The notes beneath the pieces are model-generated. The model did not search any database. It saw only the letters and a list, made by a program, of their open reading frames with translations, and was not told where the DNA came from. A program made the translations under genes and the position numbers. From NCBI GenBank assembly GCA_951406725.2, contig OX597835.1, positions 8,432,001-8,496,000 on the forward strand: DNA of 64,000 nucleotides, read 5' to 3'. Numbering within the stretch: the stretch's first letter is position 1; each line of letters starts with the position of its first letter. This stretch comes from Octopus vulgaris (Eukaryota). This document shows, in pieces, positions 1 to 64,000 of the stretch.

Positions 1-476
1 ATAATAATAATAATAATATATTATATATATGCTTGTGTATGTACGGGTGGGCGCGTGTATGCACTTATGCATGAAGTGTGTCTTTCGCAGGTCATGCGTT
101 CACGAGGAGATGCATTTATACGCATGCATCAATGTATAGATGTGTATGTTTGCAATGTCTTTGTGGATAATTCGTGTGTGTCTGTGAGTGTGTTTTCTCG
201 CGTGTCTGTGTACTGATGTACCAGTTTGTATGTTTGTTAGAAACCAGTTGTTTTGTCGCCTGTGTTTATAACATGCCATAATTGCTAGAGACACGAATCA
301 GTGTTGTTGTTGTTCCTGCTGTTGTGGCTGTTTCTAACAGAAGGACAGAAATGTCCAGTTTAACCTAGGGACAATTTTGTTCCATCTGTGTAGGAAGTAT
401 TCTAAACAGCTTAGTAAAAGATGACATTGGCAATGACGAAGAAGATGATGATGATGACGACGAAGACCACGACGAC

Positions 477-507
<31 letters not shown>

Positions 508-814
508 GTGATGTCAATGATGGTGATAACGACGATGATGATGATGATGATGGTGGTGTTGGTGGTGATGTAGATATTGATGGCCACGATGACGACTTTG
601 TTGTTTGAGGTGGTGACACTTAAAAGTGATAGTAAATTCCTACAATCCTCGTACCAATGGAGGGATATTTGGCTGCGAATTCTAGCAGGTTGATCGACGT
701 TCTTCAGAACAGACCTTTAGATGCAAGACAGAGGTTTCTACTTTACTGATATCTCTCCGCTTTATCATTGTACACAATGTATTATGTAGTACAAAGCAGT
801 GTAAAAACATGTAC

Positions 815-868
<54 letters not shown>

Positions 869-885
869 GTATGTATATATATAAA

Positions 886-1093
886 GTTAATCCAAACATG
901 TAAACACAAAGAGAAAGCACAAAAACGCGAGGACGTGGAACAAGTATAGTATCATTGGACGCTCAGGAAAAGAAAGTAAGAAGGAAGATTTAACGTTCCG
1001 AGCGGTGCTCTTCGTCAGAAACATAGAAAAAGGAAAGATCCAAGGAAGGGAAGACAGAGGAAAACAAATCGCCAACAATACACACGCGGTCAT
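886..1093 (-). mobile_element. Short non-autonomous hammerhead-bearing element, family H1 (Penelope pseudo-LTR/retrozyme-like)
   Basis: About 205 bp cassette between (TA)n tracts; homologous copies at 31437-31635, 47020-47225 and 55440-55650. Confidence 0.75.
987..1022 (-). ncRNA. Minimal type I hammerhead ribozyme motif (H1), GAAA mutated to GGAA
   Basis: Minus strand reads GTTT-CTGACGA-AGAGC-ACC-GCTC-GGAA-CGTT-AAAT; helix II GAGC/GCTC; palindromic helix III ACGT. Confidence 0.7.
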
Positions 1094-1423
1094 ATATATA
1101 TATATATATGGAGATGGTGTTGTTTGTGTAAGATTAGTGACTGATTCGTAGATTAAGCTCTATTGCTGTTTCTATGGTTATAATAATATTTGTATTCTAA
1201 CCTTTGACGTAACTGCAGAGAACGAAATTATGATCCATTTCTGAAATATTTCCTGATTTTACAGTTTTGCACATTTTGTTCTTGGGTTTTAGCCATTAGA
1301 GTTTAATGATATGCTAATAATTGATCTCTTAATTATAATGGATATATTACACACTCATCCAGTATTATACGCACATACACACAAATACACACATACGTAT
1401 GTAAATATATATATATACATACG

Positions 1424-1487
<64 letters not shown>

Positions 1488-1656
1488 CGTATATGTATAT
1501 ATATATATATATATAAATATAAACATCTTATAATTAAGGGCTAAAGAAGGTTATTCTATAGCCAATACACTGATTTATCCACTTATAATCCACTTGTTAC
1601 AGGAAAATTGAACTGAAAGCGGGCAACTAACCTTTAGAAAATTTAAATTTCGTTAT

Positions 1657-1717
1657 CTCTATATTGAATCAATTTCGGAATTAATCCCTGTAAAGGATAT
1701 ATTCTTCTTCAGTAGAG
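1657..1717 (-). ncRNA. Type I hammerhead ribozyme motif with intact core
   Basis: Minus strand reads CTCTA-CTGAAGA-[helix II GAAT..ATCC/GGAT..ATTC]-GAAA-TTGATTCAA-TA-TAGAG; 5-bp helix I; near-palindromic helix III; AUA cleavage triplet; cassette about 1520-1745 next to (TA)n. Confidence 0.8.
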
Positions 1718-2466
1718 CTTACGAGGGAACATAAATAAAATAATCACATGTGATCATGGAAAAAGCAGAAGCTAAAAACACAACTACATTTAAGTACATC
1801 ATTTATATATACATACGTATGTATATATATATATGTATACATGTTATATGTGTATATATCTATGTTTATGTGCACACAAATGTACACACAATGTACACAC
1901 AAATGCACGTACATGTACACACATACATGTACACACATACATACATCACGCATGCGCGAACGCACACGCATTTTCACACAAAAGCACACAGACCGATGTG
2001 ATAGGGATGTTTCTGGGGTAATTGAAATTTTAATTGCTTACTTGCTGATCACGTGATTACATTAATTAGGGTTTGAAGCGAAAGCATTCATTTAAGCTTA
2101 ATTAATAATATATTGGCATATACATAATTAATTATATTGTATGTTGACTGAGTATAAATTATGAAGTGTGAGCTCACCTCTGTCACTTCTACCTGGAAGA
2201 CTTCCATATTCGTTTCGAAAAGCGAATGTTTACAATAGCTTTACATTGTGATAGGAATAAACGAATAAATACGATTGTTTTGCTGGTCGTGGTGAAGTGG
2301 CAGCGGCGATGGTGGTGGTGGTGGTGGTGATCATAAGGATGGCGAAAATGACAACTACGAAAAGGAGGAAGAATTGGAGAGAGCACGAATTGAAACAGGG
2401 AAAATGATAATAAAAGTAAAATAAAATAAACATAATAACCCTTTCTACTAAATGCACAAGGCTTAC

Positions 2467-2467
<1 letters not shown>

Positions 2468-2562
<95 letters not shown>
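2468..2562. repeat. (ATT)n microsatellite
   Basis: Pure trinucleotide run directly upstream of the Penelope-like relic. Confidence 0.95.
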
Positions 2563-2689
2563 CCAATAAGTTACCTCTGGTATACCGCAGCTTTTTTTCT
2601 GTAGAAGCTTATACAGCTTGTTTTGAAAAATTGTCTAAAATCAGTTAAGGAGGACACAGCCCCGCAGAAGAATTTAATATGGACGCCTA

Positions 2690-3420
2690 CAGTATCGATT
2701 ATTCTATGAAAATCATCTCTAGACCATCCAGGGAGCTATACTCTAAGAAACTTTTGGAGAAAATTACAGACCTTATTAAGCGTATGAGGTGGAAAGCCTT
2801 CTTTTGCTACATGGAAGAGGCTACTACAGAGAACATATTTTAAGGAATTAAATCAAAGAAATTCCCTCCTAAATTCAAGGACTTAGAAGGCTTCGAAATG
2901 GACCTTCGTAAGTCTTGTAACACTTTCCAACAGAAACTGAAAAATGACATCAAATACATAAAAGTGTTTTAAAAGAGTCAATAAGGCGAGATTTACACAA
3001 TTTGATACTCTAGATTTCTATGCTTCTATCTCTAAGGAACCACTCGATAAAGCACTCACCTTCGCAAGCGAATTTATAGAAATTAGTACATAAGGAAATA
3101 ATCTTCCATGCTAGAAAGACTTTCTCTTCGGTGAGAAGGTAGAGTGGGTTAACACAACCGATACAGAGGGTGATTTCGATGTGAGCATGGGATCATATGA
3201 TGGAGCAAGCATATGCGATCTCATTGGACTATTCCTACTCGATACGTTGGGAAAGACTTTCCCTGGTGTATATTTCGCCATTTACAATGATGATGCTCTG
3301 GCTATAACCACAAACACCAATGGATCAGCGCAATATCAGTTTGGGAAGGACATTATCCAAATGATGAAAACTTTCGATTTTAGCATAACCATAGAAACCA
3401 ATCTTCCAGTAACATCTTCC
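2690..3420 (+). pseudogene. Degenerate Penelope-like element reverse transcriptase
   Basis: Broken frames give IDYSMKII..KKLLEKITDLIKRMRWKAFF, FQQKLKNDIKYIK, FDTLDFYASISKEPLDKAL, FDVSMGSYDGASICDLIGLFLL and AIYNDDALA (YRDD-type motif); stops, frameshifts and deletions; hammerhead follows at 3595. Confidence 0.85.
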
Positions 3421-3594
3421 ACCTGCTGCTTTCCTTTTGTAGTTAAAAAAACATTCATCTAATTGAAGAAATGTACACACATGTGCAACCTTTAATGGAC
3501 ACCGAAATGTAAGCCTAATGACTTAACAAACTTTTTTTCCTTTTTTCCTTTTCCTTTTTTTCTCTTGTCAATATTCCTCTGATAAACTCTAAAT

Positions 3595-3674
3595 CATTCT
3601 GACGATGTTTGTTACATGGAACGAGATAAATGCAAATTTACCTCAAAAGTAACAAACTGAAACAGCTGTAAATG
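3595..3674 (+). ncRNA. Type I hammerhead ribozyme in the 3' pseudo-LTR region of the Penelope-like relic
   Basis: CATT-CTGACGA-T-GTTTGTTAC...GTAACAAAC-T-GAAA-CAGCTG-TA-AATG; 9-bp helix II extended by GAGATAAAT-GCAA-ATTTACCTC; palindromic helix III; GUA triplet. Confidence 0.85.
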
Positions 3675-3890
3675 TTATTTTAACTACAATTAAACTACGA
3701 CCATTTACTACCAATGATCAAATTCTAATTGCTAATTGTTGCTCCATTTCGTTTCTTATCTGAACATTAAACCACGACTGACAATTTAAATTATCAACTA
3801 CAATTAACCTTATAGCGAAGCCTATACATAGTGAGGTAATACACTAGTAGTGCTCATTGATACATTTATCCCTTCGACGGTTGCATAACG

Positions 3891-3964
<74 letters not shown>

Positions 3965-3966
<2 letters not shown>

Positions 3967-4881
3967 GCAAAGTTAGCAAAAAAATAATTTCGTTCTTCGC
4001 AAATAGAGGGAGTTAGGATATTTTTGTATGACTTCTATGATTGTCATGACTTTTTCCTGTTGACATTTGATAGCCGTTACTTTTACCTTAGTTTTGAAGT
4101 ATATTGCGCGTAAATGTCCTTACAGCTGATAGTTCAATGTCAATTTTAACGTGGAGTGAAAAAACAAACCTTTTCGTCTTATTTTGCTTTTCTTTTTGTT
4201 TCCGTAAAGGCAAGAAAGTTGCTGCGGCTCACAAAGAGATTATATGAAGTTTAAGGTTGGTGATTGCTTAACAGAACGCACAGGTCAGAAACTGTTTTAA
4301 AAATTCCGTTCCAGAGATCTTTTCAATGAAAGATGACCAACCTTGTGCTCGATCTACTGAAGTTGATGATGACCGAATCAAAGTTATAATTGAATCTGAT
4401 AGTCATATAACTGTGCAAAATATAGCAGAGAGGTTAAATGTGTCACACATAAGAACTGAAAATCACTTAAAATGTCTTAGATTCGTTAAGAAAGATGATA
4501 TTTGGGTTCCACATAAATTGAAAGAGATTCACTTAGGGCAACGAATCAATATTTGCGCTATGCATCTCAAACACAATGAAATCGATCTTTCTCTTTTTTT
4601 TTTTTTTTTTGAACGAATCATCACTGATGATAAAAGATACATTGTCTACAATATCATCAATCAAAAACGATCAGGATCAAAGCGCAATGAATCAGCACAA
4701 ACTACATCGAAAGCTGAATTGCACCAAAAACGGTCATACTGTGAATTTGGTGGGATTACAAAGGTGTTGTGTATTTTGAGCAGCTTCTAAGGACCCAAAC
4801 GATCAATTGAGATGTTTACTGTCAACAACTAATGAAACTGGAGAAAACAATCATGCTCCACCATGACAACGCTAGACAAAC

Positions 4882-4885
<4 letters not shown>
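3965..4885 (+). mobile_element. Mariner (Tc1/mariner) transposase relic
   Basis: ORF 4326-4790 with HITVQNIAERLNVS helix-turn-helix, WVPHKL (WVPHEL motif) and IITDDKRYIVY (ITGDEKW-like); HHDNAR near 4858; frameshifted. Confidence 0.9.
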
Positions 4886-4924
<39 letters not shown>

Positions 4925-4961
4925 TTATATATATATAAATATGCATGTATATATATATATT

Positions 4962-5004
<43 letters not shown>

Positions 5005-5027
5005 ATATATATATACACATATATATA

Positions 5028-5106
<79 letters not shown>

Positions 5107-5125
5107 ATGTATATTCATATATGCA
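4885..5125. repeat. (CA)n/(TA)n/(TG)n compound microsatellite
   Basis: Direct inspection. Confidence 0.95.
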
Positions 5126-5446
5126 TAAATACAAGTATGCGAGTGTCAAGGAGTATGTACGAATGCATGTGCGTGTTAATGTGGCTATCCACATGGGAAT
5201 ATAAATTACTTTTTTTTAATATATTAAATAGATATTTCAGTATTTCTACAGCAAGACATTGATCGTCTGGTATATGAAACTGAACTGATGTCTCAAAAGG
5301 AAACATTAGGAAACTGTGCATAACGCTATATGCAAAATTGCAAGTACTGTCTGTATGTTTGTTGGAATTATTAAACATTTCAATTTACTTCGAGTTGATG
5401 TACTTATATATATATACATGCATACATATATACATACATATACATA

Positions 5447-5481
<35 letters not shown>

Positions 5482-5482
5482 A

Positions 5483-5513
<31 letters not shown>

Positions 5514-5544
5514 ATATATATATATATATACATATATATATGTA

Positions 5545-5624
<80 letters not shown>

Positions 5625-5937
5625 AGTACACATATTTACATAAATACATACATATATATACATACGATTGCATATACACGCATTCAGTTGCAGATATATA
5701 TATATATATATGTGTGTGTGTTTGTGTGTGTGTGTATTTGCCTATGATATAAGCATGTATATGTTTTAATGTACGTAAACGTCATTATTGTTTAAATATA
5801 ACAAAATTATATGCGCTAAATTATCTTTACTATAATATTTCTGTACTAATAAACACACGGACGCACACATGGAAACGCACATATATTTTTGTGCGTGAGT
5901 GTTAACTATACGTGTACACATATATGTGTGCGTGTGT

Positions 5938-5987
<50 letters not shown>

Positions 5988-6090
5988 CTCATTCGTCCTT
6001 AAACAATTCTGTGCAATCATATGCAGAAATAAATCTATTCACGTACACAGATATTTTTACTTATATAATTATATATTTGTATGCATATAT

Positions 6091-6153
<63 letters not shown>

Positions 6154-6185
6154 TATATATGTCTATATCCATTAATTTATACATA

Positions 6186-6232
<47 letters not shown>

Positions 6233-6488
6233 TATATACATATATATATACATATGCGTGCACATATATACATATGCATTTCTATGTGTATGTTAGAGTT
6301 ATGTACATGTATAAATATAATGGACATATATGCATCTTTATGAATTCGATATATACGCATATATAAATACATATATATATATACACACACACATATATGT
6401 ATATGCGTGTGTATATATATATATATATACATATACGTATATATGTATGTGTAGAAAGAGAGATGTATAATAAAAGGAAGTGGTAGTT

Positions 6489-6538
<50 letters not shown>

Positions 6539-7545
6539 TGAGGGAGAGAGATGTGGAGAAAGAGAGAGGGTGAGAGAGAATATGACTTAAAATTTCCGCC
6601 ATGTGAAGCAGAAGAACCCCGCCCATAAAAGCATTTTCTAAGATGTAAAATCTATTTTTGCATAATTATGTTAAATGATGTTACAACGTTAAATGGCGGA
6701 GGTGGACTCTGCAGGTGACTGTCAATAAAACCGCTGCTGTTTCTTCTCACTTTGCAAACAACAGCCTCCTTTTCTGCTGCAGGTAAGCGAAGGTGGAGCT
6801 GTCTAATTTATGCTCGTATACATTATCCTTGTACTTCCACTGCAATGATAGCAGTGAAGCAGCAATTGGCCCTTTGGCAATGTATAAAGAAATAACTCAT
6901 TGACCACACATACCCACAGGCACACCACAGATACACACATACACACACGCATACACACACACACAGCACACACATGCACATACCATTCACACACACACAC
7001 ACACGCATATACACATCGATATTCACGCACTTTCTCTACGGGTTACTTTTATTGAAGTCGCACAAAAGGCTCTGGCTCCCTGGAAGCTTTACTAAGAAAC
7101 ATTTGGCTAGGTTTTAACCCATTTACAAGTTATGTTCTTCGTTTATTGGAAATTATCTTCACTTAAAGGGATTATAAACAAACGCCTAGTGGTAGGATTT
7201 TATACAACTTTTTTCGACGTTTGTCACTAAACTAAAATGACTATATGTGGTCTCTGACTTATTTATGTTCTATAATTTTTGATTTAATTATGCAAATTAC
7301 ACTTCGACGTAAATGTTCTATACTCTGTATTTATATCAAGCTGAATTCAATGTAGGATACATTTTGTGAGGTTGGCGCTAATTGAGGCAGAAACACATAT
7401 TCTCAGTTGCATTTTAAGTCCCTAATATAACCACATAGCGTCTTAATAGCTTAACAGTTTCGTAGAACTATCCTCAACATTGTTTCCTCAACATTTTCTG
7501 CAATTTTCTTTAGGGTCGGGCGGAATTATCACAAGGATTTTCTTT

Positions 7546-8030
7546 CATCATCATCATTGTTCAACCGTGGTCGAGACAATGGAATTTACCATGCTACGCC
7601 AGACTTCACGGTCCATCATGGCATTACGGAGGTCCTGTTGCTGGATGCCTGTATCCCTGGAGATTACATCAGGGTATGAGAGTGTGCGCCCTCTGGTATT
7701 GCGAGTAGATGGCTTCCAGAGGAGAAGAGTAGAAATTACTTCATTAACAGCTGTACAACAATGTCCAGCAAAGTGAACTCTCCTACCTTTCACAAGGGAT
7801 GACACAGGTGGTAGTTTCCCATATATTTGCATTTTGGTTTGATAGCGCTTCCACGAGAGGTTTTGAGCTCTCATAAGGAGGCGAGTGTAGGTTCCCTCCA
7901 ACCGCCTCTCAAGCTTCTTTGATAACGTCCAGGTTTCTGAGCCATATAGTAGAATTGGTTCGACTGTGGCCTTGAAGATTTCAAGTTTGAAGTCTCTACT
8001 TAGATTTGATGACCAGATCTTATGCATGTC
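7546..8030 (-). mobile_element. 5'-truncated RTE-clade LINE 3' end
   Basis: Uninterrupted 157-aa ORF with ILLYGSETWTL and HFAGHC..RGR..DREVWR typical of RTE C-termini; (TGA)n tail; TSD GATTTTCTTT at 7536-7545 and 8062-8071. Confidence 0.92.
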
Positions 8031-9435
8031 ATTACTCGAAGTGGAAATAATTTCTTTACTCGATTTTCTTTACTCGAAGTGGAAATAATTTCAACAAAAC
8101 AAAAATTTGAATTTTAATGCATAGAAGAATTATTTTCGATTTTGCTGTCGAAAATCACTTTTAGAATCAAACTCGGGGTCTTCTAAAGAGCAAGGCTATT
8201 CGGCTATTCGTAATGAATCGCGAAGACGTATACCAGAATGACAACAGACATTGAAGATCAACAACTTTTGAAATTCCAGAACAGAGATTTTCACCAGATG
8301 AGTCCATCAAGAAAAGTCTGTGTTATCAAGTTAGAAGATAATGTGTTCGCCAGGCCAGCATTGTATTTGTTCACCACGCTTCGTCAGTGATCATGCACAA
8401 CGCACATATTTATAAGTTAATGACCTGATGAAATACATGAAATTTGGCTCAAAGTAACGTACAACCATCATTAGATGCTAAGTTACATTTGAACAACTCA
8501 ATAAACGTAAAAAAAAAAAAATCGAGAGAATTCACTTACAAGGCAATGTCTTACAAAGTATTGTTTTTTCAATTTACGAAAATTTTTCAGATGTTAAGGA
8601 TTTCAGTTGAAGTGATGCGATCCATTTCGACATCAAAACTGAAGATTTATGTGTGTGTGTGTTTGTGTATGTGTGTGTGTGTGCATGCTTGTGTGTATGT
8701 GTGTGTATGTGCTTGTGTGCGTGTATGTGTGTTTCTGTTTGTGTGTATGTGTATGCATGCCTGTGTGTATGTGTGTTTGTGTTTGTGCGTGTGTTACAAA
8801 TTGATGTACAAGGTTAAAGCTCTGGATAATGACTCTGTTAAACCACGACTATTTCCTGATCCGGTTGATCAACTATTTTTACAGATTAGTACAAATCCAT
8901 AATATGTGGAGCATTTCAGGTAAAAATTAATCACCAGAATTAAATTGTTGGTATTTCATTTATTTCCTTGTGATTGGTTCGGAAATCAAAGATGAAAATC
9001 AATAAAATATTAATATCTATAACAAATTTGATCGTTCACAGATCCCGCCATTAGAAAGCGAATCAAAATAAAAATTAGAAGCAAAGAACTCCGAGTAAAA
9101 CAGTCTTAAATACTCACGAAATATATGTCAAGCAATGGTTAGCGAGAAAGAAGGGAGAGGGAGAGAAACAGAGAGAGAGAGAGAGAGAGATGGAGAGAGA
9201 TATAGGGAGAGAGGTAGAGAGAGATGTGAGGGAGAGAGCAGGGATACATGGAGATATGAATACATGTCAAACATAGGTTACCGTGGTGCTGTCACCACAA
9301 TATATAGGAAAGGTAATCATTAGAATAACATGACAAGAGGTGGTAATACAGAGAAAAGGGATTCGGAATAGCACACACACATACACACACACAGGCACAT
9401 ATATATATATATATATATGTACGTATATATATATA

Positions 9436-9712
9436 TAAATTACAAAATGGGACAAGAACTCAAAACATCCAGACAGCTAGGTGATACAAAAAAGGGTCAA
9501 CAAAACATCCAGTAGACGATACAAAGAAAACAAGGACGAATCATTCGGAGTTCTTTTTCCTCAGTTGAGTTCCAGATTATCGTTGCAATTTCGGCTGGTT
9601 ATACTCGAGATTGCTCCAATCTGGCAAACCCCACTCTTTCTGTGGCATTTTCAGGCATTCCTAATTCAAGATTCATTTATAATATATTTGGGGACATATA
9701 TAATTATAATTA
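9436..9712. mobile_element. Putative short non-autonomous cassette beside a (TA)n tract
   Basis: Complex sequence with internal CAAAACATCCAG duplication, bounded by TA runs like the hammerhead cassettes; only one copy in the window. Confidence 0.4.
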
Positions 9713-10029
9713 TAATTGTAAGTACAGGTAACTAAAAGTTTCCCTGACACATTCTGCAGTGGTTATTCTTCAGATAATTCAAACAAAATTTTACCGTTTG
9801 ATTTCGTTGAAGTTTCTGCTTAATTTTGACACCTCAGTGCTGTGCTTATTGCTTGGTGATGTTCAGCGTATAACACGTGGTTAGGTTGGTAGTTATTTTC
9901 TTTCTCTCTTCTTTCCTATCCATATCTAATTTCTTTCCTGCGTATGCATGTGACTATGAGCTAATTAGAATAGCTGCACACACACACACAAACACACAAG
10001 CACAAACGCGTATACGGTCTAAATGTAAG

Positions 10030-10048
10030 TGTATATACACATAGAAAG

Positions 10049-10085
<37 letters not shown>

Positions 10086-10110
10086 GTATATGTATATATA
10101 TATGCGTATG

Positions 10111-10156
<46 letters not shown>

Positions 10157-10198
10157 TACATGTATATATATATATATATATACATACATATATATATA

Positions 10199-10267
<69 letters not shown>

Positions 10268-10401
10268 CGGGAAGCTTTATGAAAATAAACAAAAGACGAA
10301 GGCAGGTGGAGTACAAACAAACAATTGTAATACATATATATACATATATATATATGTATATATATAATGTATGTATGTACGTATGTATGTATGTATGTAT
10401 G

Positions 10402-10435
<34 letters not shown>

Positions 10436-10519
10436 TGTATGTATGTGTGTATGTATGTATGTGTGTATGTATGTATGTATGTATGTATGTATGTATGTAT
10501 GTGTGGGTGTATGTATGCA

Positions 10520-10551
<32 letters not shown>

Positions 10552-10555
10552 AGTA
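10030..10555. repeat. (TA)n/(TATG)n compound microsatellite with a short unique insert at 10266-10332
   Basis: Direct inspection. Confidence 0.9.
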
Positions 10556-11197
10556 CACAAGTAAGCATACGCATGTGTCTGCGGTGTGTGTAGCAGGTGT
10601 ATATAATTGCAAGCGCTTCGTTGCAATTATAAGACATCATGTAGTGCAGAAATTCATTTTTTCCAGAATGATTCACATTGAAACACTTGACAGAAGTAGT
10701 TCTGGATGAGCAAAACGCTGATCGGCACAGCGGGGGAGCGGAGCGGTGGCTACATTTTACTGACGCCAACGAGAAAACATTAAAGTAGGATTCAGTTTTA
10801 AATTATCATTTGTGTTATGTAAATAAGAGAAAGAAGAAAAAGCAACAACAACAGATACACAGGGCTCGCTTTGCTATTGGCGTCGTCGAGGGAAAACCTG
10901 TTCCGTTTCGATGTAACGATCGAATATATAAAAGTGCCCCCCCTGGAAATGATGGAGTTATATTGAAATTAGGGGGATAATGAAAGAAGCAAACAAATGA
11001 AAGGGATCGCCAAAAGCATCCTTAAAATTGCGTCACCCCCATCACCAGCATTACTACCACACCGCAATCACCATTGCCAACACCACGACCACCATCATTA
11101 TTTCTACCAGAACCAGAACCACGCCGATGTCGATGAACACCGCTGTGACGTAAACCATCGTAAGCACAGCCATCGCAGCCGTTATATCATAAGCATC

Positions 11198-11581
11198 GTG
11201 GAGGCGCAATGGCCCAGTGGGTAGGGCAGCGGACTCGCGGTCATAGGATCGCGGTTTCGATTCCCAGACCGGGCGTTGTGAGTGTTTATTGAGCGAAAAC
11301 ACCTAAAAGTTCCACGAGGCTCCGGCAGGGATGGTGGTGATCCCTGCTGTACTCTTTCACCACAACTTTCTCTCACTCTTACTTCCTGTTTCTGTTGTAC
11401 CTGTATTTTAAAGGTCCGGCCTTGTCACTCTCTGTGTCACGCTGAATATCCCCGAGAACTACGTTAAGGGTACACGTATCTGTGGAGTGCTCAGCCACTT
11501 ACACGTTAATTTCACGAGCAGGCTGTTCCGTTGATTCGGATCAACCGGAACCCTCGTCGTCGTAACCGACGGAGTGCTTCC
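11198..11581 (+). mobile_element. tRNA-derived SINE family A, full length
   Basis: A box TGGCCCAGTGG, B box GTTTCGATTCC; TSD ATCATAAGCATCGT at 11186-11199 and 11582-11595; many near-identical copies in the window. Confidence 0.95.
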
Positions 11582-11820
11582 ATCATAAGCATCGTCACCA
11601 AGATGTACCGCTTCTACAACTGATACTACCAAGACAATCATTAGAGTCATCACTTCCACCACCATCCACCACCACCACCACTAGGTAGTTACAGGAGATG
11701 TCTTCTTGAGTTTAAAAATCGCAGTAGACTCCGTTCGTACGGACCGCCATGTTAAAGTGGCTACGAATATTACTTGTTAGCATAACTACTGAGTTAATCA
11801 CTTAGAGAGATTTTAAAACT

Positions 11821-11903
<83 letters not shown>

Positions 11904-11923
11904 TATATATACATTCGGTAGTT

Positions 11924-12007
11924 TGGTACGATCGCTTCATACTACTTCGTTTTATTAAACATTGTAAGTATTAGATCAGTTTTAAAATGTTGAGCAATCT
12001 TCAGCCA
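11924..12007 (-). ncRNA. Hammerhead motif in left arm (GAAA mutated to GAAG)
   Basis: Minus strand reads TGG-CTGAAGA-TTGCT...AGTAT-GAAG-CGATCG-TA-CCA; palindromic helix III CGATCG. Confidence 0.65.
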
Positions 12008-12097
12008 TTTATAGAAGTCTTCCATCAAACGGACAATACGTACACGAAATGGAAATAAGTATATGTATTGCGCGGTTTGATGGAAGACTTCTATAAA

Positions 12098-12181
12098 TGG
12101 CTGAAGATTGCTCAACATTTTAAAACTGATCTAATACTTACAATGTTTAATAAAATGAAGTAGCATGAAATGGTCGTACCA
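12098..12181 (+). ncRNA. Hammerhead motif in right arm
   Basis: TGG-CTGAAGA-TTGCT...AGCAT-GAAA-TGGTCG-TA-CCA; helix III is a decayed CGATCG. Confidence 0.65.
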
Positions 12182-12293
12182 AATTACCGAAGATATCCTT
12201 GTTGCTTATTTTGATTATAATCACCCCATGGATTTATATGGATAATACCATGCCAAATTCTGGTGCCTCTGACTTAAGTACCATATCATTTGA

Positions 12294-12488
<195 letters not shown>

Positions 12489-13394
12489 TAGGCTTTTAAA
12501 TAGCGTTTATAAATAATACCGGCACCCATAGCCCTTGGTAACAAATTCTGAAATAGCCTTTAAGATATCTACGATTAACCACTGCAAGGGGAATTACTCC
12601 TGTAAGACAAACGGGGCTTGGTTTTTTCACAGCGGGGGGTTTCCTTGACAAGGCAGGCTTAGATGAACACACACACACATAAAACATAATATATATATAT
12701 TTTTTTTTTCTGCCACCCAACGGTTCTCGCGGCAGTAGCCACTGACAGCCGAACGATCAAACGCACACACGTACACAAAAAATGTTTTCTACCCCTACGC
12801 CAACACACACATATATAGAACAGTATACACACACACACGTCTCTAAGTAGGTTTTTTTTCTCGCCCCTTATAAAACATCCAATATTCCTTAAATAGTCAG
12901 AACTTTATTCTCGGTCACAAAGAACACCCACATACCCTCACCCACATGATTGACCGATGCCTGACCCGTTAAATTCTTCAGCCACCGGTTCTCAACATAC
13001 ACTGATAAACAGTTTCGCCATGGGCTCTTAGGAGCATAGTTCGATTTGTTTTTGCTCCGCCTCTGTTCTGTTTTTGTTTTTCCAACGGATTTCCTATTTT
13101 CTTCCTGAAGAGAAAGACACAATATGGTCCCATTATTCAATCGGATTTTGGTAATTTGTGCCTTTCGAAACACGTGTAGAATGAAATAAAACGATTTCTG
13201 TTCAATCTGCGTTCAGCTCCATTTCTTCAATTCACCAATAATGTTTTAATTTCAATTATCCGCACCAACGCACGGTTGCAACACCATATGGTTGTACCTC
13301 CAACCGTGCTGTTTACTGCTGTGATTTTTGCTACTAAGGTATCGGTTAAACTTTTGATTAATCTACTACAAGATTATTCATCTTTCTATTTCAC

Positions 13395-13488
<94 letters not shown>

Positions 13489-13589
13489 TATATGCATGTG
13501 TGGGGGGGCTGTATGTATATACGTATACATATATGTGTGTGTGTGTTTACCTTATCAATGACTTAAATATATATTGAATATATTCGTAT

Positions 13590-14280
<691 letters not shown>

Positions 14281-14399
14281 AACAAACACAAACAGCTTTT
14301 TGTCATTACTTCTGATCAAATGCTGGAATACATTTATATTTTTATTGGGATAATGTTGCTGCTGTTGTTTACCTGGATGTCGCATTTTCTTCAATCCCT

Positions 14400-14431
14400 C
14401 CACGACCACCACCACTACAACTACCACCACC

Positions 14432-14502
<71 letters not shown>

Positions 14503-14513
14503 CTCTACTACTA

Positions 14514-14549
<36 letters not shown>

Positions 14550-14633
14550 CACTACTACCACGACCACTACTACCACGACTACATCCACCACCTCTACTAC
14601 TACTACTACTACTACTACCGCCGCCACCACCAG

Positions 14634-14687
<54 letters not shown>

Positions 14688-14766
14688 GACTACCACCACC
14701 ACCACCACCACCACTACTACTACTACCACCACCACCACCACCACCACGACTACTACTACTACCACC

Positions 14767-14803
<37 letters not shown>

Positions 14804-14805
14804 TT
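14400..14805. repeat. (CTA)n/(CCA)n compound microsatellite
   Basis: Direct inspection. Confidence 0.95.
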
Positions 14806-15294
14806 TCCTATTGTTCTTCTTGCAGTTGGTGTTACAATTCTTGCATTCCGTGTCCATTCGTCATTTCACAACTACTTTTTAACCCCACTTTTTTTTGTTT
14901 TTCTTCTTCTTCTTCTTCTTATAATTGTTGTTGTTGTCGATGCAATGCTGTTTGTTGCTGTTGTTATTGTTATTGTCGCATTATGACTGATATCAATATT
15001 TGTTTTTGTCCTTTTTTCTTGGGTGTTTCTGTTTTTTTATTTTTTTTTACTTCATTCTGTTGTCAGATTTATTGCTGTTAAAGTTTATATATTGTTGCTA
15101 TAGTTACTGTTTGTTGTTGATGTTTTTCTCCTTGTTGTAGTATTTTTTTGTTTGTAGATGTTGTTCTTATTGTTGTTGTCATCGCTTCTCTTCCCGTTAG
15201 AGTCGCTGTTGTTGTCTTTTGCAGAGTTTTCGATTTTATTTTGGCGGCAGCGGCGGGGGGAGGGGTTGCTATTTTACTATTCTGTTATCGCTGC

Positions 15295-16735
<1,441 letters not shown>

Positions 16736-17004
16736 TTTGATGATGGCAGATCTTTGTTGATTTTGTTGTTATTGTCCTATATTTTTACATTCTAGTAACA
16801 TTTATTGATTGTTTTCCATTTTTTTTTACAGCCGCCATGATGTCACTTGAATGGTTGTTTCAACAAGAATTAATCGATGTGCGGTATGTATATACAAATA
16901 TACAAATATACATATATACACATATATATATAAATAGATAGAAAGATATATCTGCATGTGTATATATGTGTGTGATTGTGTGCCCTTATGCAGGTATGTA
17001 TATA

Positions 17005-17108
<104 letters not shown>

Positions 17109-17156
17109 TGTGTGTGCGTGTATATATATATGTATATATGTATAAATATGTATATG

Positions 17157-17206
<50 letters not shown>

Positions 17207-17653
17207 CATACACATACCTGCATAAGTAAACGTAAAGTCACACACACAAACACAAACAAACACAAACAAATACACACACACACACAAAGATAAAATAGCA
17301 GAGAATTGCAAATAAAGAACGTGACAGATTTAATTTCAAAGGAAGTTTCGAGAAAAAAAAAAAAAAGAATTACTAAAAACAGTTTGGTGGCAAGAGACGT
17401 AAACAAAGCGTGAAGAGAATGTGGAAAGACAGAATGTCAACAAACAATAATGAGAGAGAAAAATAAATTTATTAATCATGGAGAAAAATAATGTATCGAA
17501 TGATTCCGATGTGTTATCACATAGTTTCTCAATGTTTACAGATATCAACTGCAGTTTACAAAATGGTGACAAATAAACAAGAAAACGAACGAACGAGGCT
17601 TTGTTAACGAGGACGTTCTGTACTGCCACACTTGTTGTTGATGTTGTTAAGGC

Positions 17654-17687
<34 letters not shown>

Positions 17688-17784
17688 GACAGTGACGATG
17701 TGACGGCGATGATAAGGATGATGATGATAATGGTGACAATGCTGATAATGCTGCTTTGTTTGTTTGCTTGTTTGTTTGTTTGTC

Positions 17785-18182
17785 TGTTGAGCGAAGCGGT
17801 CTTCGCCCCCAGAGCTCGCAAGATCGCGCCTCAGTATTGTCTGTAGTGGGAGAATCTCCGAAACGTGGTCCTTTGCTATTCGTAAGACCCGCAGAAGAGA
17901 AACCAGGTCAACCGCCGACACCGAGAGCATCGACGGATGCATGAATGCGCATCCAGGCCCAGCGGTTGCGTAGGAAGTCGGGGACAAGAAACAGGAAGAA
18001 AGAGTGAGAGAAAGTTGGGACGAAAGAGTACAACAGGGGTCGCCACCACCCCCTGCCGGAGCCTCATGGAGCTTTAGGTGCTTTCGCTCAATAAACACAC
18101 ACAAGGTCCGGTCTGGGAATCGAAACCGCGATCCTCCGATTGCGAATTCGCTGCCCTAACCACTGGGCCATTGCGCCTCCAC
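17785..18182 (-). mobile_element. SINE with family A head and a different 3' half
   Basis: About 17985-18182 matches the family A 5' part; 17785-17985 is unrelated to the family A tail and ends in (CAAA)n. Confidence 0.85.
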
Positions 18183-18740
18183 GCTGCTGCTGCTACTGAT
18201 GCTGGTGCTGACGACGACGACGATGACGACGGTGATTTCTACACATGACAATGATTGACGACACTGCATGCAAGTTTTCCTCAAGCGGCACACTGCAGTC
18301 TTTCAATCAGTGAGATGGTCACTGCTAGAACACTTTCCACCTTCTTTTTCGTGATTAGTGTTGGCCTAGGGTCAATCAACAACAATAACTTATTACCTGA
18401 ATACCAAATGTGACTTCATTCAGAGCTCAACACCAATACCACCACCACCACCACCACCACCACCACCACCACTACCACCACAACGATTGTATTTTCGGTG
18501 CCTTTTAACTTTTTGTTTCCCGTATAACTGATTAGTGTGATCGAAGTGCTAGAAATAGCAGTTAATGAATAACATATCAGACGCCACTAAATAATGTAGT
18601 CCAACATATACAAAAGTAGAGAAAGTCATGGTTAGAGGGCCTTTTTTTTATCAAGAACATCCTTGATTAGAACGGATACGACTATTTTGGTCAATCAACT
18701 GACACGATGCTCCAGCGTAGCCGCGATCATGACGATTTCG

Positions 18741-18772
<32 letters not shown>

Positions 18773-18982
18773 CACACACTCACTCATTCACTCACACAAG
18801 TATATAACAGTTTTGATATTTACAGCCAATCCCTGCCGCGTCAAGATATCCCATATTATGCAACAGAATTACATAGAAGATAAGTTTCTATGTTGCTAGT
18901 GAAACAACAATGTTTTCTCTTTGTTAAAATCGATTACAGAACGCTTTTGTCTATTCATTGTATATCTTGAATGGCTTAAATA

Positions 18983-19059
<77 letters not shown>

Positions 19060-19237
19060 TGTGTGTATATAAAATTATGCCCAAGGACATATGGAGGTAG
19101 AAGTCATGCATGAGGTTTTACTTGGGATCTATTATCAACTTGCTGGTGTCAAGTTGTTCAGTATTGTTAACAAATTCTTTTGATACTGAGTGATTTATCG
19201 ATATCTGGCAGGAGTTTTTTAATCTCCTTTTTCTTCT

Positions 19238-19285
<48 letters not shown>

Positions 19286-19299
19286 GTATATATACATAT

Positions 19300-19610
19300 A
19301 TATAATATTTCTATTATTGAAAACAAGTGGATGTATTCCACTGTAACTAGGTAAATAAAATCTTCGAACAGACGGTCAGTAGCGACACCTGCTGGTTCTG
19401 ACTACGCTGCATTGATAAAGGGCAACAACCCTGAAACATGTCTGCAGATATCTGACTAGCTAGGTGAAGCGGCTGACCTCCCCTGTTCAAAGGTTGTAAT
19501 GGACGCAGGTTCGTGTGTCATATAGCTAGCTAGAGGCGATGACCTCTTGGAGCTAATCAGCGACAGCTTTAGTCTTATTTATAGACTGCCATATTAGTAT
19601 GGCGATAACT
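19300..19610 (+). mobile_element. Short hammerhead-bearing cassette between (TA)n tracts
   Basis: Structured cassette with hairpins AGAGG..CCTCT, AGTCT..AGACT and GCCATA-TTAG-TATGGC; TA runs on both sides. Confidence 0.65.
19407..19447 (+). ncRNA. Minimal hammerhead ribozyme with variant U3-A8 core
   Basis: CTGCA-TTGATAA-AGGG-CAACAA-CCCT-GAAA-CATG-TC-TGCAG; all helices perfectly paired; palindromic ACATGT helix III; GUC triplet. Confidence 0.8.
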
Positions 19611-19641
19611 ATATATATATATACATGTATGCATATGTATG

Positions 19642-19676
<35 letters not shown>

Positions 19677-19677
19677 T

Positions 19678-19721
<44 letters not shown>

Positions 19722-19758
19722 ATTCATATAGACAGACTGACAGATAGATGGATGGATG

Positions 19759-19793
<35 letters not shown>

Positions 19794-19794
19794 T

Positions 19795-19848
<54 letters not shown>

Positions 19849-19856
19849 CAATACAA

Positions 19857-19887
<31 letters not shown>

Positions 19888-20714
19888 GAGATAGATAGAT
19901 ACTGTAGTTGAATGTGGCGTTTATCCTCCCTAGCTATTATTGTTCTTCCTTCTTTGTCTTCTTCATTCATCAAATCGAGGACGTCCCCTGTTGACTTATT
20001 TAACAGTTACCTTGTCGTCATGGAAATGTCCTCAGATAACACAAAGCTAGTTTCCTGTTGCCTTCAGCTATTTTTGCAGAACGATTCATTTTCATCATAA
20101 TCTGCTGGTGCTGGAATGAAGTCCGCGAAATATTTTGTCCACCGTCCTAATATTTCCTCCGTTTCAGCGTCTCAGCGTCTTAGTTTGATTTTCGACTTCC
20201 GGGAGAACAGGAGTCAAAACTGTTTTGAATTCATTAAAAATCGGAATAAGAAAAAATAACTACATTGTTCTTTGTCCACGGCGCAATCGATTCTCTCAGT
20301 AGATTAGACTCCCATAATGGGATTAATTTTACAGTCAGTTTTAGAGGAAGTTACAGCTCAAAAATATATTGACAACCGGAATCTTAATCCTGGATCTTGT
20401 AAGTGCACGTGACTTGGCAATTGACGTCTTGCAACTCGATGGAAATAACTAGTAAGATTAATCCTTCAAGATGGCCTTTCTTATCTCCACGGATCCTTAA
20501 ATAGAAGACATGGTTTTAACATCAATCAATTAATTATTTAATTTTCTATCACCATTTATTCCAAGCAAGCGACACTAATGTATTTTCTTTAACAAGTAAT
20601 TAATACATTCAGTAGAGTGGTCCTATGTGGTTGCTCGGTCGGTTAGAAATGGCAGCAAAAGTCCAGTTTTAAACATCAGAAAACCTATTACTAACTGGTA
20701 GCCAGTGATAGTAT

Positions 20715-21330
20715 TGTAGAGATAGGAAAGCAAAAAATAACCATTTGCTTTACATGGATATTCTGAAGCTTTTTAGGAAGAATAAAAAGCGATTGATTCT
20801 TTAATACAAACCGTAAGACTCTACAGCAAAGATATGGGTATGGAATTTGGCATAGATATATGTGCAATATTAGTCATAAGAAAGGGACAGTTGAACATCA
20901 GTGAAGATGGACAGGCATTAAAATCACAGGAAGAAGGTGTAAGTTATAAGTAGTAAGGAGTATTAGAATCTAACAGAATACTAACAAGGGAAATGAAATT
21001 GAAAATTGAGAAACTTTACATTCGAGAGGTGAGGAAGCTAACGAAGTCAAAGCTAAATGGTTCGAATCTAGTGAAGGCTGTAAATACTTGGGCACAATCG
21101 TTACTTAAATATTCAGCAGTTTTTGTCAACTGGACAAAATCATAATTAGCAAATCCAGACAGAAGAACTTGGAAGGAATTCAATATGAACTCAGGACTTC
21201 ATTCACAAGCAGGAGTAGCAAGATTATACTCACCCAGAAAGGAATGTGGAATAGGGTTAATATCAGTAAAAGATTTCGTGGAATTAACTAGCGTAGATAT
21301 AGCCTCATATGTAGGTAAAGAGCTGTGGTA
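20715..21330 (+). pseudogene. R4/Dong-like non-LTR retrotransposon RT relic
   Basis: NHLLYMDILKLF, DSLIQTVRLYSKDMGMEFGI, KSKLNGSNLVKAVNTWA, GLHSQAGVARLYSPRKECGIGL; several stops. Confidence 0.85.
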
Positions 21331-22221
21331 TCGAACTAGGAACCTCATTGTTTGTAAATGCGAACCTTAATTCACCCTGTAGATCAATATATGTATTTCA
21401 CCAATATCGCTGCCAGCGTTTAACGATGTCGATATTAGCAGTGGTTAATGAAGTGTTTTGTGCATCCCCCCCCCCCCAAGTCTGTCCTACGTAAGTTTAT
21501 CCCAGAATAACAAAGGAAACATCAATCAATTCCTGTTTCCGCTCCCCACCAGGAAAACGTGCTGCGAATACCAAAACGTTTAACGAACGTCAAATTAATT
21601 TTTCAACAATTAAAAACCCCGATCTATTTCATTGAAAGCAGTTCTCCAATTAATCAACTAAAATTAACAACACACCATTTCTTGTCGCTAGCAGTTGCTT
21701 ATTAACTCCTTCATCTCCACCAGGATATTACCAGGATAAAAATAATCAATGATTATTTCAATCAATCGATCCCTTAATCAATACTTTAACAGAGGCTACA
21801 TGACTTTATTTCCATTATTTCCAGCAGCAACACTCGAAAACAGAGCTAAAGGGCTCCAGTTTTTTTTGGTTTTTTTTTTTAATAACAATTCTGGTGTTAA
21901 CGCTCTTTGAACTGTTGAGGGGAAAATATTATATAACTCAACTGAAAGTTTACTGTTTCGCATTCCAGCACTGATAGTCGGATGTTATCGTGGCCATGGC
22001 TAATGATTTTAGTCTTCCTGGTCCTAGTTCAACAAACTGTAAACAAGAACGAGCGGGTAAATAAAAAGGTTAACACGCAAAAGAAAAAAGAAAGAAATAT
22101 CAACCAATTCTTAAAATGACACCCTGATAATAATAAGCAGAATGACTCAAAAGAAAATGTAGTCCACCCATTCTGAATTACTGAGATATTATATATATAT
22201 ATATATATATTTATATTTATA

Positions 22222-22264
<43 letters not shown>

Positions 22265-22733
22265 AGTCCACACTGTCAATAGTGAGTACTATGCCAACTT
22301 GCAGTGGTAGTTACGAAAGGCTATCAAGACCAAACGATCAGGAAAATTGACGAAAATGGTTTTGTTTCATTAGGACAATGCTCAAGCATGCAAGTTCTTG
22401 CTTTCAATGGTTGATTATGCGTGATTGTGGCTTTGAACTGGTCGATCCTCCTCCCTATTCTCCTGATTTGACCCCATCTATTTACCATCTGCTCCTCAAC
22501 ATGAAAAATACTTGGCTGGGAACCAGTGTGACAGTGTTGACATCGTAACTGCTATTGATGAATTTTTGACCTGCACGTTAAAAGCTTCTTCACAAATGGG
22601 ATCCAAGCACTGCAGCAGCGAAAGAAGAACTTTGTTGACTGCAAGGGCGATTGTGTTGAAAAAGAAATCGCATTTGGTCAAATTCCTTGAGAGTATCTTG
22701 GTCTGCCTGTGAAGTTTTCAGCCGACCCTCGTA
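22265..22733 (+). mobile_element. Mariner 3' half with right TIR
   Basis: FH*DNAQ and PPPYSPDLTPS motifs, then GDCVEK; ends TTTTCAGCCGACCCTCG followed by TA. Confidence 0.9.
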
Positions 22734-22900
22734 ATGACATAAATTTTAACAACCAAATCTTATATGGAAAACCAAGGGTCATAGTAGGGACTCCGGTTCA
22801 GAACAATTGAGTTCGACAAATTAAACTTCGGTCACAGAATATACCAGCCTCTCTCCTGCATTCAATAATATTTGCAAAAACAGAATATATTCTTAATATA

Positions 22901-23287
22901 GGCGTCGGAGTGGCTGTGTGGTAAGTAGCTTGCTTACCAACCACATGGTTCTGGGTTCAGTCCCACTGCGTGGCACTTTGGGCAAATGTCTTCTACTATG
23001 GCCTCGTGAGTAGATTTGGTAGGCGGAAACCGAAAGAAGCCCGTCGTATATATGTATATATATATGTGTGTGTGTGTTTGTGTGTTTGTTTATCCCCCAA
23101 CATTGCTTGACAACTGATGCTGGTGTGTTTACATCCCCGTAACTTAGCGGTCCGGCAAAAAAAAAAACGATACAATAAGTACTAGGCTTGCAAAGAATAA
23201 GTCTTGGGGTCGATTTGCTTGACTAAAGGTGGTGCTCCAGCATGGCCACAGTCACATGACTGAAACAGATAAAAGAGTAAAAGAGTA
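22901..23287 (+). mobile_element. tRNA-derived SINE family C with internal (TA)n(TG)n
   Basis: A box TGGCTGTGTGG, B box GGTTCAGTCC, TTGGGCAA(G)TG CORE-like motif, (AAAAGAGT)n tail; copies at 35471, 47339, 63819. Confidence 0.92.
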
Positions 23288-23600
23288 ATCAGCAACCAAA
23301 TTAGCTGACGACTTATTAGAAATAAGAAAAATATAGAAAATTTACAGGAAAATATAGAAAAAAATATACATGTTTTTCCACAATAATTTTCCGTATGACA
23401 TGGCGATGCTTCGCATTTCAACGACTTTTCTTGCGTATTTCATCAATTGTAACATTTGAAGACAACGACTTTCAATTAAATAACTTTTATCTCTACAGTT
23501 AAGTACATTGAACTACATAATCGGAAAGGTTGCCATCGTATTTGTATAAGACTAAGCTTATCTGAATAACATGTTCAACATTGAAATATTTAAATATTTC

Positions 23601-23688
<88 letters not shown>

Positions 23689-24214
23689 CAGAGAGAGAGA
23701 AATAAAACCAATGACAATTTCAGAATTATAAATAAAACAAAACAAAACCAAGGATTAATGTTAAAAAGACACTCAACCGATAAGAGGAATTTGTTTGTAT
23801 AAATCTATTTTTATTTGGAATTATAGAAATCGCGAAATGAGTGTATGCATACATACATATATATAAGTATGTATCTATAAAAGAATAATTTATTACGTTC
23901 AACGCGTGATGCCATGTTCGTTTGTGGCGGCGATGGTGAAGGTGAAGTCGTTTTGCTGTATTTTGGTTATGTGTGTCCATATGGCAATGGCGAAGAAATG
24001 CAAATGGAATATCAATCTCTTGGATTAGATAATGTCAAATATGTGAATATATTTCAGTACACACGCTAAAATATCGGAGGAGAAAAGAACAAAATCAAGC
24101 GAACAAGACGAAAATAAGCACATAGGCAGAATCACATGAAGATAGGCGAACAAACACTCACAAATGTATGCAAGCTTCTATAATTTCCTCGGTCTTTCTC
24201 TTTATTTCTTTCCT

Positions 24215-24605
<391 letters not shown>

Positions 24606-25043
24606 ATTTGTACATACATACATACATGCACCAATTTATGTGTGCATACACATTGACATACACGCGCAGACTCTCTCTCTCTCTCTCTTACGCATAGACA
24701 CTTATACTGATATTTATATGTACGTGTATATTTGTCATTCTACTTGAATACATTTGCATATACTTACATATTCATCTATGCACAGATATAAAAATAAAAG
24801 TGCAATTATGTGCGGACACGTAAGCATGCGATCTAATATGACAATATACACAAACAAGTATGTATACAGAACATAAACACTTGTGCACGCACGCACGAAC
24901 ACACACACATACCTTCCACAGTGGCCATATACATATACATATAGATAGATATAGATATATATATGTATATGTATGTTTATATACATAAACACACATTCAA
25001 AGCACATGAGTATATATATATATATATATATGCATATGCGCAC

Positions 25044-25103
<60 letters not shown>

Positions 25104-25129
25104 ATATTAATATATTTAGAGACAAAGAC

Positions 25130-25130
25130 T

Positions 25131-25201
<71 letters not shown>

Positions 25202-25202
25202 G

Positions 25203-25282
<80 letters not shown>
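25130..25282. repeat. (GATA)n microsatellite
   Basis: Direct inspection. Confidence 0.95.
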
Positions 25283-25612
25283 CACACATGTATAATGTAG
25301 GCAATATAAAATCTAAACTGTTACATTCCTGTATTACAATCTAGTTTGTTGTTGCCGTTGTTTTATTGATCTGAGGTACATATTTGCAGTTCTGAATCCT
25401 GACAATATTGTGTGCAGTGATATTATACAAAAAACTATCGAGTTGGAATTTTTTATTGACATTATTTATTCACCATTACATATATTTCATATGCTAATAG
25501 GAATTACAAAGTTGTCCATGTTTTTCGAACATGGACAATTTTGTGTTTCCTGCTTGCAAATGAAACATGTAATGGAAAATAAATATTTCCCAAAAGTTTC
25601 TGTTTTATATAC

Positions 25613-25642
<30 letters not shown>

Positions 25643-25649
<7 letters not shown>

Positions 25650-25912
25650 GTCAGCAGACGCCGACCAATAAGTACTGTTGCTCCCATTGGAACACAAGGT
25701 AAAATCTATAATGAACTCCTCGCCTTTTCAAGAACATGGATTTTTTATATTTGACTCTATTGAATGTATGTCACAATTATGAACTGTTCCATCATACTCT
25801 TTAAACATATAGCATGGACTCTCTTTTTTTGATAAGGTTCGTTATTTCAAGAACCGAAACATGTAAAATTAAAATTTATCTAATATAGCGGCATTTTCAA
25901 ACTTCATTTTTT

Positions 25913-25916
<4 letters not shown>
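25643..25916 (+). mobile_element. Short hammerhead-bearing cassette between (TA)n tracts
   Basis: Begins with hairpin TTATTGGTC..GACCAATAA; TA runs on both sides. Confidence 0.6.
25826..25868 (+). ncRNA. Minimal hammerhead ribozyme with variant U3-A8 core
   Basis: TTT-TTGATAA-GGTTC-(10 nt)-GAACC-GAAA-CATG-TA-AAA; helix II GGTTC/GAACC; palindromic ACATGT; weak A-U helix I. Confidence 0.7.
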
Positions 25917-25951
<35 letters not shown>

Positions 25952-25954
<3 letters not shown>

Positions 25955-26141
25955 TTTATTTTAAGCAGCAGAAAATTCAACAAAATCTGTTACTCTGAGT
26001 TTCTCGTTGCCGTTCATCAGAAACTCAGAGTAACAGATTTTGTTGAATTTTCTGCTGCTTAAAATAAAGCATATTACTCTACCACTGGTATTTGAGTACT
26101 TTTTTTTCCACCTTGTTTCACATTTATGTGTTTACTCCGGT
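25952..26141 (+). mobile_element. Hammerhead family H2 element with 5' inversion (perfect arms of about 51 bp)
   Basis: 25954-26004 is the reverse complement of 26019-26069; 3' part matches 55000-55101; TA runs on both sides. Confidence 0.8.
25987..26020 (-). ncRNA. Hammerhead core (H2), helix I broken by the inversion junction
   Basis: Minus strand reads CTGATGA-ACGGCAACGA-GAAA-CTCAGAG-TA-ACAG. Confidence 0.7.
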
Positions 26142-26456
26142 ATATATATATATATATATATATATATTGATTTATTTATATGTATGTATATATATCACTT
26201 GTAAATTTATAATAATTTTCTCCTTCATATATTCGTTTTTGTTCCTATATTTTTCTGGTTGACTCCCCTACCCCGGGCTAGTTTTTGAGGAAAGTGACCC
26301 ACCCGATCACACTGGCCGGTCTTGTCTGTTATCGATGTCTTTTGCTTGTTAAGTTCTCTTTGTTTTTCTTCACTGCCTGTATGTACATTTTTACTTAAAT
26401 ATTGTAACTTTTTTCATAGTCTTTTCTATCACTTTTAGCCTCGTGTAATACATATG

Positions 26457-26524
<68 letters not shown>

Positions 26525-27306
26525 CAGTATTAATATGTATACGTACAATTCTCTATGGTTTTTTTCTGCTAGTGCCCCTGTTAAGTTATATTCTATTATA
26601 CACACATGGCCCTGTTTACATTATACTTCGTCTCGACATGTTACCATTTTTTAAAACATATCCGTTAGATTTTATTCTTATTCTTATGTTATAGTTTACT
26701 GCACATATAGACGTGCATACATATTGATACGTCTGTCTTTTTTCTCTTTCGTCTCTATTATTATTACTACTATTATTATTTCGTCAGTATTATTATTGCT
26801 GTTATTTTTCCCTTTTACAACTTGCTTGTAAATATCTGATTTTTCCCTATTACTCATTTTGTATTCTCCCTTATTGTGTCATATTTTAATTTATTTCATT
26901 TCATTAAACCTTTTTTGATGTCCTTCCAAAAATTCTTCACACTGATGCGAATGACAATGCATAAATTTAATTATAATTACTATGATTATAACATTTTTCT
27001 TACATATTTTTATTGTCATTTGAGACGCGCGAATGTAGTCAATCCTATTTTGTTTTAAATCTAATTTTGATGCAACCTTTTTTCTCCTCCATTTTTCTAT
27101 AACTGTTTATTGTATATTTATACCTATCACGATATTTTTCAATTACTATTTTCATATTCTAATTACTTGCTCTGGTTGTTTTTTTGTTTTTTTATGAATA
27201 TGATGAATCTCTATTAGAAATCATTCTTTCTTTTCGGACCTCTCAAAAAGTTTCAGTTGCTCTTTTTTTTAACGTATTTTTTCACATATATGTGTATGTG
27301 TGTGTA

Positions 27307-27346
<40 letters not shown>

Positions 27347-27663
27347 TGTCTGTCTGTCTGTGTGTGTGTGTGTATGTATGTATCTGTGTATTAGTGACAG
27401 AGGAAGTATTGACACCGAGAATTAAAATTTATCCTCGCTTAAACGCGGATGTTCTGTTAGAACAAGCTATACTGTGGTAGATACATCGGGAGAAACGTCT
27501 GGTGCAAAATGCAATTTTATATCGCCAATGTGCCATCTATATATACTATTTAAACAGACACAGTATAACAGACCACTTGATCAATCTCAATAAACACCTA
27601 CAAACAACTGCAGTATTGAGTTCCTTTTATATTGTTCGTCAGAACTGACGAATATAAACATCG

Positions 27664-27711
<48 letters not shown>

Positions 27712-27842
27712 ATAAATGAATGAATTAGTGCATATACATTCTTTTGAATGTATATAGGAACAGGTACGAAGAGACAAAACTAGGTAGAGTTATGCATAAT
27801 TGCTACGAAACAGACGTAGGAAGATATGGATTTTATCATACA

Positions 27843-27883
<41 letters not shown>

Positions 27884-29292
27884 CTTTCTATCTCTATGTA
27901 TCTTCACTTTAAAATATCTCCAAAGCCACATGGCCGCCAGAAATCCGAAACGAACAGTAAACATTTGTACTAAAAACTGATTTATTTTTGAAAAATACTT
28001 GGAATGGGAGAATAAACCAGAAGGCAAAAAAGAGACTTTTTTTCTGTCGCTTTATCTTTTTTTTCCTTCTTTAACAATCCCTGATTTTCTTTCTTCTCTG
28101 GCCGAGACTGACTTAATATCATTACCACTCATATGTTATTATTTCCTTTAATTCTATTGGGAGACATTTTTTTTCATGTCGGAAGCCATATTTTTCAGCC
28201 GGGAGCCACATTTTTTTTTTTCTGTTTCCGATCTTGTTTTATATTTATTTCATTTCATTTTCACGCTCTTCTATATTTCATCTGGTTTTTTTTTTTGGTT
28301 TTTTTTTTTGGCATTATTTTCATGCCACCAGCGTCAACACCACCACCACCACCACCGCCGCCGCCGCCGCCGCCATTGTACTTTCAGTAGGTAAGAATGC
28401 CAAAAGAGGTTACCTTAAAGAGACATCTGTACATCATTGGATTATAATGAATCAAAGCTTGCACAACACGAATGCCTCTCTCTCTCTCTCTTGTTCTACG
28501 TGATTAGTAATTGGTGACAGGCCGAAGCGAGGTGACCAGTAATCGCGTGAAAACGCAGGTTTTTACATGTGAGTGTCCTTCTCCAAGAAGGATGTCGTGA
28601 CAAATGTTTGCTTTCCCAGTGGTTCCACACTCCTCAGAATACTGGAACTCCCAAAACTGACCCCCCACCACCACCACCACACTGGTTTAAAATGTTCATA
28701 CACAGGAGTTACAAACATACAAACACATCCACGTACGCACACACACACACAGAATTGATAGCGACAGAAGCAACATTAATACCAAAAGGTAATATTGATA
28801 ACTCAATGCCGCGGTTGTGTTAGAACACAGAGTACGGCGTTATATTACCCTGAGAGAATTCCTCACACGAACTCGTGGTGCATATAAGCACTCGAAATTA
28901 TATCATCGATAGAAGAGAATTGCCTGCTACCAACACCGGAAATACGAGATCGCGTAATTTCACCTTGCTATGGGTTCGTCGGTGTAAAACGCTCTGCAGG
29001 CGTGATAACAGCCAAATCTCCTCTCAATGATATAGATCCTATATTATAGAGAATCTCAATGGCTATTGAGTCACTGGTATGGCAAAGTAAATAACGCGTT
29101 TTACTGTCTTCTAACACAACATCTAAGTTAAGCGGAAGGTTAAGATTACTTTTTGGTATTAAAACTCATTCTGTCGCTTTTAACAACCAGTCTGCCTATT
29201 TGCAGCATTAGTGTCTGAATAGGACGCCAAACATAACATGTCCGGTGTGGGGATGATCTTTCTCGTCACGGTATGATGTTGGACCGTTGACC

Positions 29293-29611
29293 TGGCAGAA
29301 ACGTTAACACGCCGGTCCAAATGCCTAGCGGTATTTCATCTGCCGTTACGTTGTGAGTTCAAATTCCGTCAAGGTCGACTTTGCCTTTCATCCTTTCGGG
29401 GTCGATAAATTAAGTACCAGTTACGCACTGGGATCGATGTAATCGACTTAATACCTATGTCTGTCCTTGGGGACAAACAAGGACAGGCAAAAGGATTAAG
29501 TCGATTACGTCGACCCCCCAGTGTGTAACTGGTACTTATTTAATCGACCCCGAAAGGATGAAAGGCAAAATTGACCTCGGCGGAATTTGAACTCAGAAAG
29601 TAACGGCAGAC
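29293..29611. mobile_element. Two SINE family B fragments fused tail-to-tail (fold-back)
   Basis: Plus copy 29293-29470 abuts minus copy 29470-29611. Confidence 0.9.
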
Positions 29612-29794
29612 TTTTGATACTTCATCCAGGTGACACTTGAAGATACGCCCCACTCACACCCCAATCCGATTCACTCACCCTTTTCTGGATTATTCATTCT
29701 GTTAATAGTTAATATTAAATTTTAAGTTTCAAACAGTTCGATTAATTCATTGAACACATCAATGTTTTATTTACAAGATCTATTATTATCAACG

Positions 29795-29802
29795 TCGTCA
29801 TC

Positions 29803-29846
<44 letters not shown>

Positions 29847-30367
29847 TAGTAGTAGTAGTGGTGGTAGTAGTAGTAGTAGTAGTGGAACTGGAAGTAATAG
29901 AAATCAATTTTCTTTCCCCCTTCTCTTCCTCCTTCTCCTCCTCCTCTTCCTCCTCCTCCTCACCATCATCGTCGTTGTCGTCTTCGTCACAACCACCACC
30001 ATCAACATCGTTCTGAACATCGCCAACATCATCATCATCGTCGTCTTCATCATCATCATCAGCAGCAGCAGCATCATGATCACCACCACCACCACCACCA
30101 CCACCACAACCACTACCATCACAACCACCACAACCACCACTACAACCACCAGCACTACAACCACCACCACCACAACCATCACAACCATCATCACCACAAC
30201 CACCACAACCACCACTACCATCACAACCACAACAACCATCACAACCACCACCACCACCACCACCACTACCATCACAACCACCACAACCATCACCACCACC
30301 ACAACCACCACAACCACCACTACCATCACAACCACAACAACCATCACAACCACCACCACCACCACGA
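29795..30367. repeat. (TAG)n plus (CAT/CAC/CAA)n compound repeat
   Basis: Direct inspection. Confidence 0.9.
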
Positions 30368-30724
30368 CCGTTACACATCAAAGCTACTATACTTCACAAC
30401 TCTTCACTGCAGTACACTGCCATGGAAAAGCAAATGGCACCGCAATGTCCCACAGGTTTAGCGAAATATTCAAGAAAACATTTTAAACAACAAATTCACC
30501 TTTGATCGCGCGTCGGCTCAATTAGAATAACTATAAAGCTATCCAACAACAACAACAATTGTGACGATGACTAGTCAACTGTCTGATTAAAAGAACTACC
30601 TCCCGATTGTAATTAGCGTAAAACAGGTTGACCAGCTAAAAATACAGGTGTACTCGTGATGCTAACCTCAGCCGGAATCAACGTTACGGAATCTGTGATA
30701 AGACTGGATCCCTAAATTACAAGT

Positions 30725-30895
30725 TGAATCAGCATGATGGGCTTCCACACAGTTTCCTTCTCCACAATGTCACTCAAGACGCTCGGACCGACTCCACATT
30801 ACGACAAACACAAAAGATTTGTTGAAGATGCCATACATTGAGATTGAAACCGGTATCGCTTGATTGAACAACAAACGTCTTTACTATTCGGCCAT
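30725..30895 (-). mobile_element. Old degenerate SINE C-like copy
   Basis: CTTCCACACAGTTTCC..CACTCAAG..CAAGATGCCA-like..ATTGAAAC matches the reverse complement of the family C head loosely. Confidence 0.5.
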
Positions 30896-31399
30896 ACAAC
30901 CTCCTGGATAACAGTCGTTTAATGCAGTAAGTCTTAGTGTAACACATTTTTCAACCAATTTACAATTATTATGATTCTGTACAGAATTTCTCTATGACTT
31001 TTCCTGTACTTTAGCTCAGTATTTCTCTTCTCAGAGCTTAGAATAATACGGCAAAGTTATTCTTCGTTGAAGAAAATTAATACGTGTGAAACAAACCCCA
31101 AACTACTTTCCGTTTCTTGTTGGAGTCCACCTCCAATTTACTGGTTAGTTATGTTTTTAAGAATTTAGCTGCTATAGTTTAATCGAGACGGCGTCTACTA
31201 GTTATGCAGTAACTCCTATTTCAAGATTTCTACACGCACTTTGGAAAATAATGATTTGTTTTAATTAGTTGAAGTCGATATACATGTATGCCCACAACAA
31301 AATCATGTAAACATACATACACACTCACACACACATATACACATATATATGTATACGTGTATGTATGTATGTATGTATGTATGTATGTATGTATGTATG

Positions 31400-31436
<37 letters not shown>

Positions 31437-31441
<5 letters not shown>

Positions 31442-31635
31442 ATCCAAACAAAAAAACACAGCAACGCGAGGACGTGGAACAAATAAAGTATTATTGGACG
31501 CTCAGGAAGAAGGGAAGAAGGAGAGCTTAACGTTTCGAGCGGAGCTCTTCGTCGGAAACAAAGGAGAAGGAAAGATCCCGAGAAGGGAAGACAGAGGGAA
31601 AAAAAATTTGCTGGCGGTGCTCACGAGGTCACATT
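31437..31635 (-). mobile_element. Hammerhead family H1 element
   Basis: Homologous to 886-1093; abuts (TA)n. Confidence 0.75.
31525..31559 (-). ncRNA. Minimal hammerhead (H1), CCGACGA core variant
   Basis: Minus strand reads GTTT-CCGACGA-AGAGC-TCC-GCTC-GAAA-CGTT-AAGC. Confidence 0.7.
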
Positions 31636-31669
31636 GGAATTTATAAAATAAACAAACGAAACAAAACAA

Positions 31670-32202
31670 ATGAGCAGTCACCAGAACTTAGAAAAACATC
31701 TCAAATGTGCGTGAAGCTGTGAAGGGAAATCGTCGAATCACCATCCGTGAGTTATTAGGGGATCTTGCAAACTAGTTACGGTTCTGTTCAATCCATTCTC
31801 ACTCAAGATTTGGGTATGAAACGCCTGTCTGCCAAAGCTACTTTCAGTTGACCAAAAAACACACCCGAACTTAAGTTGCTCAAGACCTCCTTGATTGTGT
31901 CGAGATCGATGAAAGATTTTTGAAAACTTTGTGTAGGCCTGAGAGCAAGTATCGCCAAGTTTTTTGGCAAATTTTGATATAGATTCTCTGCTCAACTTTC
32001 TGTTATGGTCAACGCGACGATCACACATTACACACCTTCTTTCCAAGCACTGTTCTAAGCAGCGAAAGTGAGCTAGAACGTTAAAACTTAGTGCACATGC
32101 ACGGCAGAGTTCAGGTTTAATCTTTGCGAAGCGGCTTCATTCTGCGTGCTTCAGCTTCGTTACTATGACAACAGTCCGGATACTTATTGATCAGACCACT
32201 TA
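31670..32202. mobile_element. Rearranged mariner relic with pieces in both orientations
   Basis: Plus strand ITIREL..GSVQSILTQDLGMKRLSAK (about 31735-31935); minus strand N-terminus KLGDTCSQAYTKF (about 31920-32010); TIR-like end TCCGGATACTTATTGATCAGACCAC at 32175-32202. Confidence 0.75.
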
Positions 32203-32973
32203 TGGCTGTATTTATGAATGTACGTATATGTGTGTGTGTGTGAGAGAGAAAGGGAGATAGAGAGAGAGAGAAGAGTGTGTGTACGAGTGCGTGCATGTGT
32301 GTGTGTGTGTATATGCGTGTGTGTGTGTGTGTGTGTGTGCGTATCTTCCTGTTTGAACGCATACTCATGCGTATATTTGTATGCGTCTATGAATGTAAAC
32401 TTGTATATACAAACAAGGACACATTTATTTATGCGTATTCACGCGCCCACACACTCAGACACACACACATATACGTATGTGTGCGTGTGTGTGTGTGTAT
32501 GTGTCTGAGTGTGTATGTGTCTGAGTGTGTATGTGTCTGTGTGTGTGTCTGTGTGTATACATCTCAAGTATATCAGAAAATATAATGGAATATTTCAAAG
32601 GCAATGAAACCGATTTTCAGAATCTGCTTTGTAAAATGTCAAAGAGCAAAGTTCCTGACAGAAACGGCTTCACTTTTGAAGAGATCCTATCGAAACATTT
32701 TTGCAGAATGTCAGATTCTTCAAACTTCACGTATGGATTGGTAATGTTCTTCAATAGTTCCGTTGGATGTCGTATGTTTCTGAATTTGTCAGGTTTACTT
32801 GGAATTGGCATCAGCAAACTGCTTTCCTCAATCGACTTTGTAAGTAGTAAAAACGGTATTAAATTGAAGTTTCATATCAAAGGACAGGACGATGTGTGTG
32901 TGTGTGTATGATGCACATATATATGTGTGTGTGCAAATGTGTATAAATACATATATATATTATATATACGCGT

Positions 32974-33360
32974 GTGGAAGCGCAATGGCCCAGTGGTTAG
33001 GGCAGCGGACTCGCGGTCATAAAATCGCGGTTTCGATTCCCAGACCGGGCGTTGTGAGTGTTTATTGAGCAAAAACACCTAAAAAGCTCCACGAGGCTCC
33101 GGCAGGGGATGGTGATCCCTGCTGTACTCTTTCACCACAACTTTCTCTCACTCTTACTTCCTGTTTCTGTTGTACCTGTATTTCAAAGGGCCGGCCTTGT
33201 CACTCTCTGTGTCACGCTGAATATTCCCGAGAACTAAGTTAAGGGTACACGTGTCTGTGGAGTGCTCAGCCACTTACACGTTAATTTCACGAGCAGGCTG
33301 TTCCGTTGATTCGGATCAACCGGAACCCTCGTCGTCGTCGTAACCGACGGAGTGCTTCCC
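32974..33360 (+). mobile_element. SINE family A, full length
   Basis: Near-identical to 11198-11581. Confidence 0.95.
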
Positions 33361-34193
33361 ATATATACACGCATGTATATACATAGGCATATGTATGTGG
33401 GTGCGGTTGTGTGTGATTGTGTCTGTGTGTGTGTCTGTGTATAAAATATAATATATCGCGATAACGAGAGAGAGAGAGAACTAGAGAGAGAGCCACGTGC
33501 ATGGAAATGGGTTGTGGAGTATATTCATATATGTACACATATGTGTGTGCATGTGTGGTTCTGAGTGTATGCATGTGTGTTTACGAGTGTGCATGTGTTC
33601 GTGCACTTGCATGCATGCGTCTCTGTATATTTCTAGAGAAATCTTGATGACGCATATTCGACCAAAACTTCCTATGAACACTCCGCTGTGCCTTCAGTAA
33701 GCTCTTATCGTGAAATCTAATAATACACATTGCATTGCATTCTGTTCTCACTATCTTGTCACTTTGTTCCATAATAGGACCCTGACACAACTCAGTGTGA
33801 TTCCAGCAACGTTTGATTGTACTGCTTTAAGCTGTCATTCGCAGAAACTTGACAACAGCTCTGTAGATTAATGGCTTCAGAGGGAAGCATTACTGTGTTC
33901 CAAAGTGGAAGCATTTAAACACCACATGGGAAGCAACCTCGACGGATTTCGAAATTTATCAATTCTAGAAGCAGTTCGAAAACCTTAAACAATTTTAGCA
34001 TAATCACATTTGCTAGAACCAATTCTAAAACGGCAAATTAACCGCGCAATCAAATGGTATGGAAGATATTTGGCATAAGAGGTTTTAGTTGTCACATTAA
34101 TAACGGTAAGTTAAATATATTACAGTTACATACAAAAACAAACACACTAAAACGGACATACGTATATACATGCGAATAGAAATGCATGTCTGC

Positions 34194-34256
<63 letters not shown>

Positions 34257-34787
34257 AATATATCTATCTATCTCTCTATCTTTCTGTCTCTCTTTGTATG
34301 TGTGCATGAGTCAGGTTACTCCTACTAATGGATATTTACGCTGAGTGCTCAAATTCGTATTGAACTACAGTTGAACATGTGATGTTGAGACAGTCTTTAT
34401 GAAGTGGCTAGGAGAGGATTTCTCTGGAGCAAAGATGTAAATATAAAACCAGAAATAAACCGGCAAACCATTTGGCAAGACTTGAGAGGGACATTTAATT
34501 TAGATATTTAACAAAAAGGGATGCATAATCACTAACAGCTGTTTAGAGAGTATGTATAATTTTTTAATGAGATATCCAAAGTAAAAGTCCTTGACAAGTG
34601 TTGGCAAACGGTTTGCCTTCTCAGACAGCCAAATGTAGAATTTGCCGGAAAGGAGACGAAAGTATCAATCACATTCGAAGGACATTTTGTTTGTGACATA
34701 GACTTGTTTTCTGCAGAAATCCTATTAAGTAGACGAAGCAAGTAACATAAAAGAAGTCCAGGATAGCCAAGGTCGTGGCATGTAGTA

Positions 34788-35169
34788 GGAGCACTCCGTC
34801 GGTTGCGACGATGAGGGTCCCAGCTGATACGATCAACGGAACAGCTTGCTCGTGATATTAACATGCAAGTGGCTGAGCACTCCACAGACACGTGTACCCT
34901 TAACGTAGTTCTCGAGGAGATTCAGCGTGACACAGAGTGTGACAAGGCTGGCCCTTTGAAATACAGGTACAAGAGAAACAGGAAGAAAGAGCGAGAGCAA
35001 ATTGTGGTGAAAGAGTACAGCAGGGTTCACCACCACCCCCTGCCGGAGCCTCGTGGAGCTTTTGGTGTTTTCGCTCAATAAACACTCACAATGCCCGGTC
35101 TGGGAATCGAAACCGCGATCCTCCGACCGCGAGTCCGCTGCCCTAACCACTGGGCCATTGCGACTCCAC
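34788..35169 (-). mobile_element. SINE family A, full length
   Basis: Reverse complement of family A; TSD CGTGGCATGTA at 34774-34784 and 35170-35180. Confidence 0.95.
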
Positions 35170-35192
35170 CGTGGCATGTAACTTGCTATCCA

Positions 35193-35390
35193 GAAAGTTG
35201 TGGTGAAAGAGTACAGCAGGGTTCACCACCACCCCTGCCGGAACCTCGTGGAGCTTTAGGTGTTTTCGCTCAATAAACACTCACAATGCCCAGTCCGGGA
35301 ATCGAAACCGCGATCCTCCGACCGCGAGTCCGCTGCCCTAACCACTGGGCCATTGCGCCTCCACCGTGGCATGTAACTTGCTATCCAGAA
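35193..35390 (-). repeat. Tandem duplication (about 195 bp) of SINE A head plus flank
   Basis: Repeats about 35001-35195 including flank CGTGGCATGTAACTTGCTATCCAGAA. Confidence 0.9.
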
Positions 35391-35470
35391 GAAAGAACCG
35401 TCATAAAGCAATCAAAGGCAACGTCAATGGCATCAACCACAGCAACGTTAATAAAACTCATACAGCTGCA

Positions 35471-35635
35471 GGCGCAGGAGTGGCTGTGTGGTAAGTAGCT
35501 TGCTAACCAACCACATGGTTCTGGGTTCAGTCCCACTGCGTGGCATCTTGGGCAAGTGTCTTCTGCTATAGCCTCGGGCCGACCAATGCCTTGTGAGTGA
35601 ATTTGGTAGACGGAAACTGAAAGAAGCCTGTCGTA

Positions 35636-35684
<49 letters not shown>

Positions 35685-35858
35685 TTGTGTGTGTGTGTTT
35701 GTCCTCCTAGCATTGCTTGACAACCGATGCTGGTGTGTTTACGTCCCCGTCACTTAGCGGTTCGGCAAGTCCCGGGGTCGATTTGTTCGACTAAAGGCGG
35801 TGCTCCAGCATGGCCACAGTCAAATGACTGAAACAAGTAAAAGAGAAAAGAGTAAAGA
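35471..35858 (+). mobile_element. SINE family C with internal deletion
   Basis: Same head and tail as 22901; probable TSD AGCTGCAG. Confidence 0.92.
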
Positions 35859-37657
35859 GCTGCAGTCTAAAAAAATAAATGAATGTAAATAGTAGCCGCC
35901 TTCTTTAGCATTCACAGTTCCTGTAGTTGACTCTCCAAACAGCCACATAGCTTGACGGTCCTTAATTTCTACATTGCAACGAAATAAAAAAAAAAAAGCT
36001 ACTTCACATTATTTACCAAGAATTTCAGAATTGACCAAATAGAATAAAAGGAAGCGAGTACATAAACTCGTAGAAAGTGCAGAATATGTGCAGAATATCT
36101 AAATGATTGCTTCCAATTTCTATTGGTTGTTTTCAAGCAATGTATTCCTTCGAATAGAAATCTTTGAAATGGGATCACTATCAACACTCCTCAGGCTTTC
36201 ATTTTCATTTACACATTGCATGGCAACACCCCTATAGAATATTTTAAGCGAAAACATCCTTCCGATTTTCTTCAGCACTTCTCTATGCTCATTATTCACA
36301 ATTTCTAAATGAATTCTCTGTAAATTATATGCAATGGAAGATAATCTTTCGTAAATATTCATAATGCCAGTGGGAAAAAGAGAGGAGGTGCCAGGTTATA
36401 CGAAAGAAGGAGCGCCAAAGTCACGAAACAAACAACTGTAAAAGTGAAATCCTCGTTAAAATATTATTTCACGATTTTCTATCACAACCATTGGGTCATA
36501 ACTAATCGAAAAATTAGGTTTTAAGCGAGGCAAATATTTCCATTTCTACGGATTCGATAAAGTACCAGTGTTGAAGTCAATACCCGCCTAATCCCCTCTC
36601 TCTCTCCCTCTATACCTCACTCTCCGTTCCCTTCTCTCTCTCTCTCTCCTTTCTCTCCCTCTCCCCCCTCTCTCTCTCTCGAATATACCTTTGAGACGAA
36701 AGTCCGGCTTTGTCACACTGTATTCACGAGTTGGATTTCAGGTTGTCAAACAACTCAGTTCTCTCAACAACGACCGAAAGAGAAATCAATAGCACCACTC
36801 ACTAACACCACTGCCTTAACCACTATTACCACCATACCACTGTCCCTATGTCCATCACCCACCACTACCACCACCATCACCACCACCACCATCACGCCAT
36901 CGTTTATGTAAACTTTACAGAGATATCAAGTACAGCAATATCACTTCCCTTCTCTTACATTCAAATAAACTTCAGGTGTTGTTTGCCCTCACCCCCAAAG
37001 ACCAAAGGGGTTTCAGAAAGGCTCATCTACCCTACACTTCGCCATTTTTTTGTATGTTATACTACGAGGGATATATGACTGTTGTTTCTGGCAGGTCGAA
37101 GCGTCGTGTAGTAGATCCTTTGCTGGTTACTTTAGTGAGGGATTTTAGCGTATATATATATGAATCGGACATTGATTTACTATGCGCATACGAAGTAGAT
37201 ATCTTTTTCATAGCGTCTGTAAGAATTACATCTTCTTACTACGCGTAGAAGCAGAAGATCTTTTTATTGATTATACGATCAGTGTAGAATGTTTATTCTG
37301 TATTTGAACAGTGAATCTTATTACGGTGTATGAAGAGCGAATCGTTTATCTTCTTCCGTTTACGTTTCTTGGTGTATGTGTGTGTGTGTGTGGGGGGGGG
37401 TTATTTTTTTTATCTAAGACAGAAGGAAAAGTAACTCTGTTGATATTTTTCAAAGACTTCGTGGCTGTTAGAAGACAGAAAATCTAACCTAACCCATAAT
37501 CGAAGAACTGGAATAAATGCTAACAACAGAAAGAACTCTAACGGTGCCAAAGATCAAAATGGAGACGCCAAACAGAACGATGGTGAAAGGATTAAACCTC
37601 CAAACTCTCAAAAAGAGAACAGTCCATTTTCCATTTTCGTTTCTATCCTCCAAGTAA

Positions 37658-39925
37658 GGCGGCGAGCTGGCAGAAACGTTAGCACGCCGGGCGAAATGCT
37701 TAGCGGTATTTCGTCTGCGTTACGTTCTGAGTTCAAATTCCGCCGAGGTCGACTTTGCCTTTCATCCTTTCGAGGTCGATAAATTAAGTACCAGTTACGC
37801 ACAGGGGTCGATGTAATCGACTTAATACCTATGTCTGTCCTTGTTTGTCCCCTCTGTGTTTAGCCCCTTGTGGGTAATAAAGAAATGGGTATTTCGACTC
37901 CGTTACGTTCTGAATTCAAATTCCGCCGAGGTCGACTTTGCCTTTCATCGTTTCGGGGTCGATAAATTAAGTACCAGTTACGCACAGGGGTCGATGTAAT
38001 CGACTTAATCCGTTTGTCTGTTCTTGTTTGTCCTCTCTGTGTTTAGCCCCTTGTCGGTAGTAAAGAAATAGAAATAGGTATTTCGTCTGCGTTACGTTCT
38101 GAGTTCAAATTCCGCCGAGGTCGACTTTGCCTTTTATCCTTTCGGGGTCGATAAATTAAGTAGCAGTTACGCACAGGGGTCGATGTAATCGATTTAATAC
38201 CTCTGTCTGTCCTTGTTTGTCCCCTCTGTGTTTAGCCCCTTGTGGGTAATAAAGAAATAGGTATTTCGTCTGCGTTACGTTCTGAGTTCAAATTCCGCCG
38301 AGGTCGACTTTGCCTTTCATCGTTTCGGGGTCGATAAATTAAGTACCAGTTACGCACAGGGGTCGATGTAATCGACTTAATCCGTTTGTCTGTTCTTGTT
38401 TGTCCTCTCTGTGTTTAGCCCTTGTCGGTAGTAAAGAAATAGAAATAGGTATTTCGTCTGCGTTACGTTCTGAGTTCAAATTCCGCCGAGGTCGACTTTG
38501 CCTTTTATCCTTTCGGGGTCGATAAATTAAGTAGCAGTTACGCACAGGGGTCGATGTAATCGACTTAATACCTATGTCTGTCCTTGTTTGTCCCCGCTGT
38601 GTTTAGCCCCTTGTGGGTAATAAAGAAATAGGTATTTCGTCTGCGTTACGTTCTGAGTTCAAATTCCGCCGAGGTCGACTTTGCCTTTCATCGTTTCGGG
38701 GTCGATAAATTAAGTACCAGTTACGCACAGGGGTCGATGTAATCGACTTAATCCGTTTGTCTGTTCTTGTTTGTCCTCTCTGTGTTTAGTCCCTTGTCGG
38801 TAGTAAAGAAATAGAAATAGGTATTTCGTCTGCGTTACGTTCTGAGTTCAAATTCCGCCGAGGTCGACTTTGCCTTTTATCCTTTCGGGGTCGATAAATT
38901 AAGTAGCAGTTACGCACAGGGGTCGATGTAATCGATTTAATACCTCTGTCTGTCCTTGTTTTCCCCTCTGTGTTTAGCCCCTTGTGCGTAATAAAGAAAT
39001 AGGTATTTCGTCTGCGTTACGTTCTGAGTTCAAATTCCGCCGAGGTCGACTTTGCCTTTCATCGTTTCGGGGTCGATAAATTAAGTACCAGTTACGCACA
39101 GGGGTCGATGTAATCGACTTAATCCCTTTGTCTGTCCTTGTTTGTCCTCTCTGTGTTTAGCCCCTTGTGGGTAGTAAAGAAATAGAAATAGGTATTTCGT
39201 CTGCGTTACGTTCTGAGTTCAAATTCCGCCGAGGTCGACTTTGCCTTTTATCCTTTCGGGGTCGATAAATTAAGTAGCAGTTACGCACAGGGGTCGATGT
39301 AATCGATTTAATACCTCTGTCTGTCCTTGTTTGTCCCCTCTGTGTTTAGCTCCTTGTGGGTAATAAAGAAATAGGTATTTCGTCTGCGTTACGTTCTGAG
39401 TTCAAATTCCGCCGAGGTCGACTTTGCCTTTCATCGTTTCGGGGTCGATAAATTAAGTACCAGTTACGCACAGGGGTCGATGTAATCGACTTAATCCGTT
39501 TGTCTGTCCTTGTTTGTCCCCTCTGTGTTTAGCCCCTTGTGGGTAATAAAGAAATAGGTATTTCGTCTGCGTTACGTTCTGAGTTCAAATTCCGCCGAGG
39601 TCGACTTTGCCTTTCATCGTTTCGGGGTCGATAAATTAAGTACCAGTTACGCACAGGGGTCGATGTAAGCGACTTAATCCCTTTGTCTGTCCTTTTTTGT
39701 CCCCTCTGTGTTTAGCCCCTTGTGGGTAATAAAGAAATAGGTATTTCGCCTGCGTTACGTTCTGAGTTCAAATTCCGCCGAGGTCGACTTTGCCTTTCAT
39801 CCTTTCGGGGTCGATAAATTAAGTACCAGTTACGCACAGGGGTCGATATAATCGACTTAATACCTATGTCTGTCCTTGTTTGTCCCCTCTGTGTTTAGCC
39901 CCTTGTGGGTAATAAAGAAATAGGT
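37658..39925 (+). repeat. SINE family B head followed by a 12-unit tandem array (183/189 bp units)
   Basis: Units start GGTATTTCG at about 37705, 37888, 38077, 38260, 38448, 38631, 38820, 39002, 39191, 39374, 39557, 39740. Confidence 0.97.
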
Positions 39926-39949
39926 ATGATGTTGGACCGGTGGAAAATA

Positions 39950-40020
39950 TTTATTTCTTTATTGCCCACAGGGTGCTAAACATAGAGGGGACAAACAAGG
40001 ACAGACAAAGGGATTAAGTC
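39950..40020 (-). mobile_element. SINE B 3' fragment, inverted relative to the array
   Basis: ATTTCTTTATTGCCCAC..GGGGACAAACAAGGACAGAC. Confidence 0.85.
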
Positions 40021-40658
40021 TATGGTGGTCAGCACAAGACCCATGTAAGAGAATCCTTAATCAAGGTGACACGTAGTGTTTTCGAAACAAAAATCATGCG
40101 AGGAATTCCACCTCGCTTAGCCATATTTTGCAAATAACAACCAAGTAACCTGGGAAAGGTGTCAGAATTTAAAGCAATGATCTCTTAACTTCCTCTTGAT
40201 ATGAAACAGAACCACAAAACAACGAAATTACTTCGACATTTCATTTCTTAACAGACATTTCATATTTAATATTTACAAGGTAAATATTATTCTTGATATG
40301 ATTTTTAATGGGAAAAATTATGTTTGCTCTGGACTCACTTTCCGTTTATCGATCGATCGATCAGCAACATATCCGCTTCCTATAACCTACTTTCTACATC
40401 TTGACCAGGCAACATTCTGCCTTCCTCCCTCTCTCACTATTTCTTTCTTTCTTTCTTTCTTTCTTTCTTTCCTTCCTTTTCTTTCTTTCTTTTTTTCTTT
40501 CTTTTTTTCTTACTTTTTTCTTACTTTCTTACTTTCTTTCTTTCTTTCCTTCTTTCTTTTTTTCTTTCTCTGTCTCTCTCTCTCTCTCTCACATACACAC
40601 ATACACATTGTGTGTATATATGTAAATACACATATGCACATATACAGATGTATATATC

Positions 40659-40718
<60 letters not shown>

Positions 40719-41085
40719 TGTCTGTCTGTCTGTCTGTGTCTGTGTCTGTGTATGCATGCTTGTGTTTTGGGATGTGTATGTGACTACACTTCTGTCCATC
40801 TACGTTCTGGCAACCGAATAATTTCTACAAATCGACTCAAAATTTCTAAATCTGTCTGTTATTGTGAAATAATTGCGATTGGAACATTATTAGAAAAAAA
40901 TACAAACCACGCCGTTCTCTTATTACGCGCGCACATAAACACAAACGCGCATATTTATACACACACTCACACTTACACTCAAGTTTCACTCCACCCGATA
41001 TGTTTCTACTCAACACCCACTTGTCTTCTTTTACTCTCATCCAAAAACATCTGTTGTAATTATTATTATTATTATTATTATTATT

Positions 41086-41150
<65 letters not shown>

Positions 41151-43079
41151 ACAGCAGCAGTAGCAGCTGCAGCAACAGCAGTAGCAGCCGTTCAAGAATT
41201 TGGACCTGGAGATCTCCATTTCCAGCGACTTCGGGGGGCATCTCCCAACGAAGAGCCCTCATCAACGAAGAGTCCTCGACTACAACAAGACGACCACAGT
41301 TTTTTTTTCCCAAGGTCTGGGGGTCTCCCGCCCCTAAGCCCTAGACCATCACCTAATCACCCTTACCTGTCTTGTTGCTTAACAACAACAACAACAACAG
41401 GAGCAGCCACAGCAGCAGCAGTTGCATGTAGTCGTGATGCCTCTAGAACCGGCTGGAATTTCATGGACAGAACCTGCTGTAGTAATGTAAAAGATGTCTT
41501 AGACTCTGAACTCTAAAACGTCAGACTTGCTATGGAATGTATCTGATTGTTTCCTCCATCATGACATGTACAAATATCATGGAGAGGAGGACAATAAGCA
41601 GGTGACCAACACTACTGATAAAGCAATGAATGATATTGAACGAAATAAACTAATATAGCTCCCATTTGATTAAGTGGAAAACTAGATCAAAACAGATATT
41701 TCGTGGGGTTCTTTCAATGAGATCGAACGACTTCGATTGGCACTTCATTGCCAAAATAATTGCTTCGTCTCTATTTCAGGCTAAATATTTTACCCACTAC
41801 AGCAAAAAATTGCTACTGATTCAATCCTGAAGCAAACCACTTAACGAGGAATCTTCAATTTCTCTTACACTGCCGAGGTGAAGTATGTTTCGTCAGTCTC
41901 CGTATATTTACGTTAAAAGGGTAGCCACCTGTTGCGGGTGCAATACGTGTATTCACTTTCATTTCATTATTAAAAGTGCTCAGAAAAACTGATAGGAAGA
42001 CCTCACCTTGAAAAGCATTTATTTATTTATTGTTCAGCGTTCATAGTACATAATACAATAAGATAATTCCCTGGCATTTTAGTAAGATAATCCATGCTTC
42101 TATTCTTCGCTGCACTTGTTGTATTCGATATATTTGGTTTCGGCTGGATTGCATTCTATTGTAAAGCCGTGCATCAAGCTGTCAGGTATTCTATTGTAAT
42201 GGAATCTCTTTTACAATTTCACAGCAGTTCTTCGTTTCCTTTGTCATACATTCTATTCTCTTGTCTTCTGCTGTGTAGTAATATAATATCGTGTTGCGCT
42301 GCATATGATATTAATGAATATTGCACTAGTATTCATGTCAGAAATAAAATAAAATATAATGAAGTAATATTGTGTTAACAAAGAAATTATTATATTAGCA
42401 AATATTGTATATTAATAAATGTAAATATATACGGTAGGACTGAGTGGAGTTGAAAAGGAATTTCTTAAACGATAAATAGATTATTTCGTGAATAAGAAGC
42501 AGCATTTACAGACAGTGAATTCTTCGTTAAAATGTTCGTGTAATTATTTTTTTTTACATATATTTTCTCTTTTACATTTTATTTTTTTTTCCATTTTGTG
42601 CGTTTTTTTCTCATCAGATTCCTTGTTCTTTTCGCAATCTCATCAATTTGAAACCAATTCTATCCAAACAAATCGAAGAATAAATGAAGACAGAAATGTT
42701 GAATTGAGGAGGAGAGAAAAAAAAAATAGTAAAAGAAAAGGAAAGTGATCTAATAATTATTCTTCATTTCATTCCAGATTTAAAGAAGGATGTCGAAGAA
42801 TTGCCTTTTCACGTTGTTCAGATATTTTGAAGTCAATAAAGAAAATGTGTGTTTCTGGCACAGATCGAAGACCGGTTTTATTTTGGTGTTTCTTGTTTTT
42901 GATTTATTTGTTGTTGTTTTTTTTTAAAACTAATCTAAGATAGAAGATGAGGATAGAAGGGGTTATGGACTAGAATTTCTTGGGGTGAGAACAACCTAAT
43001 GTGATTAAATTTCACTCTGTAAGACAACAGGAAAAAACCAAGAAGTAGGAAAATGATGAATGAAGGAAAAGGAACGTGA

Positions 43080-43095
43080 ATAATGATGCTGATGC

Positions 43096-43162
<67 letters not shown>

Positions 43163-43282
43163 AATGATGATGACGATGACGATGATGATGATGATGATGA
43201 TGACGACGACGATGATGATGATGATGATGATGATGGTGGTGGTGATGATGATGATGATGATGATGATGATGACGACGACGAA
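43080..43282. repeat. (GAT)n microsatellite
   Basis: Direct inspection. Confidence 0.95.
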
Positions 43283-43585
43283 AGGTTGTGGAAAGAGTGT
43301 TATGGTAAATAAAAAGAAAGACAGAATGGTAAATGGTGGGGAAAGGCAGCTAAAGATGCGGAAGTGGTGGTGGTGGTGGTGGTGATAGTAGAAAAAAAAA
43401 ACTGAAAGAGATGAAGGTAAAGAGGGAGACATAAATAACGGCATGGTGTAGGTAGAAAGTCTTTGAATAAATAAGGAAACCGTCTTACCTTCACCAATAT
43501 CAGTTGTCATCATTATGGTTGCCATTATTACCACCATCGTCAGTGACATTGCCATCATCTGCTACGGTAGCAAAAGCAGCGGCAA

Positions 43586-43630
43586 TGGAGGCACAATGGC
43601 CCAGCGGTTAGGGCAGCGGACTCGCGGTCT
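43586..43630 (+). mobile_element. SINE A head fragment
   Basis: TGGAGGCACAATGGCCCAGCGGTTAGGGCAGCGGACTCGCGGTC. Confidence 0.85.
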
Positions 43631-43702
43631 TAGCAGCTTAGAGTAGGCTCGAATTAGAGATTATTCTTTGTGGCTAATGGTGTGAGTGCTGATTGTAAAA
43701 CG

Positions 43703-44102
43703 GAGAAGAAGAAGAAGAAGAAGAAGAAGAAGAAGAAGAAGAAGAAGAAAAAGAAGAAGAAGAAAAAGAAGAAGAAGGAAAAGAAGAAGAAGAAAAAGAA
43801 GAAGAAGGAAAAGAAGAAGAAGAAGAAGAAGAAGAAGAAGAAGGAGAAGAAGACGACGACGACGACGAATAAGAAGAAGAAGAAGAAGAAGAAGAAGACG
43901 AAGAAGGAGAAGAAGAAGAAGAAGAAGAAGAAGAAGAAGACGAAGAAGAAGAAGAAGAAGAAGAAGAAGAAGAAGAAGAAGAAGAAGAAGAAGAAGAAGA
44001 AGAAAAAGAAGAAGAAGAAGAAGACGACGACGATGACGACGAAGAAGAAGAAGAAGAAGAAGAAGACGAAGAAGAAGACGAAGAAGAAGAAGAAGAAGAG
44101 AA
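43703..44102. repeat. About 400 bp (GAA)n polypurine tract
   Basis: Direct inspection. Confidence 0.95.
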
Positions 44103-44649
44103 AAAGCAAAAAGTAGCGACATTATCATTTTTGTCAATATTGTCAACATATTGTTATCGTCATCTCAATGTTCATTGTCGTTCTTATCATCATCATCATC
44201 ATTGTCACTGCAGTTATCTTTACAGCTTTGTCCTCATCGTTATCCTAATCATCACCACCTCCTCCTCGTCATCTATCTCTGAAACCAAGGAATAGAGAAT
44301 TGTAGGGAAAACATCGACCACATCTCATGCAATGTGCAACAGATGGGGGTAAATGCCGGTAGGGCTTGGCAAAAATAAGGGTGGAGTGATCAAAATCTTT
44401 TCAGAACGAAGGGCAAGATACTGAGGTTTTATTAAATCCACCAAAATTATACAAGGAAAGATCGAAGCATCGGCAAGAACTTTTTAGTGAAAGTCTTAAA
44501 AACTATGCCAAGATCAGTGTCTGCCAGTTTTAAACTTACATTTAACAGTCCGAAACTTCGAGATTTACAAAACCCTTGTCGCTTTCCTGTAACTTGAAGA
44601 AATGAAGAAATGGTAAACCTATGAAACTCATAATGATTCCTTTCTCAAT

Positions 44650-44892
44650 GTAACGCAGACGAAATGCCGCTAAATTTCGCAGACGAAATGCCGCTAAGCA
44701 TTTCGCCCGGCGTGCTAACGTTTCTGCCAGCTCGCCACCTTACTTGGAGGATAGAAACCGCACGGAGACCGACGAAATGGACTGTTCACTTTTTGAGAGG
44801 TTGGAGGCTTATTCCTTTCACCATCGTTCTGTTTGGCGTCTCCATTTGATCTTTGGCACCGTTAGAGTTCTTTCTGTTGTTAGCATTCATTC
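44650..44892 (-). repeat. Inverted duplicate of 37511-37723 (non-SINE flank plus SINE B head)
   Basis: Reverse complement matches AATGCTAACAACAGAAAGAACTCTAACGGTGCCAAAGATC..CTATCCTCCAAGTAAGG-SINE head. Confidence 0.92.
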
Positions 44893-44964
44893 AATGTGAC
44901 TAATTTATTTCATTACATATTTAACTCCATATTCATCTCGCTTTTAATTGATGATATCGCTCCA

Positions 44965-45468
44965 TTGCATTTCATTTAATCATTTTATATTTGTTAATTG
45001 TAATTTCTAACAATACATCGAGGCATACTAGACACGGAAGGTTCTGTGTTTAGTAGTTCAAAGCTGTGTCAAGGAATTAATATTAAATGGCTGCTTTTGA
45101 TCCAAAAACATTGATAATCTGAAGAGGATTTGGAACCAAGGGCATAAATTACCTGTAGTGTACATATTGGCTTGTCTATCTGTCTGTCTGCCTTTCTGTA
45201 TTTCTGTCCCTCATCTTTGCATTTCATTTAATCATTTTATATTTGTTAATTGTAATTTCTAACAATACATCGAGGCATACTAGACACGGAAGGTTCTGTG
45301 TTTAGTAGTTCAAAGCTGTGTCAAGGAATTAATATTAAATGGCTGCTTTTGATCCAAGAACATTGATAATCTGAAGAGGATTTGGAACCAAAGGCATAAA
45401 TTACCTGTAATGTACATATTGGCTTGTCTATCTGTCTGTCTGCCTTTCTGTATTTCTGTCCCTCATCT
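44965..45468. repeat. Recent 252 bp tandem duplication of non-repetitive DNA
   Basis: 44965-45216 and 45217-45468 differ at about three positions. Confidence 0.95.
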
Positions 45469-45480
45469 TTCTTTCTCTCT

Positions 45481-45525
<45 letters not shown>

Positions 45526-45923
45526 TGTAAGAGCGAGAGAGAAAGAGACAGGCTGACAAACAGATTGCGATAGATTGTCAGCTTGTGTGTTTCTGTCTGT
45601 GTGTCTGTGTGCGCATGTTTATGAGAGATTGTGAACATACCTATATGTGTATATATGTGCGCCTTTGTGTCTGCATTGGCGCATGTGTGTGTGTACAAGT
45701 ACATCAATTCTTATCGATCAATTCTTCAATAGAAATCTTATACAAGTAAACATAGACAAACACACAAACGAACAGCTAAAGGGAGAGAGAGAGAGCGAGA
45801 AAGCGAGTGAGAAACATGTACCATGTATAAGAATGTATGTATGTATGTATCTATGAATGTATGTATATATGTATGTATCTATGAATGTATGTATATATGT
45901 ATGTATCTATGAATGTATGTATG

Positions 45924-45957
<34 letters not shown>

Positions 45958-46487
45958 TGTATGTATGTATGAATGTATGTATGTATGTATGTATCTATGA
46001 ATGCCTGTATATACATATAAAGAATAAAAGTACACAACCATGCACATATATACACTCGCTTACATGCACACACTTTATATACAAACATCCACTGAAGCAT
46101 ACGTAATTATGGTAATTAGGAAGTTATTCCTTCGCCGCCCAATTAATAACGTCACACCAAATTACAGATCTGAATACTAACAACCAGTCATGGAATGAAA
46201 CACTATAAGATGCCGGCTTCACATTACGAGGCTTGCTTTTATACATACTTTACAATGCAAATTGTACACTTCCACACATGGCCCTGGTTACGCAATTACG
46301 TATGTCAACCCAGCCAGTGTAAATGCACTTTTAGCTATGTTCACACACATACTTCTATTATTCCATTATCTTGCTAACAGTTTTTCACTATGATGATACC
46401 ACATATTTTGCTTTCAGGATTTTAAAAGATCATTTGTCTTGATTTCAGACGAGTGTTTTTAATTATTTTGTTAAAAAAATGATGAAA

Positions 46488-46700
46488 GGAGGCGCAATGG
46501 CCTAGTGGTTAGGGCAGCGGACTCGCGGTCTCAGGATCGCGGTTTCGATTCTCAGACCGGGCGTTGTGTGTGTTTATTGAGCGAAAACACCTAAAAGCTC
46601 TACGAGGCTCCGGCATGGGGTGGTGATCCCTGCTGTACTCTTTCACCACAATGGCGGTGCCCCAGCATGGCCACAGCTCAAGAGCTGAAACTGGAAAAAC
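46488..46700 (+). mobile_element. Chimeric SINE: family A 5' part joined to a family C-like 3' end
   Basis: A sequence to TTCACCACAA (46651), then GGCGGTGCCCCAGCATGGCCACAG..CTGAAAC as in family C tails. Confidence 0.8.
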
Positions 46701-47019
46701 AAAAACAAAAAAACAAAAAAGGGCTTATCACATACGTACATGCATACAAACACATGTGAAAACATACATTCATGAATGTATGAAGGTGGGTGGGTGGGAT
46801 TTACACATGTATCAAATACATGCAAAAAACACGCGCACACATATACTATCATCGCACGCAGCACTCCTTACTATTGGGTCACGCTACGCGCGCACAGACA
46901 TTTATACACTCCATACACACATACACACACTCACACATACAATGCCTAATTTTGCATACTCCTACCTTCAACAACCTCATTCTCTGTCTTCAAATTCCGG
47001 TCAGTTATTTTGGGGGCCA

Positions 47020-47225
47020 TGTAATGAATCACGTGTATTTCTCCGGACTATCTGCTCCTTCTTTATATTCCCCTTCTCTGGACATTTTCCCCGTTTCTGA
47101 CGAAGAGCCATGCACGAAACATTACTCCTATCTTTCTATTTAAAACTTTCACTGAACATCAATCTAATATATAATCACTCTGTACCTCCTGTTTTCTTTT
47201 GTTTATTTTTATATAACAAATATAC
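47020..47225 (+). mobile_element. Diverged hammerhead family H1 element (motif at 47093-47123)
   Basis: GTTT-CTGACGA-AGAGCCATGCAC-GAAA-CATT; flanks resemble the reverse complement of 886-1093; helices partly decayed. Confidence 0.6.
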
Positions 47226-47231
47226 ACATTA

Positions 47232-47338
<107 letters not shown>

Positions 47339-47500
47339 GGAGTGGCTGTGTGGTAAGTAGCTTACTAATCAACCACATGGTTCCGGGTTCAGTCACACTG
47401 CGTGGCACCTTGGGCAAGTGTCTTCTACTATAGCCCCGGGCTGACCAATGCCTTGTGAGTGGATTTGGTAACGGAAACTGAAAGAAGCCTGTCGTATATA

Positions 47501-47568
<68 letters not shown>

Positions 47569-47782
47569 AATGTGTTTGTGTGTCTGTGTTTGTCCCCCTA
47601 GCATTGCTTGACAACCGATGCTGGTGTGTTTACGTCCCCGTAACTTAGCCGTTCGGCAATGGAGACCAATAGAATAAGTACTGGGCTTACAAAGAATAAG
47701 TCCCGGGGTCGATTTGCTCGATTAAGGGGCGGTGCTCCAGCATGGCCGCAGTCAAATGACTGAAACAAGTAAAAAGGAGAGA
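47339..47782 (+). mobile_element. SINE family C inserted in (TA)n
   Basis: Same head, internal microsatellite and tail as other C copies. Confidence 0.92.
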
Positions 47783-47823
<41 letters not shown>

Positions 47824-48324
47824 GCTATATATGCTTGTGTTGATACAGATATATATGTGAATAATGCGATTTCTTTGCCAAACGTAAATTCTTCTACTTG
47901 TGTGCATTCATACACAAATATATATATATATATATGTGTATGTGTGTGTGTATGTATGTATGTATATACACAAACAAAGCTCACGCACACACACACACAA
48001 ACACTTATTCAATTATTCTACTCCATACATACGCCCATTTTTCTGCCGTTTGTTTTGTCTGTCAACGACGAGAAATTTCAATAACACACAACAAGACACA
48101 TTGAAGTGGAGATAACAATTCATTGAGAATGAAGACAACATTGTAAACAGAAGAACAGTTATAGAGAAAGAAAGAAATAAAAAAAACGACGAATACATTG
48201 GCAGTTATGCAATCAATGAACTTCGCCTCGGGTAACTTTGAGTACATCTCTGTATCGCCATTGCGATCGCATTAACAAATCATAAAGAATATTTTATTAT
48301 CATTTTCTCACTCCATCCACCGCA

Positions 48325-48426
<102 letters not shown>

Positions 48427-48466
48427 TGCTGTGGATGGAGTGAGAAAATAATAAAATATTCTGTAA

Positions 48467-48508
<42 letters not shown>

Positions 48509-48546
48509 GTATATATGTATATGTATATGTATATACATATACATGT

Positions 48547-48648
<102 letters not shown>

Positions 48649-48687
48649 GTGTGTGTGTGTGTGCGTGTATATATGTATGTATATATA

Positions 48688-48744
<57 letters not shown>

Positions 48745-48821
48745 TAGATATATATATGCAGTAGTCCACATGCTAGATAGATATACAGATAGACAGATAG
48801 ACAGAGACAGACAAACATATA

Positions 48822-48873
<52 letters not shown>

Positions 48874-49189
48874 CAGAGAGAGAGATGGAGCGTAAGGGAG
48901 GAGATTGAGGAGGAAAGCGAGGAGAGACTGAAATCATAATAAAATGTACGAATGTGATTTCTGTAAGGGAAGGAAAGAATATAATTAGAAAAAAAAGTAT
49001 GTGAATTTTTTTTTGTGGAGAAATATGTTTTGAGAAAAAAGGCAGAAGCAAAAAATTGAAAGCTGATTCCATTTGTCATTCATTTTCCACTTAGAATGGG
49101 AAGAATGGTATTTTAATTGTAATTATAGACAGCGGAATCTGGTTTTGGGGATGTTGTTGTCAATGTGTATCCAAGGAGAAGTGTTCCCA

Positions 49190-50218
49190 AATAGATAGAT
49201 TGGTGGATAGGTAGGTAGGTAGGGTAGGTGGGTAGATAGGTAAGTAGGTAGATAGGCAGGTAGGTAGATAGATAGGTATGTAGGTAGGTAGGTTGGTAGA
49301 TAGATAAATAGATAGATGGGTAGGTAGATGGGTAGGTAGGTAGGCAAGTAGGTAGATAGGTCGGTAGATAGGTAGGTAGATAGATAAGTAGGTAGATGGG
49401 TGGGTAGATGGGTGGGTAGATGGGTAGGTAGGTAGGCAAGTAGGTAGATAGGTCGGTAGATAGGTAGGTAGAGAGATAAGTAGGTAGATGGGTAGGTAGA
49501 TGGGTAGGTAGGTAGGCAAGTAGGTAGATGGGTAGGTAGATGGGTAGGTAGGTAGATAGGTAGGCAAGTAGGTAGGTAGGTAGGTAGGTAGGTAGGTAGA
49601 GAGATAAGTAGGTAGATGGGTAGGTAGATGGGTAGGTAGGTAGGCAAGTAGGTAGATAGGTCGGTAGATAGGTAGGTAGAGAGATAAGTAGGTAGATGGG
49701 TAGGTAGATGGGTAGTAGGTAGGCAAGTAGGTAGGTAGGTAGGTAGGTACGTAGGTAGGTAGGTAGGGCGGCGAGCTGGCAGAAACGTTAGCACGCCGGG
49801 CGAAATGAGTAGCCGTATTTTGTCGTTACGTTGTGAGTTCAAATTCCGCCGAGGGCGACTTTGCCTTTCATTCTTTCGGGGTCGATAAATTAAGTACCAG
49901 TTACGCACTGGGGTCGATGCAATCGACTTAATACCTATGTCTGTCTTTGTTTGTCCCCTCTGTATTTAGCCCCTTGTGGGTAATAAAGAAATAGGTAGAT
50001 AGGTAAGTAGGTAGATGGGTAGGTATGTAGGTAGGTAGATAGGCAGGTTGGTAGATTGGTAGGTAGATAGGTAGGTAGATAGGTAGGTAGGTAGATAGGT
50101 AGGTAGATGGGTAGGTAGGTAGGTAGGTAGGTAGATAGGTAGGTAGGTAGGTAGGTAGGTAGGTTGGAAGGTAGGTAGGTAGGCAGGCAGTCAGGCAGGC
50201 AGGCAGGCAGGCAGCAGG
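49190..50218. repeat. (TAGG/TAGA)n compound satellite with higher-order blocks, interrupted by SINE B
   Basis: Block GGCAAGTAGGTAGATAGGTCGGTAGATAGG recurs three times. Confidence 0.9.
49766..49995 (+). mobile_element. SINE family B, single full copy
   Basis: GGCGGCGAGCTGGCAGAAACG head, B box-like GAGTTCAAATTCC, ends AAAGAAATAGGT. Confidence 0.92.
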
Positions 50219-50350
50219 CAGAAATTCCAATTTCTTCTTGCGGGGACCTGCGGCAAGTTCGTGTGGGAGGCCTTTATTCGCAGTGGTCCACATTCTAGAT
50301 AGATAGACAGATAAACAAAGACACACAGACAGATATATATATATATATAT

Positions 50351-50385
<35 letters not shown>

Positions 50386-50760
50386 AATGTGAGTTTTATA
50401 GGATGTGATGTGCAAGTTGTTTTGAATGTGATCTGTGAACTGTGTAAAAACGGGAGATCTGTGCGTTATGTGAAGATATCATATAGAGTAAGATGTATGA
50501 AATATGAACTGGAGTTGTGTGGGATAACTACCATATGAGCTCTGTCGACGGTTAGTGGGAATGGTGGGTGCATAGGTCGTGGTTTGTGTCATGACTTCGA
50601 AGAGAAAATATTTTGCATAAAATATATTCTATGAATTTTAAGATGTTCATAAACAGGATTTAAAATAGGCAATAGGAGGCATGAGAACCACAATGTACAG
50701 GAAACCGTAGAAATATCTACATATAAATAGATTGAAATACTAAGTATACAGCCTGGAATA

Positions 50761-51155
50761 TCTATATATATAAAACTGTAGTTGTGTGAGTGTCTGTCCC
50801 CTTCGATTTAGATTCCTAACTCCTCCCACATTTTGCGATGCAGTTTAACCAAAACCGGGTATTTTATAGTCGTGATTCATATCGAGCCCTTCTGGGTATT
50901 AGCGCGTGTCTACGATGAGTCTACGATTTTAAAAACAAATTACCATCATTTTTTTCCATTTTAATGCATATTTTTTAATAAAGGGAAGTAACTCTCTAAA
51001 AATGTCTACGATGAGTCAACGATTTTTTAAAAAAATTACCATAATTTTTTTTCCATTTTTAATGCATTTTTTGCTATTTTTTGGCTATAACTCTCCAAAA
51101 ATGCTTTATAGTTATTTCCCTTACAAACCCGAGCAACGCCGGGCGATACTGCTAG
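50761..51155 (+). mobile_element. Non-autonomous Helitron
   Basis: 5' TC, 3' CTAG, inserted between A and T with no TSD; GC hairpin CCCGAGC-AAC-GCCGGG at 51128-51143; internal duplication of about 60 bp. Confidence 0.85.
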
Positions 51156-51877
51156 TAATTAATAAAAACAACAGGGATTTGGAACAGCCAAAAAGCAGGT
51201 GAAGTTCGGAAAAGTTGTGATCTGTTCTACTGGAGGGTATATCCTCCTTAGAAAATCTTGAGGCTGATGAATGGTACGGTGAAGATGTTATTGAAATCTG
51301 ATTGTGTTTGTCTAAGTGTTGTTGTTGTTGTTGTTGTTGTATTGATTTCTAGAATTTTGAAGATGACAAGAATTTAAAACAAAATACACATTTTAATGGT
51401 CTGAAAATTTCTGCAAAATTATTGCCACAAAACGGCTGTTGCTGTTGTTGTTGTTGTTGTTCTTGTTCTATTTGTACTTCTTCGAGACAATTCTTTGTAT
51501 ACTTAGACGCTTTACTCTTGATTTCGATTTTAATGAGTTTTGAAAGTTTATCTTTTGTTGTTGGTGGAAAATTGAATGATTGATATTGTATCGATTATCA
51601 CTTTGGCAAATTCCTGCAATGTAAAGATCTCAAGTGTTTTGCTAAAAATGTTTTCGGTCTTAAATATGAAGGAGGAATATTTAATTATTTGAGTGTATAC
51701 ATACACTCTCCACGCACGTATACATACACACACACGCACACACACACTTATACATATACGTATATGTATATATGTATATATACTTATATATATGTGTGTG
51801 TGTGTATGTATGCATGTATGTATATGTATGTACATATGCATGTATGTATATGTACGTATATGCATGTATATATATAT

Positions 51878-51927
<50 letters not shown>

Positions 51928-52139
51928 CGTGAGAGAGAGAGAGAGAGAGAGAGAGAGCGTGGGTATGTCTGCATGTGTATACGTGTGTAAAAGACACATA
52001 CAGCTCACTGTTTCTCAATATATATAGTCTTTCACTGGGACATTCCACCAGCACACCTTTTTATTATGAGCGGCTATGGCATCTGCCTTAATGTGAGTTC
52101 TTATTTCTTTGTCCTCGGGATTATCATTCCGACGGATTT

Positions 52140-53215
52140 AATTATAGAGTGCCCTAGCTACAGCAGGATCAACTTCTAACTGATCTTTCAGTTCATGACA
52201 CGCATTCAGTTGTGACTGCTTTTGATTCTCCGTGAGCAAGCGAGGCATAAATTTTGCTGCAACTCTTGTCATTCTCAATTTCTCGCTCAAAATTCGTTGG
52301 CAGGAGGTCCAGGACACACCAGTCATATTAAGGAGTCAATGATGTTTGACAAATATTAACAAGTTCGTGATGTTTTCATTCGTTTGGGAAGTAGACTGTT
52401 GCCCTGTACGAGATATAGAGAATACCAAACGAGTTCCCTATGGATACCATATTTATTACAACGAGTGGCTTATAAACGTATCTAACGAGCGAAAGCTAGT
52501 TAAATACGATTACAAGCCACGAGTTGTAATAAAAACGGTATCCATAGGGAACTCGTTTGGTATTTCATTTATTACACACGAATAAACGACCATATTTTAT
52601 TAACCCAATAACTAATTTCTTAACGTTTAGTTGTAACTTATGAATGACAAAAGTAGTGCCGTCACTGTGACCTCAGGTCATCACCATGGATTGACCAATC
52701 AGAAGCAGCGCTGTCACCGTGACCTCGGGTCATCACCATGGATTGACCAATCAGAAGCAGCGCTCGCAGTATCTGACATACGTTAGATACCCAAAATATC
52801 TCAAAGTGTTCTCACTCACATGTGTGTAATAATAGATTGTTTTAAAGCGACATGTGACAATTGCCAGAGCGTGAAAGCTACTCCCAAGCTAGTGTTTTGT
52901 TTATGACAACGTCCTTGTAAGCTGTTTCATGCATGACAACTGTTTCGGCCGCCATTTTACCCAGTAGAAACAGAATTTCACGGAAGCACGCCGTTCCTTG
53001 GTTTCATCCATTGTAAAAATCGACGAACAGGGGAGAAGAACTGTCAAAACTGTGACGCACCACATGACAGCATGCCCCTCCCCCCACCAGACAACGCTTA
53101 TCGGAAGAGTGATGCCTTAGGATCGCACCTAATGGCTTCTAGCGGCAGAAGCCTGAACTATAACGAGCTTGTCCCACAGATAACATTTCCAGTTACTTTT
53201 TGGTACGTCCTCGTA
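52140..53215 (-). mobile_element. Mariner 5' half interrupted by a palindromic insert
   Basis: TIR TACGAGGACGTACCAAAAAGTAACTGGAAATG on the minus strand near 53215; MDETKERRASVKFC..AAETV near 53010; SCQRILSEKLRMTRVAAKFMPRLLT at 52138-52326. Confidence 0.85.
52415..52835. mobile_element. Palindromic non-autonomous element (Crypton-like or MITE-like) nested in the mariner
   Basis: 70-bp arms 52421-52490 and 52495-52564 around GAAA; TTATTACACAC..GTGTGTAATAA sub-terminal inverted pair; 52-bp tandem duplicate 52661-52764; class assignment is inference. Confidence 0.65.
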
Positions 53216-53363
53216 TGCATGTGACATGTATAATTGACTATATCTTTATAGATTTGTGCGCAAGAACACACACCTGTGTTCTTGTACGCATCCATACTAT
53301 ATTAATACATAGACATGTGTATACATACGCATATATGCACGCACACACACACACGTGTATGTA

Positions 53364-53454
<91 letters not shown>

Positions 53455-53505
53455 CTGTTGCTGTTTGTATGTATGTATACATACATACAGCAACAACTAT
53501 GTATA

Positions 53506-53549
<44 letters not shown>

Positions 53550-53558
53550 CATATATAC

Positions 53559-53619
<61 letters not shown>

Positions 53620-53897
53620 TCTAACGGAGTTACACATTTTAAAATGTCTGCAACCGGAAGCAATTGACAAGTTATGTAGATCTGTAAACAGATGACTGAA
53701 TATAATTGTCTTTGTGTCTTTGACTAAATCAGTTTACTAATAAACAGGTACTACCAAATGTTGGAGACATTACTTGAAAAACACTCACACACTCACACAC
53801 ACATACACCCACATTCATAAACACATTGATACCTACAGACATGTATACATATACACATACACATAAGCAAACGTCGCCTCATCGTTAAGTTTCCCCA

Positions 53898-53962
53898 TTT
53901 AATTTGATCGATTATAATTTGATTGATTATAATTTGATTGATTATAATTTGATTGATTATAA
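53898..53962. repeat. 15-bp minisatellite (ATTATAATTTGATTG) about four copies
   Basis: Direct inspection. Confidence 0.9.
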
Positions 53963-54117
53963 ATCGAGATGCCATCAATTATCTCGCATTTGTATCAGTT
54001 TCTACAGAATGCAATAAAACTGTTCGGAATTGTTTCGCAGAACCTGGTGCCTAACTTTACAACTTCGATTTCTTGTTCTGCTAGTTTTTTAATTCTCGTT
54101 TTTCCCTGCTTCCAATT

Positions 54118-54119
<2 letters not shown>

Positions 54120-54159
<40 letters not shown>

Positions 54160-54625
54160 CTTCTTCTTCTTCTTCTTCTTCTTCTTCTCCTCCTCCTCCT
54201 CCTCCTCCTCCTCCTCCTCCTCCTTCTTCTCCTTCTTCTTCTTCTTCTTCTTCCCCATCTTCTTCATCTCCTTCTTCTTCTTCTTCTTCTTCTTTTTCTT
54301 CTTCGTCTTCTTTTTCTTCTTCTTCTTCTTCTTCTTCTTCTTCTTCTCCTCCTCCTCCTACTCCTCCTCCTTCTTCTTCTCCTTCTTCTTCTTCTTCTTC
54401 TTCTTCTCCATCCTCTTCTTCTTCTCCTTCTTTTTCTTCTTTCTTCTTCTTCTTCTTCTTCTTCTTTTTCTTCTTCTTTTTCTACTTCTTCTTCTTCTTT
54501 TTCTTCTTCGTCTTCTTCTTCTTCTTCATCTCCTTCATCTCCTTCTTCTTCTCCATCTTCTTCATCTCCTTCTTCTTCATCTCCTTCTTCTCCTTCTTCT
54601 TCTTCTTCTTCTTCTTTTTCTTCGT
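54120..54625. repeat. (TC)n/(TTC)n polypyrimidine tract
   Basis: Direct inspection. Confidence 0.95.
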
Positions 54626-54886
54626 ATGTTCTGTCTCTTTTTCTTTTCCCTTGTCTATTGGTATCTCTGTTTGTTCGTCTCACCCCTCTCTCTCTCTCCC
54701 TGTCGCCCCTATCTCTTTCACTTTTTTACTTTTAAAAAAGCAATAAGTTGCGGCTGATCTGCGATCGATATAGTGAAGGAATCACCCATGTTCAATATTC
54801 ACATGGCCCTTAATTATTTATTCATGTTCACTTAAAAAGCAGCAGAAATATAACAAAAGCTGTTACTCAGTTTTTTTTTAACAAAA

Positions 54887-54924
54887 CTGTCCGAAGAACG
54901 GGAACGTGAAACTCTGAGTAACAG
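54887..54924 (+). ncRNA. Minimal hammerhead (H2 copy 1), CCGAAGA core variant
   Basis: CTGT-CCGAAGA-ACG-GGAA-CGT-GAAA-CTCTGAG-TA-ACAG. Confidence 0.75.
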
Positions 54925-54979
54925 CTTTGTTATATTTCTGCTGCTTTCAAATAAAGTATATATATATACTTTATTTAAA

Positions 54980-55017
54980 CTGTCTGATGAACGGCAACGA
55001 GAAACTCCGAGTAACAC
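54980..55017 (+). ncRNA. Minimal hammerhead (H2 copy 2), canonical core
   Basis: CTGT-CTGATGA-ACGGCAACGA-GAAA-CTCCGAG-TA-ACAC. Confidence 0.8.
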
Positions 55018-55119
55018 ATTTTGTTGAATTTTCTGCTGCTTTAAATAAAGCATATTACTCTACCACTGGTATTTGAGTACTCTTTTTCCCACCTTTTTTC
55101 ACATTTATGTGTTTACTCC

Positions 55120-55168
<49 letters not shown>

Positions 55169-55176
55169 GGAGATAG

Positions 55177-55245
<69 letters not shown>

Positions 55246-55439
55246 TGCGTTGTATCGGACTGTCAGATGATGGCTTTCTAAGCCAAAACTTTATTGAGTC
55301 ATTCTACATGAAAAAAAATCATTAATATATGTGTGTGTATGTATGTATATCTATCTATCTATCTATTTATCTATCTATATACATATACATATATATATAT
55401 GCTCACACACACACATACACATACACACACATAGTGGAT

Positions 55440-55650
55440 TTAAATATACAAACCATTAAAAAACAGAAAAGAAAATAAAAAGTAAACGAACGTGAGGACG
55501 TGTACAAAATGTATATTAATTTGACTCTCGGTGAAGGGGAAGATTTGTTAATGTTTCGAGCATAACTCTTCGTCGGAAGCAGGAAAGTCCAAAGAGAAAT
55601 AAGGAAAGATAAGGATAAATCGCCAACCCTTCACATGCGCTTACATTTCT
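55440..55650 (-). mobile_element. Diverged hammerhead family H1 element (motif at 55546-55580)
   Basis: Minus strand reads GCTT-CCGACGA-AGAGTTATGCTC-GAAA-CATT-AAC; shares GAGGACGTG and AAATCGCCAAC with 886-1093. Confidence 0.65.
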
Positions 55651-55651
55651 G

Positions 55652-55700
<49 letters not shown>

Positions 55701-56558
55701 CATGTAATTTCTTTATTACACACACACATACATGTATAACCTTGTACATGTGTGTGCATATGTGTGCACGTGTACACACGCACATAAGGCTGTTGATAGC
55801 TAATCAAGAACAGCAATATTTAATGTCGAAGACAATTAAATCTGAAATCTTTGCGATCCATTTACCGGGGATGGAGTGGGGCTACGAGGAGAAATGCTGC
55901 ACCCCCCCCCCCGCACCCACCACCCACCTGGCTCTATCTTGAATGGAGACAATCATTTTCGATGGCTTCCACATCGACGTTATGACAGCGGAATTCTAGA
56001 CAAGCGAACGAAATGAAAATAATTGAACTCGGAAAGAAATCTGGATTAAAACACAGGATTGGAAATTCTATAGCATGTTTTTTTTCTTTCTTTTTTTTTC
56101 AATTTTTGTTTCTAATTTCCAGTTTCCAATTGATAAGACCACGCTGTGTTAATTATTCGGAACAGACTGCCTGAAATAAAATTGGAAAAAAAGAAATGAT
56201 ATACCAATATTGGAAATTTGAATCGATCAAAAATTAAAGGATTTCGATTTGAATTCGATATTGAATATTATATTTTAATCCTAAATGATTCCATTTTATA
56301 AAAACATCTCAATTTTCTTAATGTGAAATTTTAGAAGAAATGAATTTCTATAATTCGATAATCTTACAATCGAATTTCTCAACTCAACTTAAATTTTAAG
56401 AGGGGAAACGTTAATGTAATCGTCATGCGTTCAATTACCGTAAGAGTCAGGCTAAATCTTTGGGCCTAATTTTATCACGCGTTATTTGTTCCATATATCA
56501 AGCCTACTATATAGGAACGTTGATACTGGTCTCCGTCTCAAGATGGTGTTGAGTACCA

Positions 56559-56598
<40 letters not shown>

Positions 56599-57286
56599 GT
56601 GTCAGTGGGAGATGGGTTAAGACACTGATATTAAGTTAAAGTTTATAAAGCCTCAAGTCCGTTGCTTATTGATATTTTCAAGGTTTTTCACTCAGACTGA
56701 CTTTACAAGGTTCCCGGCTGAACGCCTAAGGGGCACAGGTACTCGTTTGCAGCTAATTACAATGGAGTAAAACAATATAAAATCTTCCACCTTTTTCTGG
56801 AATTGAAACTACGATCTAATATTCACGGCCCCAACACCTCTAACCACATGACCAGGTGTCCTCATTATATGAAGTAAGGGTTTAAAAAAAATGAAGGTAT
56901 ATAATTGAATAATAAAACGTATTCAGGTTCTGAGATCGTATCAAATTACTTCGTTGCCGGAAAAGAACTTTTTGGTGACAACAAAAATATGCGAACAAAA
57001 GATTGTTATCAATATTTCAATGGCGGTTTTTATTCGTTTCGTAATCAGACAGAACTTTGCAGCTACAATACTCACATATACATATATACATACACACACA
57101 CACATATATAAGTGTATGTGTGTATATATACACATACACACATATATAAATACTCACACACACATATACACACATGGATGTATGCGTTTCTGTATGTACA
57201 TATATATATATATACATACATATATAAATGTATAAACGCATGCATATATACATAGATATGTATACATGTATATATATACAAACATG

Positions 57287-57317
<31 letters not shown>

Positions 57318-57367
57318 GTATGTAATTCCATTAATACATGGACGCCTAGTATTTTCCTTTCTTTCTT

Positions 57368-57401
<34 letters not shown>

Positions 57402-57577
57402 GAGCGCACATAAACACACTCACATTGATACACATGGGTGATTCATATGTATACGTGTGTTTGTAAGAGAGAGGGAGAGAGAGAGATAGAGAGAGAGAGT
57501 ATGTGTATGTGTGTATGTGTGTGGATGTGTATAGACATGCGTACATAATTCACATTATTTAGATACTGGATATTCAT

Positions 57578-57643
57578 TCTCATCATCATCATCATCATCA
57601 ACATCATCATCACCATCATCATCATCATCTTCGCCATCATCAT

Positions 57644-57680
<37 letters not shown>

Positions 57681-58015
57681 TTCGTCATCATCATTATCCT
57701 GACTACCGTCATTACAACAACCACCACCAACGTCGCTGCCCGCCGCCGACGCCGATTCTTCTTCTTCTTCTTCTTCTTCTTCTTCTTCTTCTTCTTCTTC
57801 TTCTTCTTCTTCTTCTTCTTCTTCGTCGTCTTCTTCGTCTTCTTCTTCTTCGTCTTCTTCTTCTTCGTCGTCTTCTTCTTCGTCTTCTTCTTCTTCGTCT
57901 TCTTCTTCCTCTTCTACTTCTTCTTCTCCTTCTTCTTCTCCTTCCTCTTCATCTTCTTCTTCCTCTTCTTCTTCTTCTTCTTCTACTTCTACTTCTTCTT
58001 CTTCTTCTTCTTCTT

Positions 58016-58078
<63 letters not shown>

Positions 58079-58190
58079 CTTCTTCTTCTTCTTCTTCTTC
58101 TTCTTCTTCTTCTTCTTCTTTCTTCTTCTTCTTCTTCTTCTCCTTCTTCTTCTTCACCTTCTTCTTCTTTATCTTCTTCTTCTCCTCATC
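57578..58190. repeat. (CAT)n plus (TTC)n compound repeat
   Basis: Direct inspection. Confidence 0.95.
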
Positions 58191-58535
58191 GTTGTTGTTT
58201 CCTCATCAACATCACCATCATTATCATCCTAGTAACCGTTGGTATTATTGCTATGATCAATAAAACTCTTAATATAAATATTGTATCATAAGAAATTTTA
58301 TTATAAGAAACCATCAACGTAACACTATTTTCCTCGTCGTCGCCGTCGTCACTAGCATCACCATCATCAGCATTGACGTCATCAGCATTATGATAATCGT
58401 AATGAGTATTATCAACACCTCACATTGAGAAGAGTATTAAACATCGACCCTCGTACATAACTGGTATCCATGTCGTTTGTCCGAGAGAATAAAATGAAGG
58501 TTGGTCGTTAGGAAATTTTCTCGGTGCCTCTATTC

Positions 58536-58760
58536 TTATTTCTTTATTGCCCACAAGGGGCTACACACAGAGGGGACAAACAAGGACAGACAAGCAGATT
58601 AAATCGATCCCAGTGCGTAACTGGTACTTATTTAATCGACCCCGAAAGGATGAAAGGCAAAGTCGACCTCGACGGAATTTGAACTCAGATTGTATCGACA
58701 GACGAAATACCGCTGAGCATTTCGCCCGGTGCGGTAACGTTTCTCCCAGCTCGCCGCCTT
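58536..58760 (-). mobile_element. SINE family B
   Basis: Reverse complement of family B; older degenerate pieces nearby at about 58440-58510 and 58870-59010. Confidence 0.9.
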
Positions 58761-59099
58761 TGGCTCTATTCTGCAGCCGGTGACTCTATTCTGCAACCCA
58801 GCCAACTCTGTCCCCTTTTACCAAAGTTCCAAAAGGCCAAAACATTGTGGAAGGAGATATTCAGAAAAACTACTCCCCTGTTCTCTTACTGGTACTGATC
58901 TTAGTCATGCAGTCAAGAGTAGCGACGCAGATAATTTTGACGAGATTTGAACTCAGAACGTAAATAGGTGAAACTCTAATGCCGTAACGCATTTGGTCGG
59001 CTGCTCTATCGATTAGGCCAATCGATTAATCTAGCTTAAAATGTAATTAAAATAAAATAATCGAAAAAAGTTATTGTTGCTGTTGCTGTTGTTTGGGTC

Positions 59100-59157
59100 G
59101 TCGTTATCATGATTATCATCATCATCATCGTCATCATCATCATCGTCATCATCATCG

Positions 59158-59192
<35 letters not shown>

Positions 59193-59220
59193 TTCATCAT
59201 CATCATCATCATCATCATCA

Positions 59221-59271
<51 letters not shown>

Positions 59272-59274
59272 GTC

Positions 59275-59329
<55 letters not shown>

Positions 59330-59388
59330 ACATTATCGTCATCACCATCATCATCATCATTATCATCATCATCATCATCATTATGATT
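59100..59388. repeat. (CAT)n microsatellite
   Basis: Direct inspection. Confidence 0.95.
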
Positions 59389-59624
59389 ATGTTCTTTACT
59401 TCCTCCAATTTTCTTTCCGTTGATGTTGTTGTTGTTGTTGTCCTCTTCTTTATTAATATTCATTACGTCAAGATTTTTATCTTCCCAGCTACTTTCACTT
59501 TGCAACGATAGAACGCCATCTGTTGGAATTGGAGGGAATTAATGGAAACAATAATCTCCCAGTTCATCAACATAACATTTATTCCGCGACTGCGTGCGTG
59601 TATGTGTGAGGTTGTATACATAAG

Positions 59625-59747
59625 TGTGTGTGTATGTGCGCGTTTGCGTGTGTGTGTGTGTGTGTGTACTTATACGCTCGTGTTTGTGTGTGTCTATGTG
59701 TCAGTTTTGTACATATAAGTGTGACTATGTGTACGCGTGTGCATGTC

Positions 59748-59791
<44 letters not shown>

Positions 59792-59819
59792 TGTGTGTGT
59801 GTTTGTGTGTGTGCGTGTC

Positions 59820-59865
<46 letters not shown>

Positions 59866-60027
59866 TGTGTGTGTTTGTGTGTGTGCGTGCGTGCGTGTGT
59901 GTGTGTGTGTGTTTGTGTGCGTGTGTGTCTTTGTGTGTGTGTGTGTCGTTGTGTGTGTGTGTGTGTGTTTGTGTGTGTGAGTGTGTGTGTGTGTGTGTGC
60001 ATGTCTTTGTGTGTGTGTGTGTGTGTG
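59625..60027. repeat. Interrupted (TG)n
   Basis: Direct inspection. Confidence 0.95.
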
Positions 60028-60723
60028 ATGTCTTCCTGCTGTTTATGCTTTTGAAGCTGCAGTACTTCGCTTTCAGACTGTTTCTTTTTATTTCACTCTC
60101 ACATGGACTAAATTAACTTTCATTAACTGCTTGTCAAATTATGTAGATTTATGTTATATTTATTTATATTCTTGTCTTCTAAGTTGATGAGGCAATTATT
60201 ATATGCCAGGTCAATCCAACACCGACACACCCCTTTCATACATTTTCGATAACAACAACAACAAAGAAAAGTTAAAGCCAAAAATGAACGAAAGACGAAA
60301 AAAACCACTTAAAATTTTGTCCATATTTTATATCAGGTGGCAGTCAATAAATTGCTGTGTTTGAGTTGGCGTAAACTTCGACTCCTGGCTATCAAATCCA
60401 CTTCCTAATCACGTGTTTCCGGTTTCGATTTAACCTCACAAGGAAGGCTAACGTATTTTACTATCTTCTCGGTTCAACCAAATCATGGAGAGTTAATTTA
60501 GTTGTCAGAACATATGTGTCCACACTCTTGGAGTAACAAACTCACCAAACACAAGAGTTGCCTTGTGATTCACCTCTCACCTCTCCGATTCTGTTTCAGC
60601 TGCTGTTGTCATGATTCCTTACAATTCCACACCTTTATCACTACGTGTTGAAGCAGGCTGCCGAATTGGACATCAAAGGGCACCGTCGTCGACCCATCGA
60701 TACTTTTAAACAGGTAACTAAGC

Positions 60724-60957
60724 TGCGGCGAGATGGCAGAAACGTTAGCACGCCTGGTGAAATGCTTATAGGTATTTCGTTTGCCGCTGCGTTCTGAGTT
60801 CAAATTCCGCCGAGGTCGACTTTGCTTTTAATCCTTTCGGGGTCGATTAAATAAGTACCAGTTACGCACTGGGGTAGATATAATCGACTTAATCCGTTTG
60901 TCTGTCCTTGTTTGTCCTCTCTGTGTGTAGCCCCTTGTGGGTAGTAAAGAAATAGGT
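60724..60957 (+). mobile_element. SINE family B
   Basis: Full copy; probable TSD AGGTAACTAA at 60712-60721 and 60954-60963. Confidence 0.92.
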
Positions 60958-61190
60958 AACTAAACTGCTGCTAGAAAACTGCTCACAATTGATGTTTGAG
61001 GTAAAGTCTTCATGACCATTGACAAAAAATCGCAGCTAAATATCTTTCAAATTTCACACAACCATATTAAGCGAAGAAAGCACACATTGAAAACTCTCGG
61101 TTCCGGTAGCAGAAAAGAATACGGACACCCATGCCTGTCTTTTTCTTTTACTCTAAGCCTGTTCGATCAGTAAGAACTATAACAACAAAA

Positions 61191-61575
61191 GTGGAGGCGC
61201 AATGGCCCAGTGGTTAGGGCAGCGGACTCGCGGTCGTAGGATCGCGGTTTCGATTCCCAGACCGGGCGTTCTGAGTGTTTATTGAGCGAAAACATCTAAA
61301 GCTCCACGAGGCTCCGGCAGGGGATGGTGGTGATCCCTGCTGTACTCTTTCACCACAACTCTCTCCTACTCTTACTTCCTGTTTCTGTTGTACCTGTATT
61401 TCAAAGGACCGGCCTTGTCACTCTCTGTGTCACGCTGAATATCCCCGAGAACTACGTTAAGGGTACACGTGTCTGTGGAGTGCTCAGCCACTTGCACGCT
61501 AATTTCACGAGCAGGCTGTTCCGTTGATTCGGATCAACCGGAACCCTCGTCGTCGTAACCGACGGAGTGCTTCCA
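61191..61575 (+). mobile_element. SINE family A, full length
   Basis: Near-identical to other A copies; TSD ATAACA(A/C)CAAAAGT. Confidence 0.95.
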
Positions 61576-62103
61576 TTCCATAACACCAAAAGTAGCAACG
61601 GGAAAACTCGAAGCGTTCATTTGTAAGAAGCTTCTCTGTGTTGCCTTAAACAAACTTATTCTCTCTTATTCGAATTTACGCATGGTCTCCTCTAAGAAAT
61701 CAACAGAATGGATGGCGCTCGACCAATCAACCAAATGATTGTACGAAGCAGCAGGTTTACGGCTCGCGAATTACAGACTGCTCTTGCTTTCGGTTCCGTT
61801 GCTTCCACTCTGGTGCAGCGCTAAGTCATCGTCAGAACTAAACAACTTCACTTCCACCATCTGAGCTGGTAGAGAGTCTTCAGCTTTGCCAAGCAGAAAC
61901 ACTATCAATATCGCAATGACATCAAGAAGAATTGATAAGATCACGTCGTTTCCTTGTTAATTCTATCATATCAATCATTATTACATTCGTGCTAAGTATA
62001 TGCACACAGAAACACGCACACACACACACACACACCCTACGCACGCACACATACACGCATACACTCATACATACTCTCTCTCACACACACAGACGCACGC
62101 ACG

Positions 62104-62135
<32 letters not shown>

Positions 62136-62261
62136 CATACATGTATGTATGTATGTATGTATGTATGTATGAATGTATGTATGTATATATGTATGTATAT
62201 ATATATATATACATTTATATATATATGTATATATATATATGTGTATATATACATACATACA

Positions 62262-62356
<95 letters not shown>

Positions 62357-62936
62357 GTTCTTCAAAACTGAAATATTTTCAATTATCAGAAACTACAGGA
62401 GGTTTGAAATTTGAAAGAAGGGATTTTGCTGAAATATTATAATTGGATTTCAGGAGAAGTGTACCAAGTATTAAGAGAAGGATTCAACTAAACTTGATAC
62501 AATGCGGTAAAATATATACCGTGATATTGTTACAAAGCTATGAAGCACGTTTTTAGCAGAATTTCCCTTCCTGCGTTCGAGATCGACTTTGCTTTCATCT
62601 TTCCAGGTCGATTAAATATACCTCTACCGTACAGATGCGCGTATAATCAACCTTTTTCTCTTTCTCAAATGCAAGAAATTATCTTAAGTAAAGAGACTCT
62701 TTTATCGATTTTACCAGCAAATAGGCAAATATAATACAGTTTATTTGATTGTTCTCATCTCGGCAAACAAGTTACATGGCGTTAGCAATATTTAACCAGT
62801 GGAGATGCCAATATGTGGTTGTGTTATCCGCTAGAAAAAACAAGCAATCAAATTTGTCGATACTTCCCATTCTGCGTAATATTTCTAAAATCCTAGTCCT
62901 AGTTGTACAGGATTCAGAAAGACGTATTCATCATAG

Positions 62937-63318
62937 GTGGAGGCGCAATGGCCCAGTGGTTAGGGCAGCGGACTCGCGGTCGTAGGATCGCGGTTTCGAT
63001 TCCCAGACCGGGCGTTGTGAGTGTTTATTGAGCGAAAACACCTAAAGATCCACGAGCCTCCGGCAGGGATGGTGGTGATCCCTGCTGTACTCTTTCACCA
63101 CAACTTTCTCTCACTCTTACTGCCTGTTTCTGTTGTACCTGTATTTCAAAGGGCCGGCCTTGTCACTCTCTGTGTCACGCTGAATATCCCCGAGAACTAC
63201 GTTAAGGGTACACGTGTTTGTGGAGTGCTCGGCCACTTACACGTTAATTTCACGAGCAGGCTGTTCCGTTCATCGGATCAACCGGAACCCTCGTCGTCGG
63301 AACCGACGGAGTGCTTCC
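62937..63318 (+). mobile_element. SINE family A, full length
   Basis: TSD ATTCATCATAG. Confidence 0.95.
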
Positions 63319-63818
63319 ATTCATCATAGATAGAACGCCATACACGATCAAGAGCTGATAGCAATTACAAGTATATATGCGTGTGTATGTGTGCATAGTT
63401 TTCGGCGGGTGCGGCCACTTTGAATAATTTTGTTGAAATTTTGGAAGGACATTTCACCGCCGGACTAAATGGGGGAACAAAACGCACATTTGATAACTCG
63501 ATACGTCGCATTTAGCCCAAACCCGAATCTTCATGAAGTTATGCTCTTCATTCACTATTTTAGTCACCGGAAACGCATACACAGGTGGAATTTTTCATAT
63601 CACTTGGATACAGCTAACTTACATATTTATGAACACAGCTTTCTCTACTCCTCCACCACTCACACCTAACTTCTCTGAATACCAATTTCCTCTAAAATTA
63701 ATAGCTGAATTTTTAATCAATAGATTATTTTGGTATATTGACTAGCCCTGAAATTTGTTGCCTAAGTGGGCCAAGAAGAGAAATTCACTACGAAGAAGTA
63801 AATAGTTCTCCCCGTATA

Positions 63819-64000
63819 GGCGCAGGAGTGGCTGTGTGGTAAGTAGCTTGCTAACCAACCACATGGTTCCGGGTTCAGTCCCACTGCGTGCCATCTTGGG
63901 CAAGTGTCTTCTACTATAGCCCCCGGCCAACCAATACCTTGTGAGTGGATTTAGTAGACGGAAACTAAAAGAAGCCTGTCGTATATATATATATATATAT
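63819..64000 (+). mobile_element. SINE family C, cut by the window end
   Basis: Family C head up to the internal (TA)n. Confidence 0.9.

Follow-up and report, generated by a model that had tools for sequence, protein, structure and literature searches.

A fixed U3-A8 hammerhead motif in a young 362-bp repeat of the octopus genome, most likely a non-LTR retrozyme

In the genome of Octopus vulgaris we found a young, dispersed repeat with a tandem unit of 362 bp that carries a type I hammerhead motif with a fixed U3-A8 pair in place of the C3-G8 pair of the catalytic core. We hold with good, though not full, confidence that this repeat is a non-LTR retrozyme which likely depends on Penelope-like elements for its mobility, and whose RNA is predicted to cleave itself slowly and mainly when two copies come together. 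This reading draws on observations in genomic sequence: how the motif is built, that its core is fixed, that the unit occurs in tandem, how its copies are inserted and how relatives covary. The copy from which the analysis started lies in a stretch of 64,000 nucleotides (contig OX597835.1, positions 8,432,001 to 8,496,000 of the forward strand), hereafter the window, to which the coordinates below refer unless a locus is named.

The hammerhead motif and the state of its core

The motif (19407..19447, plus strand) showed the architecture of a type I hammerhead, with three helices arranged around the core and helix I open. Helix I comprises five Watson-Crick pairs (19407-19411 with 19443-19447) and leads into the core heptamer TTGATAA (19412..19418), in which U3 is position 19412 and A8 position 19417. 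Helix II (19419..19432) has four pairs (19419-19422 with 19429-19432) and a loop of 6 nt that begins with CAA, as in the consensus of the Rfam family HH9. It is followed by GAAA (19433-19436), by the palindrome ACATGT (19436..19441), through which helix III is predicted to form between two copies, and by C17 of the GUC triplet (19442), after which cleavage is predicted by the established hammerhead numbering (19442..19443). Fold and alignment further suggested that helix I is prolonged beyond an internal loop by a long arm (19386-19401 with 19451-19466, spanning 19386..19466 on the plus strand); within this arm the window copy and the unit at locus L017 differ by a single G-to-A change. U4, G5, A6, N7 and A9, G12, A13 and A14, the A15.1-U16.1 pair and H17 are all present in the motif. 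Literal C3 and G8 are absent, with Watson-Crick pairing between positions 3 and 8 retained as U3-A8. The original prediction, which placed the departure from CUGAUGA at exactly these two positions, was thus borne out by the parse of the motif. A strict descriptor that left positions 3 and 8 free matched once in the window and in none of 300 Markov resamples.

The same prediction had described helices I and II and a palindromic helix III with GUC as perfect. This holds for helices I and II and for the triplet, but helix III is perfect solely as a duplex of two copies, because the energy of a single copy, -10.1 kcal/mol, rose to -4.4 kcal/mol when the closing pair of this helix was forced; the duplex of two ACATGT palindromes had -4.6 kcal/mol. 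Folded alone, the 66-nt motif region was no better than its shuffles (z -0.06). The window copy gave no match to the Rfam hammerhead families at E values up to 10. Five C3-G8 loci of the same genome were missed by Rfam as well, so that the U3-A8 core alone does not account for the miss, and we rejected it as proof that this core hides the motif. Elsewhere in the window, a loose hammerhead-like match on the minus strand (7470-7538, with G3-A8 and a stem II region of 39 nt) failed the strict descriptor and is probably due to chance. Other repeats of the window included twelve head-to-tail copies of a 183-bp unit (37705-39927; 92% match, SINE-like by appearance) and two-copy tandem duplications at 35002-35390 and 44965-45470 (195 and 252 bp, 96-98% match).

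Among copies of the 362-base repeat U3-A8 is the normal state and not the outcome of decay. A search with exact flanks and a free core yielded 192 genomic matches. Of the 100 listed, 96 had TTGATAA and none CTGATGA, and the remaining four carried a single change each, at positions 3, 5, 6 and 9. A second sample of 100 copies was chosen by a 24-mer downstream of the motif; TTGATAA was present in 71 of the 72 copies that reached far enough, and in the other one the core could not be parsed. Across the copies covering the respective site, U3 was unchanged in 77/77 and A8 in 80/80. The canonical-core version of the motif had no exact match among 258 near-matches, and its ten one-mismatch matches consisted of six from a different, older family, one with U3-G8 and three with C3-A8, two of the latter being truncation junctions. 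Core positions deviated in 9 of 1,191 cells compared with 371 of 18,824 other non-CpG cells in 100 copies (p 0.0014), and still did so less often when four subfamily columns were removed (9/1,191 versus 282/18,475; p 0.034), with both p values serving as a guide only since the copies are not independent.

These counts bear directly on the possibility of decay, in which the window copy would derive from a CUGAUGA hammerhead by two chance transitions after its insertion. Both changes are indeed transitions towards A/T in an AT-rich genome, and an older C3-G8 sister family exists, but the double state prevails in copies sampled without bias for the core, no copy of the family has CTGATGA, and two of the three apparent C3-A8 copies turned out to be truncation junctions. 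We consider decay after insertion refuted by the core counts and give it practically no credence. The view of the original prediction that the double change is a variant and not decay therefore stands: the consensus of the genomic copies is TTGATAA and not CTGATGA, and single mutants are genome-wide far rarer than either Watson-Crick pair.

The repeat unit, its insertions and Penelope-like elements

The window copy (19303..19612, plus strand) was identified by alignment to the natural tandem unit of L017 as a circularly permuted, sub-unit-length copy of 310 bp with a single hammerhead, and both of its ends blur into TA-rich flanks. Matches of 94-98% to this 310-base repeat were found on many contigs (2,708 candidates, 40 scored). 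Natural head-to-tail tandems at L017 and L231 had a period of 360-362 bp, one type I hammerhead per 362-bp unit and no ORF between units, and copies exceeding one unit length were common. The unit has a GC content of 42%, below the 45% ceiling of retrozymes, and its predicted circle had z values of -4.8 and -4.9, with 0 of 100 shuffles as low. We found no Pfam family on the scanned ORFs overlapping the unit and no tblastn match of the Penelope protein to it. Parts of the unit were covered by contigs from four presumed RNA runs, a kind of evidence that is blind to strand, ends and level and carries weight in neither direction. Size, GC content and tandem layout agree with those of non-LTR retrozymes, and the carrier is most likely one of them. 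The window copy itself, with one motif and less than a unit in length, is for this reason probably an inert product of the retrozyme cycle.

The insertions ended on their 3' side at two A/T-rich sites 59 nt apart, and their 5' ends were scattered. A (TA)n microsatellite followed 99 of 141 scored 3' ends, as it does in the window (19610..19717), where it is the likely target site; other, often TA-rich, sequence followed the remaining 42. An inverted, 5'-truncated partner was present at 16 of 30 loci. The repeat thus displays partial tandems, an inverted 5'-truncated partner, an optional 3' tail and a microsatellite target, which are hallmarks of mobilisation by Penelope. In the accessible text of Craig 2021 the insertion pattern of Penelope-like elements is described, with a spacing of 30-40 nt between the two 3' ends compared with 59 nt here. 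With linear, cleaved RNA as template, many insertions would be expected to start where the RNA is cut. Among 100 insertions, however, none had its 5' end at the predicted site, 95 ran through it and five began 3-7 nt after it, and no fossil of cleavage in the form of insertions starting at the site was present. Insertions that span the cut site fit ligated circles and equally uncut RNA. A clustering of 5' ends was seen 37-46 nt after the predicted cut site (L003, L005, L009, L021, L022, L026, L032, L033, L034, L040 and L054), where the unit is internally complementary; it might reflect either a stop of reverse transcription, a fold-back site or an effect of the alignment.

Searches of 144 loci and of 44 endonuclease loci revealed no autonomous element with the unit as its terminal repeat. 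In the 144 loci the unit was not associated with an RT plus GIY-YIG ORF between Penelope-type terminal repeats (pLTRs), the arrangement of autonomous Penelope-like elements, nor with a full same-strand Penelope ORF upstream, and there was no nucleotide similarity between the unit and the pLTRs in the 44 endonuclease loci. RT pieces near L013 (LINE-like by appearance), L066, L009 and L068 were rejected as a parent for lying on the opposite strand; near L032 and L062, short N-terminal pieces on the same strand did not amount to a full element. As no autonomous element carrying the unit was found, we infer the mobilising partner.

At least four Penelope-like families of this genome carried U3-A8 motifs in their terminal repeats. 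In a young autonomous family with an intact 781-aa RT/GIY-YIG ORF the motif was located 0.4-1.1 kb after the ORF. Such a motif, U3-A8 in every case, occurred at 29 of the 44 endonuclease loci (26 places), and three further families with 45-64% protein identity carried a U3-A8 motif as well. The autonomous U3-A8 family has a weak helix I made of A/U pairs only. Like the 362-bp repeat, the intact 781-aa elements had a (TA)n target and two 3' ends. The family at L175-L183 (for example L176 1664-4006) encoded many intact 781-aa ORFs with 95-97% identity, together with a second upstream ORF of 330-480 aa containing a 138-nt internal repeat; its targets were (TA)n, its two 3' ends were separated by about 40 nt, and it was probably active recently. 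The autonomous U3-A8 clade is putatively Neptune-like, judging by a CX2-5CxxC linker which is described in the literature and was seen here. A more distant RT piece was encountered upstream of the C3-G8 motif at 2 of 20 loci. The helix III palindrome of the motif at L176 4880-4922 was identical to that of the window motif (19436-19441), the two families being otherwise unrelated. RNAs of both could consequently pair in principle, and the identity may be chance among the few palindromes that are possible.

Covariation of positions 3 and 8 among relatives and across the genome

For a phylogenetic comparison we collected 170 motif-bearing segments, dropped eight poor or truncated rows and randomly thinned the commonest young type to 15. 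The resulting tree of 125 rows, in which positions 3 and 8 were masked, was unrooted and came with a long-branch warning. A clade of 76 rows (SH-aLRT 98) held 67 U-A, seven C-A and two U-G rows and included old and young subfamilies (median identity 88% and 97.5%). Within this clade the palindrome took three forms (ACTAGT, ACATGT, ACGCGT) and paired changes affected helices I and II, with U3-A8 retained. The sister group of 25 rows was older (81%) and had C3-G8 in 22 of them. A U3-G8 family of 13 rows with 95% identity was sister to one U3-A8 copy and provided 11 of the first 100 U3-G8 matches in the genome. Seen at L249-L258, this amplified family combines its U3-G8 wobble core with a GUU triplet and has a single mismatch in helix I. 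Rows with C3-A8 never grouped but appeared as scattered singletons (10 rows, 10 changes) in a non-exhaustive sample hand-picked from targeted searches. C3-A8 was not seen as an intermediate family in this sample, and its apparent cases at L061, L067, L096 and L144 were 5'-truncation junctions.

In 104 distinct motifs (109 less five left out) 92.9% of the helix cells were paired, with 234 double changes, compared with at most 48.9% in slid controls, a fraction that is inflated because the rows are related and were pre-filtered for pairing. Positions 3 and 8 read U-A in 60 of these motifs, C-G in 23, U-G in 12 and another combination in nine. Paired changes in helices I, II and III within the U3-A8 lineage point to continued selection on the helices after the switch. 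U3-A8 likely arose from C3-G8 via a tolerated U3-G8 wobble, a direction which we infer from C3-G8 being the general state, the tree itself being unrooted. Families with other 3-8 pairs (G-C, A-U) were not found among 40 hand-picked loci of a loose pattern, and the A3-C8 and C3-U8 matches among these loci were without helix I. Three repeat copies with 98-99% identity (L191, L218 and L219) had a hammerhead-like core with C3-U8 and a palindrome but no helix I. A young C3-G8 tandem family with a period of 359 bp was seen at L229 (508-2714) and L230, with seven near-identical motifs in an inverted-plus-tandem array, and represents a natural canonical control.

A genome-wide census used one pattern in which positions 3 and 8 were set in turn, with the reversed pattern as control. 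It counts copies and not independent origins, and it is partial since the pattern requires a palindrome centre of two bases and takes no account of the helices. We obtained 18,569 matches for U3-A8 (control 2,135), 5,559 for C3-G8 (1,041), 2,248 for U3-G8 (1,329) and 2,125 for C3-A8 (1,035). After subtraction of the background this corresponds to approximately 16,400 U3-A8 versus 4,500 C3-G8 motifs, a ratio of 3.6, with U3-A8 amounting to 72% of the four states. Autonomous elements contribute much of the U3-A8 count. The odds ratio for covariation of positions 3 and 8 was 74 on the excess and 1.6 in the control. The original prediction had stated that searches based on CUGANGA would miss such families, which may hence be undescribed. 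Its first part is supported, as about 72% of the background-corrected motifs would be missed, and its second part is not, U3-A8 cores being already in print.

Known hammerheads, a possible cycle and alternative explanations

According to the accessible text of Perreault 2011 (PMC3088659), natural covariation of positions 3 and 8 to U3-A8 was first reported there, as rare, whereas it is the commonest state in the genome studied here. For the Cercyon Penelope-like elements of Schistosoma mansoni, approximately 1,300 U3-A8 and 2,000 canonical minimal motifs were described (Cervera and de la Pena 2014, PMC4209133), and the supplement of that paper includes rows with UUGAUAA and UUGAAAA and one row with U3-G8 (Saccoglossus). 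These publications, the second with the very same heptamer, contradict the notion that the variant is new. As far as described in that text, the Schistosoma minimal motifs resemble ours in the UUGAUAA heptamer, the palindromic helix III and the dimer model, but have a long helix II, an extra base after A9 and an ill-defined loop 1, and are located in pLTRs (PMC4209133). In contrast, the octopus motif has a helix II of 4 bp, no extra base after A9 and an extended helix I, and it belongs to a non-coding tandem unit in a genome whose motifs, as counted here, are mostly U3-A8. The window motif is thus not a minimal hammerhead of the kind found in Penelope-like elements.

Animal non-LTR retrozymes, for example the 350-390-bp units of mussels, likewise carry a type I hammerhead in an ORF-less tandem unit (PMC7229834). 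Judging from the part of that paper available, the shared features extend to a size of 170-400 nt, a GC content below 45% and a predicted circle with strong self-pairing (Cervera and de la Pena 2020, PMC7229834) and to the coexistence with Penelope-like elements. The core of the octopus repeat is U3-A8, and no such core is mentioned for animal retrozymes in the accessible text of PMC7229834. Non-LTR retrozymes are proposed to derive from Penelope terminal repeats in the accessible part of a preprint (Li 2026). The Rfam family Hammerhead_HH9 (RF02275) likewise has an internal loop in helix I, a 4-bp helix II and a hexaloop starting with CAA, and a comparison of layouts matched the window motif to it in the start of loop II and in the helix I internal loop. 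The loci L233, L250 and L252, relatives of the window's motif, matched HH9 weakly at E values of 1e-5 to 1e-3 (29-36 bits versus a gathering threshold of 52), whereas the window motif, whose helix III is a bare palindrome, gave no match at E up to 10. In a literature search with partial coverage of subscription papers and supplements we found no publication on U3-A8 in a full-size retrozyme hammerhead and none on a genome with a U3-A8 majority. What we describe is a hammerhead of the retrozyme type whose core swap was already known, and the value of the finding therefore lies in its scale and in a clean comparative series and not in new chemistry.

The motif is a fixed and probably functional variant, and self-cleavage is predicted for it. 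In the cycle we propose, tandem copies would be transcribed, two motifs would pair via the palindromic helix III, and loop II would dock onto the internal loop of helix I, with U3-A8 replacing C3-G8 in the active fold. Cleavage after GUC would free unit RNAs which could be ligated into circles. A (TA)n-targeting Penelope-like RT/endonuclease might then use circular RNA or uncut multimers as template and begin copying at either of the two A/T-rich sites, giving rise to permuted, 5'-truncated and inverted insertions. The kinetics of the 3-8 swap were reportedly treated by Martick and Scott in 2006, by Przybilski and Hammann in 2007 and by Nelson and Uhlenbeck in 2008, and a 2017 paper by Lunse et al. 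is said to concern hammerhead dimers.

It could also be that the fold was kept while cleavage is negligible, with selection acting on RNA shape, on the pairing of copies or on binding of the Penelope protein, U3-A8 having drifted under A/T bias and uncut multimeric RNA being inserted. The 95 of 100 insertions that span the cut site with no pile-up there agree with this, as do the weak helix I of the autonomous U3-A8 family and the reports of minimal Penelope hammerheads as poor cleavers. In addition, pairwise screening of a type III hammerhead showed rescue of the 3-8 pair by a G-C swap alone and none by U-A (accessible part of Roberts 2023), and the one Penelope-like element tested in vitro, from Anolis, was inserted without need for cleavage, with no RNA reads ending at the cleavage site (accessible part of Frangieh 2024). 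Covaried 3-8 pairs are, on the other hand, stated to be active in vitro in the available text of Perreault 2011 (PMC3088659). Negligible cleavage is further at odds with the genome-wide covariation of the 3-8 pair, a feature of the tertiary-stabilised active fold in the literature, with the failure of C3-A8 to form a family in our sample and with the better conservation of unpaired core positions than of the flanks. We regard this explanation as unlikely, though it deserves some weight.

Considerably less probable is that the repeat represents a solo pLTR or the 3' stub of an unfound autonomous Penelope-like element instead of a self-standing retrozyme unit. Its insertion anatomy is that of Penelope-like elements, pLTRs are reported as the source of retrozymes (preprint by Li 2026, in the part available), and a neighbouring ORF was looked for in 144 of many hundred loci. 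The head-to-tail units at L017 and L231, which have no intervening ORF, and the common copies longer than one unit argue against this origin, as does the lack of a full same-strand ORF upstream and of nucleotide similarity to pLTRs in the loci searched. The motif, moreover, has full size and a prolonged helix I, which sets it apart from the minimal motifs of pLTRs. We prefer the interpretation of the repeat as a likely non-LTR retrozyme with a predicted self-cleaving RNA.

On the scale of the genome we suggest, tentatively and with more doubt than conviction, that U3-A8 displaced C3-G8 as the majority state, with multiple origins (in the Neptune-like Penelope clade and in retrozymes) via an amplifiable U3-G8 state, and that it was selected as a slow core, by which RNA in circular or uncut form stays available to be reverse-transcribed. 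If true, the genome would contain a natural C-G, U-G, U-A series in homologous full-size hammerheads, and their context would make up for a swap which gave no rescue in one in vitro screen. By the one-pattern count, most motifs of this genome would escape hammerhead censuses that rely on CUGANGA. Homologous natural ribozymes with C3-G8, U3-G8 and U3-A8 occur within the retrozyme lineage, and this series makes it directly testable how much cleavage is needed by Penelope-linked hammerheads and which context permits the 3-8 swap. The scale of the phenomenon and the natural C-G, U-G, U-A series merit a modest follow-up.

Follow-up and report, generated by a model that had tools for sequence, protein, structure and literature searches.

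The cassette at positions 25644-25916 of the window, the whole stretch of 64,000 nucleotides of Octopus vulgaris DNA analysed here, is a solo copy of a multi-copy repeat lying in a TA microsatellite. It is probably what remains of the end of a Penelope-like retroelement (PLE) after 5' truncation, and it carries a type I hammerhead motif in which a U3-A8 pair carried by the whole family is predicted to replace C3-G8. The motif is named below by the first position of its box 1, 25829, and is compared with a second motif at 19412. The features are as follows.

25616..25643: (TA)n microsatellite on the left, presumably the insertion target
25644..25916, plus strand: solo copy of the multi-copy repeat, 273 bases; 5' end specific to this copy, body and 3' end shared
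25644..25671, plus strand: short terminal inversion with 9-bp arms at 25644-25652 and 25663-25671
25736..25826, plus strand: internal unit of ~91 nt, single here and in tandem in other copies
25826..25828, plus strand: helix I 5' strand UUU, inside the 7-T run 25824-25830
25829..25835, plus strand: hammerhead box 1, TTGATAA, with U3 = 25829 and A8 = 25834; no variant listed
25836..25855, plus strand: helix II, GGTTC 25836-25840 and GAACC 25851-25855 with a 10-nt loop, starting with G10.1-C11.1
25856..25865, plus strand: GAAA box 25856-25859, CATG 25860-25863, T25864 = U16.1, A25865 = N17
25859-25864, plus strand: palindromic ACATGT, A15.1-U16.1; predicted cut 3' of 25865
25866..25868, plus strand: helix I 3' strand AAA; the sequence after it is AU-rich
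25917..25952: (TA)n microsatellite on the right
19407..19447, plus strand: motif used for comparison, a type I hammerhead of the U3-A8 kind, box 1 at 19412, in the second TA-flanked cassette 19309-19609
856-1091, 9438-9696, 31453-31605, 54836-54947 and 54969-55121: short cassettes with C3-G8 boxes, each defective

The motif at 25829-25865 (plus strand) is made up of TTGATAA, a 5-bp helix II, GAAA, the palindromic ACATGT and a GUA triplet, and our parsing of the letters agrees with the earlier note, which had described it as TTGATAA / GGTTC..GAACC / GAAA / CATG / TA. All elements of a type I core are present: the boxes N3-UGAN-N8-A and GAAA, A15.1-U16.1, H17, and positions 3 and 8 that can pair. 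Helix II has 5 bp, begins with G10.1-C11.1 and is predicted with pair probabilities of 0.68-0.98. The two reservations made earlier, that U3 lies in a T run (25824-25830) and that helix I is A-U only, are both correct. Helix I consists of three contiguous A-U pairs followed by two U-U mismatches, and its predicted pair probability in the monomer is 0.01-0.03. The region folds no better than its shuffles (z 0.05 and -0.29). In the lowest-energy fold, an upstream stretch at 25812-25816 pairs with CAUGU of helix III, a predicted pairing that may switch off the 25644-25916 copy; the stretch belongs to a region partly missing from other copies.

The motif at 19412 has the identical box 1 and the identical GAAACATGT, together with a 4-bp helix II, C at N17 and a 5-bp helix I containing three G-C pairs, so that the double change and the ACATGT do recur there, as had been claimed. 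When the two cassettes were compared by BLAST, nothing matched apart from the 9-nt GAAACATGT and words of 7-8 nt attributable to chance; the description of the cassettes as unrelated therefore stands. Runs of (TA)n flank both cassettes, 25644-25916 and 19309-19609, and each is present once in the window as judged by self-BLAST after masking.

Part of the cassette is present in 20 of the 24 sequencing runs listed, which belong to 10 studies and carry four organism labels. In the four runs that were aligned (X2, X6, X14 and X8, from four studies with three organism labels; X2 may be of the same source as the window), 393, 330, 135 and 65 contigs matched the cassette, most of them more than 90% alike, so the repeat has many copies and is young; neither a copy number nor a ranking of parts was drawn from contig depth. 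Among the listed runs containing the cassette none has RNA on record as its source. That X8 is an RNA run is a guess, and its 65 contigs were not counted as evidence of transcription.

The contig alignments, in which variants below 3% of depth are invisible, list 11 sites of substitution at or above that level in the cassette across the four runs, none of them within 25818-25864. Thus no change of at least 3% is listed at U3, A8, helix II, GAAA or CATGT; T>C is listed nowhere in the cassette, and the sole A>G is at 25878. Both 25829 and 25834 are spanned by 10 of the 32 listed contig pieces. Given that neither T>C at 25829 nor A>G at 25834 reaches 3%, U3-A8 is the state of the family. The earlier assertion that this pair is not a product of random decay is accordingly upheld, as the whole repeat family carries U3-A8 in four runs and the change has been published as compensatory. 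The variation that does occur spares the stems: no substitutions, and hence no covarying pairs, are listed in helix II, where indels are confined to loop II, with insertions in other copies at 25844 and 25848. At N17, A>T at 25865 accounts for 12-27% of depth in three runs and keeps NUH, and insertions at the cut site (an extra A in some copies) preserve GUA followed by AAA. All these changes in loop II, N17 and the cut site look compatible with a hammerhead, which is suggestive. The absence of substitutions across 36 nt has P = 0.18 and is not significant alone; with a family this young, the constancy of the core does not establish selection.

If the cassette is a truncated PLE end, a Penelope-type reverse transcriptase (RT)/endonuclease would have inserted it by priming in AT-rich DNA. 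In the active fold, a U3-A8 pair would take the place of C3-G8. Because helix III has two pairs and a 2-nt loop, the monomer is not expected to fold; two RNAs of the same family would have to meet, their ACAUGU palindromes forming a 6-bp intermolecular helix III. As A15.1 pairs with the partner's U16.1, the 3' strand of helix I at each junction would come from the partner, and only with the helix I strands exchanged in this way would the RNA be cut after A25865. A homodimer model of 25829 has 3+3 helix I pairs and -10.0 kcal/mol, against a lowest fold of -19.2 kcal/mol in which box 1 is buried; the corresponding model of 19412 has 5+5 pairs and -25.4 kcal/mol, with a lowest fold of -29.7 kcal/mol. 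With a helix I of just three A-U pairs and a fold predicted to be unstable, cutting would be slow or would rely on the protein of the element, as reported for PAc (Poseidon of Anolis carolinensis), the anole element.

The same weakness admits another reading, namely that the motif descends from a real hammerhead whose cutting was lost throughout the family, so that it now spreads passively with the element's 3' end and U3-A8 is kept only by the youth of the family. Helix I at 25829, three A-U pairs, is predicted to be unformed, and one loose contig end has A/T-rich sequence before the T run in other copies too, so that the weakness is family-wide. The constancy of the core has P = 0.18, and PAc ribozyme mutants still insert in vitro (PMC11167929). 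However, the listed changes fall in loop II and in N17/helix I, never in boxes or stems, and the PLE-linked motifs of PMC4209133 include some with an equally weak helix I (the Adineta and Schmidtea rows). We therefore consider a family-wide loss of cutting unlikely, and retain a weak dimeric ribozyme on a truncated Penelope-like end as the preferred reading.

The anatomy of the cassette bears on what kind of element it came from. In all four runs, the contigs have loose ends before 25673 that carry different, A/C-rich sequence of up to 30 letters, and behind 25911 a loose end (3 contigs, run X8) is TA-rich. The 5' ends differing before 25673, the 9-bp inversion and the TA-rich 3' flank suggest a 3'-anchored, 5'-truncated retro-insertion. 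These traits, with (TA)n on both sides, are those of truncated PLEs, for which PMC8557442 describes inverted truncated 5' copies and a (TA)n bias, and the inversion at 25644..25671 appears to resemble such inverted 5' ends. The hammerhead lies near the 3' end of the repeat, the 25829 motif stopping 48 nt before the end of the cassette. No RT or GIY-YIG Pfam match was found in the 63 stop-to-stop frames of at least 70 aa in the whole window, so that no link from the cassette to an autonomous PLE is established. The 25829 motif probably acts as dimeric hammerheads of the PLE type do, and PLE membership is not established as no ORF is linked to it. The 25644-25916 copy is solo, has no neighbour of the same family, and is probably a passive insertion.

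Instead of a truncated PLE end, the cassette might be a single unit of a non-LTR retrozyme: it measures 273 nt, has no ORF, and its palindromic helix III of 2 bp is like that of canonical type I motifs in animals. Solo retrozyme monomers are described in bioRxiv 10.64898/2026.07.22.740005 and PMC7229834. Yet no head-to-tail joint of the cassette is listed in the four runs, where contigs can show presence and not absence. The only joints listed, from 25826 back to 25736 in runs X14 and X8 with similar ones in X6, repeat the internal unit of ~91 nt, which does not contain the ribozyme. Sequence upstream of 25673 is different in other copies, and helix I at 25829 falls far below the 6 bp of canonical motifs. 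Taken together, a retrozyme origin seems very improbable to us beside that of a truncated Penelope-like end.

It could further be argued that the motif is a chance match in an AT-rich 3' end, where a hairpin happens to stand beside TTGATAA and GAAACATGT. The 2-kb bin around the motif has 24% G+C, U3 lies in a T run and the fold is no better than that of shuffles. A search of the cassette 25644-25916 against Rfam, with E up to 10, gave no hammerhead match and one weak U1 match; across the whole window, the 150 matches listed of 322 were microRNA models on simple repeats and hairpins, with no hammerhead, 19412 included, among them. Against chance, simple repeats were masked (27% of the window) and shuffles were made from the 44,957 unmasked bases. 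A strict descriptor matched twice in the window, at 19412 and 25829, and in none of 300 dinucleotide shuffles. A looser descriptor likewise gave two real matches, against a shuffle mean of 0.025-0.028; at least one U3-A8 match occurred in 10 of 400 shuffles, dinucleotide and trinucleotide alike, and two or more matches in 0 of 400 dinucleotide and 1 of 400 trinucleotide shuffles. These odds are optimistic, as the descriptors were composed after the motif was seen. When any base was allowed at positions 3 and 8, the type I scan returned three candidates in the window, two of which, 19412 and 25829, have a palindromic helix III, and both are U3-A8. G10.1-C11.1, the exact spacing of the boxes, the palindrome and NUH are all there, and hammerhead boxes also occur in other cassettes of this kind. 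A chance origin is thus highly improbable.

Counts of single variants with the looser descriptor in the window, a tiny sample, were 0 for U3-G8 and 0 for C3-A8 against 2 for U3-A8. Pattern scans for the motif found nothing in viral contigs and nothing in metagenome contigs. The 23 pattern matches in prokaryote genomes were dismissed as chance, with ~19.5 expected and BLAST similarity at E 1e-3 in 0 of the 23.

The earlier note proposed that shared helix III palindromes could allow heterodimers between families. Active mixed dimers of 19412 and 25829, whose ACAUGU is identical and able to pair between RNAs, are hardly credible. In a type I dimer each RNA lends its partner a strand of helix I, and when the two families are combined the first positions are A-A and U-U mismatches, with 0 pairs at either junction, against 5+5 and 3+3 pairs in the homodimers; the lowest-energy mixed fold leaves the palindrome unused. 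At most, the model suggests, 19412 and 25829 RNAs would form a non-productive 6-bp duplex. By our own reasoning, a shared ACATGT comes cheap, since only four palindromic 2-nt loops exist once C15.2-G16.2 is given. The literature covered yielded no report of hammerhead heterodimers. The modelled geometry gives a useful negative: a common helix III palindrome is predicted to be insufficient for mixed dimers.

As to the origin of the common core, the 19412 and 25829 families may have it by shared descent. A bolder reading, which we think improbable, would have C3-G8 switch to U3-A8 independently in two unrelated high-copy families and would give the 25829 family a hammerhead whose helix I contains no G-C and which cuts only when clamped by the protein of its own retroelement. 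If this were true, the genome would provide a large natural data set on catalytic base-pair swapping, via a U3-G8 wobble step, and on protein-dependent ribozymes. CpG decay was also considered as the origin of the double change and was rejected because, with T at position 7, neither position 3 nor position 8 falls within a CpG.

As a whole, the window is microsatellite-rich animal DNA in which remnants of mariner-like and LINE-like elements occur. Relaxed scanning of its whole length, together with a loose look at 14 chosen regions, detected six more hammerhead-like motifs with C3-G8, at 1018(-), 9564(-), 26020(-), 31555(-), 54891(+) and 54984(+), each defective elsewhere; matches of the relaxed scan at 12147 (+) and 63633 (-) were discarded as probable chance. 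Hammerhead-like motifs therefore occur at about 1 per 8 kb, and U3-A8 makes up 2 of 8, in 2 of about 5 families, while both motifs found by the strict descriptor in the window are U3-A8. Position 4 is C (CCGANGA) in the motifs at 54891 (+) and 31555 (-), which belong to different families, and U in their siblings 54984 and 1018; C4 may be decay or a tolerated variant. The neighbouring cassette 25953-26140, which is itself TA-flanked, consists of an inverted and then a direct copy of the 54969-55121 family, which together produce a near-perfect hairpin at 25954-26069 with arms 91% alike. Within it, on the minus strand, the CTGATGA...GAAA motif at 26020 has had its helix I 5' strand replaced by the inversion.

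Several other repeats were noted. A tandem array with a period of ~185 nt covers 37705-39927, with related single copies at 29289, 49768, 58537-58760 and 60725; no motif in the array or in these copies passed the relaxed hammerhead scan. A dispersed repeat of ~390 nt, presumably SINE-like, has copies 90-96% alike at 11198-11588, 32974-33359, 34790-35170, 61167-61583 and 62914-63322, and shorter pieces elsewhere. Long imperfect inverted repeats, either MITE-like or inverted insertions, are found at 11914-12191, 25463-25585 (directly upstream of the cassette 25644-25916), 52421-52564 and 29339-29610. A broken transposase piece with a weak HTH match lies at 4272-4790 (+) and is taken by us to be mariner-like, and a C-terminal piece at 7554-8069 (-) with a DUF6451 match we take to be LINE-like.

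Published systems place the 25829 motif in a known class. The novelty that the earlier note had implied for the U3-A8 core does not hold: natural U3-A8 covariation, with C3-G8 to U3-A8 as a compensatory change, was published in 2011 (Perreault et al., PMC3088659), where U3-A8 ribozymes are said to be already active in vitro, citing Przybilski and Hammann 2007, and the core also occurs in Penelope-type elements (PMC4209133). The 25829 motif shows the same compensatory change of the C3-G8 pair as these natural variants; what sets it apart is its place in a multi-copy repeat of an animal, its dimer-type helix III and a helix I made only of A-U pairs.

The closest likeness is to the minimal and near-minimal type I hammerheads in PLE pseudo-LTRs of animals described by Cervera and De la Pena 2014 (PMC4209133). 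These authors reported U3-A8 in the Cercyon PLE of Schistosoma mansoni, with ~1,300 matches, mostly single, and the motif that they assayed had low activity in vitro and none as a monomer. Their consensus has a U-rich flank, a 3-bp helix I, a palindromic helix III and an AU-rich flank. By our own count of the 56 rows of their Fig. S3, helix I has at most 3 bp in 29 and is without G-C in 3, U3-A8 is found in 2 and U3-G8 in 1 (Saccoglossus), and an extra base stands between 9 and 10.1 in 54. The short or G-C-free helix I and the U-rich flanks in this alignment turn the earlier reservations into typical traits. The 25829 motif shares with these elements the type I form, the short helix I, the U-rich 5' and AU-rich 3' flanks, G10.1-C11.1, the palindromic helix III, U3-A8 and occurrence mostly as single dispersed copies. 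One Xenopus row has the helix II stems and GUA triplet of 25829, and the 2-nt insert in helix III is as in fly, rotifer and shrimp variants. In contrast to most rows, 25829 is without the extra base between 9 and 10.1 (missing in 2 of 56), and no PLE ORF was found adjoining it; octopus is not among the species of Fig. S3.

The hammerhead of PAc, which cuts only with protein and is dispensable for insertion in vitro (Frangieh et al. 2024, PMC11167929), resembles 25829 in being a small PLE-type hammerhead; PAc prefers AT-rich targets and provides the model of protein-assisted cutting. It differs in having C3-G8 and a known RT/GIY-YIG ORF, whereas the 25829 motif is U3-A8 and no such ORF was found in the window. 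Retrozymes form tandem units of 150-400 nt that give rise to circular RNA, and solo monomers occur (PMC7229834; bioRxiv 10.64898/2026.07.22.740005). The cassette is like the animal non-LTR retrozymes (Cervera and De la Pena 2020, PMC7229834) in being non-coding, ~270 nt long and provided with a type I hammerhead, and unlike them in that no tandem of ribozyme units was seen in the window or the four runs and that helix I is too short for the loop 1-loop 2 form.

Recently active Penelope families are known in Octopus vulgaris from PMC13282606, whose main text does not use the word 'ribozyme' and whose repeat library may already contain the 25829 family. We found no report of this family in the literature covered, in which cephalopod hammerhead papers were judged by title and the start of the abstract. 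Rfam misses the U3-A8 motifs, so that scans fixed on CUGANGA undercount them. Known hammerhead chemistry and the Penelope elements are unchanged by the 25829 finding; it extends the known class of U3-A8 hammerheads by a further animal lineage and two further repeat families.
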